Shown in pieces: positions 1 to 34,141 of a stretch of DNA of 34,141 nt. Both the position numbers and the translations under genes were made by a program. Source of the DNA: Klebsiella phage ST13-OXA48phi12.2; the sequence record MK422452.1. One strand, 5' to 3'. How positions within the stretch are numbered: the first letter of the stretch is position 1; each line of letters opens with the position of its first letter. The notes beneath the pieces are model-generated. The model worked only from the letters and a program-made list of their open reading frames with translations. It was not told where the DNA came from and did no database searches.

Positions 1-561
1 TCATTGTGCAGGAATTAATCGCTGCCAGATAACGGAAATGTATTTAGCCTGGTGTCTGGCATCGGCCAGCGCGTTATGTACATCACCTTCAAACGGTATG
101 TCGCGGCGAGGGTTGATGCCAATCGCTCGACCTAATTCAACGATTGTGCGGACATCGCGATCATTCCAAAATTTCCATATGCAGGGCATAAACTCACGGT
201 CATAGCTGGCCCGAATGATTACGTTATCGAACGTAGCGCCATTACCCCATACCTGTACTTTGTCAGGGTCTGCGTTATCCCTTATGAAGCAGTTCAGATC
301 ACTTAATGCGGTAACCAGACTGGTGACCGTATCTTTATCGCAGATAGCCGCTCTGGCTTCTTCGCTTTGCTGCATCCACCACATAATGGTGTCAGGGTCA
401 GGAACGGCACCGCCATCCATTGAACTTTTCAGGCTGACGACACGATAAAATTCCTTGCCAAGTTCACCAGTCGAGGGCTCAAAGAACACAGCACCGATGG
501 AGACGATAGGGGCGTTAGGTTTGTTGCCCATAGTTTCCAGGTCGATCATTAAATGGGTCAC
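1..561 (-). CDS. DEDD-family (DnaQ-like) 3'-5' exonuclease. Possible GTG start at 561 or ATG at 549 (MIDLETMG...)
   Basis: ORF track protein has an N-terminal D-x-E motif (MIDLETMG) and later H/D motifs typical of DEDDh exonucleases. The stop codon at 1-3 is complete within the window. It is the last gene of the leftward early operon. Confidence 0.7.
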   Translation of the reverse strand: MTHLMIDLETMGNKPNAPIVSIGAVFFEPSTGELGKEFYRVVSLKSSMDGGAVPDPDTIMWWMQQSEEARAAICDKDTVTSLVTALSDLNCFIRDNADPDKVQVWGNGATFDNVIIRASYDREFMPCIWKFWNDRDVRTIVELGRAIGINPRRDIPFEGDVHNALADARHQAKYISVIWQRLIPAQ

Positions 562-562
562 G

Positions 563-1168
563 TTAATTATTCTCCTGCGGGGCGGCTGCGAACATGGCGG
601 CGTGGCAGGTTTTCTCTGCCCACTCCAGATACTTCTCTTTCACCCCTTCATCCAGTCCGCCGCAATCGACGAGATTATCAACCAGTTCGCGAGCCAGTTT
701 TTTGAAATCCGGTACTACCGGCACTACCGGCGCTGGCTGCTCTTTGATGTGCAACCGCGGTTCACCGTCTTTCGGCTCCGGCCATTCGCGTTGCTTGTTT
801 ACCGCCAGCTTATCGATCATCGCCTGAGTAATCTGCTCATCAGTGATACCGGCACGGCGCTGCGCATCCCACAGCAGGAATTGCATATCAGCCCACTCGA
901 TCAGATCATGCGGCTTAGCGATAGTTTCCAGCACTTCTCTTCGTAGGTGCTTCAGTGGGCCAACCGGGCCGACATTGCCGAAAGTTGCCTGTGACCACTC
1001 GGCGTGCTCGTTGCGTACCTGGTCTCTGTCCATTGCGTCCAGTGCTATGCGGGCCAGCGCTTCAGCTTCTTCTGCTGGCAGCATTACGTTGCTTCCAGCT
1101 CCATAGGTTCCACGCCATGATTTAATTTTTTCCAGGCGCTCTCTCGCCAGTTTGGTGATATCAGTCAT
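563..1168 (-). CDS. dATP/dGTP pyrophosphohydrolase-like (MazG/DUF550-like) phage protein. Start trimmed to ATG at 1168..1166 (MTDITKLARE...)
   Basis: The KHLRREVLE...DLIEWADMQFLLWDA region resembles MazG-like NTP pyrophosphohydrolase helices. The internal ATG is preceded by a GAGGA RBS and overlaps the stop of the upstream gene (ATGACTGA). The longer track ORF has a hydrophobic extension that lacks an RBS. Confidence 0.55.
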   Translation of the reverse strand: MTDITKLARERLEKIKSWRGTYGAGSNVMLPAEEAEALARIALDAMDRDQVRNEHAEWSQATFGNVGPVGPLKHLRREVLETIAKPHDLIEWADMQFLLWDAQRRAGITDEQITQAMIDKLAVNKQREWPEPKDGEPRLHIKEQPAPVVPVVPDFKKLARELVDNLVDCGGLDEGVKEKYLEWAEKTCHAAMFAAAPQENN

Positions 1169-1361
1169 CGGAGTTATCCTCGCAGCAGTAGTGAGCGCCG
1201 TCCGGGTCAGTACTTTTGAAACCGCAGATATCACACGCAATTTCGTTAAGAGCTTCTTCATCGCATTCGTGACTTTCCGGATCGTCGGCTTTGAAATAAC
1301 CGCCGCACAAGGCGCAGAGAACATCAGGAACATCGTCATAGTTCGCAGTCCCGGTAATCAT
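1161..1361 (-). CDS. small acidic Cys4 (CxxC...CxxC) zinc-ribbon protein, function unknown
   Basis: 66 aa with two CxxC pairs and a very acidic composition. Its start overlaps the stop of the upstream 142-aa ORF (ATGA), and its stop overlaps the start of the downstream gene. Confidence 0.5.
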   Translation of the reverse strand: MITGTANYDDVPDVLCALCGGYFKADDPESHECDEEALNEIACDICGFKSTDPDGAHYCCEDNSDD

Positions 1362-1774
1362 TTGTCGGCCCCCTCGCGCAGCTGGTTTGCAAAATCGACC
1401 ATCGCATCATGAAACTCGATTGCCCCTGAGGTTCGCTTCTCGGCTTCTTCGTAGCTAATATCAAGCCTGTCCATAACACAGTCAGTTTCAAGATATTCAG
1501 AGCAGGCATCCAAAGAAGCGGTAATCGCATCAGCCTTAATCCCGGCCAGGTAGGCATCGGTGGCGGGGGTTTCCATATCGTTGTGAATTTGATCTTCCTT
1601 GTCAGCCCAGGAATTCCAGAATTCTACAGCGTTGACACAATCTAATGCGTATTGCTTCAGCGCCGCATTCTCCGCAGCCAGTTGGACACGCTCGGCACGT
1701 AATTTCTCGACCTCAGTGACCAATGCGGCATTACGTTCTGCCAGTTGGTTGAGAGTTAATCCGTTGTTGTTCAT
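1358..1774 (-). CDS. phage early protein with N-terminal coiled coil. Start most likely the ATG at 1774 (MNNNGLTL...)
   Basis: The N-terminal heptad-like LAERNAALVTEVEKLRAERVQLAAENAALK suggests a coiled coil. The ATG at 1774 overlaps the TGA of the upstream 42-aa ORF (ATGA coupling) and has a GGGTGA RBS. The track start at 1786 lacks an RBS. Confidence 0.5.
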   Translation of the reverse strand: MNNNGLTLNQLAERNAALVTEVEKLRAERVQLAAENAALKQYALDCVNAVEFWNSWADKEDQIHNDMETPATDAYLAGIKADAITASLDACSEYLETDCVMDRLDISYEEAEKRTSGAIEFHDAMVDFANQLREGADK

Positions 1775-1899
1775 GCTGTCACCCATTCATTGACCAGCCA
1801 TATTCCCAGCGCAGAAAGCGATGCCGCTCCAACCAGAACTATTGCATCCAGGATTAATGTCTTTCGCAGAATGGGATCACGGTAAATTTTGAAAATCAT
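1771..1899 (-). CDS. 42-aa hydrophobic peptide (MIFKIYRDPILRKTLILDAIVLVGAASLSALGIWLVNEWVTA), putative small membrane protein
   Basis: Not in the ORF track because it is under 60 aa. It has a strong RBS (GGGAGGTG, about 7 nt upstream of the ATG at 1899..1897). Its stop is coupled to the next start by ATGA. It contains a single predicted transmembrane helix. Confidence 0.35.
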   Translation of the reverse strand: MIFKIYRDPILRKTLILDAIVLVGAASLSALGIWLVNEWVTA

Positions 1900-2092
1900 T
1901 TACTAACACCTCCCATTGTTGAATCAGATTCAATCGCGCGGCACCAATGCTATCGGCGTGGTAGGTCACCTTTACAGAATGATGTTTGTGCGGACATTGC
2001 AAAGCCCCATAACGCATATAGGGGCTATGACCATGCCAGGAGAATTGAGGTAAAGCCCCACAGGTAGGGCATTTGAGGATAGTTTCTGTCAT
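1877..2092 (-). CDS. small zinc-ribbon protein, possibly Lar-family restriction-alleviation-like
   Basis: 71 aa. It has a K-C-P-x-C-G motif near the N-terminus, as in Lar-family proteins, plus two His/Cys further on. Its ATG overlaps the TGA of the ParB-like gene (ATGA). The family assignment is from memory only. Confidence 0.4.
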   Translation of the reverse strand: MTETILKCPTCGALPQFSWHGHSPYMRYGALQCPHKHHSVKVTYHADSIGAARLNLIQQWEVLVNDFQNLP

Positions 2093-2949
2093 GCGGCATC
2101 ACTTTCTTCAGATGATGAGGTCTGTTCATTGTTTTGCTCGCCTTCCCCAGGTGCCGATGTTTCGTAGCGGAATTCCTGAAGAATCGACAGCACCTCGGCC
2201 TGCATTGCTGGTGGTACTTCAATGATCAGTCCGCCGCTGGTGGTCTCTTTGCATGATGAGATGATCTCCAGAAACTTCCGCGCCTTTCCTGCATTGAATT
2301 GTGGCTTGGCGATGCTCTTTGTGACTTTGGTTTTCCCGGCTGCTTCTGCTTTTTTCATCAGCCTGGCGGCTTCCCGGTCTGCATAAACGCCATGTTCACG
2401 AGAAATGCCAATCGCAATGGCATAGTTCATAGAGCCATCGCGAACCAGCTTTTTGATATACGGGGTGCATTCATGAAGCTGGAGATGTTGAAGGATATCG
2501 GACTCTGAACGCTTAACTTTTGCGGCAATCTCTGCCGGGCTCCATCCCTGATTCTGAAGGCGGTGATACGCCGCACCACGTTCAAGGGGAGTAAGTGCCA
2601 GCCCTTGCGAGCTAGTCACCATAAACGCGATCTTATCGGCTTCAGTACCAACAAAATCTTTGCACTCAAGGCGCACGATATCGTGTCCCATAGCAATAGC
2701 AGCGAGCGCACCGTGATAGCGGTGGTGGCCGTCGATCACCTTTACACCACGCTCAGTAACTTCGACGGCCAGCGGAGGAATATATTCACCGGCAATAAAC
2801 GCATCGCGGAATTCATCGACATGCGCCTGATTCAGTTCGCGAACGTTGTAGCCTTCTTCCGCATAAATTGAGGCGATCGGGACGTTATAAGTTTTACGGG
2901 TAGTTAACCCGGATTCTTTATCGTTATAGAGCTGGCCTAAGCTGGGCAT
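2089..2949 (-). CDS. ParB-like nuclease domain protein. Start trimmed to ATG at 2949 (MPSLGQLY...)
   Basis: It has the IDGHHR motif characteristic of the ParB/Srx N-terminal domain. The AAGGTGA RBS lies 5 nt upstream of the ATG at 2949. The longer track ORF start has no RBS. Confidence 0.75.
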   Translation of the reverse strand: MPSLGQLYNDKESGLTTRKTYNVPIASIYAEEGYNVRELNQAHVDEFRDAFIAGEYIPPLAVEVTERGVKVIDGHHRYHGALAAIAMGHDIVRLECKDFVGTEADKIAFMVTSSQGLALTPLERGAAYHRLQNQGWSPAEIAAKVKRSESDILQHLQLHECTPYIKKLVRDGSMNYAIAIGISREHGVYADREAARLMKKAEAAGKTKVTKSIAKPQFNAGKARKFLEIISSCKETTSGGLIIEVPPAMQAEVLSILQEFRYETSAPGEGEQNNEQTSSSEESDAA

Positions 2950-3030
2950 ATGGTCACCTTTTTGAATTAGGGAGTGCTTCGCTATGCGCCCCACCTGGAG
3001 GCGCATAAAACAACACACGGGATGGATGGG

Positions 3031-3843
3031 TTAGATGGAGCCTTCGTAGATAGGCAGTTCATCGCCGAGCTGGTTTTCCATATCGGCTACGATCTCCTGG
3101 AAGGCATGCTCAATGATTTTTTTCGGCTCGATCAGCTCATACCAGAGGACCAGCTGACCGTCGCGCAGGCGGTAGCGAATTCGCGCATCAATCTGGTACG
3201 GTGCGCCATTATGGAAAGGCGCGATTGCCAGGCTGATTTTTTCCGGGATTTTGGTATTGCCTGAGCCGGATTTATCATCGCTGTACTGGAACTGACAGGT
3301 TCCGTCCTGCAGGCGCTTAACCGACTTGAACTCAACTTTCCTTGTCTCCTGGAAGGCGAGTACCATTTCCAGGAGATCGGTACCGGACGGGCCTTTATAG
3401 TTATCGCTAATCGGCGCGATGTTCTGGATGTTGTTTTCCAGAAACTCGGCGAAGTCGATCTGATTCATCTTGTTACCATCAGACCCCACCCATGCTTTCC
3501 AGTCATCAGAGAAAGGACAGTCATAAACTGCTTTGTGCATTCCCCAGTGTGGGTTATCGGCGTCCTGGTGGAAGTCCAGCACCGCTACGATCCGGGTTTT
3601 GGTCTTGTCGGCGAAAACAACAGAACGCGCATCACGGAATCGCTGGATATATGCGATTAGCGAACCGGGGGAAATCAGGTTTGTATTCTGGCGAATACGA
3701 GACGGGGCAATCTGGAGGCTTTCGAGCGATTTGATATCGAAGCCATCCGGGACGACGACAGACGGGATGTCGGTATTAGTTTTCAGCGTTGCAGCAACCA
3801 GATCGCGGATGTCGTGCACGGCAGAGCCTTCAATTTGAGACAT
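3031..3843 (-). CDS. DUF2303 family phage protein (YfdQ-like)
   Basis: 270 aa. Its length and sequence character match the YfdQ/DUF2303 family found in CPS-53-like early regions. Recognised from memory; needs an HMM check. Confidence 0.7.
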   Translation of the reverse strand: MSQIEGSAVHDIRDLVAATLKTNTDIPSVVVPDGFDIKSLESLQIAPSRIRQNTNLISPGSLIAYIQRFRDARSVVFADKTKTRIVAVLDFHQDADNPHWGMHKAVYDCPFSDDWKAWVGSDGNKMNQIDFAEFLENNIQNIAPISDNYKGPSGTDLLEMVLAFQETRKVEFKSVKRLQDGTCQFQYSDDKSGSGNTKIPEKISLAIAPFHNGAPYQIDARIRYRLRDGQLVLWYELIEPKKIIEHAFQEIVADMENQLGDELPIYEGSI

Positions 3844-3886
3844 TGAATAATTCCTTTAGAGAGGTGTGTTGAAAAAGAGGGTGGGA

Positions 3887-4246
3887 TTACTGAGCCAGCT
3901 TAATAGGCGCAGCTTGCGGTGCTTGTTCGATAACTTTCAAATCCATCTGAACTTGCGCCGGGTCATCACGCAGCAGATCGCCATCAGCGGTAGAGAACAT
4001 GATGGTATCGGCGCGGTCCAGTTCCGGGATAGTGCGGGTTACTTTTGGCGTGACCTTCATGGTGTTTTCGTCACGGGTATTCAGCATTGAACAGTTAAGG
4101 GTAAGGGTCACAGCTCCCTTTTTACCCGTTTCACGTACAGCCTTGATCACTTCGGCCAGCGCTTCAGTCAGCTCGGCATCGAGAGTGCCTTTGTTGATGT
4201 ACGCCAGTTGCTGGCTAAACGGCGTGGTATTTTTGGTTTCGGACAT
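3887..4246 (-). CDS. hypothetical phage early protein (YfdP-like by position and size)
   Basis: 119 aa. There is a GGAG RBS 7 nt upstream of the ATG at 4246. It sits adjacent to the DUF2303 gene, as in CPS-53-type prophages. Confidence 0.55.
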   Translation of the reverse strand: MSETKNTTPFSQQLAYINKGTLDAELTEALAEVIKAVRETGKKGAVTLTLNCSMLNTRDENTMKVTPKVTRTIPELDRADTIMFSTADGDLLRDDPAQVQMDLKVIEQAPQAAPIKLAQ

Positions 4247-4261
4247 AATTATCTCCAGTTA

Positions 4262-4411
4262 TCAGCAGGGATCGCCTTTCTGGGTAAGAAGCCTGTACAA
4301 CCAGCTCTGCCGCCAGAAGCGAACGAATGATTTAGGGTTGCGAACAGCCTGCACACCGCGAGGGACGCGCATCAGATCGCCGTAAGGGAAATTAACGTTA
4401 CGGAAGGTCAT
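4262..4411 (-). CDS. 49-aa basic small protein (MTFRNVNFPYGDLMRVPRGVQAVRNPKSFVRFWRQSWLYRLLTQKGDPC)
   Basis: Not in the track because it is under 60 aa. GGTGA lies 5 nt upstream of the ATG at 4411. Its stop is followed by the RBS of the next gene. It would be the first gene of the early-left operon after the AT-rich island. Confidence 0.4.
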   Translation of the reverse strand: MTFRNVNFPYGDLMRVPRGVQAVRNPKSFVRFWRQSWLYRLLTQKGDPC

Positions 4412-4431
4412 ATTAATCACCGATTAATTAG

Positions 4432-4460
4432 GTATCCGGCAGGAGTTGAACCCGCGCTGG
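4432..4460 (-). other. tRNA/tmRNA-like 3' fragment (T-arm GCGGG-TTCAACT-CCTGC plus acceptor-like tail). It is not a complete tRNA and may be a relic attachment-site fragment
   Basis: The minus strand reads ...CAGCGCGGGTTCAACTCCTGCCGGATACC. This contains a canonical T-loop (GTTCAAcTC) with a 5-bp stem. GCGGGTTCAACTCC is identical to the tmRNA 3' region as I remember it. No cloverleaf can be completed upstream. Confidence 0.3.
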
Positions 4461-4685
4461 GTTGGGCAGCCCAGCCAACACCGGGAGCGGACATATTGAA
4501 TAAAAAGGGCGGTTACCCAACAGAACACTATCCTCTTCCTCCTGTTTGATTGGTGGAATACTGGATAACCGCCAAGTGAAAAGCACTCGCCTGTATGAAA
4601 AAACATTGTTATGCATACAGCTTTGTTGATCACTCTTTAACCAAGGTGATAGAATGGTGAATCCTCACCTTCAGAAGGGTTAAAT

Positions 4686-5600
4686 ATGCTTTACATGAAA
4701 GAAAATGGTGTATTGATCAAACTGGATAGCTGGGAGCAGGTTTATTCAAGACCTAATTTCATTAAAGACTTAGACCTAAAAGATAAAAAACTAAAAGCAC
4801 TAATTGGTTACTACAAAAATGAACCTCCACGTAAGTGTGGTATTAAAAGCTGCCACAGCAGTCATATGAAGGGAGGGATCGTCATTACAGAGGATGATTT
4901 CGAAGCCTCAATTGGTCACATCTGTGGTAGTAAAATATTTCAAGAAAAATTCGATGATTTAATTAAACAACTTGAAAAAGAAGTTGATTTCGAAATTTAT
5001 AAAGAGGCTGTGGCAAGTCGTAAGTCAAGGCTTTTTGAATATTGGAATAAAGCCGCCGCGCTCACATCTGGGAAAAACGGTATCCTCAAGCTTGCCGAAA
5101 AAATTTCTGACATTAAAAATGCCTTAGTTGCTGGTAGATATGCCGCAACCGAATTAGTCAGAATGGCATCTAACCAGCAGACAATAGTAACGAAAGAAGT
5201 CTGGGTTGAGAAAAAGAAAAAAGAACTCACTGAAGAAGAGGCAAGCAGTGGTGAGAAAAAATACAAAATAGAAACTGTAGTTTGTGGGCAGATAAAAAAT
5301 ATCGAAGTTCTACTAGCCGCGAACGATTTAAAAAGACTTTACAATGAAGAGATTGAGTCCGTGATTAAGGGGCTTGAAAAGCTGGATCTACAGACTGCCT
5401 CACCAAGTCAAATTAAAAACATTGGGCGTTCTGTATCCTCTTTGGATGTCAGACTAGAAACAGCAGCAAAGTTGAAGGAGCTTGCAATAGGCTTTTTGAC
5501 CTACGATAACCTGTATCCAATGCTTGAGAAAATGCATCCTATGGATACGATCAGTCGTAAGGATCTTGAGTTATATGAGAATTTTATAAAGTCCCTTTAA
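4686..5600 (+). CDS. AT-rich 304-aa protein of unknown function. It has an N-terminal Cys/His cluster (C-x4-C-H-x2-H ... H-x-C) and a long K/E-rich helical C-terminal region. Candidate lysogen-expressed exclusion/defence moron
   Basis: A long ORF with markedly lower GC than its neighbours. It is on the plus strand, antisense to the PL operon. AGAAGGG lies 7 nt upstream of the ATG. Its own promoter-like TTGATC-18-TAGAAT has a TG extension. Its own rho-independent terminator lies just downstream. Confidence 0.7.
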   Translation: MLYMKENGVLIKLDSWEQVYSRPNFIKDLDLKDKKLKALIGYYKNEPPRKCGIKSCHSSHMKGGIVITEDDFEASIGHICGSKIFQEKFDDLIKQLEKEVDFEIYKEAVASRKSRLFEYWNKAAALTSGKNGILKLAEKISDIKNALVAGRYAATELVRMASNQQTIVTKEVWVEKKKKELTEEEASSGEKKYKIETVVCGQIKNIEVLLAANDLKRLYNEEIESVIKGLEKLDLQTASPSQIKNIGRSVSSLDVRLETAAKLKELAIGFLTYDNLYPMLEKMHPMDTISRKDLELYENFIKSL

Positions 5601-5809
5601 TCCTTCACTGTGGGCAGCAATGCCCACTTTTTATATTCATGTGGATGAATCGGCCCCACATTTGTCATGAAACATACAAAACCGCTAAGCTCATCAAAAA
5701 AAGCAGTCGCAACGAGATAATCGTCATCATGGTTTATCAACAGAAATTGTTGACCTATGTCATCCTCAAAGGGAAGCTCTTCTGGAGTATTAAAAACAAT
5801 GTTGGTCAT
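5597..5809 (-). CDS. 70-aa strongly acidic AT-rich small protein. It is the first ORF downstream of PL/nutL but is not N-like
   Basis: ORF track protein MTNIVFNTPEELPFEDDIGQQF... is rich in D/E. There is an AAGGA RBS about 10 nt upstream. Its stop overlaps the stop of the 304-aa gene by 4 nt (TTAA). Confidence 0.5.
   Translation of the reverse strand: MTNIVFNTPEELPFEDDIGQQFLLINHDDDYLVATAFFDELSGFVCFMTNVGPIHPHEYKKWALLPTVKD
5610..5634 (+). terminator. rho-independent terminator of the 304-aa gene (GTGGGC-agcaat-GCCCAC + TTTTTAT)
   Basis: A perfect 6-bp GC-rich stem followed by a T-run, 10 nt after the stop codon. It lies inside the 3' end of the convergent 70-aa ORF. Confidence 0.6.
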
Positions 5810-6031
5810 ATTTATATAATCCTTATCGGTTTTTTATTCAGCCCAACCCCCTCACATCAAAGGGGCTGGAATAAATCATTTTGCGCTTGCACACTTCCCC
5901 TGCCAGTGTTCCCCGTTCACGCACGATTGAGATCGTGGCTAACCCTCACACCGACCGGATCGCACCCGGTGATACGTCGCATTAAAGCGCAGGGGTCTAA
6001 ACAGGTTTCATGTGCTGTTCCGACTTTGCTG

Positions 6032-6045
6032 ATTGTTAAAGAGCG
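6032..6045 (-). promoter_or_regulatory. nutL-type boxA (CGCTCTTTAACAAT on the minus strand), about 55 nt downstream of the predicted PL start. It is followed by a hairpin (AACAG-cacatgaaac-CTGTT) as a possible boxB
   Basis: A 14-nt match to the boxA consensus (rrn boxA TGCTCTTTAACAATTTATCA; lambda nut boxA CGCTCTTA...). It is read directly from the reverse complement of 6027-6047. Confidence 0.55.
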
Positions 6046-6105
6046 GCATTGCTTCAGCGGGCCCCTGTCGTAACGTTTACGGCTGGGTACCATTCCGCTG
6101 TTGAT

Positions 6106-6165
6106 GTAACCGAATGTACCTTTAGTTACCTTTGCCGTCAAGGTTGTTTTGTACCTTTAGTTACC
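6106..6165 (-). promoter_or_regulatory. OL operators and PL promoter. Direct repeats TGTACCTTTAGTTACC at 6115-6130 and 6150-6165, plus GTAACcgaatGTACC. Minus-strand -35 TTGACG (6136-6141) and -10 TACATT (6113-6118), 17-nt spacer
   Basis: The same 16-mer, one mismatch away, recurs between cI and cro at 6925-6940. The half-sites are GTACC and GTTAC (GTAAC). The promoter hexamers overlap the repeats. Confidence 0.5.
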
Positions 6166-6174
6166 AGAAGGCGC

Positions 6175-6200
6175 AAAAAAAAAGCCGGAGTGATTCCGGC
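6175..6200 (-). terminator. rho-independent terminator immediately after the cI stop (GCCGGAatcaCTCCGGC + T9 on the minus strand)
   Basis: A perfect 7-bp stem and nine Ts, 18 nt after the cI stop codon at 6218-6220. Confidence 0.75.
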
Positions 6201-6217
6201 TGTATGAAAATGGGGGC

Positions 6218-6877
6218 TTAGATGTTTTGTGTGATTTGGACGACTCTTCCGATTATCCGGCAGTTTCCGTCAATTTGAATTGGCTTGAATGCGGGGTTTA
6301 AAGGCATCAGGTACGCATATGGGCTATCCCATACCAGTTTTTTTACCGTTGCTTCTGTTGAACCATCCAACATAGCAACAACAACTTTCCCATACAGGTC
6401 GTCAATTTGTCCGTAATGAGGTTCGACAATAACTATCGACCCTTCTGGTATTGAAGGTATCCCGTTCGGGTTTGTCATGGATTCGCCACGAACTACAAGT
6501 CCGAAAGCTTCGTCTGAAACATTTGCAGTGGTTTGGGTCCAGGAAATCACATCAGTTAGTCTTGAGCTTGAATAAGTTTCAGTCCATGTGCCTGCTTGTA
6601 CAGCAGAAATAATAGGGATCGCAACAGGAGGTTTCAGGTATGGAATTACCTTCGTGTCATCAACTACGACATCACCTTCGCCGTAGAGAATCCACTCCGG
6701 AGTAACCTGAAGAGCAAGTGCAAGCTGGTGGAGGTTCTCTCCATCAGGTTTAGTTGTCCCGCTTTCCCATTTTGTAACCGACACCCTACTAACCCCCAGC
6801 TTTTTAGCGAGCGTTTGTTGTGTGATGTCAAGCTGAACCCTACGGGCGCGGATTCTATCTTTCATTTCATTTCTCAT
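6218..6877 (-). CDS. cI: cI-like prophage repressor (N-terminal XRE HTH plus C-terminal S24 LexA-like peptidase)
   Basis: The HTH segment is QQTLAKKLGVSRVSVTKWESG. The C-terminal part contains a GESM serine motif and a conserved Lys (KKL). It is divergent from cro. Like lambda cI, it appears leaderless or has a weak RBS. An alternative start is ATG 6865. Confidence 0.9.
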   Translation of the reverse strand: MRNEMKDRIRARRVQLDITQQTLAKKLGVSRVSVTKWESGTTKPDGENLHQLALALQVTPEWILYGEGDVVVDDTKVIPYLKPPVAIPIISAVQAGTWTETYSSSRLTDVISWTQTTANVSDEAFGLVVRGESMTNPNGIPSIPEGSIVIVEPHYGQIDDLYGKVVVAMLDGSTEATVKKLVWDSPYAYLMPLNPAFKPIQIDGNCRIIGRVVQITQNI

Positions 6878-6968
6878 GTAACCAATGTTACTTGAAGTGG
6901 TGGTAACTTTTATTTGCTATTTAATGTACCTTTTGTTACCTTCAGATCATTAAGTAACAGGAGTAACT
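6878..6968. promoter_or_regulatory. OR region between cI and cro. Palindrome GTAACcaatGTTAC (6878-6891), GGTAAC half-site (~6901-6907), TGTACCTTTTGTTACC (6925-6940) and GTAACaggaGTAAC (6954-6967). Presumably contains PR and PRM
   Basis: Repeated GTAAC/GTTAC/GTACC half-sites share their consensus with the OL repeats. The 91-bp divergent intergenic region is typical of lambdoid immunity regions. Confidence 0.55.
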
Positions 6969-7166
6969 ATGCGCAAACATGAAGTCATAGAGTATTTCGG
7001 CGGAGTATCTAAAACCGCCAGTACTTTAGGGATCTCTCATCCGGCTGTCTGCCGCTGGGGCGAGGTGATCCCTGAGAAACAGGCGTTTGTGATCGAGCGA
7101 ATCACTAACGGAAAGCTCAAGTACGACGCCAGCCTTTATCAAAAGTCTACAGATTCTGCGTCATAA
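6969..7166 (+). CDS. cro: Cro-like small HTH repressor
   Basis: 65 aa. AGGAG lies 7 nt upstream. The HTH is SKTASTLGISHPAVCRWGE. It is divergent from cI. Confidence 0.75.
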   Translation: MRKHEVIEYFGGVSKTASTLGISHPAVCRWGEVIPEKQAFVIERITNGKLKYDASLYQKSTDSAS

Positions 7167-7191
7167 CAGTAACTACCAAAGGAAATTCAAG

Positions 7192-7662
7192 ATGGTAGAG
7201 CAAAGCTTAAAAGAAGTGGTGAAGGCAATGTGCAAAGCATATCCAGGAGGCCGCGAAGCTATGGCTGGCGCTCTAGGGATGACGCTCACGCAGTTCAATA
7301 ACAACCTGTACGAGAAAAATGGATGCCGTTTCTTTGAAGTCGCTGAACTTGAAGCGATGGAGGACATTTCTGGTACAGCTGAGCTTGCCGATTACTTCGC
7401 GAAAAGACGCGGCGCATTGCTGGTGGATGTACCAAAGCTAGAAGACCTGGATCAGGTCGAACTATTCAATAAAGCCATGAAGACAGCCGCCATGCGTGGG
7501 CATGTTGATCTGGTCATCAACCTTGCGCTTGCCGATGGTGTGATTGATGAAGCTGAAGCTGATGAAATCAGGCACTACCACAGAAAACACCTCGCGGCAC
7601 GAGAAGAAGAAGTGAAATCCATCCTTGCAGTCTTTGGCCGACGAAAACCAAAGCGAGAGTAA
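7192..7662 (+). CDS. CII-like phage regulatory protein (CP76 family)
   Basis: 156 aa. AAGGAAA RBS. Position immediately after cro. Sequence character (TLTQFNNNLYE...ELEAMEDISG) resembles CP-933-type CII proteins as I recall them. Confidence 0.55.
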   Translation: MVEQSLKEVVKAMCKAYPGGREAMAGALGMTLTQFNNNLYEKNGCRFFEVAELEAMEDISGTAELADYFAKRRGALLVDVPKLEDLDQVELFNKAMKTAAMRGHVDLVINLALADGVIDEAEADEIRHYHRKHLAAREEEVKSILAVFGRRKPKRE

Positions 7663-7697
7663 CCCCTTACAGGCTCACCACGTAAGCAGGAGGGCCA

Positions 7698-7976
7698 ATG
7701 TATCAGGACGAATATTTCCACGTGACTATGCCCACGGTTTTTGCTCGTGAGGACGCCCCGTGGATTAAAGAGCAATTGGCAACACTCCCGGCAGGTATGC
7801 GGGAAAAAATCGCGATGGCGTATGCGCAGGCGTACCAGGAAGCGTTCGATGCTGAGCCGGTGTCATTCCGGCAGCAGAACGCCGCACGACGGACGGCAAA
7901 TCGCCGATTGCGAGAGTTTTGCACGAGGTATACCCCAGCGGTTAGGGGATATACGTCGCTCCCACCCAGGGTTTGA
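7698..7976 (+). CDS. hypothetical protein (92 aa) at the start of the replication module
   Basis: A strong AGGAGG RBS lies 6 nt upstream. It has no recognisable motif and could be a remnant of a replaced initiator gene. Confidence 0.45.
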   Translation: MYQDEYFHVTMPTVFAREDAPWIKEQLATLPAGMREKIAMAYAQAYQEAFDAEPVSFRQQNAARRTANRRLREFCTRYTPAVRGYTSLPPRV

Positions 7977-8137
7977 TTTTCTGAATCTGGGTTGGGGGAA
8001 AGGGGGCGGTGTTGGGTTTTAGCCCGAAGGGCTGGAACAGCTTTACCAGAAGAGAACGATCTAACAGATAGATCACTGTATGGGGTTGAAAACGTCGCTT
8101 GGAAGTTCAGACGTTTAGACATCCAAAAGGAGCCAAA

Positions 8138-8413
8138 ATGATTTATTCAGACGCTAACGAAAAATGGGCCCCCGTTCCGGTGGAGCCGTATTCCAAAGCC
8201 TACGAAGTCAGCAACCTCGGACGGGTACGCAGTATTCCGCGCCTGGCTAACTCTGAATATTTTATTCGACACATTCACGGCGGTTTTCTTAAAGGCCGCC
8301 AGCGCAAAGACGGGACCAAAACCGTTACGTTGTCGGTTCAGCGTCAGCGCACTAAGTTTGTCATCGCCGAGCTGGTGGCTATGGCCTTCGGGGAGGTTAC
8401 TGCTAATGCTTAA
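8138..8413 (+). CDS. NUMOD4-motif / HNH_3-like homing-endonuclease N-terminal fragment (91 aa), likely truncated
   Basis: The motif EKWAPVPVEPYSKAYEVSNLGRVRS is a classic NUMOD4. The following ...VTLSVQRQRTKFVIAELVAMAFGE matches the start of HNH_3 domains, but the catalytic HNH part is missing. AAGGAG lies 5 nt upstream of the ATG at 8138. The 3' end overlaps the helicase start. Confidence 0.5.
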   Translation: MIYSDANEKWAPVPVEPYSKAYEVSNLGRVRSIPRLANSEYFIRHIHGGFLKGRQRKDGTKTVTLSVQRQRTKFVIAELVAMAFGEVTANA

Positions 8414-9935
8414 CATCCAGCCCCGCGAAAAACAGGTAGTCGCGTTAAACATGCTGCGCAGCGCCTGGAAACAGAATAACTCCTTCATGCTCTACGCCCC
8501 TGTAGGGTTCGGCAAAACAGCAATAGCCGCGCTGATCACGGATGGCTTTGTAAGCCGTGAAATGCGCGTAATGTTTGTGGCTCCGTATACGGTTCTGCTG
8601 GACCAGACCGCAGCCCGATTCATGGAATACGGCCTTCCTGGCGAAGAAATCAGTTATGTCTGGCGTGATCACCCGTCATACAACCCCACAGCTCTGATCC
8701 AGATTGCCAGTGCGGATACGCTGATTCGCCGTGAGTTCCCGGACAATATCGACCTGTTGATCGTTGATGAAGCCCACCTGAAGCGCAAAAAACTGCTGGA
8801 GGTTATCGACAATCTCACTCGCAACACAGCAACGAAGGTAATCGGCCTTTCCGGTACGCCTTTCGCTAAGTTCCTGGGCAATTACTACCAGCGCCTGATT
8901 AAGCCAACGACCATGAAGGAACTGATCGCCATTGGTGCATTGAGCAAATATGAGTTCTATGCACCCTCGCATCCTGATCTGTCCAAAGTGGAAACGTCAT
9001 ACGTAGCAGGCTATGGCAGCGACTACAAAGAAAACCAGCTCAGCCAGGTAATGAGCGAAGCCAAGCTGGTAGGCGACATCGTGAAAAACTGGCTGGAGAA
9101 CGGCGAAGACCGCCCGACGATTTGTTTTTGCGTAGATGTCGCTCACGCCAATTTTGTCACGGTTGAATTTGCCAGCGCTGGCGTGACGGTTGAAGTTATG
9201 ACAGCCAGCACACCGCACGACGAACGGCAGCTCACGATCCGCCGCTTCGAACAGGGCATAACCAAAATCATCATTAACGTTGGTGTTCTGGTAGCCGGTT
9301 TTGATAGTGATGTTCGCTGCATTATCTTCGCCCGGCCAACAAAAAGCGAAATGCGCTGGATTCAGATTCTTGGGCGTGGCCTGCGTGCCGCTCCTGGTAA
9401 AGATCACTGCCTCATCTTCGACCACACAGGCACGGTTAATAAGCTGGGCTATCCAGACGATATTGAATACGACTATCTCCCTTCATCGTCTGACGGCATG
9501 GAAGAAGCACCGCAGAGAGCCGTAAAGACCGATGAAGCAGAAAAGCTGCCGAAAGAATGCAGCCAGTGCCACTTCGTCAAACCAGCCGGGATATACATCT
9601 GCCCGAAATGTGGTTTTAAACCGCTCGCCGGGGAAGACGTGGAAACAGATAAATCCCGTGGGCTGAAAAAGGTAAGCAAAGCGGAAGTCAAATATACCGC
9701 TGAGCAGAAGCAATCCTGGTGGTCTCAGATTCTTTTTTACCAGCGCACCCGCGCAGCGCAGGGACGCCCGGTCAGTGATGGCTGGTGTGCGCATACCTAC
9801 AAACAAAAATTCTCTGTATGGCCACGGGGGCTACATCACACCCCGCAGCAAATCACACCGGAAGTAACGAATTTCATCAAATCAAAACAGATCGCCTTTG
9901 CGAAGAGAAAAGAGAAAGAAGGAGATGCCGCATGA
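8406..9935 (+). CDS. SF2 DEAD/DEAH-box DNA helicase (phage replication). Start trimmed to ATG 8406 (MLNIQPREKQ...)
   Basis: Walker A motif is PVGFGKT. The DEAH box is LIVDEAH. Helicase C-terminal motifs are present. GGAGG lies 9 nt upstream of the ATG at 8406. Confidence 0.85.
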   Translation: MLNIQPREKQVVALNMLRSAWKQNNSFMLYAPVGFGKTAIAALITDGFVSREMRVMFVAPYTVLLDQTAARFMEYGLPGEEISYVWRDHPSYNPTALIQIASADTLIRREFPDNIDLLIVDEAHLKRKKLLEVIDNLTRNTATKVIGLSGTPFAKFLGNYYQRLIKPTTMKELIAIGALSKYEFYAPSHPDLSKVETSYVAGYGSDYKENQLSQVMSEAKLVGDIVKNWLENGEDRPTICFCVDVAHANFVTVEFASAGVTVEVMTASTPHDERQLTIRRFEQGITKIIINVGVLVAGFDSDVRCIIFARPTKSEMRWIQILGRGLRAAPGKDHCLIFDHTGTVNKLGYPDDIEYDYLPSSSDGMEEAPQRAVKTDEAEKLPKECSQCHFVKPAGIYICPKCGFKPLAGEDVETDKSRGLKKVSKAEVKYTAEQKQSWWSQILFYQRTRAAQGRPVSDGWCAHTYKQKFSVWPRGLHHTPQQITPEVTNFIKSKQIAFAKRKEKEGDAA

Positions 9936-10903
9936 ATACCAAACAAGCTGCGATTGGTCGCTGGGCGGAAATATTTAAACACTATGGTCTCCCTGGTATC
10001 ACCGGGAAAAACCATCTCAAGGGGGAATGTCCTCTGTGTGGCCGTACCGGAAAATTCCGCTGCGACAATAAAAACGGCACCGGCTCATACATCTGCGTGT
10101 GTGGATCTGGTGATGGCTGGGCCTTGTTGACCGCTAAGACTGGCAAAGAGTTTAAGGTTCTGGCCTCAGAAATAGACCGCCTGATCGGCAACGAGTACAC
10201 CTCAGACCGCACCAGAGTAAATCCGGTACGTACATCGCTGGCGCAACAGCGTGAAAAGGTCAGTCGTAAGTTTGCAAAGCTCACCCCACTGCGCGGAACC
10301 GGGGCAGATAGTTACCTGAAAGGGAGGGGTATCAATTCCCTGCCTTCTGAGAGCATCAGATTCTGCGATAAGCAGCCAGTAGACGGGAAAAACCTGCAGG
10401 CTATTTATGCATTGGCAACTGATGACCGTGGCGAACTGTGTTACCTGCACCGCACCTTGCTTGATGGTGATAAAAAGGCGCAAACAGGTGGCGCAGCCAA
10501 AAAGATGATGAAGCTGCAGGAAGATAGTTATCTGGAATTTGCTAAGTCTGTTGCTATCCGCATGTTCCCTACGTCCTCCACGCTGGGTATTGCAGAAGGT
10601 ATCGAAACGGCGCTGGCCTGCCATCAGATCACTAAGTGCAATACCTGGGCGACGATGAACACTGCATTCATGAAGAAGTTCCGTGTTCCTGCTGGCGTAA
10701 AGAACCTCATTATTTTTGCAGACTCAGATGCAAACGCTGCTGGGCATGCCGCCGCTTTTGAATGCGCTGCGGCGAATCTGCACGCGAAGAATGATCTGGA
10801 AAGTGTCTCCGTGCGCTGGCCTGCGCAGGGTGATTTTAATGATCTGCTGCTTAACGGTTCAGAAGTATTCGAGTGGGTATTTCACCGGGGGATGAAACAG
10901 TGA
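9932..10903 (+). CDS. phage DNA primase (zinc-ribbon CxxC...CxC plus toprim-like domain). Start ATG 9932 (MNTKQAAIGRW...)
   Basis: The N-terminal CPLCG...CVCG zinc-binding motif and IAEGIETALA...DSD are toprim-like. AGGAG lies 7 nt upstream. The ATG overlaps the helicase TGA. The longer track ORF is an upstream out-of-context extension. Confidence 0.7.
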   Translation: MNTKQAAIGRWAEIFKHYGLPGITGKNHLKGECPLCGRTGKFRCDNKNGTGSYICVCGSGDGWALLTAKTGKEFKVLASEIDRLIGNEYTSDRTRVNPVRTSLAQQREKVSRKFAKLTPLRGTGADSYLKGRGINSLPSESIRFCDKQPVDGKNLQAIYALATDDRGELCYLHRTLLDGDKKAQTGGAAKKMMKLQEDSYLEFAKSVAIRMFPTSSTLGIAEGIETALACHQITKCNTWATMNTAFMKKFRVPAGVKNLIIFADSDANAAGHAAAFECAAANLHAKNDLESVSVRWPAQGDFNDLLLNGSEVFEWVFHRGMKQ

Positions 10904-11517
10904 AGAAACCAGCGGCTGCAAAGGTGAAAACGTACAAACCGAAGAAGTGCGCCAGCTGTGGTGAAACCTTCACTCCGGCCCGCAACCTGCAAAAGGTTTG
11001 TGGCCCGCTCTGTGCTATAGCCCACAACAGGGCGCTGAAACAAAAAAAAGCGGAGGCGGAACAGAAGGACAAGCTGAAGATGCGCAAAAAGGCTCTGCTT
11101 ACCCGTGGCGACTACATCAAAAAAGCCCAGTCAGCCTTTAATGCCTTTATCCGTGAACGCGACGAGGGGAAACCATGCCCATCATGTGGCACTTATCACC
11201 CACCTATGATCTTTGGCGGCCAGTGGGATTGCGGTCATTTCATGGGGGTAGGTGCTCGTCCTGAATTGCGCTTTGAAGAGAAGAATGCTTACCGGCAGTG
11301 CAAAGCCTGTAATGGTGGATCGGGTCGGTTCGCTGCAAAGAATGCCACTGTACATGCCCGCTACAGGGAAACGCTGATCGAGTGGTATGGATTGCCGCTG
11401 GTGGAATGGCTGGAAGGCCCACACGAAGCGAAGCATTACTCAAAAGAAGACCTGGAAAACATAGCGGCTAAATACCGCCGTAAAACTCGCGAACTGAAAA
11501 AGCAGAGGGCCGCATGA
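10900..11517 (+). CDS. ninG: NinG/Rap recombination protein. Likely GTG start at 10900 (MKKPAAAKVKTYKPKKCASCGE...)
   Basis: Strong resemblance to lambda NinG: KKAQSAFNAFIRERD versus lambda KQAQQAFNAFIRERD. The Cys clusters are similarly spaced. The GTG overlaps the primase TGA (GTGA). Confidence 0.8.
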   Translation: MKKPAAAKVKTYKPKKCASCGETFTPARNLQKVCGPLCAIAHNRALKQKKAEAEQKDKLKMRKKALLTRGDYIKKAQSAFNAFIRERDEGKPCPSCGTYHPPMIFGGQWDCGHFMGVGARPELRFEEKNAYRQCKACNGGSGRFAAKNATVHARYRETLIEWYGLPLVEWLEGPHEAKHYSKEDLENIAAKYRRKTRELKKQRAA

Positions 11518-12158
11518 ATTACGATCTCATCTACTGTGATCCGCCGTGGGAATACGGCAATCGAATTAGCAACGGCGCAGCCTGTAATCATTACAGCACA
11601 ATGAGCATTGAAGACCTGAAACGGCTCCCTGTCTGGTCTCTGGCTGCTGATAACGCCGTACTGGCGATGTGGTATACGGGGACCCATAACCGCGAGGCTG
11701 TAGAACTGGCTGAATCATGGGGTTTCCGGGTCAGAACAATGAAAGGCTTTACCTGGGTAAAACTGAATCAGAACGCCGCTGACCGCTTCAACAAGGCACT
11801 AAACGCCGGAAAGCTGGTGGACTTCAATGATCTTCTTGAGATGCTGGACCGTGAGACGCGCATGAACGGCGGCAATCATACCCGGAGCAATACAGAAGAT
11901 GTCCTGATAGCGACCAGGGGAACCGGACTAACCCGCGCCAGCGCATCGGTAAAACAGGTTGTTCACACCTGCCTCGGTGAGCACAGCGCTAAACCGTGGG
12001 AAGTAAGGAACCGACTGGAGCAATTATACGGTGATGTGAAGCGGATCGAGCTATTCGCTCGGGAAGAGTGGAAAGGATGGGACCGCTGGGGAAATCAATG
12101 CAACAACAGTATCGAAATTATTACCGGACTGATTAAAGAGGTGAACCATGCAGCGTGA
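11514..12158 (+). CDS. MT-A70 family N6-adenine DNA methyltransferase
   Basis: A DPPW catalytic motif lies at the N-terminus (YCDPPWEY). The ATG overlaps the ninG stop (ATGA). Typical of nin-region methyltransferases. Confidence 0.85.
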   Translation: MNYDLIYCDPPWEYGNRISNGAACNHYSTMSIEDLKRLPVWSLAADNAVLAMWYTGTHNREAVELAESWGFRVRTMKGFTWVKLNQNAADRFNKALNAGKLVDFNDLLEMLDRETRMNGGNHTRSNTEDVLIATRGTGLTRASASVKQVVHTCLGEHSAKPWEVRNRLEQLYGDVKRIELFAREEWKGWDRWGNQCNNSIEIITGLIKEVNHAA

Positions 12159-12552
12159 TATTCAACTGGTACTCGAACGGTGGGGAACCTGGGCTATTAG
12201 TGAAGGCTCACAGGTTGACTGGTCACCAATTGCAGCGGGTTTTAAAGGCCTCCTGTTAAATACCTCAAAGTCTCGCGAGTCATGTTGTGACAATGATGGC
12301 CTTATTGTAGACGCTGCCGTAGGAATGCTTAAACGAGCTGGCCGGGATGATGAGTTAAATCTGGTGATGTTGCATTACATGCATAACGTTTCTAAATCGA
12401 CTATTGCCCGCTGGGAAAAATGTTCAGAGGGAAAAATACGTAACAGGTTAATGATAGCCGAAACGTTTATTGATGCCTGCATCATTATGAGTGGTGCCAG
12501 ATTAGAAATGGATGATTGGGCCCATAAAAAAGAAGTAGAGAAAGTTGCATAA
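12148..12552 (+). CDS. Q: late-gene antiterminator Q (phage-21/Gifsy type, Phage_antitermQ family)
   Basis: The N-terminus MQRDIQLVLERWGTWA closely resembles the MRDIQMVLERWGAWAA start of the Q21-type antiterminators I recall. It lies immediately upstream of the late promoter/terminator and lysis cassette. Confidence 0.75.
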   Translation: MQRDIQLVLERWGTWAISEGSQVDWSPIAAGFKGLLLNTSKSRESCCDNDGLIVDAAVGMLKRAGRDDELNLVMLHYMHNVSKSTIARWEKCSEGKIRNRLMIAETFIDACIIMSGARLEMDDWAHKKEVEKVA

Positions 12553-12628
12553 AAGTCTATTCGTTACGAATTTTATATATTAATGTGTTAAGAGTGGTCA
12601 CTTAGACACGAACTTAAATATTACAGAA

Positions 12629-12652
12629 CCTCGCCAATTGGCGGGGTTTTTT
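12629..12652 (+). terminator. tR'-like terminator in the late leader (CCTCGCC-aatt-GGCGGGG + TTTTTT)
   Basis: A 7-bp stem with one G-U pair followed by six Ts, about 75 nt after the Q stop. It is preceded by an AT-rich putative PR'/qut region (12553-12628). Confidence 0.6.
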
Positions 12653-12761
12653 CATTTCAGGCCCTGACTAAAAGTTGCAGATTAACCGTGAAATGCATGA
12701 GCCTGCGGCCTGAATTCTTTCCCCTCGTTCTGAGAGGATTCACAGCAATAGAGGGGGACCG

Positions 12762-13148
12762 ATGTCCGAACCAATAACCGGCACAGGCTTAGCTGGTGGC
12801 GCTTTAACTGGGGCGAGTGTTTACGGGCTATTAACCGGTACAGACTACGGTGTTGTGTTCGGGGCATTTGCTGGTTCCGTCTTTTATATAGCGACAGCGG
12901 CCGATTTGAGCGCCCCACGACGGATGGCATATTTCGTTGTGTCCTATATCGCTGGAGTTCTGTGCTCCGGGCTGGTCGGTTCTAAGTTATCCGACCTTAC
13001 CGGGTACAACGATAAGCCTCTGGATGCAATTGGTGCCGTAATCATTTCGGCATTGGCCGTAAAAATACTCACCTTCCTGAACAATCAGGATATTGGCTCG
13101 CTGGTGGCGCTAATAACGCGCCGGGGAGGTTCCGGTGGTACTAAATGA
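12762..13148 (+). CDS. holin (multi-TM, Gly/Ala-rich)
   Basis: 128 aa with several hydrophobic segments. GAGGGGGA RBS. First gene of the late operon, before the endolysin. Confidence 0.6.
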   Translation: MSEPITGTGLAGGALTGASVYGLLTGTDYGVVFGAFAGSVFYIATAADLSAPRRMAYFVVSYIAGVLCSGLVGSKLSDLTGYNDKPLDAIGAVIISALAVKILTFLNNQDIGSLVALITRRGGSGGTK

Positions 13149-13416
13149 TCCTACTGCAACCATCAATGCGCTGTTATGTGCTGGTGTCGTTGTTACGTTG
13201 ATGTTCTATCGCCGCAGAGACTCACGACATCGTAAGTGGGTGTCGCGGCTGGCATGGCTGATAACAGTGATATACAGCTCTGTGCCGTTGGCGTATCTGT
13301 GCGGCATCTATCCCTATTCATCATGGCCCACCATTGCGGCCAATATCATGATCCTTGTTGTGCTGCTGAGCGTAAGAGGCAATGTAGCGCGGCTGGTTGA
13401 TGCACTGAGGCACTAA
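13135..13416 (+). CDS. second small lysis-cassette membrane protein (holin/antiholin-like). Start uncertain (GTG 13135)
   Basis: 93 aa with two to three hydrophobic helices, between holin and endolysin. Its stop overlaps the endolysin start. Confidence 0.4.
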   Translation: MVLNDPTATINALLCAGVVVTLMFYRRRDSRHRKWVSRLAWLITVIYSSVPLAYLCGIYPYSSWPTIAANIMILVVLLSVRGNVARLVDALRH

Positions 13417-14045
13417 TGAATCAAACACAATTCCAGAAGGCGGCTGGTATCAGCGCCGGGTTAGCTGCGCGCTGGTATCCGCATATTACAGCCGCGATGA
13501 AAGAGTTTGGCATCACTTCCGCTATCGACCAGGCAATGTTCATTGCTCAATGCGGCCATGAAAGTCTCGGGTTTAACAGGGTAGTGGAGAATTTCAACTA
13601 CAGCATCGCCGGGCTTGCTGATTTTGTTCGTTACGGCAGGTTAACGCAGGATCAGGCCAATTCCCTCGGGCGCAGCCAGTCTGAAACAGTGTTACCTCTG
13701 GAGCGCCAGCGGGCTATCGCCAATATTGTCTATAGCAAGCGGTTGGGTAACAACAAGGCAACTGATGGCTGGGTTTATCGAGGGCGCGGACTTATTCAAA
13801 TAACCGGACTTTCTAATTACAGGGACTGCGGCAGCGGTTTGAAGGTTGATCTGGTGGCACAGCCAGAATTACTGGAGCAGTCCTCGTACGCGGCCCGTAG
13901 TGCAGCGTGGTTCTATGTCTCAAAAGGTTGCTTGAAATATCCGGGTGAGCTTGTCCGGGTTACTCAGATTATCAACGGCGGACAAAACGGGATTAATAAC
14001 CGGCGCGCTCGCTTCCTGAAAGCAAAATCGGTACTGGTGGTGTGA
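13416..14045 (+). CDS. endolysin, glycoside hydrolase family 19 (chitinase-like lysozyme)
   Basis: The FIAQCGHESLGF motif is characteristic of GH19 phage endolysins. Position after the holins. Confidence 0.8.
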   Translation: MNQTQFQKAAGISAGLAARWYPHITAAMKEFGITSAIDQAMFIAQCGHESLGFNRVVENFNYSIAGLADFVRYGRLTQDQANSLGRSQSETVLPLERQRAIANIVYSKRLGNNKATDGWVYRGRGLIQITGLSNYRDCGSGLKVDLVAQPELLEQSSYAARSAAWFYVSKGCLKYPGELVRVTQIINGGQNGINNRRARFLKAKSVLVV

Positions 14046-14323
14046 TCATGGGAATCGAAGCTATCGCGGGGCTGGTGGTCGTCATCCTGGGCGCTATAGC
14101 TGGCGCGTTCGGCATCGGCCATGCTCGCGGGACCAGTAAGGCAGAAGCCAAAGCCGATCAGCAGCGTAACGAAGAGAAGGCCGCCGCCACCGTCGCCGCG
14201 GCAGAACGCCGTGCTGAAGTCACGAAAGGGGCCAGCGATGTACAGGAAGACGTTAAGCGTATGGGCGATGACGATGTTGATCGGGAGTTGCGCGAAAAGT
14301 TTACCCGCCCCGGTAGTCGTTGA
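14042..14323 (+). CDS. i-spanin (Rz-like)
   Basis: N-terminal TM helix (IAGLVVVILGAIAGAF) followed by a charged periplasmic segment. The o-spanin gene starts inside it in another frame. Confidence 0.6.
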   Translation: MIMGIEAIAGLVVVILGAIAGAFGIGHARGTSKAEAKADQQRNEEKAAATVAAAERRAEVTKGASDVQEDVKRMGDDDVDRELREKFTRPGSR

Positions 14324-14468
14324 CACGGCCTGCAGCTGGGTGCGGATCATCTACCTGACTGACCACGATATCGATGTGTTGGATAAGCAGACCAAGCGTG
14401 ACATCCTGGCGCAAAACAAATCAGTGCAGGCTAACTGCCCGCAACTAACCGGCAGGGTTACGCGATGA
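14238..14468 (+). CDS. o-spanin (Rz1-like lipoprotein). Overlapped architecture, start ATG 14238 (MYRKTLSVWAMTMLIGSC...)
   Basis: Lipobox LIGSC after a signal peptide and a proline-rich mature part. AAAGGGG RBS. The track ORF 14121.. is an N-terminally over-extended version. Confidence 0.65.
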   Translation: MYRKTLSVWAMTMLIGSCAKSLPAPVVVDTACSWVRIIYLTDHDIDVLDKQTKRDILAQNKSVQANCPQLTGRVTR

Positions 14469-14558
14469 CCAAGGCAAAGAATATTGAATTTCGACTGAGC
14501 AAACTTGAGAAAGGGCCAGACGAGAACGTTCTGGCCATCATGGAGATAAGGTCGAGAG

Positions 14559-14843
14559 CTATTGCAGGTAGCTTGCTGAAGCAGATTTCCTGCCAGGCGT
14601 TGAAAGATCGATAATGTCAGTGAAGATTGCCTTGTAGGCTTTATTTAACTTCTCAACTGTTTTCGGGGTGATATCACTCGTAGGCGGCGCGTCGATACCA
14701 TCCATTAATTCTATTTCAGCAAATTTTTTCAAAACCTGAAGGACACTCTCTTTTTGTTCTTCAGGCATCGTTTGCACAATAAAAGCAACAACGTTTCTCA
14801 GCGCCAGGAGTTGAGCATGAGTTACATAGTAATGATCGATCAT
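14559..14843 (-). CDS. 94-aa hypothetical protein at the bor-like position (opposite strand, just after the spanins). Start trimmed to ATG 14843 (MIDHYYVTHAQLL...)
   Basis: AGGAA RBS. AT-richer than flanking genes. It has no signal peptide and is not Bor-like. A divergent promoter region with repeated ATAGCGG motifs lies at 14844-14975. Confidence 0.45.
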   Translation of the reverse strand: MIDHYYVTHAQLLALRNVVAFIVQTMPEEQKESVLQVLKKFAEIELMDGIDAPPTSDITPKTVEKLNKAYKAIFTDIIDLSTPGRKSASASYLQ

Positions 14844-14975
14844 ATTTTCATTCCTGTTCTGTTGAGCTCGGCGATTTAACAGTATAGCGGAGAAATATTG
14901 CCCGCTACTCTGTGGCAACTTTCAATCGTGATGACTGGCAATAGCGGGACTTTTTATGCCCGGAACGGAGTATCT

Positions 14976-15248
14976 ATGAAAGAACGAAAACTCGTAATTG
15001 AAATTGATGACAACGCCATTGATTCAGTCATCGAAAAGGTGCGCCTGCTCAAGGATGAACTGAGAAGCCTTAACCTGCCGATCAACATCTCTGTTGCAGT
15101 GCCGGCAGCATTAAAGCCGGAAGAGGAAAGGAACACGCAGGATGCCAGAAGCGTATTCCTTAGCAACCTTGATGCCGAAATTACTCAGGCTTGGTCATCA
15201 TTGACAGAGCTTTTGAATATACGTCGCGACGCGACCTCCTCCGACTAG
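14976..15248 (+). CDS. 90-aa hypothetical protein (MKERKLVIEIDDNAIDSV...)
   Basis: GGAG lies 7 nt upstream of the ATG at 14976. The 3' end overlaps the convergent 83-aa ORF by 68 nt. Confidence 0.4.
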   Translation: MKERKLVIEIDDNAIDSVIEKVRLLKDELRSLNLPINISVAVPAALKPEEERNTQDARSVFLSNLDAEITQAWSSLTELLNIRRDATSSD

Positions 15249-15432
15249 CTGCTGCCGCTGTTTTTAGTTCATTCACGGATTTTGTGAATTTAGCCCTCAC
15301 GTTACTGGCGCTATCTGTTGGCAACTCGCTGAAGAGGCAGGATACAGCGATAGATAAGATCTCGGTCTCACCTTTGAGTGACTCCAGCTCCTCGACGATT
15401 TTCTGTAAAAGTTTCTGATTATCAACGGACAT
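15181..15432 (-). CDS. 83-aa hypothetical protein with an Arg-rich C-terminus (MSVDNQKLLQKIVEELESLK...)
   Basis: A strong TAAGGAG RBS lies 8 nt upstream of the ATG at 15432. The N-terminal half is helical. Confidence 0.5.
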   Translation of the reverse strand: MSVDNQKLLQKIVEELESLKGETEILSIAVSCLFSELPTDSASNVRAKFTKSVNELKTAAAASRRRSRRDVYSKALSMMTKPE

Positions 15433-15558
15433 TAAAACGCTCCTTACTTTTTGTGTGAAAACTCAAAGATAAGCGAGCGTTACTTTTTGCAACATCCTGA
15501 TATTCGATCAGTGCCGCCACCGTGCGGCATTTTTATTACCAGAAGTAGGAGAAGAAGC

Positions 15559-15759
15559 ATGTTGACAGTAAAAGTGATGTCGCCTGGCGGCGGCGAAGAA
15601 ATCCATAGCGGCCTGAGCGTTGGTTTCAACCCCAATCAGCAGAGTATCTCAGTGTCTGGAATGGACCAGAACGTGTTCCTGAAGCAGGGGGAGGTGGCCT
15701 ATGTGATGAACGCAAACGGCAAGACCATTTCCCGTTACGAACACAGGGCCCAGCAGTAG
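15559..15759 (+). CDS. 66-aa hypothetical small protein (MLTVKVMSPGGGEEIH...). Start trimmed to ATG 15559
   Basis: AGGAG lies 8 nt upstream. A terminator-like hairpin (TGCCGC-caccgt-GCGGCA + TTTTTATT at 15512-15537) lies just upstream of the RBS, suggesting an attenuated leader. Confidence 0.5.
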   Translation: MLTVKVMSPGGGEEIHSGLSVGFNPNQQSISVSGMDQNVFLKQGEVAYVMNANGKTISRYEHRAQQ

Positions 15760-15798
15760 GCATTACAGAAGCTCCTGAGCTAAGGGGCTTCGATAATG
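15759..15798 (+). repeat. structured repeat copy 1: GCATTACAG-aagc...gcttc-GATAATGC hairpin
   Basis: An outer stem GCATTA/TAATGC plus an inner stem GAAGC/GCTTC. It starts at the stop codon of the 66-aa ORF. Confidence 0.55.
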
Positions 15799-15827
15799 CT
15801 AAACCGAAGCATCTGCCTTAAGTGTTA

Positions 15828-15864
15828 TAAAAAACCCCGTGGAGGAAATCCCAAAGCTACGGGG
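15828..15864 (-). terminator. minus-strand rho-independent terminator (CCCCGT-18 nt-ACGGGG followed by T6 on the minus strand)
   Basis: The plus strand reads aaaaaaCCCCGTggaggaaatcccaaagctACGGGG. On the minus strand the hairpin is followed by TTTTTTAT. No annotated minus-strand gene ends here. Confidence 0.45.
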
Positions 15865-16092
15865 TGCTGTACAGCCAGCCAATGACTGATTGTAGCCACG
15901 AAGTTGGTTTATTTTCTACTGGTTGAGAATAAAACTGAGAGCCAGGAAGGCTTGAGAGTGGCTCATCCATAAGCTCACGGGTAGAACGGCAGACTTTGTC
16001 ATGGCAGAGCAAAGTCATAAGTTAGTTTAGGTAACATTTCGGATATAACAAGCGTAGCGGGGCATTCCTAATAATGGAGCACCGCAGCTAAA

Positions 16093-16131
16093 GCATTACA
16101 GGAGCCATTCTGCCGAGTGGCTTCGATAAGC
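16093..16131 (+). repeat. structured repeat copy 2: GCATTACAG-gagcca...tggctt-CGATAAGC
   Basis: Same framework as copy 1. The inner stem is changed compensatorily (GAGCCA/TGGCTT) and the outer stem is partly degraded. Confidence 0.5.
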
Positions 16132-16156
16132 TCCCCACATCGCACAGAGGTAAAAC

Positions 16157-16402
16157 ATGGCAGAGATCACACCGGCAGAACAGATTCGACTGAATCTGCT
16201 TTCCACCCTGAACTACGACACCGCGGCCGCTGCTAAGGCGATTGAGTTCGTCCAGGATAGCCAGCTCAAATATCAGCTGTTCATCCAGCAGTACAGTCGC
16301 GTGACAACTGAATCCGAAGTGGTGGCGCGGACCATCAAAGCAGTTCAGGAGTCGACCGAGGCGCTGGCGCTGTTTGATACCATCGCAGAACAGGCGAGCT
16401 AA
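16157..16402 (+). CDS. 81-aa hypothetical protein
   Basis: GAGGT RBS 7 nt upstream. It is flanked by repeat copy 2 upstream and copy 3 immediately after its stop. Confidence 0.5.
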   Translation: MAEITPAEQIRLNLLSTLNYDTAAAAKAIEFVQDSQLKYQLFIQQYSRVTTESEVVARTIKAVQESTEALALFDTIAEQAS

Positions 16403-16403
16403 G

Positions 16404-16442
16404 GCATTACAGCAGGCACTCGCTGAGCGCCTGTGATAATGC
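16404..16442 (+). repeat. structured repeat copy 3: GCATTACAG-caggc...gcctg-TGATAATGC
   Basis: The outer stem GCATTA/TAATGC is conserved. The inner stem co-varies (CAGGC/GCCTG). It is followed directly by the HNH gene RBS. Confidence 0.55.
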
Positions 16443-16457
16443 TCAAGGAGCGATTAC

Positions 16458-16799
16458 GTGAACAAAGAGCCCCGTATCTACGGCAGCAAGTGGGACCGAG
16501 AGCGTCTTATCTTCCTACGTGCGCACCCCTTGTGCGTCATGTGCCAGGAGCAAGGCAGGGTGACAGCGGCAACGGTGGTTGACCACATCATCCCGCACAA
16601 ACTGAAAGAGGCTCTGCGCTCTGGTGACAGCCAGGAAATAGCGAAGGCGCAAAAGCTTTTCTGGAGCCGGAAGAACTGGCAAGGGCTGTGCAAGCAGCAC
16701 CACGACTCAACGAAGCAGCGAATGGAGAAGCTTGGCACCGTCATCGGTTGTGATGAGAGCGGAATGCCCCTGGATCCTAACTCACATTGGTTTAAATGA
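16458..16799 (+). CDS. HNH endonuclease (terminase-associated, HK97 gp74-like)
   Basis: C-x2-C ... HH / H-x-D motifs (CVMCQ...VDHIIPHK...CKQHHD). GTG start with AAGGAG RBS. Located directly upstream of the cos/terS region, as in HNH-dependent cos phages. Confidence 0.85.
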   Translation: MNKEPRIYGSKWDRERLIFLRAHPLCVMCQEQGRVTAATVVDHIIPHKLKEALRSGDSQEIAKAQKLFWSRKNWQGLCKQHHDSTKQRMEKLGTVIGCDESGMPLDPNSHWFK

Positions 16800-16980
16800 T
16801 ATTTAATCTCATTTTTTGCGGGGGAATGATTGCAAATGAAATCATTTTGAATCAAATGATATCAATTCTCATCTGAGGGGGAGGGGCGGGTCAAAAGTTC
16901 AGAACCTCGAACCCAAATGACCGCCGCCAGTCCTTTTTGTGCACAACCGCGAAATGAAAAGTTTTTTCCGGGAGGTTCCG
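16800..16980. other. candidate cos / terminase-recognition region. Three CAAATGA direct repeats (16833, 16853, 16914), inverted repeats AATGATT/AATCATT and AAATGA-aa-TCATTT, a TGATATCA palindrome and a G-rich tract GAGGGGGAGGGGCGGG
   Basis: Dense repeats and palindromes in the 180-bp gap between HNH and terS, where HK97-like phages carry cos. The cohesive-end site itself cannot be identified from sequence alone. Confidence 0.3.
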
Positions 16981-17445
16981 ATGGCAGGACGACGCCCGAA
17001 ACCGACCCACCTCAAAGTGGTTACCGGCAACCCGGGCAAACGCAAACTTAACGACAAAGAACCATCGCCAGCGCGAGAAATACCAAGCCCTCCAGAGCAC
17101 CTCACTGACTGGGGAAAGGTGGCGTGGGGGAAGCTGACCGTGCTGCTGGATGGCATGGGCATTTTAACCATTGCCGATACGCTGGCGCTCGAACGACTCT
17201 GCGATATTTACGCCGACATTCTGCAGCTTCGCCTGACTATTGCTGACGAGGGGCGAACTTACACCGTGCAGACAGAGGGCGGGTTTTTGATTAAGGCTAA
17301 CCCGGCAGTAGCAATGTTGGCGGATGCAGATCGACGTTTTAAAAGTTACCTGGTTGAATTCGGTCTGACTCCGGCCGCCAGAACGAAGGTGAAAGTGGAT
17401 GGTGGAGAAAAAGAAGAAGACCCGCTCAACCAGTTCTTCGGTTGA
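16981..17445 (+). CDS. terminase small subunit, P27 family. Start trimmed to ATG 16981 (MAGRRPKPTHLKVVTGNPGKR...)
   Basis: Characteristic P27-family N-terminus. GGAGG lies 5 nt upstream. Confidence 0.85.
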   Translation: MAGRRPKPTHLKVVTGNPGKRKLNDKEPSPAREIPSPPEHLTDWGKVAWGKLTVLLDGMGILTIADTLALERLCDIYADILQLRLTIADEGRTYTVQTEGGFLIKANPAVAMLADADRRFKSYLVEFGLTPAARTKVKVDGGEKEEDPLNQFFG

Positions 17446-19141
17446 TCCCGCCACGCAATATGCGCGGGATGTAGACTCCGGCAAAGAAATCGCCGGTCCT
17501 GATATTAGAAACTCCTGTAAACGACATCTCAGGGATTTGGAATCCTGTCATGCTCGCGGGTTGGTATGGGATGTTGCAGCGGCGCAGCGTGCCATCGACT
17601 TTTTTGCAAAAGTACTGAAGCTCAACGGTGGTGAGCATGAGGGAAAACCCTTCAACCTGCTACCGTGGCAGTGCTTTATTGTAGGGTCGATATTCGGCTG
17701 GAAGAACTCGGATGGTTATCGTAGATTTCGCATGGTGTACGTTGAATCTGGTAAGGGTTCCGGCAAATCACCACTGGCTGGCGGAGTGGGGCTTTACTGT
17801 CTAACAGCAGATAAGGAGCCTCGTGCCGAGATATATGCAGCAGCAACGAAAAAAGACCAGGCCATGATCCTTTTTCGTGATGCTGTCGCGATGGTGGAGC
17901 AGTCCCCTGCGTTAGCACAGCGAATAAATAAATCAGGCGGTGCCGGGAAAGAGTGGAACCTTGCGTTTCTTCAGACCGGCTCATTTTTCCGGCCTATCAG
18001 TTCGGATGATGGGCAGTCAGGGCCACGCCCACACTGTGCACTGATTGACGAAATTCACGAGCACAAAAACAACCAGGTTGTGGAAATGATGCGCGCCGGG
18101 ACGAAAGGTCGTCGCCAGGCGTTGATTTTCATGATCACTAACAGCGGACACGACAAAACCAGCGTCTGCTACGACTATCACGAGTATGGGCGTAAAGTTG
18201 CCGAAGGCTCGATTGAGGATGACAGTTTCTTTTCTTTCATTTGCTCCCTGGACGAAGGAGAAGACCCATTCAAGGACGAGTCCTGCTGGAAAAAAGCAAA
18301 CCCCTCTCTTGGTCATACTTTTACCGATCGCTACCTGCGTGAGCAGGTTACTCAGGCTCGGGGGATGCCGTCGAAGGAAAGCATTGTTCGGCGGTTAAAC
18401 TTCTGTCAGTGGGTGGATGCCGATAACCCCTGGATGAGTAGCGATGTGTGGATGGGGTGCGAAGAGGACTTTGACCTGCAGGAGCTGCAGGGAGAAGAAT
18501 GTTATGGCGGCCTGGACCTTTCAGGAACTCGCGACCTTACGTCTCTGGCGCTCTTTTTCCCTAAAAAAAGAAAGCTGCTGGTGGAGTTCTGGACACCAAA
18601 AGATACTTTGCTGGATAGAGCGAAAACAGACCGCGTACCTTATGACGCATGGGAACGGGGAGGCCATATTCATACCACTCCCGGAAAGGCGGTGAAATAT
18701 GGCTTTGTTGCTGAGCGCATTGCTGATCTTTCCATGTTGTTCGATATCAAGGCGATCGCCTTCGACCAGTACCGCATAAAATATCTTGAGCCGGAATTAG
18801 AGAGCGCTTCTGTATCAGTACCGCTGATACCTCACGGGCAGGGATACTACAAGGCGCAGGATTCCGGACTGTGGATGCCTCATTCCATCGAACTTTTTGA
18901 ACAGATGCTCGATGATGGCGTAATCATTATTAAAACAAACCCCTGCCTCCGATGGAACGCTGCTTCCGCCGTAACCGAAGCCGACCAAAAAGAAAACCGC
19001 ATATTCGCCAAGAAAAAGAGTACTGGTCGAATAGATGGTGTGGTTGCGTCGGCTATGGCAATTGGTGCTGCAGAAGGTTATGAGCCTGATGATGGCGATA
19101 TAGAGGGCTTTTTTGACGATCCGATCATAGTGGGTATCTGA
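17399..19141 (+). CDS. terminase large subunit (HK97-type)
   Basis: 580 aa. AAGGTGA RBS. It contains ATPase and nuclease regions (e.g. VYVESGKGSGKS Walker A-like). It overlaps terS by 47 nt. Confidence 0.9.
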   Translation: MVEKKKKTRSTSSSVDPATQYARDVDSGKEIAGPDIRNSCKRHLRDLESCHARGLVWDVAAAQRAIDFFAKVLKLNGGEHEGKPFNLLPWQCFIVGSIFGWKNSDGYRRFRMVYVESGKGSGKSPLAGGVGLYCLTADKEPRAEIYAAATKKDQAMILFRDAVAMVEQSPALAQRINKSGGAGKEWNLAFLQTGSFFRPISSDDGQSGPRPHCALIDEIHEHKNNQVVEMMRAGTKGRRQALIFMITNSGHDKTSVCYDYHEYGRKVAEGSIEDDSFFSFICSLDEGEDPFKDESCWKKANPSLGHTFTDRYLREQVTQARGMPSKESIVRRLNFCQWVDADNPWMSSDVWMGCEEDFDLQELQGEECYGGLDLSGTRDLTSLALFFPKKRKLLVEFWTPKDTLLDRAKTDRVPYDAWERGGHIHTTPGKAVKYGFVAERIADLSMLFDIKAIAFDQYRIKYLEPELESASVSVPLIPHGQGYYKAQDSGLWMPHSIELFEQMLDDGVIIIKTNPCLRWNAASAVTEADQKENRIFAKKKSTGRIDGVVASAMAIGAAEGYEPDDGDIEGFFDDPIIVGI

Positions 19142-20448
19142 TGGCTAAGAATAAACAGCAACCAGGGCGCGTTAAGAGCGCTCTTTTAAACTGGCTTGGT
19201 GTTCCCATAAGCCTGACGACCGGTGAATTCTGGCGGGAGTGGTACGGAACCAGCAGTAGCGGAAAAGTGGTTACCGCTGACAAAGTTATCCGGCTTTCTG
19301 CTGTCTGGGCGTGCGTAAGACTCTTAAGTGAGTCAGTTTCCACGCTTCCGCTTAAAATCTACGAGCGGCAGGCTGATGGATCGCGAAAGCTGGCCCAGAA
19401 CAATCCCGCCTACCAGATATTATGCAGGCGTCCTAACCCGGAAATGACCCCTTCCCGTTTCATGTTGATGATTGTGGCCAGTATTTGCCTGCGTGGTAAT
19501 GCATTTGTCGAGAAGCTATATATCGGCAGCAAATTGGTTTCGCTGGTGCCGTTACTTCCGCAGAATATGGTTGTAAAGCGACTCGATAGCGGGAAGTTAC
19601 AGTATACATACACGGAAAATAGCGTTAAGCGGATCATTCCAGTAGACCGGATGATGCATATCCGCGGATTTGGTCTTGATGGTGTGTGCGGGATGATGCC
19701 GACAATGGCCGGGGTTGACGTTTTCGGCGCTGCTATGTCGGTTGATGAAGCCGCGGCAAAAATCTTCGAAAATGGCCTGCAAAGTACCGGTTTCCTGTCT
19801 TCAAAAACGGCGCTTAATAAGGAACAGCGAGAAAGATTGCGTCAAAACCTTCAGTCTTTTATTGGTTCTAAAAACGCCGGGAAACTGATGGTTCTGGAAA
19901 ATGAACTGACTTACCAGAATGTCACTATGAACCCGGAGGCCGCGCAACTCCTTGAAAGCCGTTCATTCAGTATTGAGGAAATTTGTCGCTGGTTTCGCGT
20001 ACCGCCATTTATGGTCGGCCATACGACAAAACAATCCAGCTGGGCTTCGAGTCTTGAAGGGATGAACATGCTGTTCCTGACTCATACCCTGCGTCCTCTC
20101 CTGGTCAATATTGAGCAGGAAATATCGCGTTGTCTTCTGAACAGTGATGAGGACTTGTTTGCTGAGTTCTCCGTTGAAGGGCTTCTGCGCGCCGATAGCG
20201 CTGGTCGTGCTGCTTACTATACCAGCGCACTGCAGAATGGCTGGATGTCTCGCAATGACGTTCGCCGTCTTGAGAACATGCCGCCGATAGAAGGGGGCGA
20301 TATTTACACCGTTCAGCTCAACCTGACGCAACTGAAAAATCTCGAAAGCAGCAACCCTGCCGTTCAGGCGCTGGCTTTGCGAGAGCTGCATAACCACGTA
20401 TTCCCCGACATTTCCTTTGAACAATCTCCGCTGAAACAGGCCGCTTAG
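19141..20448 (+). CDS. portal protein, HK97 family
   Basis: 435 aa. Its start overlaps the terL stop (TGATG). Position and size are typical for a portal. Confidence 0.9.
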   Translation: MAKNKQQPGRVKSALLNWLGVPISLTTGEFWREWYGTSSSGKVVTADKVIRLSAVWACVRLLSESVSTLPLKIYERQADGSRKLAQNNPAYQILCRRPNPEMTPSRFMLMIVASICLRGNAFVEKLYIGSKLVSLVPLLPQNMVVKRLDSGKLQYTYTENSVKRIIPVDRMMHIRGFGLDGVCGMMPTMAGVDVFGAAMSVDEAAAKIFENGLQSTGFLSSKTALNKEQRERLRQNLQSFIGSKNAGKLMVLENELTYQNVTMNPEAAQLLESRSFSIEEICRWFRVPPFMVGHTTKQSSWASSLEGMNMLFLTHTLRPLLVNIEQEISRCLLNSDEDLFAEFSVEGLLRADSAGRAAYYTSALQNGWMSRNDVRRLENMPPIEGGDIYTVQLNLTQLKNLESSNPAVQALALRELHNHVFPDISFEQSPLKQAA

Positions 20449-20461
20449 GAGCACTTTCCTG

Positions 20462-21310
20462 ATGAGCAAAAAACAACTTCCGGTGGCGCCGGCAGGTCGC
20501 CCCTGCGCGCGCGTTACCTGTGAAACATTACCGTCCGCACTGGACCGCTGGGACGGTGGGATCAAGGCGGCGACTACTGACGATAACACTATTTCTGTTT
20601 TTGATGTTATAGGGCAGGACTACTGGGGTGAAGGGATAACAGCTAAACGTATTGCCGGTGCGCTTCGGGCGATGAACGGCGCAGATGTTACGGTGAATAT
20701 CAACTCGCCGGGTGGCGACATGTTCGAAGGTCTGGCTATTTATAACCTTCTCCGCGAATACGAAGGCCATGTAACGGTGAAGGTGCTGGGCATTGCCGCC
20801 AGTGCCGCCTCAATAATTGCGATGGCCGGGGATGATATTCAGATTGGCCGCGGTGCCTTTCTGATGATCCATAACTGCTGGTTGTACGCGATGGGAAACC
20901 GCCATGACTTCGCTGAACTGGCGCAGTCACTGGAGCCATTCGATACCGCAATGGCTGATATTTACGCGGCGCGATCCGGCCTTGATATTGCCGCCGTTCA
21001 GAAACTAATGGACGCCGAAAGTTATATCGGTGGCAGCGATGCTGTGGCGAAGGGACTGGCAGACAGCCTGCTTTCTGCTGATGCGGTCAGCGACGGCGAC
21101 GAATCACCTGCAGCTGCGCTTCGCAAACTTGATGCACTGCTGGCGAAAACAAATACCCCCCGGTCCGAGCGCCGGAAATTAATCAAAGCATTAACAGGTA
21201 ACACGCCGGGCGCTGTTACCGATCCCGATGGTAAGCCGGGCGCTGCCGAAGATATCAAACCTGAAACCCTCAATTCACTTGAAAGCGCTCTTGCGGCGTT
21301 AGTCAAATAA
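20462..21310 (+). CDS. prohead protease, ClpP-like (S14)
   Basis: The ClpP-like core has catalytic Ser/His context (NSPGGDMFEG, GIAASAASII, HN). It lies between portal and capsid. Confidence 0.85.
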   Translation: MSKKQLPVAPAGRPCARVTCETLPSALDRWDGGIKAATTDDNTISVFDVIGQDYWGEGITAKRIAGALRAMNGADVTVNINSPGGDMFEGLAIYNLLREYEGHVTVKVLGIAASAASIIAMAGDDIQIGRGAFLMIHNCWLYAMGNRHDFAELAQSLEPFDTAMADIYAARSGLDIAAVQKLMDAESYIGGSDAVAKGLADSLLSADAVSDGDESPAAALRKLDALLAKTNTPRSERRKLIKALTGNTPGAVTDPDGKPGAAEDIKPETLNSLESALAALVK

Positions 21311-21319
21311 GGACCATTT

Positions 21320-22537
21320 ATGTCTGATGTAAACGAGATTCTGAAAAAAGTCACCGCTTCCATTGAAGAAGCAACCGGCAAATTTAACGCCAAAGCGGAA
21401 GAAGCGCTGACTGAAGCGAAAAAGAACGGCAAATTGTCGGCGGAAACCAAAGAAACCGTGGACAAAATGGCGACTGAGTTTAATGCGCTGAAAGAAGCCG
21501 AAAAGACTCTGAAGACTGCGCTGGGCGAACTGGAGCAGCATGTTGCACAGATGCCGCTGGCAAACGCAAAACAGGTTATTGAAACTGTCGGCCAGCAGGT
21601 TATCTCTGCTGAAGCCATTAAAGTTCTCTCGTCCAGCATCGAAGGGAACAAGCGTATTTCTGTTCCAGTAAAAGCTGCGCTGATTTCCAGTGACGTTCCT
21701 GAAGGTATTGTTGAACCACAAAGACTTCCAGGTATTGATGTAGCGCCAAAGCAGCGTTTATTTATTCGCGATTTAATCGCGCCTGGTCGAACTGGATCAC
21801 CGGCGATTTTCTGGGTACAGCAGACCGGCTTTACCAATGCTGCAAAAGTGGTTCCGGAGAATACAGCCAAGCCTTACAGCAATATTGAGTTCACGCCGAA
21901 AATCACTCCTGTGACAACCATCGCGCACATGTTCAAGGCATCCAAGCAGATTCTGGACGACTTCGCCCAGTTGCAGTCCATGATTGATGCGGAAATGCGT
22001 TACGGCCTTAAGTACGTCGAAGAACAGGAGATTCTGTTTGGTGATGGCACTGGCGCTCACCTCCATGGCATTGTGCCGCAGGCCACGGCTTACAGCGCGG
22101 CATTTGCCGTTGAACAGCAGAACGGTATTGACGATCTGCGCCTGGCAATGCTTCAGGCTCAACTTGCCCGATTCCCTGCATCCGGTCACGTCCTGCACTT
22201 CATGGACTGGGCGAAAATCGAACTGACTAAAGACACCCTGGGGCGCTATATCCTGGCGAACCCGGCTGCGTTGACGGGGCCGACGCTGTGGGGGCTTCCG
22301 GTTGTCGCCACTGAAGCAGCAGCTTTCCAGGGCAAGTTCCTGACAGGTGCATTTAATGCTGCAGCCCAGCTTTTCGACCGCGAAGATGCAAACGTTGTGA
22401 TCTCGACGGAAAACAGCGACGACTTCGAGAAAAACATGATCTCTATTCGCTGTGAAGAGCGTCTGGCGTTAGCAGTAAAACGCCCTGAAGCATTTATTTA
22501 TGGCTCCTTTACTGTACCGGCTTCCGGCGGCCAGTAA
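21320..22537 (+). CDS. major capsid protein, HK97 family (with N-terminal delta/scaffold domain)
   Basis: 405 aa. It has a coiled-coil N-terminal roughly 100 aa followed by an HK97-fold region. It is in canonical position after the protease. Confidence 0.9.
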   Translation: MSDVNEILKKVTASIEEATGKFNAKAEEALTEAKKNGKLSAETKETVDKMATEFNALKEAEKTLKTALGELEQHVAQMPLANAKQVIETVGQQVISAEAIKVLSSSIEGNKRISVPVKAALISSDVPEGIVEPQRLPGIDVAPKQRLFIRDLIAPGRTGSPAIFWVQQTGFTNAAKVVPENTAKPYSNIEFTPKITPVTTIAHMFKASKQILDDFAQLQSMIDAEMRYGLKYVEEQEILFGDGTGAHLHGIVPQATAYSAAFAVEQQNGIDDLRLAMLQAQLARFPASGHVLHFMDWAKIELTKDTLGRYILANPAALTGPTLWGLPVVATEAAAFQGKFLTGAFNAAAQLFDREDANVVISTENSDDFEKNMISIRCEERLALAVKRPEAFIYGSFTVPASGGQ

Positions 22538-22579
22538 TTTTTCTGGCGGCCTCCGGGCCGCTATATTCGGAGTAACACG

Positions 22580-22768
22580 ATGAAACTTATCGCGGTGAAA
22601 CCAATTTATTTTGGTGGGGTAGTGGTGACGGAAGGCGAGTCACTTGAGACGCTGGAACAGCATGGCCGTGAGTTGGTTCAAAAAGGTTATGCACGGCTGG
22701 TAGATGTTGATAATTCTGCGCAGCCGGAACAGCCGGAAACTGTGCCAGAGAAGAAGGCTAAAAAATAA
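22580..22768 (+). CDS. 62-aa hypothetical head-module protein
   Basis: GGAG RBS. Its stop overlaps the next start (TAATG). Confidence 0.4.
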   Translation: MKLIAVKPIYFGGVVVTEGESLETLEQHGRELVQKGYARLVDVDNSAQPEQPETVPEKKAKK

Positions 22769-23094
22769 TGTTAGAACTTGAAGTGGTTAAAGAGCACTGT
22801 CGCATTGAGCCTGACTTTACCGATGACGACTCACTATTGACCCTCTACATCGGAGCTGCTTCTCGTTATGTCGAAACATGGACTCGTCGCAAAATGTATG
22901 AGTCCGAAACCAGCGAGGGGTATGCAGATGATCCTGATTCAATTCTCCCTGGCGATGATGTGAAAGCAGCGATGCTTCTGCTTATCGGTCACTGGTACGA
23001 AAACCGTGAAACTGTCTCTGTTGGTCAGGCTGCTACAGATATTCCGTTTACTGTCGAGGCACTTCTCCAGCCTTACAAAATCTATGGCATTTAA
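22768..23094 (+). CDS. head-tail connector (gp6-like)
   Basis: 108 aa with sequence character of gp6-like connectors. Assigned mainly from position. Confidence 0.7.
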   Translation: MLELEVVKEHCRIEPDFTDDDSLLTLYIGAASRYVETWTRRKMYESETSEGYADDPDSILPGDDVKAAMLLLIGHWYENRETVSVGQAATDIPFTVEALLQPYKIYGI

Positions 23095-23105
23095 TCGGGG
23101 GAATT

Positions 23106-23444
23106 ATGCAGGCAGGACGATTACGGCACCGGATCACCATCCAAAATTTCACCACCACCAGAACGCCTTCAGGTCAGCCGGTTGAAAAATGGGAAGATGG
23201 GAAAACCATCTGGGCCGAGGTTAAGGGGATAAGCGGTCGTGAACTTTTAGCCGCTGGCGCTGAGCGTGCCGATGCCACCATTCGCGTTTGGGTGCGTTTT
23301 CGTACAGATATCTCAGCTTCTTCCCGCCTGAAAGTACGTACCGGCCCGTTTAAAGGCGCCGTTCTTAACGTTACCGGGCCTCCGGTTACGGATATCAAAG
23401 GCACCCGGCTGGAAATTCTCTGCAAACAGGGGACCGAAAAATGA
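23106..23444 (+). CDS. head closure / head-tail joining protein (gp16-like)
   Basis: 112 aa. Canonical position. Confidence 0.65.
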   Translation: MQAGRLRHRITIQNFTTTRTPSGQPVEKWEDGKTIWAEVKGISGRELLAAGAERADATIRVWVRFRTDISASSRLKVRTGPFKGAVLNVTGPPVTDIKGTRLEILCKQGTEK

Positions 23445-23890
23445 TTGATGTGAATCTGGATTTTTCCGGGTTGCAGGATATTGCCCGCGATCTGCAAACG
23501 CTCAGCAAGGCCGAAAATAATAAAGTTCTCCGGGAGTCGACCCGTGCTGGTGCCGAATTGCTCCGCGAGGAGGTGATTGATCGCGCTCCTGAGAAATCCG
23601 GAAAACTGAAGAAAAACGTTGTTGTCGTCACCCAGAAAAGTCGCCGTCGCGGTGAAATTTCATCTGGGGTGCATATTCGTGGCGTTAACCCGCGAACTGG
23701 GAACAGCGACAATACAATGAAGGCCAGCAACAAGCGGAATGCGTTTTACTGGCGCTTCGTGGAGTTGGGAACATCTACAGCGCCTGCACATCCGTTTGTT
23801 CGCCCAGCTTTTGATACCCGCATGGAAGAAGCTACGCAGGTGGCGATGCAGCGGATGAATCAGGCTATCGATGAGGTGTTATCAAAATGA
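23441..23890 (+). CDS. HK97 gp10-like tail component
   Basis: 149 aa. Overlapping ATGA start. Family recalled from sequence character. Confidence 0.7.
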   Translation: MIDVNLDFSGLQDIARDLQTLSKAENNKVLRESTRAGAELLREEVIDRAPEKSGKLKKNVVVVTQKSRRRGEISSGVHIRGVNPRTGNSDNTMKASNKRNAFYWRFVELGTSTAPAHPFVRPAFDTRMEEATQVAMQRMNQAIDEVLSK

Positions 23891-24234
23891 CAGAGGATGA
23901 TCTCTATGACCTGCTGTCGACGCTGGCAGACGGGCGGGTTTATCCGTATGTGGTGCCGCTAGGCAGCGACGGACTTCCTGCAGTTTCCACTCCCTATGTC
24001 ATTTTCTCGATACCGACTGATGTTGCCGGGGATGTTTTCTGCGGCCAGGCAGAGTCGACACTGCGCATTCAGGTTGATGTATGGGCTGAAACGAATGACG
24101 AAGCCAGAGCGTTACGCCTGGACGCCCTGGCTCGCCTGCAGGTTCTTTCACCTGTCGAGGTGACAAAAATTCCTGGCTACGACACGACAACCCATCTTCA
24201 TCGGGCAACCCTCGAAATAACGGTCATTGCCTGA
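23887..24234 (+). CDS. tail completion protein (DUF3168/gp11-like)
   Basis: 115 aa. Assigned from position. Confidence 0.55.
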   Translation: MTEDDLYDLLSTLADGRVYPYVVPLGSDGLPAVSTPYVIFSIPTDVAGDVFCGQAESTLRIQVDVWAETNDEARALRLDALARLQVLSPVEVTKIPGYDTTTHLHRATLEITVIA

Positions 24235-24253
24235 CAAAAACCAATCCAATCCG

Positions 24254-24274
24254 ACCGCCGCTGGCGGTTTTTTC
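24254..24274 (+). terminator. terminator/attenuator-like hairpin between the tail completion and major tail genes (ACCGCC-gct-GGCGGT + T6)
   Basis: A 6-bp GC stem plus T-run, 20 nt after the upstream stop. Probably partial, since tail genes downstream must still be expressed. Confidence 0.4.
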
Positions 24275-24290
24275 ATTTATGGAGGCTGCG

Positions 24291-24995
24291 ATGTCAGCAC
24301 TATTTGAACGTGCCCAAAAAACGGTAGTAATGATTACCTCTGTGCCGGTCACCTCGGCAGAGCTGGATACCGCAACCTGGTTAAACCTGAGTTGCACTAT
24401 CAAACAGGCAAGCTTTACCGCTGGTCAGAAAAACGATATTGACGTGACAACGCTCTGTTCGGATGAAACGGAAAATATCAACGGCCTTCCTGCTCCGTCT
24501 GAAATGTCACTTTCCGGTAACTTCTACCGCAACCCGGCGCAGGATGCACTTCGTGAAGCATATGATAACGACGGGGTTTATGGGTTTAAGGTTATTTTCC
24601 CGTCTGGTAATGGATTCCTGATGCGCGCTGAGGTACGTCAGCACACCTGGGATTCTCAAACCAATGGCGTGGTTGCTGCAACGTTCTCGCTGCGTCTGAA
24701 AGGTAAACCCACCAATATTAACGCCCCAGGAGTTCTGTCGTTTGCTACTGACCTTCCGGCGTCCCAAACGGTCGCGGCAGGAAGCGCCCTGACCATGGGC
24801 GTGGTCGTCCAGGGCGGTACGGCACCTTATACCTACGCCTGGAAAAAGGGCACCTCGACGGTCAGCGGCCAGACCAGCGCAACGTTTACGAAAGCCAGCG
24901 CTGTATCCGGTGATGCCGGGGTTTATTCCTGCGTGGTTACTGATGCCGATGGCACTGTGATCACTTCTTCTGATTGCACCGTCACCATCAATTAA
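24291..24995 (+). CDS. major tail protein with C-terminal Ig-like (Big_2-type) domain (lambda V-like). Start trimmed to ATG 24291
   Basis: GGAGG lies 6 nt upstream of the second ATG. The C-terminal roughly 90 aa is Thr/Ser/Gly-rich and beta-type (GTAPYTYAWKKG...YSCVVTDADGT), typical of Ig-like decoration domains. Confidence 0.8.
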   Translation: MSALFERAQKTVVMITSVPVTSAELDTATWLNLSCTIKQASFTAGQKNDIDVTTLCSDETENINGLPAPSEMSLSGNFYRNPAQDALREAYDNDGVYGFKVIFPSGNGFLMRAEVRQHTWDSQTNGVVAATFSLRLKGKPTNINAPGVLSFATDLPASQTVAAGSALTMGVVVQGGTAPYTYAWKKGTSTVSGQTSATFTKASAVSGDAGVYSCVVTDADGTVITSSDCTVTIN

Positions 24996-25025
24996 CGGAG
25001 CGCCGGGCGACCGGCGATAAACTTA

Positions 25026-25430
25026 ATGTCAAAACCGAGTCTTAAAGCACTGGCACTGGCACCGATGGCGGGCTTTCGTAAAAAAGAAGTCATCGTTCCG
25101 GAGTGGGATAACGCCAAAGTCATCATTCGTGAGCCATCAGCAGAAGCCTGGATTCGCTGGCAGGGCATTGCCAGCCCGGAACCACCCAAACCACCGGAAG
25201 GGCAGGAGCCCCAGGAGGCACCAGAACTGACCCCTTCAGAACGAGCCTTCCGCACGATGCGGGCCGACGTCACGCTTTTCATCGATATTCTGCTGGATAC
25301 CGACCTGCAGCCCGTCTTTACTGTCGATGACACCGAACAGGTTGAAGCGATCTATGGCCCTGTGCATTCCCGGCTGTTGAAGCAGGCACTTGATCTCATT
25401 CGTGACGCGGATGATGCTAAAGCAAAGTAA
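25026..25430 (+). CDS. tail assembly chaperone (gpG-like)
   Basis: Acidic 134-aa protein directly upstream of the tape-measure region and overlapped by a -1 frame ORF. Confidence 0.7.
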   Translation: MSKPSLKALALAPMAGFRKKEVIVPEWDNAKVIIREPSAEAWIRWQGIASPEPPKPPEGQEPQEAPELTPSERAFRTMRADVTLFIDILLDTDLQPVFTVDDTEQVEAIYGPVHSRLLKQALDLIRDADDAKAK

Positions 25431-25432
25431 AA

Positions 25433-25738
25433 ATGCCTGGCATGCAGTTCCTGATGGCGCTGGCGCTCCGGATGGGCCGCACGCTGGGCGAACTGCGACA
25501 AACCATGACGGTTGGCGAATTCAGGATGTGGGCTGAGTACGACCGTATCAGCCCAATCGGCGATATTCGCGGCGATATCCTCAATGCTCAGCTGGTATCT
25601 GCGGTTTACGGAGCGCAGGGCGGTAAAATCACTATTGAAGACGCACAGATTCAGTGGAGCGCAGAAGAGGACGAGGCAAGCGACAGCAGCGATCCCTTTG
25701 CAGGCTTAGAAGCCGCTTTGCTCGCGGCTTCTCAGTGA
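25433..25738 (+). CDS. gpT-like tail assembly protein, expected to be made mainly as a G-T fusion by a -1 frameshift
   Basis: The ORF is in the -1 frame relative to G. That frame opens at 25415, overlapping the last codons of G. The sequence MQFLMALALRMGRTLGEL...EFRMWAEY is typical of lambda-like T proteins. Confidence 0.6.
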   Translation: MPGMQFLMALALRMGRTLGELRQTMTVGEFRMWAEYDRISPIGDIRGDILNAQLVSAVYGAQGGKITIEDAQIQWSAEEDEASDSSDPFAGLEAALLAASQ

Positions 25739-25792
25739 CAATACATACGCGACGGTTTAGGATTCCCTATCGCCAATGAAAAGGGGAATTTT

Positions 25793-26077
25793 GTGAAAAA
25801 ATTATTATTAGGTTTTATTTTTATCACATCAGCAGCTAGTGCAACGCAAATTCTTGAACCACAAGAACTGCAAAAGCTAACAAATACCATTTGTTCTCAG
25901 CACTCAAATCCATCTCTGTGCGTGAAAGCTTTTTATAAAGTTATATCATACACCAAAGAGAATGATGATTACTTTTATTACTGTCAAAAATCTAAAGATT
26001 CAGGAATGTCAACAGATAAAGAATTATGCAATCAATCTAAAATTCTGAGGGATTTCATTGACCAGAATGCAAACTAG
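25793..26077 (+). CDS. AT-rich secreted small Cys-rich protein (signal peptide, 6 Cys). Moron between T and the tape measure gene
   Basis: GTG start with AAAAGGGGA RBS. The N-terminus MKKLLLGFIFITSAASA-TQ looks like a signal peptide with an ASA cleavage site. Very low GC. Followed by its own strong terminator. Confidence 0.6.
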   Translation: MKKLLLGFIFITSAASATQILEPQELQKLTNTICSQHSNPSLCVKAFYKVISYTKENDDYFYYCQKSKDSGMSTDKELCNQSKILRDFIDQNAN

Positions 26078-26097
26078 ATTGTTTGATTATAAAAAAT

Positions 26098-26124
26098 AAC
26101 CTGCTTCGGCAGGTTTTTTATTTT
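26098..26124 (+). terminator. rho-independent (bidirectional-type) terminator: A6-AACCTGC-ttcg-GCAGGTT-T6ATTTT
   Basis: A perfect 7-bp stem flanked by an A-run and a T-run, 20 nt after the moron stop. Confidence 0.65.
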
Positions 26125-26137
26125 AAAGAGGTAGTAA

Positions 26138-29100
26138 ATGGCAACCCTGCGTGAACTTATCATTAAGGTTTCAGCAAACTCTCAATCATTTCAGACTGAG
26201 ATCGCCCGCGCTTCACGCATGGGACAAGACTATTATAAAACCATGCAAAATGGTGGGCGTCAGGCAGCTGCGGCTGCGAAAGAAAGTCAAAAAGCTCTTT
26301 CCGAGTTAACCGATGGATTTGCTTCTGCTGGTCGAGCAGCTACGGCTGCGGCTGCAGCATTTGCTACAGGAAAACTGGTTCAGATTGCTGATCAATGGAA
26401 CTCAGTGAATGCGCGTCTTAAACAAGCCTCAGTGTCTACTAATGATTTTACTTTATCTCAGACCCGATTAATGGCGATTAGCCAGAGTACGGGCACTGCT
26501 TTTACTGATAACGCTAATTTATTTTCACGCGCGGCAGCATCAATGCGTGAATTTGGCTACAGCTCAGATGAAGTGCTCAAAATCACCGAAGCGGTATCAA
26601 CAGGACTTAAACTATCTGGTGCAAGCACAGAAGAAGCCGGTTCTGTTATTACCCAGTTCAGTCAGGCCCTTGCTCAAGGTGTTTTGCGTGGTGAAGAGTT
26701 TAACGCGGTTAACGAATCTGGTGATCGTGTCATCCGCGCCCTGGCTGCTGGTATGGGTGTTGCTCGAAAAGACCTTAAAGCAATGGCTGATCAGGGGCAA
26801 CTTACCATTGATAAAGTCGTACCAGCTTTGATCAGTCAATTAGGTGTATTACAGGGGGAGTTTTCCTCGTTGCCACCAACAGTTTCTGGATCAATGCAAA
26901 AAGTCACTAACTCTTTTATGGCATGGGTTGGTGGGGTGAACCAGGCAACTGGCGCGACAGATGCACTTTCTGGCGGTCTTGATGGGCTGGCAGGTACGCT
27001 GGATTCTCTTACATCTTCCGCTGTCAGCGGGGCCCTCAGTGACGTAGCAGATAATATGTCACTAATTACCACTGCTGCTGGTGGTTTGGTTGGGATCGGA
27101 TTAGCCCGGTATCTTGGTGGGATTGTTACCAGCGCAAGCAGTGCTACTGGCGCACTTATTTCAGCGGCAAAATCTGAGGTAGCCCTTGCAGTCGCTCAAG
27201 AAAAAGCAGCGCAATCTTCTGTTGCCGCTTCCCGCGCCGCTGTTTATCGTGCCCAGCAAGCTCTTCAGAGTGCTAAAAGTGCAGATGTTCAGGCGGCACA
27301 ACAGGAGAGGGTTGCGGCCGCAGAAGCCAAGGTTACTGCTGCGCAAGGTCGATTGACTACTGCCCTCGCCACCGGGACAGCTACAGAAAAAGTACGAGCA
27401 CGAACAGCTCTGGAGCGGGCTCAGGCCGGGCTTGTAGCTGCAAAAAATGCCGATGCACAGGCTATTGCAGAAAGAAAACTTGCTGCAGCGCAAGCGGCGC
27501 TTAGTCGTAATATTTCAGGTAGGGTTTCTGCTCAAAATAATCTTAACAGCGTTACCTCTGTCGGCACCCGGTTGATGAGCGGGGCTCTTGGGCTGGTTGG
27601 TGGTATACCCGGGTTAGTTATGCTGGGTGCGGGCGCATGGTACGCTATGTACCAAAGCCAGGAACAAGCAAGAAAATCAGCTCAGGAATATGCCAGCCAA
27701 ATAGATCAGATCAGAGAAAAAACCTCCTCAATGACCCTACCTGAGGTCGATAGTAATCGAAGATTAACGGTTGAGGCGATGCAGGAGCAAAAACGCCTAA
27801 TCGAAGACCAAGAACAAAGTGTAAAAAAACTTAACGGGCAAATAAATGATTTAAATGAAAGTAGAAGCAAACCAGGTATAACTCAAGAAAATGATTTAAA
27901 TATTACAAAAGCTATTGCAATTTTGACCGAGCAGGTTGTCGTAGAAGAAGACAAGCTTCGTCAGATGCGAGAAAAATCCAGTGATATATTAAAGGCACTT
28001 GAGGAGAATGAAAGAAGAAGAAATGATCTTATAAAAGAAAGAGCATGGCGGCAAAATGCAGAATACCAGAGTCTAATATTGATGACTGGTAAGTATTCCG
28101 AAGTTAACCGTTTACTTGGATTAGGAAACCAGCTTTTAATGGAACGGCAGGGCTTGGTTAATGTTCCAATGCGAATGCCTCAGGCTGATTTAACATCACA
28201 GCAAGCCAATGCTCTGGAAAAAAGCCGTCAGGACCTTGAACTATCAAAGCTTAAAGGAGAAGCAAGGGAGAGAGCACGGTTAGGTTATGCCGCTGACGAA
28301 TTGGGGCTTAAGGATGAACCTCAGTTTAAAACTAACCGCGATCTGTTTATTAATCAGGGGTTGGCGAAATGGCAAAACGATGAATCCAATAAACCCACCC
28401 GGAAAGCGCCAAAAAGCGAAGAGGTTAAAGCAGCTGAAAAGACAGAAGACGTTTACAAGCGCCTTATTAAACAGCAGCAGGAACAAATTGCCCTGGGAAG
28501 CCAGAATACCGAACTGGCTAAAATGAAATATCAGGTGACGCAGGGGGAGCTAGCCTCTCTTGAGCAAGCCAAAAAAGAAATAATCCTTCAAAATGCTGCA
28601 CTAATCGATCAGAAAAACATTGCTGAACAGTTGCAAACGTTCCGTGATGGGCTGGCTGACAGTAATGCCGCTGCGCGTGACCGGGGGAATATAGATTTTC
28701 TTGGCGCCGGGATGGGAGATAAAGCCCGCGACCGCATGAAGGAAATGGCGGATATTCGCACTGACTTCCGTAAGCAGCAGGATGAGCTTCAGCGTGACTT
28801 TAACAAGAAGCAAATTTCTGAAGACCAGTACAAACAGCAAACGGAAGCGCTGCAGGCGGCGCTTGCTGAACGGTTAGCGATTCAGGAGGACTACTACAAA
28901 AAGACCGATGAACAGCAGTCAGACTGGCGCACGGGGATCAGCGATTCCCTGATGAATTATGCCGATCAGTCTTCTGATCTGAGCTCAATGGCTGCCACTG
29001 CAACCAGCGAGATTCTGGATGCCACCACTAACTCTATCTCGAACAACCTGACAAACGTCCTGACAGGCGCTGCTTCGTTTAAAGATGGGATGTCGAATAT

Positions 29101-29716
29101 TTTTTCTTCCCTGGGCGAAACGGTGATTAAGACGCTGATCCAGATGGCAACACAGGCGTTGATCACTAAAGCGATTATGGCGTCATTTGGCGGCGGAGCG
29201 GGTGGGTTGTTCGGTAGTCTTTTTGGCGGTGCCAGCGGTGCGGCAAGTAGTGGTACCGCTATTCAAAGCGCGGGAGCTAATTTTTCATTTAACGCTCTCG
29301 GAGGCGTTTACGATTCTCCGTCACTTTCTGCCTACAGCAATGGTGTTTACAGCACTCCCCAATATTTTGCGTTTGCGAAAGGTGCGGGTGTATTCGGCGA
29401 GGCCGGGCCGGAAGCCATCATGCCGCTTACCCGTGGTGCTGATGGTTCGCTGGGGGTTCGTGCTGTAGGTCGTGAGTCCCCTGCGGTACAGAACGCAGCA
29501 AGTCAGATTCAGGCGCAGCCACGGATAGCTGTTAGCGTGGACGCACGAAGCACGTTCACCGGCAAACCGGATGACATAACGATGCAGGCCGTTGAGCGAA
29601 GAAATAATGCTCTTGAACAGCGGATTATTAACTCTCTAACCGCCGAGATAGATAACCCACAGAAGAAATTCGGTCGGGCTATTTATTCAAATCTCCAATC
29701 CAAAAAACCAAGATAG
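26138..29716 (+). CDS. tail tape measure protein
   Basis: 1192 aa. Ala/Gln-rich helical protein with a Gly-rich C-terminal segment, directly after G/T. Confidence 0.9.
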   Translation: MATLRELIIKVSANSQSFQTEIARASRMGQDYYKTMQNGGRQAAAAAKESQKALSELTDGFASAGRAATAAAAAFATGKLVQIADQWNSVNARLKQASVSTNDFTLSQTRLMAISQSTGTAFTDNANLFSRAAASMREFGYSSDEVLKITEAVSTGLKLSGASTEEAGSVITQFSQALAQGVLRGEEFNAVNESGDRVIRALAAGMGVARKDLKAMADQGQLTIDKVVPALISQLGVLQGEFSSLPPTVSGSMQKVTNSFMAWVGGVNQATGATDALSGGLDGLAGTLDSLTSSAVSGALSDVADNMSLITTAAGGLVGIGLARYLGGIVTSASSATGALISAAKSEVALAVAQEKAAQSSVAASRAAVYRAQQALQSAKSADVQAAQQERVAAAEAKVTAAQGRLTTALATGTATEKVRARTALERAQAGLVAAKNADAQAIAERKLAAAQAALSRNISGRVSAQNNLNSVTSVGTRLMSGALGLVGGIPGLVMLGAGAWYAMYQSQEQARKSAQEYASQIDQIREKTSSMTLPEVDSNRRLTVEAMQEQKRLIEDQEQSVKKLNGQINDLNESRSKPGITQENDLNITKAIAILTEQVVVEEDKLRQMREKSSDILKALEENERRRNDLIKERAWRQNAEYQSLILMTGKYSEVNRLLGLGNQLLMERQGLVNVPMRMPQADLTSQQANALEKSRQDLELSKLKGEARERARLGYAADELGLKDEPQFKTNRDLFINQGLAKWQNDESNKPTRKAPKSEEVKAAEKTEDVYKRLIKQQQEQIALGSQNTELAKMKYQVTQGELASLEQAKKEIILQNAALIDQKNIAEQLQTFRDGLADSNAAARDRGNIDFLGAGMGDKARDRMKEMADIRTDFRKQQDELQRDFNKKQISEDQYKQQTEALQAALAERLAIQEDYYKKTDEQQSDWRTGISDSLMNYADQSSDLSSMAATATSEILDATTNSISNNLTNVLTGAASFKDGMSNIFSSLGETVIKTLIQMATQALITKAIMASFGGGAGGLFGSLFGGASGAASSGTAIQSAGANFSFNALGGVYDSPSLSAYSNGVYSTPQYFAFAKGAGVFGEAGPEAIMPLTRGADGSLGVRAVGRESPAVQNAASQIQAQPRIAVSVDARSTFTGKPDDITMQAVERRNNALEQRIINSLTAEIDNPQKKFGRAIYSNLQSKKPR

Positions 29717-29737
29717 ACCTGCCCGGAGGGAATATTC

Positions 29738-30211
29738 ATGGCAGATATTTTCTACCCGGATGAATACCTGCCCATGCCGCTTATGGACGGGTACGGGTTT
29801 AAGCCCATATCACCTTTGCTGCGAACGGAGATGACGTCCGGTCGCGCTCAACAACGAAGGCGATATACCTCAACACCCACCCAGGCATCGGTTAAATGGA
29901 TTTTTAAAACTGATGCTCTGGCGCAGGTGTTTGAGGCGTTTTTCAGGGATGCGCTTAAAGATGGCCAGTCCTGGTTCTATCTGAAACTCCAGACTCCCAT
30001 CGGGGTAAAGCCCTATAAAGCCAGGTTCGTGGATATTTACGAAGGGCCGACGCTGGTCGCGCCAAAATACTGGCAGTACAGCGCAACGCTGGAATTATGG
30101 GAGCGCCCGTTACCGCCTTCTGGTTGGGGAAATTACCCGGAATGGCTGGCGGGCCAGTCGTTACTGGATATTGCGCTAAACAGAGAGTGGCCGAAGCATG
30201 ACAATTCTTGA
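29738..30211 (+). CDS. minor tail protein (gpM-like distal tail component)
   Basis: 157 aa. First gene after the tape measure gene. Confidence 0.55.
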   Translation: MADIFYPDEYLPMPLMDGYGFKPISPLLRTEMTSGRAQQRRRYTSTPTQASVKWIFKTDALAQVFEAFFRDALKDGQSWFYLKLQTPIGVKPYKARFVDIYEGPTLVAPKYWQYSATLELWERPLPPSGWGNYPEWLAGQSLLDIALNREWPKHDNS

Positions 30212-30674
30212 GCGGCTATATGCCAGCAGCGGATCGGAGGTTATTCACGATACGCTGCAGATATCGGCAGGAGATGATAACTACTGGCTAACCAGTGGCT
30301 GGGATGACGTTTCAGTGACGCTGGAAAATGGTCAGCCGGTGACGTTTGAGGCCAGCGCGATAGATATCGCCTTACCAGCCAGGAACGCCGACGGGACACA
30401 GGATTTAAAGTTTGCTATCAGCAATATTGACGGAAGGGTTTCTGAGGCGATAGATAAAATTCTGGATGAAATGAAATCAGCCACGCTGACATTCCGGCGG
30501 TACATTTCATCCGATCTGTCTGCTCCGGCATCATCACCGTATACGCTCGATATCAAATCCGGCTCCTGGACCCCGACAGCAGTTCAGGTCACGGCAGGCT
30601 ATATGAATGTCCTCAAAACAGCCTGGCCCCGTAAACGTTACAACCTCGCCGAGCATCCGGGCTTACGTTACTAA
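30198..30674 (+). CDS. DUF1833-family minor tail protein (gpL analogue)
   Basis: An N-terminus MTILERLYASSGSEVIHDTLQI is typical of DUF1833 proteins as I recall them. Confidence 0.6.
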   Translation: MTILERLYASSGSEVIHDTLQISAGDDNYWLTSGWDDVSVTLENGQPVTFEASAIDIALPARNADGTQDLKFAISNIDGRVSEAIDKILDEMKSATLTFRRYISSDLSAPASSPYTLDIKSGSWTPTAVQVTAGYMNVLKTAWPRKRYNLAEHPGLRY

Positions 30675-30686
30675 TCTGAGGCAAAT

Positions 30687-31067
30687 ATGTTTAACCCTGA
30701 TAAATACCGTTCAGTCACCTGGCTGAAGGGCGGGCGCGTATATCCGCAGCTCGACTGTTTCGGCATTGTAAATGAGATACGTCGCGACCTGGGGCTACCT
30801 GAATGGCCGGATTTTGCAGGTGTGACCAAAGACGGCGGGGGCCTCGACCGGGAAGCGAGAAAGCTGATGCTTTCGCTGAAACGTTGTGAACCCTGTGAAG
30901 GTGCCGGAGTGGCTTGCTATTCGGGCTCAACAGTTTCCCATGTCGGGATCGTTGTAATGCTCGATAACCAGCTGCAGGTCGCGGAATGCAATCCAGGCTC
31001 GGGGGTTACGTTTCTGCCACTGTCGCGATTTATCCGTCGCTTTAACCGCGTGGAGTTCTGGCAATGA
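30687..31067 (+). CDS. NlpC/P60 (C40) family tail protein (gpK-like)
   Basis: A Cys in DCFG and a His in SHVGIV are spaced like the Cys-His dyad of NlpC/P60 domains. GAGG RBS. Confidence 0.7.
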   Translation: MFNPDKYRSVTWLKGGRVYPQLDCFGIVNEIRRDLGLPEWPDFAGVTKDGGGLDREARKLMLSLKRCEPCEGAGVACYSGSTVSHVGIVVMLDNQLQVAECNPGSGVTFLPLSRFIRRFNRVEFWQ

Positions 31068-34000
31068 CGATAAAGTTTTACCCGTCCCGGCTACCGGGTG
31101 AACCCCTTGAAACGCACGAGCATGGTGTGCTGACGCTGCATGAGTGGATGTGCAGAAATGTCCCAAGCTATTCACAGGATAAAACCCATCCTGTCGTGAT
31201 CGAGCTGAACGGCCAGGCAGTCCCCCCGGCGGAATGGCCGTTATGTTTGTTGCGGCCAGACAGCGACGTGCGGATATATCCCATTCCGTATGGCACGGGT
31301 CTTGAAATTGCCGCGTGGGTTTCGGTGGCCGTATCCATTGCGTCTACGGCCTATGCATTATTCTTTGCCCCTAAACCAGAGCTGGGCGGCTTTTCATCCA
31401 GTAACGCTTCATCGCTGGATCTGAATCCGGCTAAAGCCAACACAGCGAAGCTTGGCGATCCCGTTAGGGAGGCTTTCGGGCGAAACCGGATCTACCCGGA
31501 TTACCTGGTACAGCCGGTAACGCGATTCGACCCCGCTGATCCAACCAGAATGACGGTCGAAATGTTTGTCTGCCTTGGATATGGGCGTTTCTCCTATACT
31601 GGTGGGGATTTTCGGGTAGGAGAAACTCCGGCGCTGACCTTAGGCGAGGGCTTTTCATATACCAGCTATGGGCCCGGCGATAATGTGGCTGGTGATCGTC
31701 GCAGTGAGATATGGTTCAACTCAACGGAAGTTGGGGGAACGTCGAGCGGCAGCGGCCTCGATATGGCCCAGACTGCCCCTGAAGCCAGTGATATCCTTGC
31801 TGATGCCATGACCGTCAGCGGTGCCTCTGTCTCGTTTTCTGGCCTCGATGTAGATGATGATAATGATGAAGACGAGGATGAGAACAAACTTCCTCCTGGC
31901 TGGATCGCCGGTGCAATTGTCACCCTGAAAGCGCCAGTGAATTATCAGGTATCCATCGAGGGCGGTTTTAACGTTCTGACAGGCGACGTCGTGTCAGAGA
32001 TTGCGCCATTCAGCGGAATGCCTGTCACCCTAACGTTTAACGGTACTGACTATGACCTGCAGATCGCCACGTATACCCCTCACCAGGACGCCGTTCCGGG
32101 AACAGGGGGAGCGACTGCGGTATTACGCGCCAGTGCCTCGCCGTCAACGTATGATTTTACGACAACCAGCCAGACCTTTGCTCTGACCTGGCAGGGTATC
32201 ACCTATACCATATCTCTGGTCGCCAACTACGGCACAATGTCTGGCTTGCTCGCAGCGATTAACGGCGGGTTGAATGGTTCTGGGCTCATTGCTCAGGATG
32301 ATGGCGGCGTGATACGTATCGTGGAGATCTCCAGCCCCTGGCGTGGCGGTTCCATTACGTCATCATTCCTGCCTGCGTCAGTATTTGGCGACAGCCCGGT
32401 ATTTACAGCTGGTACAGCATCCAGCGGCGGAAGCCCTGCGGTAACAGCCAGCGTGACGCTGGCATACGATTCTGGCACTGCCTTTTCCGGATTGCCGGAA
32501 GGCACTCAGCGGATTTCCCTGGCGCACCGTGGAAACGAATACCAGATAGCGTCTACTGATGGTCCCTCTGCGACCGTACAGCGTGTGGTTAACGGTGTCG
32601 TTGACAGCACCTGGTCAGGCTTTATGACCCGTACCGTCGTGGATTTTGCCGCGTCTGGTATTAACGATAATGAAACCTGGCTCGGCCCCTTTCTGGCCTG
32701 CCCGCAAAATGAAGTTGTGGATGCCTTCGAGGTCAACTTTGCTTTCCCAAACGGAATTTGCGGGTTCCAGAACAACGGGAATAAGCGGGTCCGCCATGTC
32801 GAGTATGAAATCCAGTATCGCGTTTATGGTTCCGGATCAGGGTGGACGAGTAAGCCAGGGGTTTACGCGCTTAAAAACATTAATGGCCTCGGTTTTACAG
32901 AGCGTTTTGATCTGTCCTCTCCTGGGCTGGTGGAGGTTCGATGCCGCCGCCGTAACGAGCAGGGGAGCAACAACGCGAGAGACAGCATGTTCTGGCAGGC
33001 GCTCAGAGGTCGTTTGCTTTCCCGTCCGACCTCCTACGCAGGGATATCAACAATAGGGATCACGGTTGAAACCGGCGGCCAGCTGGCGGCGCAGTCAGAC
33101 AAGCGTGTGAGTGTTGTCGCCACACGAAATTATGATGGCGGTGGTGACAGGACAATCAGCGGTGCGTTCCTGCATCTTGCCCGCAGTCTGGGATATCGCG
33201 ACGACCAGATCGACATTGCGGCGCTCAGTACGCTGGAGGCTACCTACTGGACGCCAAGGGGAGAATATTTTGATCACCAGGCAAGCAGTGACAGCACGTC
33301 AGCAAAGGATATTTTCGACAAAATAGCCGAGGCTGGCATGGGGTATTTTCTGCTGTCTGACGGGTTGCTTTCTGTCGGGAGAGAGGGCGTCAAAAGCTGG
33401 ACAGGGATCATTACTCCTCAGGATACCGTGGAGGAAATGCAGACGTCATTCAGGGTCCCGTCGGAGGATGATTTTGATGGCGTGGATGTGAAATATATCA
33501 ACCCTGTGACCTGGGCGGAGGAAACCGTACAGTGCCGGACGCCGGAAAATCCTTTTCCGCGCAAAACTGAGGCATACACCATTGATGTTGCCATGACTGC
33601 AGATCGCGCCTGGCGTATCGGGATGCGTCGGTTAATGAAATATCTCCACCAACGCCGAACGTATACGGCTACGACTTCGATGCTGGGATGGTGTCATGAC
33701 TTCGGTGATCACATCATTTTGTCCGACGACATTCCAACCGGGAAAACCCAAAGTTGCCTGATTGACGCGATGATTTACGACTTCCAGGAAATTACGCTGC
33801 ACGTCACGGAGCCACTGGACTGGAGCTACGCAAATCCTCGCTGCTGGATACAGTTTCAGGACGGTCGACCATCATCGCGAATGCTCACGCCGCAACGGGT
33901 AGATGATTTCACGCTGACGGTGCCGTACAACGACGACCTGCATCCGGATGATTGGATAATGGATGACCCAGATATTGATCCGCCGAAGTTATTGTTCTGC

Positions 34001-34141
34001 GACAGTGAAAAGGGTGCGCGGCATGGGATAGTCCAGGAGGTTGCCCCATCGGGTGACAGCAACTGTCAGATTACTGCACCTGAATATAAAGAAATTTTCT
34101 ACCAGTACGACGACGCTACATACCCCGGCGACGTCGCTTAA
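31064..34141 (+). CDS. tail tip / host-specificity protein: gpI-like N-terminal region fused to a gpJ-like central fibre protein (1025 aa). The stop codon ends the window
   Basis: ATGA overlap with gpK-like. The N-terminal roughly 180 aa has a ubiquitin-like segment plus hydrophobic stretch, as in lambda I. A large beta-rich body has an acidic linker (DVDDDNDEDEDEN). Confidence 0.75.
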   Translation: MTIKFYPSRLPGEPLETHEHGVLTLHEWMCRNVPSYSQDKTHPVVIELNGQAVPPAEWPLCLLRPDSDVRIYPIPYGTGLEIAAWVSVAVSIASTAYALFFAPKPELGGFSSSNASSLDLNPAKANTAKLGDPVREAFGRNRIYPDYLVQPVTRFDPADPTRMTVEMFVCLGYGRFSYTGGDFRVGETPALTLGEGFSYTSYGPGDNVAGDRRSEIWFNSTEVGGTSSGSGLDMAQTAPEASDILADAMTVSGASVSFSGLDVDDDNDEDEDENKLPPGWIAGAIVTLKAPVNYQVSIEGGFNVLTGDVVSEIAPFSGMPVTLTFNGTDYDLQIATYTPHQDAVPGTGGATAVLRASASPSTYDFTTTSQTFALTWQGITYTISLVANYGTMSGLLAAINGGLNGSGLIAQDDGGVIRIVEISSPWRGGSITSSFLPASVFGDSPVFTAGTASSGGSPAVTASVTLAYDSGTAFSGLPEGTQRISLAHRGNEYQIASTDGPSATVQRVVNGVVDSTWSGFMTRTVVDFAASGINDNETWLGPFLACPQNEVVDAFEVNFAFPNGICGFQNNGNKRVRHVEYEIQYRVYGSGSGWTSKPGVYALKNINGLGFTERFDLSSPGLVEVRCRRRNEQGSNNARDSMFWQALRGRLLSRPTSYAGISTIGITVETGGQLAAQSDKRVSVVATRNYDGGGDRTISGAFLHLARSLGYRDDQIDIAALSTLEATYWTPRGEYFDHQASSDSTSAKDIFDKIAEAGMGYFLLSDGLLSVGREGVKSWTGIITPQDTVEEMQTSFRVPSEDDFDGVDVKYINPVTWAEETVQCRTPENPFPRKTEAYTIDVAMTADRAWRIGMRRLMKYLHQRRTYTATTSMLGWCHDFGDHIILSDDIPTGKTQSCLIDAMIYDFQEITLHVTEPLDWSYANPRCWIQFQDGRPSSRMLTPQRVDDFTLTVPYNDDLHPDDWIMDDPDIDPPKLLFCDSEKGARHGIVQEVAPSGDSNCQITAPEYKEIFYQYDDATYPGDVA

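Follow-up and report, generated by a model that had tools for sequence, protein, structure and literature searches.

A convergent low-GC gene pair beside PL in a Klebsiella phage is a candidate lysogen-expressed defense protein with its own neutralizer

Next to the repressor gene of Klebsiella phage ST13-OXA48phi12.2 (MK422452.1; the 34,141 nucleotides analyzed here are referred to as the window), with the CI-controlled PL promoter on one side and the early-left operon on the other, lies a 1,260-bp low-GC insert that carries two convergent genes, one for a 304-aa protein and one for a 70-aa acidic protein. The reading that we favor from the sequence, and to which we give an even chance of being right, is that the larger protein is a defense or exclusion factor expressed in the lysogen and that the smaller one is its cognate neutralizer, made on induction. 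The insert and its coding parts are as follows.

4576..5835, no strand: the cassette, recognized by low GC and by comparison with an island-less E. coli 118UI prophage (L097), in the variable slot of the PL transcription unit
4686..5600, plus strand: gene for the 304-aa protein (ORF list; 34.7 kDa, pI 8.4, soluble; PHROG 7003; invariant CCHC site)
4686..4985, plus strand: its N-terminal domain, residues 1-100, a beta-sheet plus a helix bearing C51, C56, H60 and C80, a presumed zinc site
5597..5809, minus strand: gene for the 70-aa protein (ORF list; pI 4.3), convergent partner of the 304-aa gene and the first ORF after PL

Both ORFs lie where the original prediction had placed them, and their stop codons overlap as TTAA (5597-5600) as it had described. 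A GC scan of the window gave 0.36-0.39 over 4501-5850 against 0.48-0.53 on both flanks, bearing out the proposed AT-rich island, and the pair does occupy the variable region between cI/PL and the early-left genes. The limits first suggested, 4560-5830, were close; comparison with L097 sets them at 4576 and 5835, as that prophage conserves window positions 3001-4575 and 5836-6107 (80-86%) and carries an unrelated 482 bp in place of the cassette. Both genes are missing together from island-less relatives. A megablast search with the island as query returned no match among 50,697 phage records, and in E. coli genomes only the non-coding flanks matched. Other low-GC patches of the window lie at 25.8 kb and 27.6 kb, in or beside a 1,192-aa ORF (26138-29716).

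The 304-aa protein had been said to match no recognized family, and it indeed belongs to no named one, but it is not an orphan. Residues 1-304 align with profile positions 1-308 of 309 of PHROG 7003 (E 1.6e-97), which is its sole named match and has no annotated function, and the family, clustered at 50% identity, comprises at least 514 representative clusters of proteins that are all about 300 aa long and come from proteobacterial prophages, plasmids and restriction-modification (R-M) islands. A search of defense databases had been suggested; PADLOC-DB (version 2023, so that systems described later lie outside the screen) gave no match for the protein or 81 relatives, nor did Pfam or PDB sequences, and NCBIfam gave none for the protein and three relatives, the only four compared with it. 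A literature search by the accession of an E. coli homolog and by the PHROG number turned up no paper. The gene is under strong purifying selection (pN/pS 0.06-0.15), and the maximum Kyte-Doolittle score of its product is 0.91 in a 19-residue window, which therefore predicts no membrane-spanning segment.

The N-terminal Cys/His cluster that had been pointed out is present (K50-C51-G-I-K-S-C56-H57-S-S-H60 and G77-H78-I-C80-G81), but His78 of its GHICGS part is not conserved across the family, and the residues that are invariant family-wide form a Cys-Cys-His-Cys set, C51, C56, H60 and C80. We also ran the proposed fold search: the full structure model had no match in BFVD, and for the N-terminal domain the PDB offered only a weak, chromo-like match. 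For the beta-beta-alpha part of this domain, a His-Me/HNH nuclease identity was considered and then dropped, as none of the HNH models matches and position 78 is not a conserved His. Profile and fold searches detected no effector or enzyme domain or motif. Because no enzyme fold or motif is detectable, the protein would most likely act by binding phage nucleic acid or protein and not by catalysis.

Three signals accompany the larger gene.

4626..4655, plus strand: predicted sigma-70-type promoter, with -35 TTGATC (4626-4631), an 18-nt spacer and an extended -10 TGaTAGAAT (4647-4655), from a consensus scan
4675..4679, plus strand: ribosome-binding site AAGGG, 6 nt upstream of the ATG, read from the sequence
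5610..5635, plus strand: hairpin GTGGGCAGCAATGCCCAC plus TTTTTATA, from a scan, resembling an intrinsic terminator at the end of the 304-aa transcript

The gene points against PL and, in line with the original prediction, has its own promoter, of predicted activity, and its own ribosome-binding site. By itself the promoter match is not above chance, with five promoter-like sites in 3800-7300 against 5.4 expected; the layout TTGnnn-17/18-TGnTAnnAT plus AAGGG recurs at the same position in the upstream alignment of 13 relatives whose proteins are 35-95% identical, and the (A)AAGGG motif is kept in this alignment. The "clean intrinsic terminator" fared less well: the hairpin and its T-run are there, but the T-run is limited to the window and a close Citrobacter relative (L010) and is absent from ten more distant relatives, a set that left out L017. 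Read on the opposite strand, the hairpin also belongs to the 3' coding region of the 70-aa gene, where it overlies the conserved W-A-L-L-P codons.

On the other side of the cassette lie the elements that would govern the smaller gene.

6113..6141, minus strand: PL, with -35 TTGACG (6141-6136), a 17-nt spacer and -10 TACATT (6118-6113), from a scan
6116..6165, no strand: OL operators GGTAACTAAAGGTAC, two exact copies (6116-6130 and 6151-6165) flanking PL
6218-6877: cI, an S24-type ORF (ORF list and Pfam labels of relatives)
6969-7166: cro (ORF list and Pfam labels of relatives)
5836..6107, minus strand: untranslated PL leader of about 270 nt, by sequence identity with L007, L010 and L097
5820..5824, minus strand: ribosome-binding site AAGGA of the 70-aa gene, 10 nt upstream of the ATG, read from the minus strand

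A third operator copy, with one mismatch, lies between cI and cro at 6926-6940. The operator consensus is GGTAAC(T/A)AAAGGTAC, and the three matches in the window compare with 0.45 expected; none of 100 shuffles reached three. Because copies of this operator stand on both sides of the leftward promoter and another lies between cI and cro, we consider the 70-aa gene to be CI-repressed and, as the original prediction had it, the first ORF of PL. The leader is 86-97% identical in the three relatives, where it is unannotated, and finishes, at the cassette's right border, with the hairpin CAGCCC...GGGCTG (5836-5878); the z-score of its fold is only -1.4.

The 70-aa ORF is a real gene, since it has homologs in 24 loci with a pN/pS of 0.30-0.51 and 11 invariant columns. 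The protein is as acidic as had been noticed (pI 4.1-5.0 in all copies), but the suggestion that it is a DNA mimic has nothing behind it except this acidity. It had no match in Pfam, PADLOC, NCBIfam or PDB, and in PHROGs one of six copies matched the unnamed phrog_17248 and the other copies none. A role as an N-like antiterminator was thought unlikely because the partner is acidic and is absent from island-less relatives that have the same leader and left operon.

The two genes are strictly paired. The partner is present in 24 of 24 cI-side loci and in none of the 65 other phage loci. It was never found apart from the large gene: when it served as the query of a second scan, every locus retrieved was one of the known pair loci. 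In the loci examined it always lies tail-to-tail with the large gene, with 3' ends that overlap by up to 45 nt or leave a gap of 2-5 nt, and the overlap persists as identity of the large protein falls from 95% to about 18-35%. The pair is also kept on a different phage backbone (L015) and in L095, where the large gene follows cI in the same orientation; there the partner is not in the PL direction, and being the first gene of PL is therefore not universal for the pair. Divergence of the two genes is correlated (r 0.80), their products have complementary charges (pI 8.4 versus 4.3), and the partner evolves faster than the large gene (pN/pS 0.30-0.51 versus 0.06-0.15).

Because the partner is tied perfectly to the cI-side position, it could be a position-linked early gene instead of a cognate inhibitor, and the 55 family members on the Q side that do without it count against our main reading. 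In the corresponding alternative, which we regard as unlikely though not negligible, the 304-aa protein is still a defense or exclusion factor of the lysogen, and the 70-aa protein is an unrelated immediate-early product, for example a host-directed anti-defense or take-over factor that shares the cassette and does not act on its neighbor. Its place as first ORF after PL, an acidity like that of some early anti-restriction proteins, its absence from every Q-side member and fast evolution of the kind shown by counter-defense genes would all agree with this. Such a gene would nonetheless not be expected to keep to the large gene as closely as this one does: its homolog searches yielded four clusters only, island-less relatives lack both genes, and the tail-to-tail overlap survives deep divergence, a change of backbone and the inversion in L095.

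We checked the conservation of the neighborhood in other prophages, as had been proposed, and found the gene almost always antisense in a moron slot across 89 phage loci. The large gene is lower in GC than its flanks in every one of them and is typically a lone plus-strand gene amid minus-strand genes, antisense to the adjacent lytic operon in 79. In 55 loci it lies immediately after a Q antiterminator, before the holin/lysozyme genes and antisense to the late operon, and in 24 it is on the cI side. Copies adjoin stx genes and occur in Klebsiella, Citrobacter, Serratia and Pseudomonas prophages, and Pseudomonas Hollowayvirus phages carry the gene in the same antisense slot. A scan of species-representative genomes found one locus only.

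Distant relatives are found in apparently defense-rich neighborhoods. One is in a P2-like hotspot with an OLD-family nuclease, some adjoin AbiJ and AAA_13 and others Abi_alpha and DUF4365, and metagenomic neighbors include CBASS, type I and III R-M, AbiEii, DRT and SoFic. A single member is embedded in a type I R-M operon with hsdS and hsdR as its neighbors, the position of PrrC-type (anticodon nuclease) add-on defenses; the likeness ends there, as the family has no ATPase or nuclease motif and no similarity to the PADLOC PrrC or RloC models. Taken from sequence context, the antisense moron slot together with this defense-rich placement would fit a protective role expressed in the lysogen.

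Neighborhood alone does not separate defense from anti-defense, because genes of both kinds share islands, and the plasmid anti-restriction and housekeeping neighbors of some members count against our main reading. On a Vibrio vulnificus plasmid, Hok/Gef, a protein annotated as antirestriction and an ArdC-like metallopeptidase are all encoded no more than 3 kb from the homolog, and relaxase genes adjoin homologs in Burkholderia plasmids and in L104. These members keep alive the idea, which we rate as improbable, that the family provides mobile elements with a constitutive anti-defense or establishment function that acts on DNA entry. Phage anti-defense genes are normally early lytic and in sense orientation, unlike a family that has its own promoter and runs antisense to the lytic operon in most phage loci, and the member embedded in the R-M operon holds the position of a defense add-on.

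Little probability likewise attaches to a role for the prophage or host outside phage defense, either as a lysogenic-conversion factor or as a device that tightens lysogeny, the latter because a promoter that fires against PL or PR' would suppress leaky lytic transcription. In agreement with this, the gene invariably follows right after an antiterminated lytic promoter and faces it, the searches detected no effector domain, and some homologs sit amid housekeeping genes. That a 300-aa protein is under strong purifying selection and keeps its metal site invariant argues, however, that the protein matters and not its transcription alone, and members in the R-M operon and Abi islands outside phages have no lytic promoter to oppose.

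A toxin-antitoxin-like addiction module that stabilizes the prophage, in which the large protein would be the toxin and the small acidic one the antitoxin, appears very improbable. The proteins do look the part, as a large, mildly basic and a small, acidic product that are co-inherited and co-diverge, and a distant member adjoins a TacA/TacT module and that of L104 a Gp49/HI1420 pair. Type II modules, however, form one co-transcribed, autoregulated operon, and here the genes are tail-to-tail under separate promoters. In addition, the small gene of the window is under CI-repressed PL and would thus be silent in the lysogen, where the "toxin" is expressed, and most family members have no partner at all.

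Known prophage systems offer closer parallels to the lysogen-expressed defense protein with a cognate neutralizer. The variable region that separates cI from the early-left genes also houses RexAB in lambda and SieB/Esc in P22, which are expressed by the prophage and exclude other phages; Esc protects P22 from its own SieB. In lambda, rexAB is co-transcribed with cI, and RexB and SieB are membrane proteins; the 304-aa protein differs in having no hydrophobic segment and in being antisense to cI in the window, and the convergent genes do not reproduce the Rex arrangement of two genes co-transcribed with cI, one of them for a polytopic membrane protein.

By analogy, the best reading may work like Tai/Ati of phi80 or BstA/aba, a parallel in which our confidence is evenly balanced and which involves homology to neither. 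TaiEcA is an experimentally shown defense gene, antisense in the Q operon of phi80, and the adjacent Ati is a small (76 aa) operon-strand protein of the lytic cycle that binds and neutralizes its cognate Tai (PMC11364771). The target of Tai is tail assembly, and the name Tai/Ati stands for tail assembly inhibition in phi80 and its relatives (He et al. 2024, PMC11364771). As in that system, a defense-type gene lies antisense inside an antiterminated phage operon with the putative counter-gene adjacent on the operon strand, and in the window PL is followed by the 70-aa gene and then by the 304-aa gene in antisense, the order of a non-contiguous operon. A minority of Tai homologs have Ati, just as the partner here is confined to the cI-side clade. 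The layouts differ: tai and ati form a head-to-head pair within the late operon, close to cos, and the present genes are tail-to-tail in the PL unit. Homology was rejected, with hhalign probabilities of 0.3% for TaiEcA (phi80 orf63) and 0.1% for AtiEcA (orf64), and tblastn of the 304-aa protein against the 50,697 phage records did not return phi80.

BstA of Salmonella phage BTP1 (Owen et al. 2021, PMC8585504) is expressed in the lysogen, acts by abortive infection and is accompanied by a cognate element for self-immunity that lets the phage go on replicating. Like the 304-aa protein, it is a single prophage protein, some 300 aa long, whose gene occupies the variable slot between cI and N. BstA, however, has a KilA-N-like domain, and the window protein and 81 relatives matched neither KilA-N in Pfam nor BstA in PADLOC. 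The bstA gene lies downstream of cI on the same strand, an orientation seen only in the distant members of L095 and L096, whereas the present gene is convergent with cI and PL. Immunity in BTP1 comes from aba, a short stretch of DNA at the 5' end of bstA, in contrast to the protein-coding candidate here.

Overall, the original prediction holds for the cassette slot, the separate promoter, the PL-first partner and the lack of a named family, and gives way on the terminator, orphan status, His78 and DNA mimicry. We propose that in a CI lysogen the soluble 304-aa protein, with its presumed Cys-Cys-His-Cys zinc site, would be made from its own extended -10 promoter and would act as a defense or exclusion factor against other phages. 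Once CI is inactivated, PL would fire with the 70-aa acidic protein as its first product, which would contact and neutralize the 304-aa protein and so spare the phage self-inhibition, and PL transcription running antisense through the larger gene would damp its expression. A bolder version, which we advance only tentatively, is that the 304-aa protein is a founding, undescribed member of a widespread single-protein anti-phage family with a new zinc-stabilized binding module, and that one clade gained a convergent, 3'-overlapping, fast-evolving acidic gene as an off-switch for self-immunity at both the protein and the antisense level.

If the proposal is correct, a large unannotated family that the Pfam, NCBIfam and 2023 PADLOC models miss would join the phage-defense catalog, and its copies would shape which phages, therapeutic ones included, infect lysogens. 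The pair would be a second independent case of the Tai/Ati principle, in which a defense gene antisense to a lytic operon is matched by a neutralizer on the lytic strand, and this layout could serve as a search rule for new pairs of defense and self-immunity genes. A gene that stands right behind an antiterminated promoter and faces it would also be a clean case of expression control by convergent transcription.

The left border of the cassette is marked by a further conserved element.

4400..4575, minus strand: non-coding element with a long terminator-like hairpin, GGCGGTTATCCAG...TAACCGCC plus a T-run, followed by a tRNA-like fold

ARAGORN found nothing in this element, and Rfam returned nothing at the gathering threshold over the whole window; compared with the Rfam tRNA-Sec model, the element scored 20 bits (E 0.8). 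Its fold has four compensatory pairs, all from one sequence. At the nucleotide level the element is 87-99% identical in more than 20 loci, even where the 304-aa homolog is only 36% identical.

The window, a lambdoid-type prophage, carries two convergent genes beside cI together with the elements below (genes from the ORF listing, with the Pfam labels of syntenic relatives for CI and Cro; promoter-like sites from a promoter scan; hairpin from a scan).

4400-4575, minus strand: left-border non-coding element, 87-99% identity in more than 20 loci
4626-4655, plus strand: sigma-70-like site, TTGATC-18 nt-TAGAAT, with TG before the -10
4686-5600, plus strand: 304-aa ORF (large gene)
5597-5809, minus strand: 70-aa ORF (small partner)
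5610-5635, plus strand: GC-rich hairpin and T-run, 3' of the large gene's stop
5836-6107, minus strand: untranslated PL leader of ~270 nt, 86-97% identity across Klebsiella, Citrobacter and E. coli prophages
6141-6113, minus strand: PL, TTGACG-17-TACATT
6218-6877, minus strand: S24-type CI repressor
6969-7166, plus strand: Cro

Both ORFs lie where the original prediction had placed them, their stop codons overlapping in TTAA at 5597-5600, and the lower GC it described is borne out (0.36-0.39 across ~4500-5850 versus 0.48-0.53 in both flanks). The sigma-70-like site precedes an AAGGG ribosome-binding site and ATG by 30 nt, and TTGnnn-17/18-TGnTAnnAT with AAGGG is kept upstream in 13 relatives (35-95% protein identity), with the bases around it varying. 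The proposed expression signals hold to this extent; the clean terminator does not. The hairpin is antisense to the small gene's W-A-L-L-P codons, and its T-run is present in the window and in L010, a close Citrobacter relative, and absent from ten more distant relatives examined. Because the T-run is confined to these two among those examined, the terminator is not a family feature.

Two exact copies of GGTAACTAAAGGTAC bracket the leftward promoter and a third, differing at one position, is located between cI and cro; these three matches compare with 0.45 expected, and none of 100 shuffles gave three. Since the operator copies bracket the promoter and recur between cI and cro, we take it to be the CI-controlled PL. 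Its transcript would run through the ~270-nt leader and the 70-aa gene, then antisense through the 304-aa gene, and on into the early-left genes (YfdP, DUF2303/YfdQ and ParB-like by their labels in relatives), in agreement with the earlier reading of the small gene as the first of PL and of the large gene as opposing it. Cro is followed by a CII-like gene, then helicase, primase, NinG, MT-A70 methylase, Q (12148-12552) and lysis genes. Comparison with L097, an E. coli 118UI prophage lacking the pair, sets the cassette borders at 4576-5835: its flanks align to the window at 80-86% identity, and in place of the cassette it holds an unrelated, unannotated 482 bp (3019-3500) with ORFs of 55 and 46 aa on the PL strand and 43 aa opposite. 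This different filling makes the slot an exchange point for different cargos. Klebsiella phage ST101-KPC2phi6.3 has its cI-cro immunity region in common with the window and likewise lacks both genes. Given these two absences, we regard the pair as cargo in a variable slot, in the region corresponding to that of lambda rexAB and BTP1 bstA (PMC8585504), as its assignment to the rex/sieB/N position had implied. In four Klebsiella loci (L004-L006 and L008, ~9360-9950), an extra 194-195-aa gene of unknown function, absent from the window, lies on the PL strand between the small partner and cI.

We surveyed the placement of the large gene in 89 phage and prophage loci, with neighbours clustered and Pfam-labelled. 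Its GC is below that of the flanks in every locus, and it is mostly a lone plus-strand gene among minus-strand genes. The antisense placement recurs: in 55 loci the gene comes directly after Q, ahead of the holin and lysozyme genes and on the strand opposite to the late operon, and in 24 it lies on the cI side in the window's arrangement. Pseudomonas Hollowayvirus temperate phages also carry a family gene antisense between the repressor and the early-left genes. These comparisons point to a recurrent layout in which a gene with its own predicted promoter lies just behind an antiterminated lytic promoter and points against it, as would be expected if the gene were active in the lysogen and overrun in lytic growth. 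Counted among the 55 is the Stx2f phage phi467 (L003, 5001-5875), whose family member is split into two ORFs, likely by a frameshift, next to stx2f and antisense between Q and stxA. In the window itself the gap between Q and the holin gene (12553-12761), the family's slot in those 55 other phages, measures only 210 nt and is free of cargo; this phage has its copy at the PL slot instead.

The large protein had been said to belong to no known family. It indeed found no match in Pfam, PADLOC (models from 2023) or NCBIfam; however, it is not an orphan, matching PHROG 7003 (function unannotated) end to end (E 1.6e-97). When 5.8 billion proteins were searched by word index, only 14 close clusters came back, all from Enterobacterales; an exhaustive profile search returned 514 representative clusters at E <=0.001 (265 at <=1e-10), nearly all of ~300 aa and matched over most of their length. 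Among 81 members, down to 19% identity, Y43, C51, C56, H60, G63, G77, C80, G81 and N275 are invariant. The predicted Cys/His cluster is present (C51-x4-C56-H57-x2-H60, then H78-x-C80), but His57 and His78 are not conserved; the invariance of C51, C56, H60 and C80 indicates a putative Cys-Cys-His-Cys metal site. AlphaFold2 modelled the protein confidently (pLDDT 87.8) and its N-domain very confidently (94.4), and it is predicted to be soluble and mildly basic (pI 8.4). A fold search of the model against a viral structure library and a comparison of the family profile with PDB sequences gave no match. The defence search proposed with the original prediction turned up nothing: the protein and its 81 relatives had no convincing match in PADLOC, nor the relatives in Pfam.

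Every one of the 24 cI-side loci has a homologue of the partner tail-to-tail with the large gene, and the 65 others have none; the two genes have 3' ends overlapping by <=45 nt or separated by 2-5 nt in the loci examined. The pairing is kept at only 35-36% identity of the large protein to that of the window, and also on another replication backbone (L015; PolA, DUF2800). In the viral contigs L095 and L096 (5155-7190), a full-length large gene (hhalign probability 99.9% to the family) follows a cI-like repressor on the same strand after a 46-nt gap, a rexA/bstA-type position; the partner is still convergent, with a 45-nt overlap and a promoter-like site of its own, and both genes are followed by a terminator. 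This arrangement argues that convergent overlap, and not orientation to PL, is the constant feature. Partners are all acidic, as predicted (pI 4.1-5.0), and have F6, P13, L23, Y31, F44, H55, Y59 and a C-terminal W-A-x-L-P in common. Divergences of the two genes are correlated pairwise (r 0.80) and the partner evolves faster: large proteins at 85% identity accompany partners at 53%, and at equal synonymous distance pN/pS is 0.30-0.51 for the partner versus 0.06-0.15 for the large gene, which is under strong purifying selection. On these comparative grounds the 70-aa ORF is a real gene tied to the large gene; that it is an independent early gene merely riding in the cassette we consider unlikely.

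Seven distant members of the family could be placed.

Member 1: between hsdS and hsdR of a type I restriction-modification operon
Member 2: in a P2-like element with OLD-family nuclease, DUF2971 and NYN genes
Member 3: adjoining AbiJ and AAA_13 genes
Member 4: after an integrase, adjoining Abi_alpha and DUF4365
Member 5: in a conjugative element, beside a Gp49/HI1420 pair
Member 6: beside TacA/TacT
Member 7: among housekeeping genes

The 142 nearest neighbours in 38 metagenomic loci are mixed, comprising housekeeping genes, integrases, transposases and defence genes, the last including a CBASS cyclase and phospholipase, type I and III restriction enzymes, AbiEii, SoFic and defence reverse transcriptases; this apparent enrichment across 38 loci is qualitative only. 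We give little credence to the cassette being a non-defence conversion or lysogeny-tightening device. Plasmids of Burkholderia, Pseudomonas and Vibrio also carry members, and the Vibrio copy has Hok, an antirestriction gene and an ArdC-like gene nearby. That copy leaves room for an anti-defence reading; an anti-defence or establishment function of the family seems to us quite improbable.

We favour a reading, built on the observed anatomy, conservation and contexts, to which we assign about even chances: the 304-aa protein would be made in the lysogen and act as a defence or exclusion factor, by binding rather than catalysis, and the 70-aa protein, made from PL at induction, would be its cognate off-switch, reinforced by PL transcription antisense through the large gene. 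Expression timing, phenotype, zinc binding and protein-protein contact are steps that we infer. A toxin-antitoxin-like addiction pair is a poor match for convergent, oppositely regulated genes and is highly improbable. The strongest outside support for the favoured reading is by analogy with phi80, whose defence gene TaiEcA lies antisense inside the Q operon and is neutralised by AtiEcA, a 76-aa product of the operon strand; Ati is found with few Tai homologues only (PMC11364771). The window pair resembles this antisense defence gene and small operon-strand neutraliser, with roles proposed from sequence. BstA/aba follows the same self-immunity logic, but its immunity element is DNA (PMC8585504). 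Profile comparison and PADLOC gave no homology of the pair to Tai/Ati or BstA, so the claim is that it may work like these systems, not that it is a member of them. Prophages that carry defence cargo and self-immunity in a non-contiguous operon are already known; as far as literature searches reach, neither the protein families nor the tail-to-tail overlap nor the placement rule has been described. We regard the pair as a well-defined candidate that lends itself to experiment, and not as a demonstrated system.

Conserved non-coding elements flank the cassette. The left-border element is better conserved than the adjoining cargo and, read in the PL direction, holds a 13-bp stem, GGCGGTTATCCAG...TAACCGCC, with an invariant T-run after it, the two together looking like a terminator; in most relatives the 40-nt loop contains AGGAGG and a two-codon mini-ORF (ATG TTC TGA). 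A tRNA-like fold comes next, with an acceptor-like stem, an anticodon-like arm and a T-arm GCGGG-UUCAACU-CCUGC. It scored 20 bits (E 0.8) against the Rfam tRNA-Sec model, ARAGORN found no tRNA in the element, and a single sequence supplies all four of its compensatory pairs. The PL leader, in which nothing is annotated in the Klebsiella, Citrobacter and E. coli prophages compared, ends in a conserved hairpin (5836-5878) and has a fold z-score of only -1.4. None of the ORFs listed for the region stands out as an N-like antiterminator gene, so a cis-acting, put-like RNA is conceivable.

Further candidate cargo lies elsewhere in these phages. A 119-aa ORF of the window (14559-14918, minus strand; GC 0.44), after the lysis genes and opposite to the late genes, had no Pfam match and may be another antisense cargo gene. 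Among relatives, L007 (3482-4558) and L001 (2579-3655) carry a DndB/DGQHR-domain gene within the early-left operon and L009 a TIR-domain gene after Q, so these prophages hold several defence-type cargos.

What the first reader, a model, noticed from the sequence alone, without database searches (positions are those of the whole stretch)
5840..6170. PL/OL with a near-consensus boxA but no recognisable N gene downstream
A predicted leftward promoter overlaps two 16-bp operator repeats. The hexamers are TTGACG and TACATT with a 17-nt spacer. A 14/14 consensus boxA (CGCTCTTTAACAAT) lies about 55 nt downstream, followed by a hairpin and a further GC-rich, highly structured roughly 200 nt.

This is the architecture of a nutL site. 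Yet the first downstream ORF is a 70-aa acidic protein. It has nothing like the Arg-rich motif of N proteins, and no N-like ORF is found elsewhere in the window.

The structured segment (hairpins CACGAT-ctca-ATCGTG at 5919-5934, ACCGG-gtgcgat-CCGGT, CAGCCC...GGGCTG at 5840-5871) could be a put-like cis-acting antitermination RNA. Alternatively it could be a processed leader.
Basis: partly seen in the sequence, partly recalled or inferred. Interest (0 to 1): 0.55.

Follow-up and report, generated by a model that had tools for sequence, protein, structure and literature searches.

The report
Conserved boxA-led RNA after PL
Just after the leftward early promoter of this prophage lies one copy of a widespread, previously uncatalogued folded RNA that starts with a host Nus-factor binding site and most likely lets transcription run through stop signals without a phage N protein.

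Summary
PL (TTGACG-17-TACATT, 6141-6113, minus strand) sits between two 16-bp operator copies, and an exact rrn-type boxA (6045-6032) lies about 60 nt into the transcript. No N-like gene and no second boxA/nut site occur in the window.

The "structured 200 nt" is not a loose set of hairpins. It is one member of a conserved RNA family. The core is about 150 nt (6045-5898): boxA, a spacer with an invariant ACAGC, then a multi-helix junction (P1-P5). A 3' hairpin P6 (5869-5843) is present in a subset. Covariation is strong: 97-99% of cells paired, 15 of 24 core pairs and 6 of 8 P6 pairs with compensatory changes. Rfam has no match.

The family is single-copy. It always lies just downstream of PL and a LexA-type cI. 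It occurs in phi80 (inside the authors' "nutL regulatory signal"), HK225, APSE, Edno5, and O104:H4-type Stx2 phages reported to lack N. Identical RNAs precede unrelated genes. HK639 carries its put-like antiterminator RNA at the same position.

Best reading, inferred and not shown: a cis-acting, Nus-recruiting antitermination RNA that needs no phage N here. It is not homologous to put. Some relatives do encode N.

The parts
6183..6201 (-). Intrinsic terminator ending the cI-like repressor transcript, immediately upstream of OL/PL
   Evidence: AGCCGGAATCACTCCGGCT followed by a T-run
6150..6165 (-). Operator copy 1 (GGTAACTAAAGGTACA)
   Evidence: read directly; a related GGTAAC..GGTAC repeat occurs at PR/PRM (6900-6950)
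6113..6141 (-). PL promoter: TTGACG, 17 nt, TACATT. Operator copy 2 (6130-6115) overlaps the -10
   Evidence: a TTGAC -35 aligns in relatives (A1)
6032..6045 (-). boxA, CGCUCUUUAACAAU. It matches the rrn boxA at 13 of 14 positions and opens the conserved element
   Evidence: U.UUUAACAA is invariant in 9 phages found by BLAST without requiring boxA
5898..6045 (-). Core RNA element (covariance model R1 hit). Spacer with invariant ACAGC.
- P1: 6005-6000 with 5904-5899
- P2: 5994-5992 with 5914-5912
- P3 hairpin: 5989-5987 with 5980-5978
- P4: 5977-5976 with 5943-5942, 5972-5966 with 5954-5948, and 5964-5963 with 5957-5956; invariant loop CGAUC at 5962-5958
- P5 hairpin: 5937-5932 with 5927-5922
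   Evidence: 153 bits, E 3e-32; 97% of cells paired, 15 of 24 pairs compensatory, slid controls 29-44%; P5 is a hairpin in every lineage
5836..5897 (-). 3' extension present in about 28% of family members: GUGUGCAAGCGCA, an A-rich linker, hairpin P6 (5869-5862 with 5850-5843), then CUGAAU
   Evidence: 98.8% of cells paired, 6 of 8 pairs compensatory
5597..5809 (-). First PL gene here: a 70-aa acidic protein. It is rare cargo, not a partner of the RNA. It travels with the convergent 304-aa gene at 4686-5600 (+)
   Evidence: no family; 4 homologues, Citrobacter farmeri; 71-aa plus 304-aa pair recurs; absent from the other 133 loci
4499..4573 (-). Candidate leftward terminator that PL transcripts must pass. 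A 13-bp stem GGCGGUUAUCCAG/UUGGGUAACCGCC is followed by CUUUUUAUU. About 1 kb of leftward RNA with no credible ORF (antisense to the 304-aa gene) precedes it
   Evidence: fold; compensatory changes against E. coli 118UI. Inferred, not shown to terminate

Best explanation
Window 6045-5836 (minus strand) encodes the 5' leader of the PL transcript. It is one member of a conserved family of cis-acting RNA elements, the phi80 nutL type.

Proposed mechanism:
1. As RNA polymerase leaves PL, the first roughly 60 nt are followed by a consensus boxA. This recruits host NusB/NusE(S10), and with them NusA/NusG.
2. The adjoining ~110-nt multi-helix domain (P1-P5, with P6 in this subgroup) folds and stabilises a termination-resistant elongation complex that stays tethered to the nascent RNA.
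3. The complex carries transcription through about 1 kb of leftward RNA with no credible ORF and a terminator-like hairpin. It then reaches the downstream genes (49 aa, YfdP-like, DUF2303/YfdQ, ParB-like).

In this phage no N protein takes part. The RNA domain does the job that N plus boxB does in lambda, or it reinforces an rrn-like Nus complex.

Shown: the element, its fold, its fixed position and orientation, its single copy, its independence from any linked gene, and the absence of N here.

Inferred: Nus recruitment, antitermination, and N-independence.
For: 1. Consensus boxA at the 5' edge, invariant across the family.
2. A real folded RNA on the leftward strand. 97-99% of cells are paired, with many compensatory pairs and G-U pairs that fit only this strand.
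3. Fixed context. The element lies 25-60 nt after a PL-like promoter, downstream of and co-oriented with an S24-type cI in 114 of 134 loci. There is one copy per locus in 1 Mb.
4. In phi80 the element (M11919 698-848) lies inside the 278-bp "nutL regulatory signal" defined by the original authors. Annotated terminators tL1A and tL1B lie downstream.
5. HK639 shares the same 48-nt 5' leader with phi80 and HK225. It then carries its annotated putL-like antiterminator RNA where they carry this element.
6. No linked protein partner. 17 loci have an RNA 100% identical to phi80's, but they have 10 different downstream sequences. phi80 N is in 7 of 134 loci and lambda N in none. The only protein family shared by nearly all loci within 6 kb either side is cI.
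7. P13374 and phi191 Stx2 phages carry the element and are reported to lack N (PMC4122784).
8. In the window there is no arginine-rich ORF and no second boxA or nutR. A long leftward stretch with no credible ORF and a terminator-like hairpin lie downstream.
9. boxA alone is known to give Nus-dependent anti-Rho protection in rrn operons (review PMC12360218).
Against: - No experiment bears on this element outside the coarse phi80 mapping. In phi80 the authors attributed antitermination to a 98-aa N protein.
- Edno5 and PSTCR7lys have the element and also encode arginine-rich N-like proteins, so N-independence is not general.
- A small conserved basic ORF accompanies the element in APSE-like loci. 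HK225_041 has a basic N-terminal stretch. Cryptic N analogues therefore cannot be excluded.
- boxA/Nus complexes can also repress or promote Rho termination, as at suhB and hisG.
- Natural variants L253 and L255 keep the same downstream genes but lack the core element. It is therefore dispensable in at least some prophages, which may be defective.
- No strong canonical intrinsic terminator was found leftward in the window by the simple scan.
Confidence: 0.5

Rival explanations
1. It is an elaborate nutL. A phage-encoded N-type protein, highly diverse and often unannotated, binds one of its hairpins (for example the A-rich P3 loop) and assembles a classical N/Nus antitermination complex. In this window the partner is simply unrecognised or lies outside the window.
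For: - phi80 record: a "nutL regulatory signal" next to an "N protein".
- Edno5 encodes a PHROG-271 N-like protein (E 1e-10) and PSTCR7lys an obvious arginine-rich protein, both in the PL operon downstream of the element.
- A conserved 44-aa basic ORF occurs in APSE-like loci.
- HK225_041 has a KKRQKPRKQ stretch.
Against: - Identical RNAs precede 10 unrelated downstream sequences.
- No protein other than cI is shared.
- There is no nutR or second copy in any locus.
- In Edno5 and PSTCR7lys the nutR boxB is not repeated on the left. In lambda, P22 and 21, nutL and nutR boxB are near-identical (from general knowledge, not checked here).
- The window has no arginine-rich ORF in 5.8 kb of PL operon or in the PR operon.
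- Stx2 phages with the element are reported to lack N.
Confidence: 0.2
2. It is a Nus/boxA-dependent negative or autoregulatory leader. It would be an attenuator that lowers or times PL-operon expression, as at suhB or in lambda N-leader translational repression, rather than promoting readthrough.
For: boxA complexes are known to promote Rho termination or repress translation in some contexts. In the window subgroup P6 sits just before the first ribosome-binding site.
Against: The distance to the first gene, and that gene's identity, vary from about 30 to over 300 nt. There is no conserved terminator or RBS-sequestering platform. The positional swap with a proven antiterminator class in HK639 points the other way.
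Confidence: 0.1
3. It is a stable RNA with another job. It might be processed from the PL leader to act in trans (sponge, decoy or anti-defence RNA), or it might be a ligand-sensing riboswitch-like domain. On this reading boxA is incidental or serves only to protect the RNA's synthesis.
For: The fold is a compact multi-helix junction with invariant junction and loop nucleotides (ACAGC, UAGA, CGAUC, AACAC) and a GNRA-capped P5. This is typical of RNAs with tertiary structure. The element behaves as a self-contained module between mosaic breakpoints.
Against: There is no terminator or processing signal at its 3' edge. It always lies at the very start of an operon rather than as a free-standing gene. 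No Rfam family matches. No expression platform is evident.
Confidence: 0.15
4. The conservation reflects DNA-level function (a recombination boundary or a protein-binding site) or hitch-hiking, not an RNA.
For: Mosaic breakpoints fall exactly at the edges of the element.
Against: Compensatory base changes in six helices, and strand-specific G-U pairs, cannot be explained at the DNA level.
Confidence: 0.03

Closest known systems
phi80 nutL ("nutL regulatory signal", GenBank M11919; nutL boxA/core in JX871397)
   Same: Homologous. Model R1 scores 154 bits at M11919 698-848, inside the annotated 661-938 signal. Same position after PL and the same boxA-first layout.
   Different: phi80 has a 98-aa protein called N immediately downstream; this window does not. 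phi80 lacks the P6 extension. The fold of the phi80 site is not annotated in either GenBank record read here, and no description turned up in the paper searches run.
Lambda/P22/21 nut sites (boxA + boxB) with N protein
   Same: Promoter-proximal position in the PL transcript. boxA is the first element. A role in early-operon readthrough is likely.
   Different: There is no short GNRA-like boxB 5-10 nt after boxA. The folded domain is about 110 nt. The element is single-copy, with no nutR. No arginine-rich N is present here, and the RNA is uncoupled from any downstream gene.
HK022 putL/putR and the HK639 putL-like antiterminator RNAs
   Same: A cis-acting folded RNA at the start of the PL transcript in phages without N. 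HK639 carries its put-like RNA at the same position behind the same 48-nt leader. HK639 also has only a left copy annotated.
   Different: No sequence or structure similarity. put is about 70 nt with two stems and is described as needing no dedicated trans-acting protein factor (PMC9378689). This element opens with a consensus boxA and has a multi-helix junction.
rrn operon leader antitermination signal (boxB-boxA-boxC; NusA/B/E/G, SuhB, S4)
   Same: boxA is essentially identical to the rrn consensus (UGCUCUUUAACAA). The predicted task is protecting long, poorly translated RNA from Rho.
   Different: The order and nature of the flanking elements differ. There is no similarity beyond boxA. The context is phage, not ribosomal.

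Membership tests
Lambda-type N/nut system | boxA matching GCUCUUUA near the 5' end of the early transcript | tested here: met
   CGCUCUUUAACAAU at 6045-6032
Lambda-type N/nut system | boxB: a short hairpin with an N-binding loop a few nucleotides 3' of boxA | tested here: not met
   The first covarying hairpin (P3) starts 56 nt after the first base of boxA. The CUGUU segment next to the spacer pairs long-range (P1), as shown by the GUAAC/GUUAC swap in Edno5
Lambda-type N/nut system | A promoter-proximal gene for an arginine-rich N protein | tested here: not met
   The 70-aa first ORF is acidic. There is no arginine-rich ORF and no lambda, P22 or phi80 N homologue in the window
Lambda-type N/nut system | A matching second site (nutR) in the PR operon | tested here: not met
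   no second boxA or element in the window, nor in 100 related loci
HK022-type put RNA | About 70 nt, two stem-loops, with sequence or structure similarity to putL/putR | tested here: not met
   no model hit in the HK022 early region or in HK639 with filters off. The fold here is a multi-helix junction of about 150 nt
HK022-type put RNA | Acts alone on RNA polymerase (beta' zinc-binding domain), without Nus factors | not testable with these tools
   The consensus boxA argues for Nus involvement, which would be a difference
HK022-type put RNA | Located just downstream of PL in a phage lacking N | tested here: met
   positional equivalence with HK639 putL-like RNA
phi80-type nutL element (family defined here by model R1) | Full-length match to the covariance model with helices P1-P5 and a 5' boxA | tested here: met
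   153 bits, model positions 1-154 of 154. The 115 chance pattern matches scored nothing
phi80-type nutL element (family defined here by model R1) | Single copy, 25-60 nt downstream of PL, co-oriented with and downstream of an S24-type cI | tested here: met
phi80-type nutL element (family defined here by model R1) | Confers terminator readthrough | not testable with these tools
   Only the GenBank annotation of the phi80 fragment is available
rrn-type antitermination leader | boxA consensus UGCUCUUUAACAA | tested here: met
   12 of 13 positions identical
rrn-type antitermination leader | boxB-boxA-boxC order; assembly with SuhB and S4 | not tested
   The architecture differs by inspection, since boxA comes first. 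The protein requirements are unknown
Any Rfam family | A match at or near the gathering score | tested here: not met
   no hit on the element. The best nearby hits are 14-21 bits against cut-offs of 40-70

The most novel reading that the evidence does not exclude
This is a third class of phage early-antitermination signal, beside N/nut and put. It would be a ~150-nt junction RNA that uses a consensus boxA to load the host Nus complex and then, with no phage protein, renders RNA polymerase termination-resistant. It would serve as a portable module at the head of PL operons across Enterobacterales prophages, including phi80 and the O104:H4-type Stx2 phages that lack N.
Probability: 0.35. Interest if true: 0.8.

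Novelty: new variant of a known kind. Interest (0 to 1): 0.62.

Why it matters
Early antitermination in lambdoid phages is textbook biology built on two solutions: N/nut and, rarely, put. Many sequenced lambdoid phages and prophages have no recognisable N, among them the Stx2 phage of the 2011 O104:H4 outbreak. How their early operons escape Rho and terminators is unexplained.

A conserved, covarying, boxA-led RNA sits at exactly the nutL position in more than 130 phage and prophage loci. These include phages of Escherichia, Klebsiella, Edwardsiella, Providencia and Hamiltonella, and genomes of Enterobacter and Kosakonia. This gives a concrete, directly testable candidate.

If it works with host Nus factors alone, it would link the rrn and phage antitermination systems. 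It would also provide a compact portable anti-polarity module. Finally, it would re-open the 1985 assignment of phi80 N.

Tried and rejected
- **Rfam.** A gathering-threshold search of the whole window and an E-value search of 5500-6300 gave nothing on the element.
- **Single-sequence folding.** It was not significant, and the minimum-energy fold disagrees with the covariation-supported fold.
- **Genome-contig scan.** My pattern was too loose. 115 of 120 loci were chance matches, which then served as a negative control for the model. The taxonomic survey is therefore incomplete.
- **King et al. 2011 (HK639 put).** The paper could not be read. I relied on the GenBank annotation of HK639 instead.
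- **Arginine-rich motif scan downstream of the element.** It was noisy: 72 loci on the sense strand against 62 on the control strand. Only individually checked cases (Edno5, PSTCR7lys, the APSE-like 44-aa ORF) are used.
- **Window ORF 7698-7976 (+).** It has an ARRTANRRLRE stretch, but this lies at the C-terminal end of a PHROG-852 protein of unknown function in the PR operon. It was not pursued as an N candidate.
- **Weak AgvB-like Rfam hit at 6177-6231.** This is just the cI terminator.
- **mEpimmI \"Nus-dependent non-lambdoid\" phages.** They were considered but use an arginine-rich N-like Gp17 and ordinary nut sites.
- **Local hairpin ACAG/CUGU after boxA.** It competes with P1 and is not maintained in Edno5, so it was left out of the model.

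Full report
**Context**

The window is a lambdoid prophage. A LexA/S24-type cI-like repressor lies at 6218-6877 (minus strand). A cro-like gene (6969-7166, +) and a CII-like gene (7192-7662, +; PHROG 101) diverge from it. Further right are a helicase and primase, a Q-like antiterminator (12148-12552; PHROG 79), and lysis and structural genes. The finding is the start of the leftward early operon.

**Checking the observation**

- The cI terminator is at 6201-6183.
- Two copies of GGTAACTAAAGGTACA lie at 6165-6150 and 6130-6115.
- The promoter is TTGACG, 17 nt, TACATT at 6141-6113.
- CGCTCTTTAACAAT lies at 6045-6032, about 61 nt into the transcript.

The promoter match alone is no better than chance for a 2.5-kb region (4 found, 3.6 expected). 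Its position between operator copies directly after the cI terminator makes the assignment sound. The exact 12-nt boxA occurs once in the window, and about 0.004 would be expected by chance.

The first downstream ORF is a 70-aa acidic protein (5597-5809) with no Pfam or PHROG family.

A six-frame scan found no arginine-rich N-like ORF in the PL or PR operons. tblastn with lambda, P22 and phi80 N found nothing in the window. There is no second boxA on the rightward strand.

The claim of a "highly structured" leader is not supported by folding energy. The z-score is -1.56 for 297 nt and -0.08 for the core.

**What the structured segment is**

BLASTN against phage genomes showed that 6046-5836 is conserved at 70-79% in 123 records. 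These include phi80, HK225, Hamiltonella phages APSE-1 to -8, Edwardsiella phage Edno5, Providencia phage PSTCR7lys, Klebsiella phage KO-TP1 and about 65 Stx2 phages (P13374, TL-2011c, phi191, VT2phi_272). An E. coli 118UI prophage of the same type as the window matches at 86%.

In every case examined the match lies in an unannotated stretch just downstream of cI and a PL-like promoter.

**Structure and covariation**

Sixteen diverse representatives were aligned (A3). They support one structure.
- boxA comes first.
- A 20-30-nt spacer follows, with an invariant ACAGC.
- P1 is a long-range closing helix, CCUGUU/GGCAGG.
- P2 is CCC/GGG.
- P3 is a hairpin with an A-rich loop.
- P4 is a long hairpin capped by an invariant CGAUC loop.
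- P5 is a variable hairpin, capped by GAGA in most lineages.

On A3, 96.6% of cells pair and 15 of 24 pairs show compensatory changes. Partner-slid controls pair at only 29-43%. On 63 distinct sequences aligned to the model the figures are 97.7% and 15 of 24. That alignment was fitted to the model's structure, so its counts lean towards it.

Frequent G-U pairs fit only the leftward strand.

P5 has a different sequence in each lineage but is always a hairpin.

A 3' extension ending in hairpin P6 occurs in 37 of 132 loci, including the window (5897-5836). P6 pairs in 98.8% of cells, with 6 of 8 pairs compensatory.

The third (ACCGG/CCGGU) is not conserved, and the real helix there is CACCGG/UCGGUG.

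**Family behaviour**

A covariance model (R1) finds exactly one copy per locus.
- The window hit is 6045-5898 at 153 bits.
- 100 of 100 IMG/VR loci covering 1.0 Mb have a single copy.
- Nothing is found in PR operons.

The 115 chance matches produced by my over-loose genome contigs pattern scored nothing. Five true members were recovered, among them Enterobacter hormaechei and Kosakonia oryziphila.

Rfam has no match. A 2025 review of Rho termination and antitermination lists nut, rrn, put, RfaH/ops, Q/qut, RARE and RNAP aptamers, but nothing like this element.

**Partner proteins**

The genes after the element are unrelated.
- Window: a 70-aa acidic ORF.
- HK225: HK225_041 (PHROG 5305).
- phi80: "N" (PHROG 25091, no arginine-rich motif, no Pfam family).
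- P13374: a Rha/Ash-type regulator.
- APSE: P53.
- KO-TP1: gp28.

Seventeen loci carry an RNA 100% identical to phi80's, yet they have ten different sequences 60-460 nt downstream. phi80 N is present in only 7 of 134 loci and lambda N in none.

Clustering all ORFs within 6 kb either side shows that only the S24-type cI, upstream on the same strand, is shared by nearly all loci (114 of 134).

The 70-aa ORF of the window is rare cargo. It travels with the convergent 304-aa gene. E. coli 118UI has other DNA in their place, and homology resumes further left at about window 4575.

The literature states that P13374 and phi191 lack N, cII and cIII (PMC4122784).

**Evidence that cuts the other way**

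Edno5 encodes a PHROG-271 N-like protein with a P22-N-like C-terminus. PSTCR7lys encodes MNSKKRQERRRKAWIAERRN.... Both lie in the PL operon.

Both phages also have a classical boxA+boxB nutR after cro. Their nutR boxB is not repeated on the left, where only the large element is found.

APSE-like loci contain a conserved 44-aa basic ORF.

In phi80 the original record calls a 278-bp fragment containing the element the "nutL regulatory signal". It calls the next gene N.

N-independence is therefore well supported for the window and many relatives. It is not a property proven for the family.

**Link to antitermination**

HK639 shares a 48-nt 5' leader with phi80 and HK225, differing at two positions. 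It then diverges exactly where they start the boxA element. There HK639 carries its annotated "putL-like antiterminator RNA". This is a cassette swap at one position.

The two RNAs are unrelated. R1 finds nothing in HK639 or in the HK022 early region with filters off.

phi80 has annotated terminators tL1A and tL1B downstream.

In the window, the PL transcript must cross about 1 kb with no credible leftward ORF, antisense to the 304-aa gene. It must also pass a 13-bp hairpin followed by CUUUUUAUU (4573-4499), which shows compensatory changes against E. coli 118UI. Only then does it reach the next leftward genes.

Protecting such RNA from Rho is what boxA/Nus complexes do at rrn operons.

**Conclusion**

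The most likely function is a cis-acting, Nus-recruiting antitermination element at the head of the PL operon. In this phage it would act without an N protein (confidence about 0.5).

Rivals:
- a nutL for cryptic, diverse N analogues (0.2);
- a stable or ligand-sensing RNA with another role (0.15);
- a Nus-dependent negative leader (0.1);
- DNA-level conservation (0.03, contradicted by covariation).

Natural variants L253 and L255 keep the downstream genes but have lost PL and the core element, retaining only P6. The element is thus a separable module and is not indispensable for prophage persistence.

I rate it a new variant of a known kind (early-operon antitermination signals). The RNA family was not found in Rfam or in the literature searched. 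It is clinically relevant and directly testable.

Noticed in passing
window 4431-4517 (-): A tRNA-like fold inside the PL operon. It has an acceptor-like stem GGUAACCG/CGGAUACC, a long variable arm, and a T-arm GCGGG-UUCAACU-CCUGC resembling the tRNA or ssrA 3' end. Rfam tRNA-Sec scores 20 bits (E 0.19, well below its cut-off) and ARAGORN finds nothing. It is conserved with the E. coli 118UI prophage. It might be an internal att-like remnant or a processing signal.
   Followed up: partly
window 4499-4573 (-): A long hairpin (13-bp stem with a large internal loop) followed by CUUUUUAUU. It shows compensatory changes against E. coli 118UI. It is a candidate tL terminator of the leftward operon, missed by the simple scan because of its loop size.
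   Followed up: partly
window 4271-4420 (-): A conserved 49-aa basic, Trp-rich ORF (MTFRNVNFPYGDLMRVPRGVQAVRNPKSFVRFWRQSW...) directly after the tRNA-like element and before the YfdP-like gene. It is annotated as hypothetical in E. coli 118UI and has no PHROG family.
   Followed up: partly
window 4686-5600 (+) with 5597-5809 (-): A convergent, end-overlapping gene pair: 304 aa (PHROG 7003, unknown function) and the 70-aa acidic ORF. The pair recurs as a unit in Citrobacter-type prophages and is absent from the otherwise syntenic E. coli 118UI prophage. It looks like a moron or accessory cassette inserted just after the RNA element.
   Followed up: partly
L253 3242-4000 and L255 (Logan contigs): Natural variants in which PL and the core RNA element are replaced by a reverse-oriented 154-aa gene. 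Homology to the window resumes exactly at the P6 hairpin. Mosaic breakpoints therefore flank both the core and P6.
   Followed up: partly
L007 1040-1076 (-) and L006 750-790 (-): PSTCR7lys and Edno5 have unannotated classical nutR sites (boxA plus boxB hairpins GCACA-UGCAUCG-UGUGC and GCGCC-GAUACA-GGCGC) after cro. They also have N-like genes that are annotated only as hypothetical, or with an over-long start (L007 3527-3724; L006 about 3330-3557).
   Followed up: yes
L004 about 420-555, plus L009, L026, L084: A conserved unannotated 44-aa ORF (M.K.KIL...PMNN.VRRLRYLRK.EALKRN...P.T.Y) with a basic helix-like stretch. It is found in the PL operons of APSE-like and Providencia-like phages at varying distances from the element. 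It is a possible mini N-like peptide.
   Followed up: no
window 7698-7976 (+): A 92-aa PHROG-852 protein of unknown function in the PR operon with a C-terminal ARRTANRRLRE stretch. It is conserved in 24 of the related loci.
   Followed up: partly
L023 10455-10600: A truncated or broken copy of the element (116 bits). Its sequence departs from the family within P5 and the 3' part of the fold is lost, which suggests decay in a defective prophage.
   Followed up: no

What the first reader, a model, noticed from the sequence alone, without database searches (positions are those of the whole stretch)
15759..16442. Three copies of a co-varying hairpin element flanking the small genes
The sequence framework GCATTACAG-[5-6 nt]-loop-[complement]-(C/T)GATAATGC occurs at 15759-15798, 16093-16131 and 16404-16442. 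The outer stem (GCATTA/TAATGC) is conserved. The inner stem differs in each copy but stays complementary (GAAGC/GCTTC; GAGCCA/TGGCTT; CAGGC/GCCTG). That is the signature of selection on secondary structure.

Two copies start exactly at a stop codon. None has a following U-run, so they are not classic intrinsic terminators. Candidate roles are RNase III/RNase E processing sites, mRNA stabilisers, protein-binding sites (for example for the adjacent HNH enzyme) or a phage-specific intergenic repeat family.
Basis: seen in the sequence. Interest (0 to 1): 0.6.

Follow-up and report, generated by a model that had tools for sequence, protein, structure and literature searches.

The report
Conserved phage mRNA hairpin at gene-cassette borders
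The three hairpins are real members of a large, previously uncatalogued family of folded RNA elements that sit just after small accessory genes, between the lysis and DNA-packaging genes of temperate phages of enteric bacteria; they look like cutting sites for the host enzyme RNase III and mark the points where these phages swap genes.

Summary
Three + strand hairpins lie at 15760-15799, 16093-16131 and 16404-16442.

They belong to a family of at least 142 copies in 101 loci, mostly viral contigs. Named carriers include phi80, phiP27, ST64B, Fels-1, ZF40 and many Klebsiella prophages.

The fold is a 6-bp lower stem, a conserved 2x2 internal loop, a 10-bp upper stem and a small loop.

- **Covariation:** 10 of 16 pairs show double changes and 97% of cells are paired.
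- **Strand:** G.U pairs outnumber A.C 163 to 18, so the sense strand folds.
- **Position:** copies lie between the lysis genes and terminase, usually 0-3 nt after a stop codon, with no U-run.
- **Mosaicism:** homology between phages breaks within 0-3 nt of the hairpin edges.

Best explanation (about 0.5, inferred): an RNase III-type processing and 3'-end stabilising signal. The geometry and the conserved U.G/U-A "distal box" match T7 R1.1 in the same register. The conserved arms would also act as recombination linkers.

Models built from T7 sites do not retrieve the hairpins. About 44% of copies carry a reported antideterminant. No cleavage data exist. A role as an HNH site or as a terminator is rejected. 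There is no Rfam match and no published description was found.

The parts
15760..15799 (+). Hairpin copy 1 (40 nt). Lower stem GCAUUA/UAAUGC, internal loop CA/GA, 9-bp upper stem, 6-nt loop. It has C-G where the family has the U.G wobble. It starts directly after the TAG of the 66-aa ORF.
   Evidence: 57.4 bits; -24.5 kcal/mol, z -5.4
16093..16131 (+). Hairpin copy 2 (39 nt). Consensus 10-bp upper stem with U.G/U-A/C-G at the top. The lower stem is damaged by a 1-nt deletion (GAUAAGC). It lies 25 nt upstream of the DUF2560 start codon.
   Evidence: 51.1 bits; z -4.1
16404..16442 (+). Hairpin copy 3 (39 nt). Intact lower stem and internal loop. The upper stem has one A.C mismatch and C-G at the wobble position. 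It starts 1 nt after the DUF2560 stop and ends 15 nt before the HNH GTG start.
   Evidence: 52.9 bits; z -4.4
15559..15759 (+). 66-aa ORF (phrog_3909, unknown function) whose stop codon abuts hairpin 1. This family sits upstream of a hairpin 10 times among the related loci.
16157..16402 (+). DUF2560 gene (phrog_571), flanked by hairpins 2 and 3. It is the commonest gene next to family members (33 upstream, 25 downstream). BLAST blocks covering hairpin-DUF2560-hairpin end at the outer hairpin edges.
15800..16092 (.). 293-nt spacer between hairpins 1 and 2. It carries a reverse-oriented unit with a minus-strand terminator-like hairpin (15835-15864 plus T-run) and a doubtful 53-aa minus-strand ORF. 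It behaves as an inserted cassette bounded by two hairpins.
16458..16799 (+). HNH endonuclease gene immediately downstream of hairpin 3. It is context only and is not required for the element.

Best explanation
Each hairpin is a structured element of the sense-strand late transcript, which runs from the lysis genes through accessory genes into HNH and terminase. It most likely acts as an RNase III-type processing signal of the T7 R1.1 kind.

Proposed mechanism (inferred):
- The enzyme would read the 10-bp upper stem with its U.G/U-A distal box.
- It would cut at the internal loop. The predicted cut is ...Y-G-A-U|A-A-U-G-C, that is between 15794/15795, 16127/16128 and 16437/16438.
- The upstream cistron would keep a protective 3' stem-loop that begins right after its stop codon. 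The downstream cistron would be released with a short leader.

Because the arms are nearly invariant, they would also serve as 8-9 nt homology patches. Phages recombining there would exchange [hairpin-gene-hairpin] cassettes.

Shown: the fold, the folding strand, the genomic position and the mosaic junctions. Inferred: RNase III as the factor, the cut site and the stabilising effect.
For: **The structure is real.**
- 62 of 90 unique pattern matches have a mean of 9.4 consecutive inner pairs, against 0.9 in shuffles.
- In a genome-wide scan, chance matches have 0-3 inner pairs. The matches with 6-10 pairs whose titles were read (8 of 12) are all Enterobacterales.
- Covariation: 7 pairs (A1) and 10 pairs (A2) have changes on both sides, and 0 of 500 shuffles reach the observed values.

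**The sense strand folds.**
- G.U 163 against A.C 18.
- The model scores 51-57 bits on the + strand and 17-19 bits on the reverse strand.
- Strands are never mixed within a locus.

**It is in the late-transcript context.**
- Upstream genes are endolysins, Rz and holins. The first large downstream ORF is a terminase large subunit, of at least four Pfam types.
- The upstream stop codon lies -1 to +3 nt from the hairpin in 76 of 120 cases.

**It resembles an RNase III substrate.**
- T7 sites fold as lower stem, internal loop, 9-10 bp upper stem and small loop.
- In Pertzev and Nicholson 2006 (PMC1540722) the minimal substrate needs 11 bp between the cut and the loop. It also needs a distal box UA/UG with a stringent U.G.
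- In this family bp 9 is U.G in 64 of 89 copies and never G.U. It is the only position where a wobble is the majority state.
- bp 10 is U-A in 85 of 89 and bp 11 is C-G in 62 of 89. bp 1 is a non-Watson-Crick pair, as in native R1.1. The register is the same as in R1.1.
- Length is fixed: 39 nt in 92 of 123 contexts, and indels occur only in the loop.
- The best hit of the family model in the whole T7 genome is the R1.1 upper stem.

**No phage gene is universally linked.** DUF2560 is in 17 of 39 well-flanked loci and HNH in 16 of 39. That fits a host factor.

**It marks mosaic junctions.**
- Of 203 pairs of copies that share a flank, only 14 share both flanks.
- Among the 189 pairs that share only one flank, homology ends 0-3 nt from the hairpin edge in 174.
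- Window BLAST blocks start at 16090/16093 and end at 16442/16443.
Against: - There are no cleavage or transcript-end data.
- The T7-derived covariance model with flanks (R2) does not retrieve the hairpins at E<=10.
- The upper-stem-only model (R3) ranks them 2nd, 3rd (on the wrong strand) and 11th, with E 0.4-5.
- The R1.1 hit by the family model is not significant (E 0.47).
- At proximal-box position 2, 39 of 89 unique copies have C-G or G-C. That pair lowered binding about 16-fold in uR1.1. Window copy 3 is one of these.
- Window copies 1 and 3 have C-G instead of U.G in the distal box.
- RNase III does not explain why the lower-stem sequence is so invariant. Part of that invariance comes from anchoring the search on it.
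- The T7 cleavage coordinates were taken from memory.
Confidence: 0.5

Rival explanations
1. The hairpin is an RNA operator for another specific protein, not RNase III. This could be a host RNA-binding protein or a phage regulator of translation or stability. That protein would read the invariant lower stem, the CA/GA internal loop and the apex.
For: - The lower stem and internal loop are very strongly conserved: C.A and A.G in 86 of 89 copies.
- The U.G wobble is conserved.
- About 44% of copies carry a reported RNase III antideterminant at proximal-box position 2.
Against: - No phage gene co-occurs universally. DUF2560 is in 17 of 39 well-flanked loci and HNH in 16 of 39, and phi80 and Nissle have neither.
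- Carrier phages have at least four endolysin types and at least four terminase types.
- The apex coincides with the RNase III distal box in the correct register.
Confidence: 0.18
2. The hairpin is a generic 3'-end protective or insulating hairpin with no dedicated factor. Its sequence stays uniform only through frequent recombination or gene conversion between copies.
For: - It lies right after stop codons.
- It folds stably, at -19 to -24 kcal/mol.
- The identical 39-mer occurs in many unrelated contexts.
- Junctions fall at the hairpin edges.
Against: - A stability-only hairpin should replace the U.G wobble and the 2x2 internal loop with Watson-Crick pairs. Both are kept across all inner-stem types.
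- Length and register are fixed.
Confidence: 0.15
3. The hairpin is a folded single-stranded DNA recombination site, analogous to an integron attC. A recombinase would recognise it, making the interval between lysis genes and terminase a cassette array.
For: - Arrays of hairpin-ORF-hairpin run in one orientation with 311-354 nt spacing.
- Homology breaks sharply at the hairpin edges.
- The outer sequence is conserved and the inner sequence is variable but still pairs.
- At least 30 upstream and 62 downstream gene clusters flank the copies.
Against: - The folding strand is the sense strand, which is the one that is transcribed.
- There is no GTTRRRY-type core, and no integrase or other recombinase is consistently adjacent.
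- The element is only 39 nt long.
- The edges are equally explained by crossovers in the 8-9 nt conserved arms.
- The apex matches an RNA-enzyme determinant.
Confidence: 0.07
4. The hairpin is an intrinsic transcription terminator or attenuator.
For: It is a stable stem-loop in intergenic DNA.
Against: - No U-run follows any window copy.
- Only 8 of 123 contexts have a run of at least 4 T within 10 nt downstream.
- Several copies sit directly after a separate, canonical terminator.
Confidence: 0.02

Closest known systems
[quoted passage not shown]
   Same: - Both are intergenic hairpins in a long polycistronic phage transcript, repeated several times per genome.
- Both have a lower stem, an internal loop, a 9-10 bp upper stem and a small loop.
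- The top of the upper stem, CAUUC...GAGUG, carries U.G/U-A 9-10 bp from the loop-side edge of the internal loop, as in R1.1.
- In T7, single-strand cleavage leaves a protective 3' hairpin (PMC1540722).
   Different: - The lower stem and internal-loop sequences differ. Here the loop is a symmetric 2x2 CA/GA, not the asymmetric CUCA/UAUGA.
- T7-derived models do not retrieve these elements.
- The hosts here are temperate siphoviruses and myoviruses, and the sites lie in the late operon transcribed by host RNA polymerase.
- Many copies have C-G at proximal-box position 2.
- Cleavage is untested.
PeSL cassettes (promoter-early stem-loops) of T4-type phages (PMC2839356, PMC4122927)
   Same: - Both are short conserved stem-loop motifs repeated in the variable, accessory-gene-rich parts of phage genomes.
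- Both flank small genes of unknown function.
- Both coincide with insertion, deletion and replacement boundaries, apparently through recombination between copies.
   Different: - PeSLs combine a sigma-70 promoter with a stem-loop that terminates transcription.
- These hairpins have no promoter-like site and no U-run.
- They are 39 nt long and have an internal loop.
Integron attC sites
   Same: - Both are imperfect hairpins with conserved outer and variable inner sequence that keeps pairing.
- One sits at the 3' end of each promoterless cassette, and all are co-oriented.
   Different: - attC sites fold as bottom-strand DNA, have R/L boxes (GTTRRRY) and extrahelical bases, are 57-141 nt long, and need a neighbouring IntI.
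- None of these features is seen here.
REP/BIME extragenic palindromes of enterobacterial chromosomes
   Same: Both are repeated about 35-40 nt imperfect palindromes just downstream of genes. Both can stabilise upstream mRNA.
   Different: - The consensus is different.
- REP elements are chromosomal and occur in both orientations, in clusters.
- These elements are confined to one phage genome interval, and all copies within a locus lie on the same strand.

Membership tests
E. coli RNase III substrate of the T7 R1.1 type | About 11 bp of helix between the scissile bond and the hairpin loop | tested here: met
   The A.G pair (bp 1) plus the 10-bp upper stem give 11 positions. 39 nt is the length in 92 of 123 contexts, and indels occur only in the loop. 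The rule is from PMC1540722. Window copy 1 has only 9 upper-stem pairs.
E. coli RNase III substrate of the T7 R1.1 type | Distal box U-A/U.G at bp 10/9, with a stringent U.G (not G.U or A-U) | tested here: met
   In the family, bp 9 is U.G in 64 copies, C-G in 19, U-A in 6 and G.U in 0 of 89. bp 10 is U-A in 85 of 89. In the window only copy 2 has U.G; copies 1 and 3 have C-G.
E. coli RNase III substrate of the T7 R1.1 type | Proximal box free of antideterminants (no C-G or G-C at position 2) | tested here: inconclusive
   At position 10:32 the pair is C-G in 36 copies, G-C in 3, A-U in 30 and G.U in 17 of 89. Window copy 1 is A-U (permissive), copy 2 is G.U and copy 3 is C-G (inhibitory in uR1.1).
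E. coli RNase III substrate of the T7 R1.1 type | Internal loop or non-Watson-Crick pair at the cleavage site, which restricts cutting to one strand | tested here: met
   The 2x2 loop C.A/A.G is present in 86 of 89 copies. Native R1.1 has a U.C pair at this position.
E. coli RNase III substrate of the T7 R1.1 type | Actual site-specific cleavage by RNase III | not testable with these tools
   No transcript-end or rnc-dependent data were found.
Sequence family of the T7-group RNase III sites | Retrieved by a covariance model built from the T7 sites | tested here: not met
   R2 (with flanks) gives no hit on the hairpins at E<=10. R3 (upper stem only) ranks them 2nd, 3rd (wrong strand) and 11th, all with E>=0.4. 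The family model hits T7 R1.1 only at E 0.47.
Intrinsic (rho-independent) terminator | G+C-rich stem followed directly by a U-run | tested here: not met
   No T-run follows any window copy. Only 8 of 123 contexts have a run of at least 4 T within 10 nt.
Integron attC | R''/R' core sites (RYYYAAC/GTTRRRY), folding of the bottom strand, and an adjacent IntI integrase | tested here: not met
   The arms are GCATTACAG/GATAATGC. The G.U excess shows that the sense strand folds. The neighbours are lysis and packaging genes, with no integrase.
PeSL (T4-type promoter-early stem-loop) | A sigma-70 promoter fused to a terminating stem-loop | tested here: not met
   There is no + strand promoter-like site in 14300-17000 and no U-run. 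The PeSL definition is from PMC2839356.
Any Rfam family | A match to a curated covariance model | tested here: not met
   There were no hits at gathering thresholds over the whole window. There were none at E<=10 over 15500-16950.

The most novel reading that the evidence does not exclude
The hairpin family may be a dual-purpose punctuation mark. The same 39-nt element would direct RNase III processing of the late mRNA. It would also define exchangeable [hairpin-gene-hairpin] cassettes, so that the lysis-to-terminase interval of temperate Enterobacterales phages works as an integron-like accessory-gene array without an integrase. In a stronger version, the folded element itself would be the substrate of a dedicated recombination or copy-paste process.
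Probability: 0.3. Interest if true: 0.7.

Novelty: new member of a known kind. Interest (0 to 1): 0.55.

Why it matters
If correct, this family would show four things.
- It would give temperate enterobacterial phages the kind of RNase III punctuation known mainly from T7. Carriers include phi80, the Stx2e phage phiP27, the Salmonella prophages ST64B and Fels-1, and many Klebsiella prophages.
- It would explain how small accessory genes downstream of the lysis cassette get individually stabilised messages.
- It would provide a concrete, searchable sequence signal for the mosaic joints through which these phages trade accessory genes.
- It would be a ready candidate for a new RNA family model and for annotating module boundaries in prophages.

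Tried and rejected
- **Rfam:** no match at gathering thresholds or at E<=10.
- **Literature:** no paper contains the motif in this context. Keyword searches gave no description.
- **HNH binding site:** rejected. Many carriers lack an adjacent HNH gene.
- **DUF2560 as a dedicated partner:** rejected as a requirement. It is present in only 17 of 39 well-flanked loci.
- **Terminator:** rejected.
- **Homology to T7 RNase III sites:** not supported by two T7-derived models or by the family model on T7. Only the architecture and the distal-box register are shared.
- **Genome-wide pattern scan:** mostly chance matches. They were useful only as a negative control.
- **First home-made scanner:** it double-counted the near-palindromic element on both strands. 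It was replaced by the covariance-model hits.
- **Crossovers inside the hairpin:** considered, because the 5' arm is more variable in pairs that share only the downstream flank. G.U tolerance of the G/U-rich 3' arm explains this better.
Full report
**Setting**

The window is part of an HK97/P27-type temperate phage of the Klebsiella/Escherichia group. The gene order is as follows:
- endolysin (13416-14045) and Rz-like spanin (14042-14323)
- several small genes of unknown function, on both strands
- a 66-aa ORF (15559-15759, phrog_3909)
- DUF2560 (16157-16402)
- HNH endonuclease (16458-16799)
- a repeat-rich gap
- P27-family small terminase (16939-17445) and large terminase (17399-19141)

In phiP27 the annotated cos site lies in the same gap between HNH and the small terminase.

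**Checking the observation**

The three elements are at 15760-15799, 16093-16131 and 16404-16442, all on the + strand.
- The exact framework occurs twice in the window and never in 100 shuffles.
- Copy 2 differs by a one-base deletion in the 3' arm (GATAAGC).
- Each copy folds into the same shape with z-scores of -4.1 to -5.4.
- A covariance model built from the family finds only these three sites in 34 kb. It scores them 51-57 bits on the + strand and 17-19 bits on the reverse strand.
- Copies 1 and 3 begin 0 and 1 nt after real stop codons. The TAA before copy 2 closes only a 14-codon frame.
- No T-run follows any copy.

**The family**

A scan of IMG/VR with the outer motif alone places no constraint on the inner sequence. 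It returned 120 loci.
- Of 90 unique matches, 62 had at least 5 consecutive inner pairs. Their mean was 9.4, against 0.9 in shuffles.
- The same pattern scanned over one genome per species gave mostly chance matches with 0-3 inner pairs.
- Twelve genome matches had 6-10 pairs. The eight whose record titles I read are all Enterobacterales: Serratia, Citrobacter, Mangrovibacter, Leclercia, Yersinia, Kluyvera and Erwinia. The titles of the other four were not checked.
- This clean bimodality is a natural control.
- Model searches of the fetched loci give 142 good copies in 101 loci, including the window itself and three E. coli chromosomal prophage loci (L001-L003). There are up to three good copies per locus, and strands are never mixed within a locus.
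- Named carriers include phi80, mEp390, phiP27, cdtI, ST64B, Fels-1, Pectobacterium phage ZF40, Edwardsiella phage EPP-1 and many Klebsiella prophages.
- The phi80 copy is therefore also present in DH10B and DH5alpha.

**Structure**

The consensus is GCAUUA|CA|G-NNNNN-AUUC-[loop of 3-6]-GAGU-NNNNN-Y|GA|UAAUGC. That is a 6-bp lower stem, a 2x2 internal loop (C.A and A.G in 86 of 89 unique copies), a 10-bp upper stem and usually a triloop.

| Alignment | Cells paired | Paired when partners slid | Pairs changed on both sides | Shuffles reaching observed |
|---|---|---|---|---|
| A1, 30-sequence seed | 97.9% | 35-50% | 7 | 0 of 500 (71 of 500 for the count of pairs changed on both sides) |
| A2, 86 distinct model-aligned copies | 97.2% | 35-48% | 10 of 16 | 0 of 500 |

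- A2 leans towards the model because it was aligned to it. It includes compensated changes in the lower stem.
- G.U pairs outnumber A.C mismatches 163 to 18. The structure therefore belongs to the sense strand, which is the transcribed one.
It is clearly not met.

**Position**

- Among loci with enough flank, the genes upstream are endolysins of four types, Rz/DUF2514 spanins and holins.
- The first large ORF downstream on the same strand is a terminase large subunit of at least four Pfam types: TerL 18, GpA 6, Terminase_6 4-5 and Terminase_3 3.
- The element is thus specific to the interval between lysis genes and packaging genes in the late operon, whatever the morphogenetic module.
- The stop codon of the upstream ORF ends -1 to +3 nt from the hairpin in 76 of 120 cases.
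- Nine of 123 contexts instead have the T-run of a separate terminator just upstream. Only 8 have any T-run just downstream.
- The flanking genes are very diverse. There are 30 clusters upstream and 62 downstream. DUF2560 is the commonest and HNH lies downstream 13 times.

**Mosaic junctions**

- In the window, BLAST blocks shared with other phages start at 16090/16093 and end at 16442/16443. These are the outer edges of hairpins 2 and 3.
- Among 123 distinct contexts, 203 pairs share a homologous flank, and only 14 share both flanks.
- In the 189 pairs that share only one flank, homology stops 0-3 nt from the hairpin edge in 174.
- The inner-stem type travels with whichever flank is shared. 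This fits crossovers in the conserved 9-nt and 8-nt arms.
- phi80 and the Nissle prophage show the same hairpin and downstream gene behind different upstream genes.

**Mechanism**

The element is not a terminator. It does not depend on any linked phage gene. DUF2560 is in 17 of 39 well-flanked loci and HNH in 16 of 39, and phi80 and Nissle have neither. That points to a host factor acting on RNA.

Folding the T7 RNase III sites shows the same plan: lower stem, internal loop, 9-10 bp upper stem and small loop. The T7 site coordinates came from my memory, but they are consistent with the intergenic gaps. The R1.1 upper stem, AAGGUCAUUC[GCAA]GAGUGGCCUU, shares its top five pairs with the family consensus.

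Pertzev and Nicholson (PMC1540722) reported the following for E. coli RNase III:
- It needs 11 bp between the cut and the loop.
- It needs a distal box U-A/U.G with a stringent U.G. Changing U.G to G.U costs 50-fold, and to A-U more than 30-fold.
- C-G or G-C at proximal-box position 2 blocks binding.
- Internal loops restrict cutting to one strand, which leaves a protective 3' hairpin.

Mapping the family onto their numbering gives the same register:

| Position | Role in uR1.1 | State in this family (89 unique copies) |
|---|---|---|
| bp 1 | Adjacent to scissile bond; U.C in native R1.1 | A.G, non-Watson-Crick |
| bp 9 | Distal box position 2 | U.G 64, C-G 19, U-A 6, G.U 0 |
| bp 10 | Distal box position 1 | U-A 85 |
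| bp 11 | Closes the loop | C-G 62 |

bp 9 is the only position where a wobble is the majority state. A stability-only hairpin would not maintain that. By analogy the cut would be ...GAU|AAUGC, between 15794/15795, 16127/16128 and 16437/16438.

**Evidence against the RNase III reading**

- A model of seven T7 sites with flanks does not find the hairpins.
- An upper-stem-only T7 model ranks them 2nd, 3rd (on the wrong strand) and 11th, without significance.
- The family model hits T7 R1.1 as its best match, but at E 0.47.
- Thirty-nine of 89 copies have C-G or G-C at proximal-box position 2.
- In this window only copy 2 has the canonical U.G, and its lower stem is damaged. Copy 3 also has an A.C mismatch.

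The elements therefore work like T7-type RNase III signals in design but are not members of that sequence family. Cleavage remains inferred. I put this explanation at about 0.5.

**Rivals**

| Rival | Confidence | Main weakness |
|---|---|---|
| Another specific RNA-binding protein | 0.18 | No co-occurring phage gene |
| Generic stabilising hairpin kept uniform by recombination | 0.15 | Does not explain the conserved wobble and internal loop |
| attC-like single-stranded DNA site | 0.07 | Sense strand folds, no recombinase, no core sites |
| Terminator | 0.02 | No U-run |

The HNH-site idea is rejected.

**Comparison and novelty**

- The closest functional analogue is the T7 set of RNase III sites.
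- The closest evolutionary-behaviour analogue is the PeSL cassette of T4-type phages. Those cassettes also flank small accessory genes and mediate modular shuffling, but they consist of a promoter plus a terminator (PMC2839356).
- Rfam has no matching family. No paper in the searchable library contains the motif in this context.
- I classify the finding as a new member of a known kind.
- It has moderate interest for three reasons: the family is widespread, it occurs in model and pathogen-associated phages, and it ties an RNA signal to mosaic joints.

**Limits**

- Discovery was anchored on the lower-stem sequence. Its apparent invariance is therefore partly circular, and the family is probably broader than found.
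- E-values from the quickly calibrated models are rough.
- All functional statements are inferences from sequence.

Noticed in passing
window 15800-16092: The 293-nt spacer between hairpins 1 and 2 is conserved at 92-100% nucleotide identity in L041, L042, L084 and L103. It ends, on the minus strand, in a terminator-like hairpin (15835-15864) plus a T-run (15834-15829). The 53-aa minus-strand ORF (16018-15857) has no Pfam or PHROG match. Its amino-acid identity (81-89%) is lower than the nucleotide identity, so this may be a non-coding minus-strand RNA and not a gene.
   Followed up: partly
window 16779-16872: A 34-nt direct repeat (74% identity) and several inverted repeats rich in AAATGATAT lie between HNH and the small terminase gene. 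phiP27 has its annotated cos site in the same gap, so this is probably the cos and terminase-binding region.
   Followed up: partly
window 15510-15531: A + strand terminator-like hairpin with a T-run lies just upstream of the ribosome-binding site of the 66-aa ORF. It sits inside what should be the late operon.
   Followed up: no
OM284015.1 (Elizabethkingia phage EKP1) 35845-35883: This record holds a 100% identical copy of the commonest 39-mer, although every other checked carrier is from Enterobacterales. The host assignment or the assembly may be wrong.
   Followed up: no
window 15963 / KX856662.1 position 1: The record of Klebsiella phage KP-Rio/2015 starts inside the spacer, at window position 15963, with 98.8% identity over 162 nt. 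This could be an arbitrary start or a genome end.
   Followed up: no
window 14559-15432: Two minus-strand ORFs (14559-14918, phrog_19753; 15181-15432, phrog_31461) and one + strand ORF (phrog_17957), all of unknown function, lie between the spanin gene and the hairpin region. This block is a moron-like variable block.
   Followed up: no
L001 2778-3930 (E. coli p10A): A close relative has about 800 extra bases with two additional small ORFs between hairpin 1 and DUF2560. It has no detectable hairpin 2, which is an example of cassette gain or loss at these sites.
   Followed up: no
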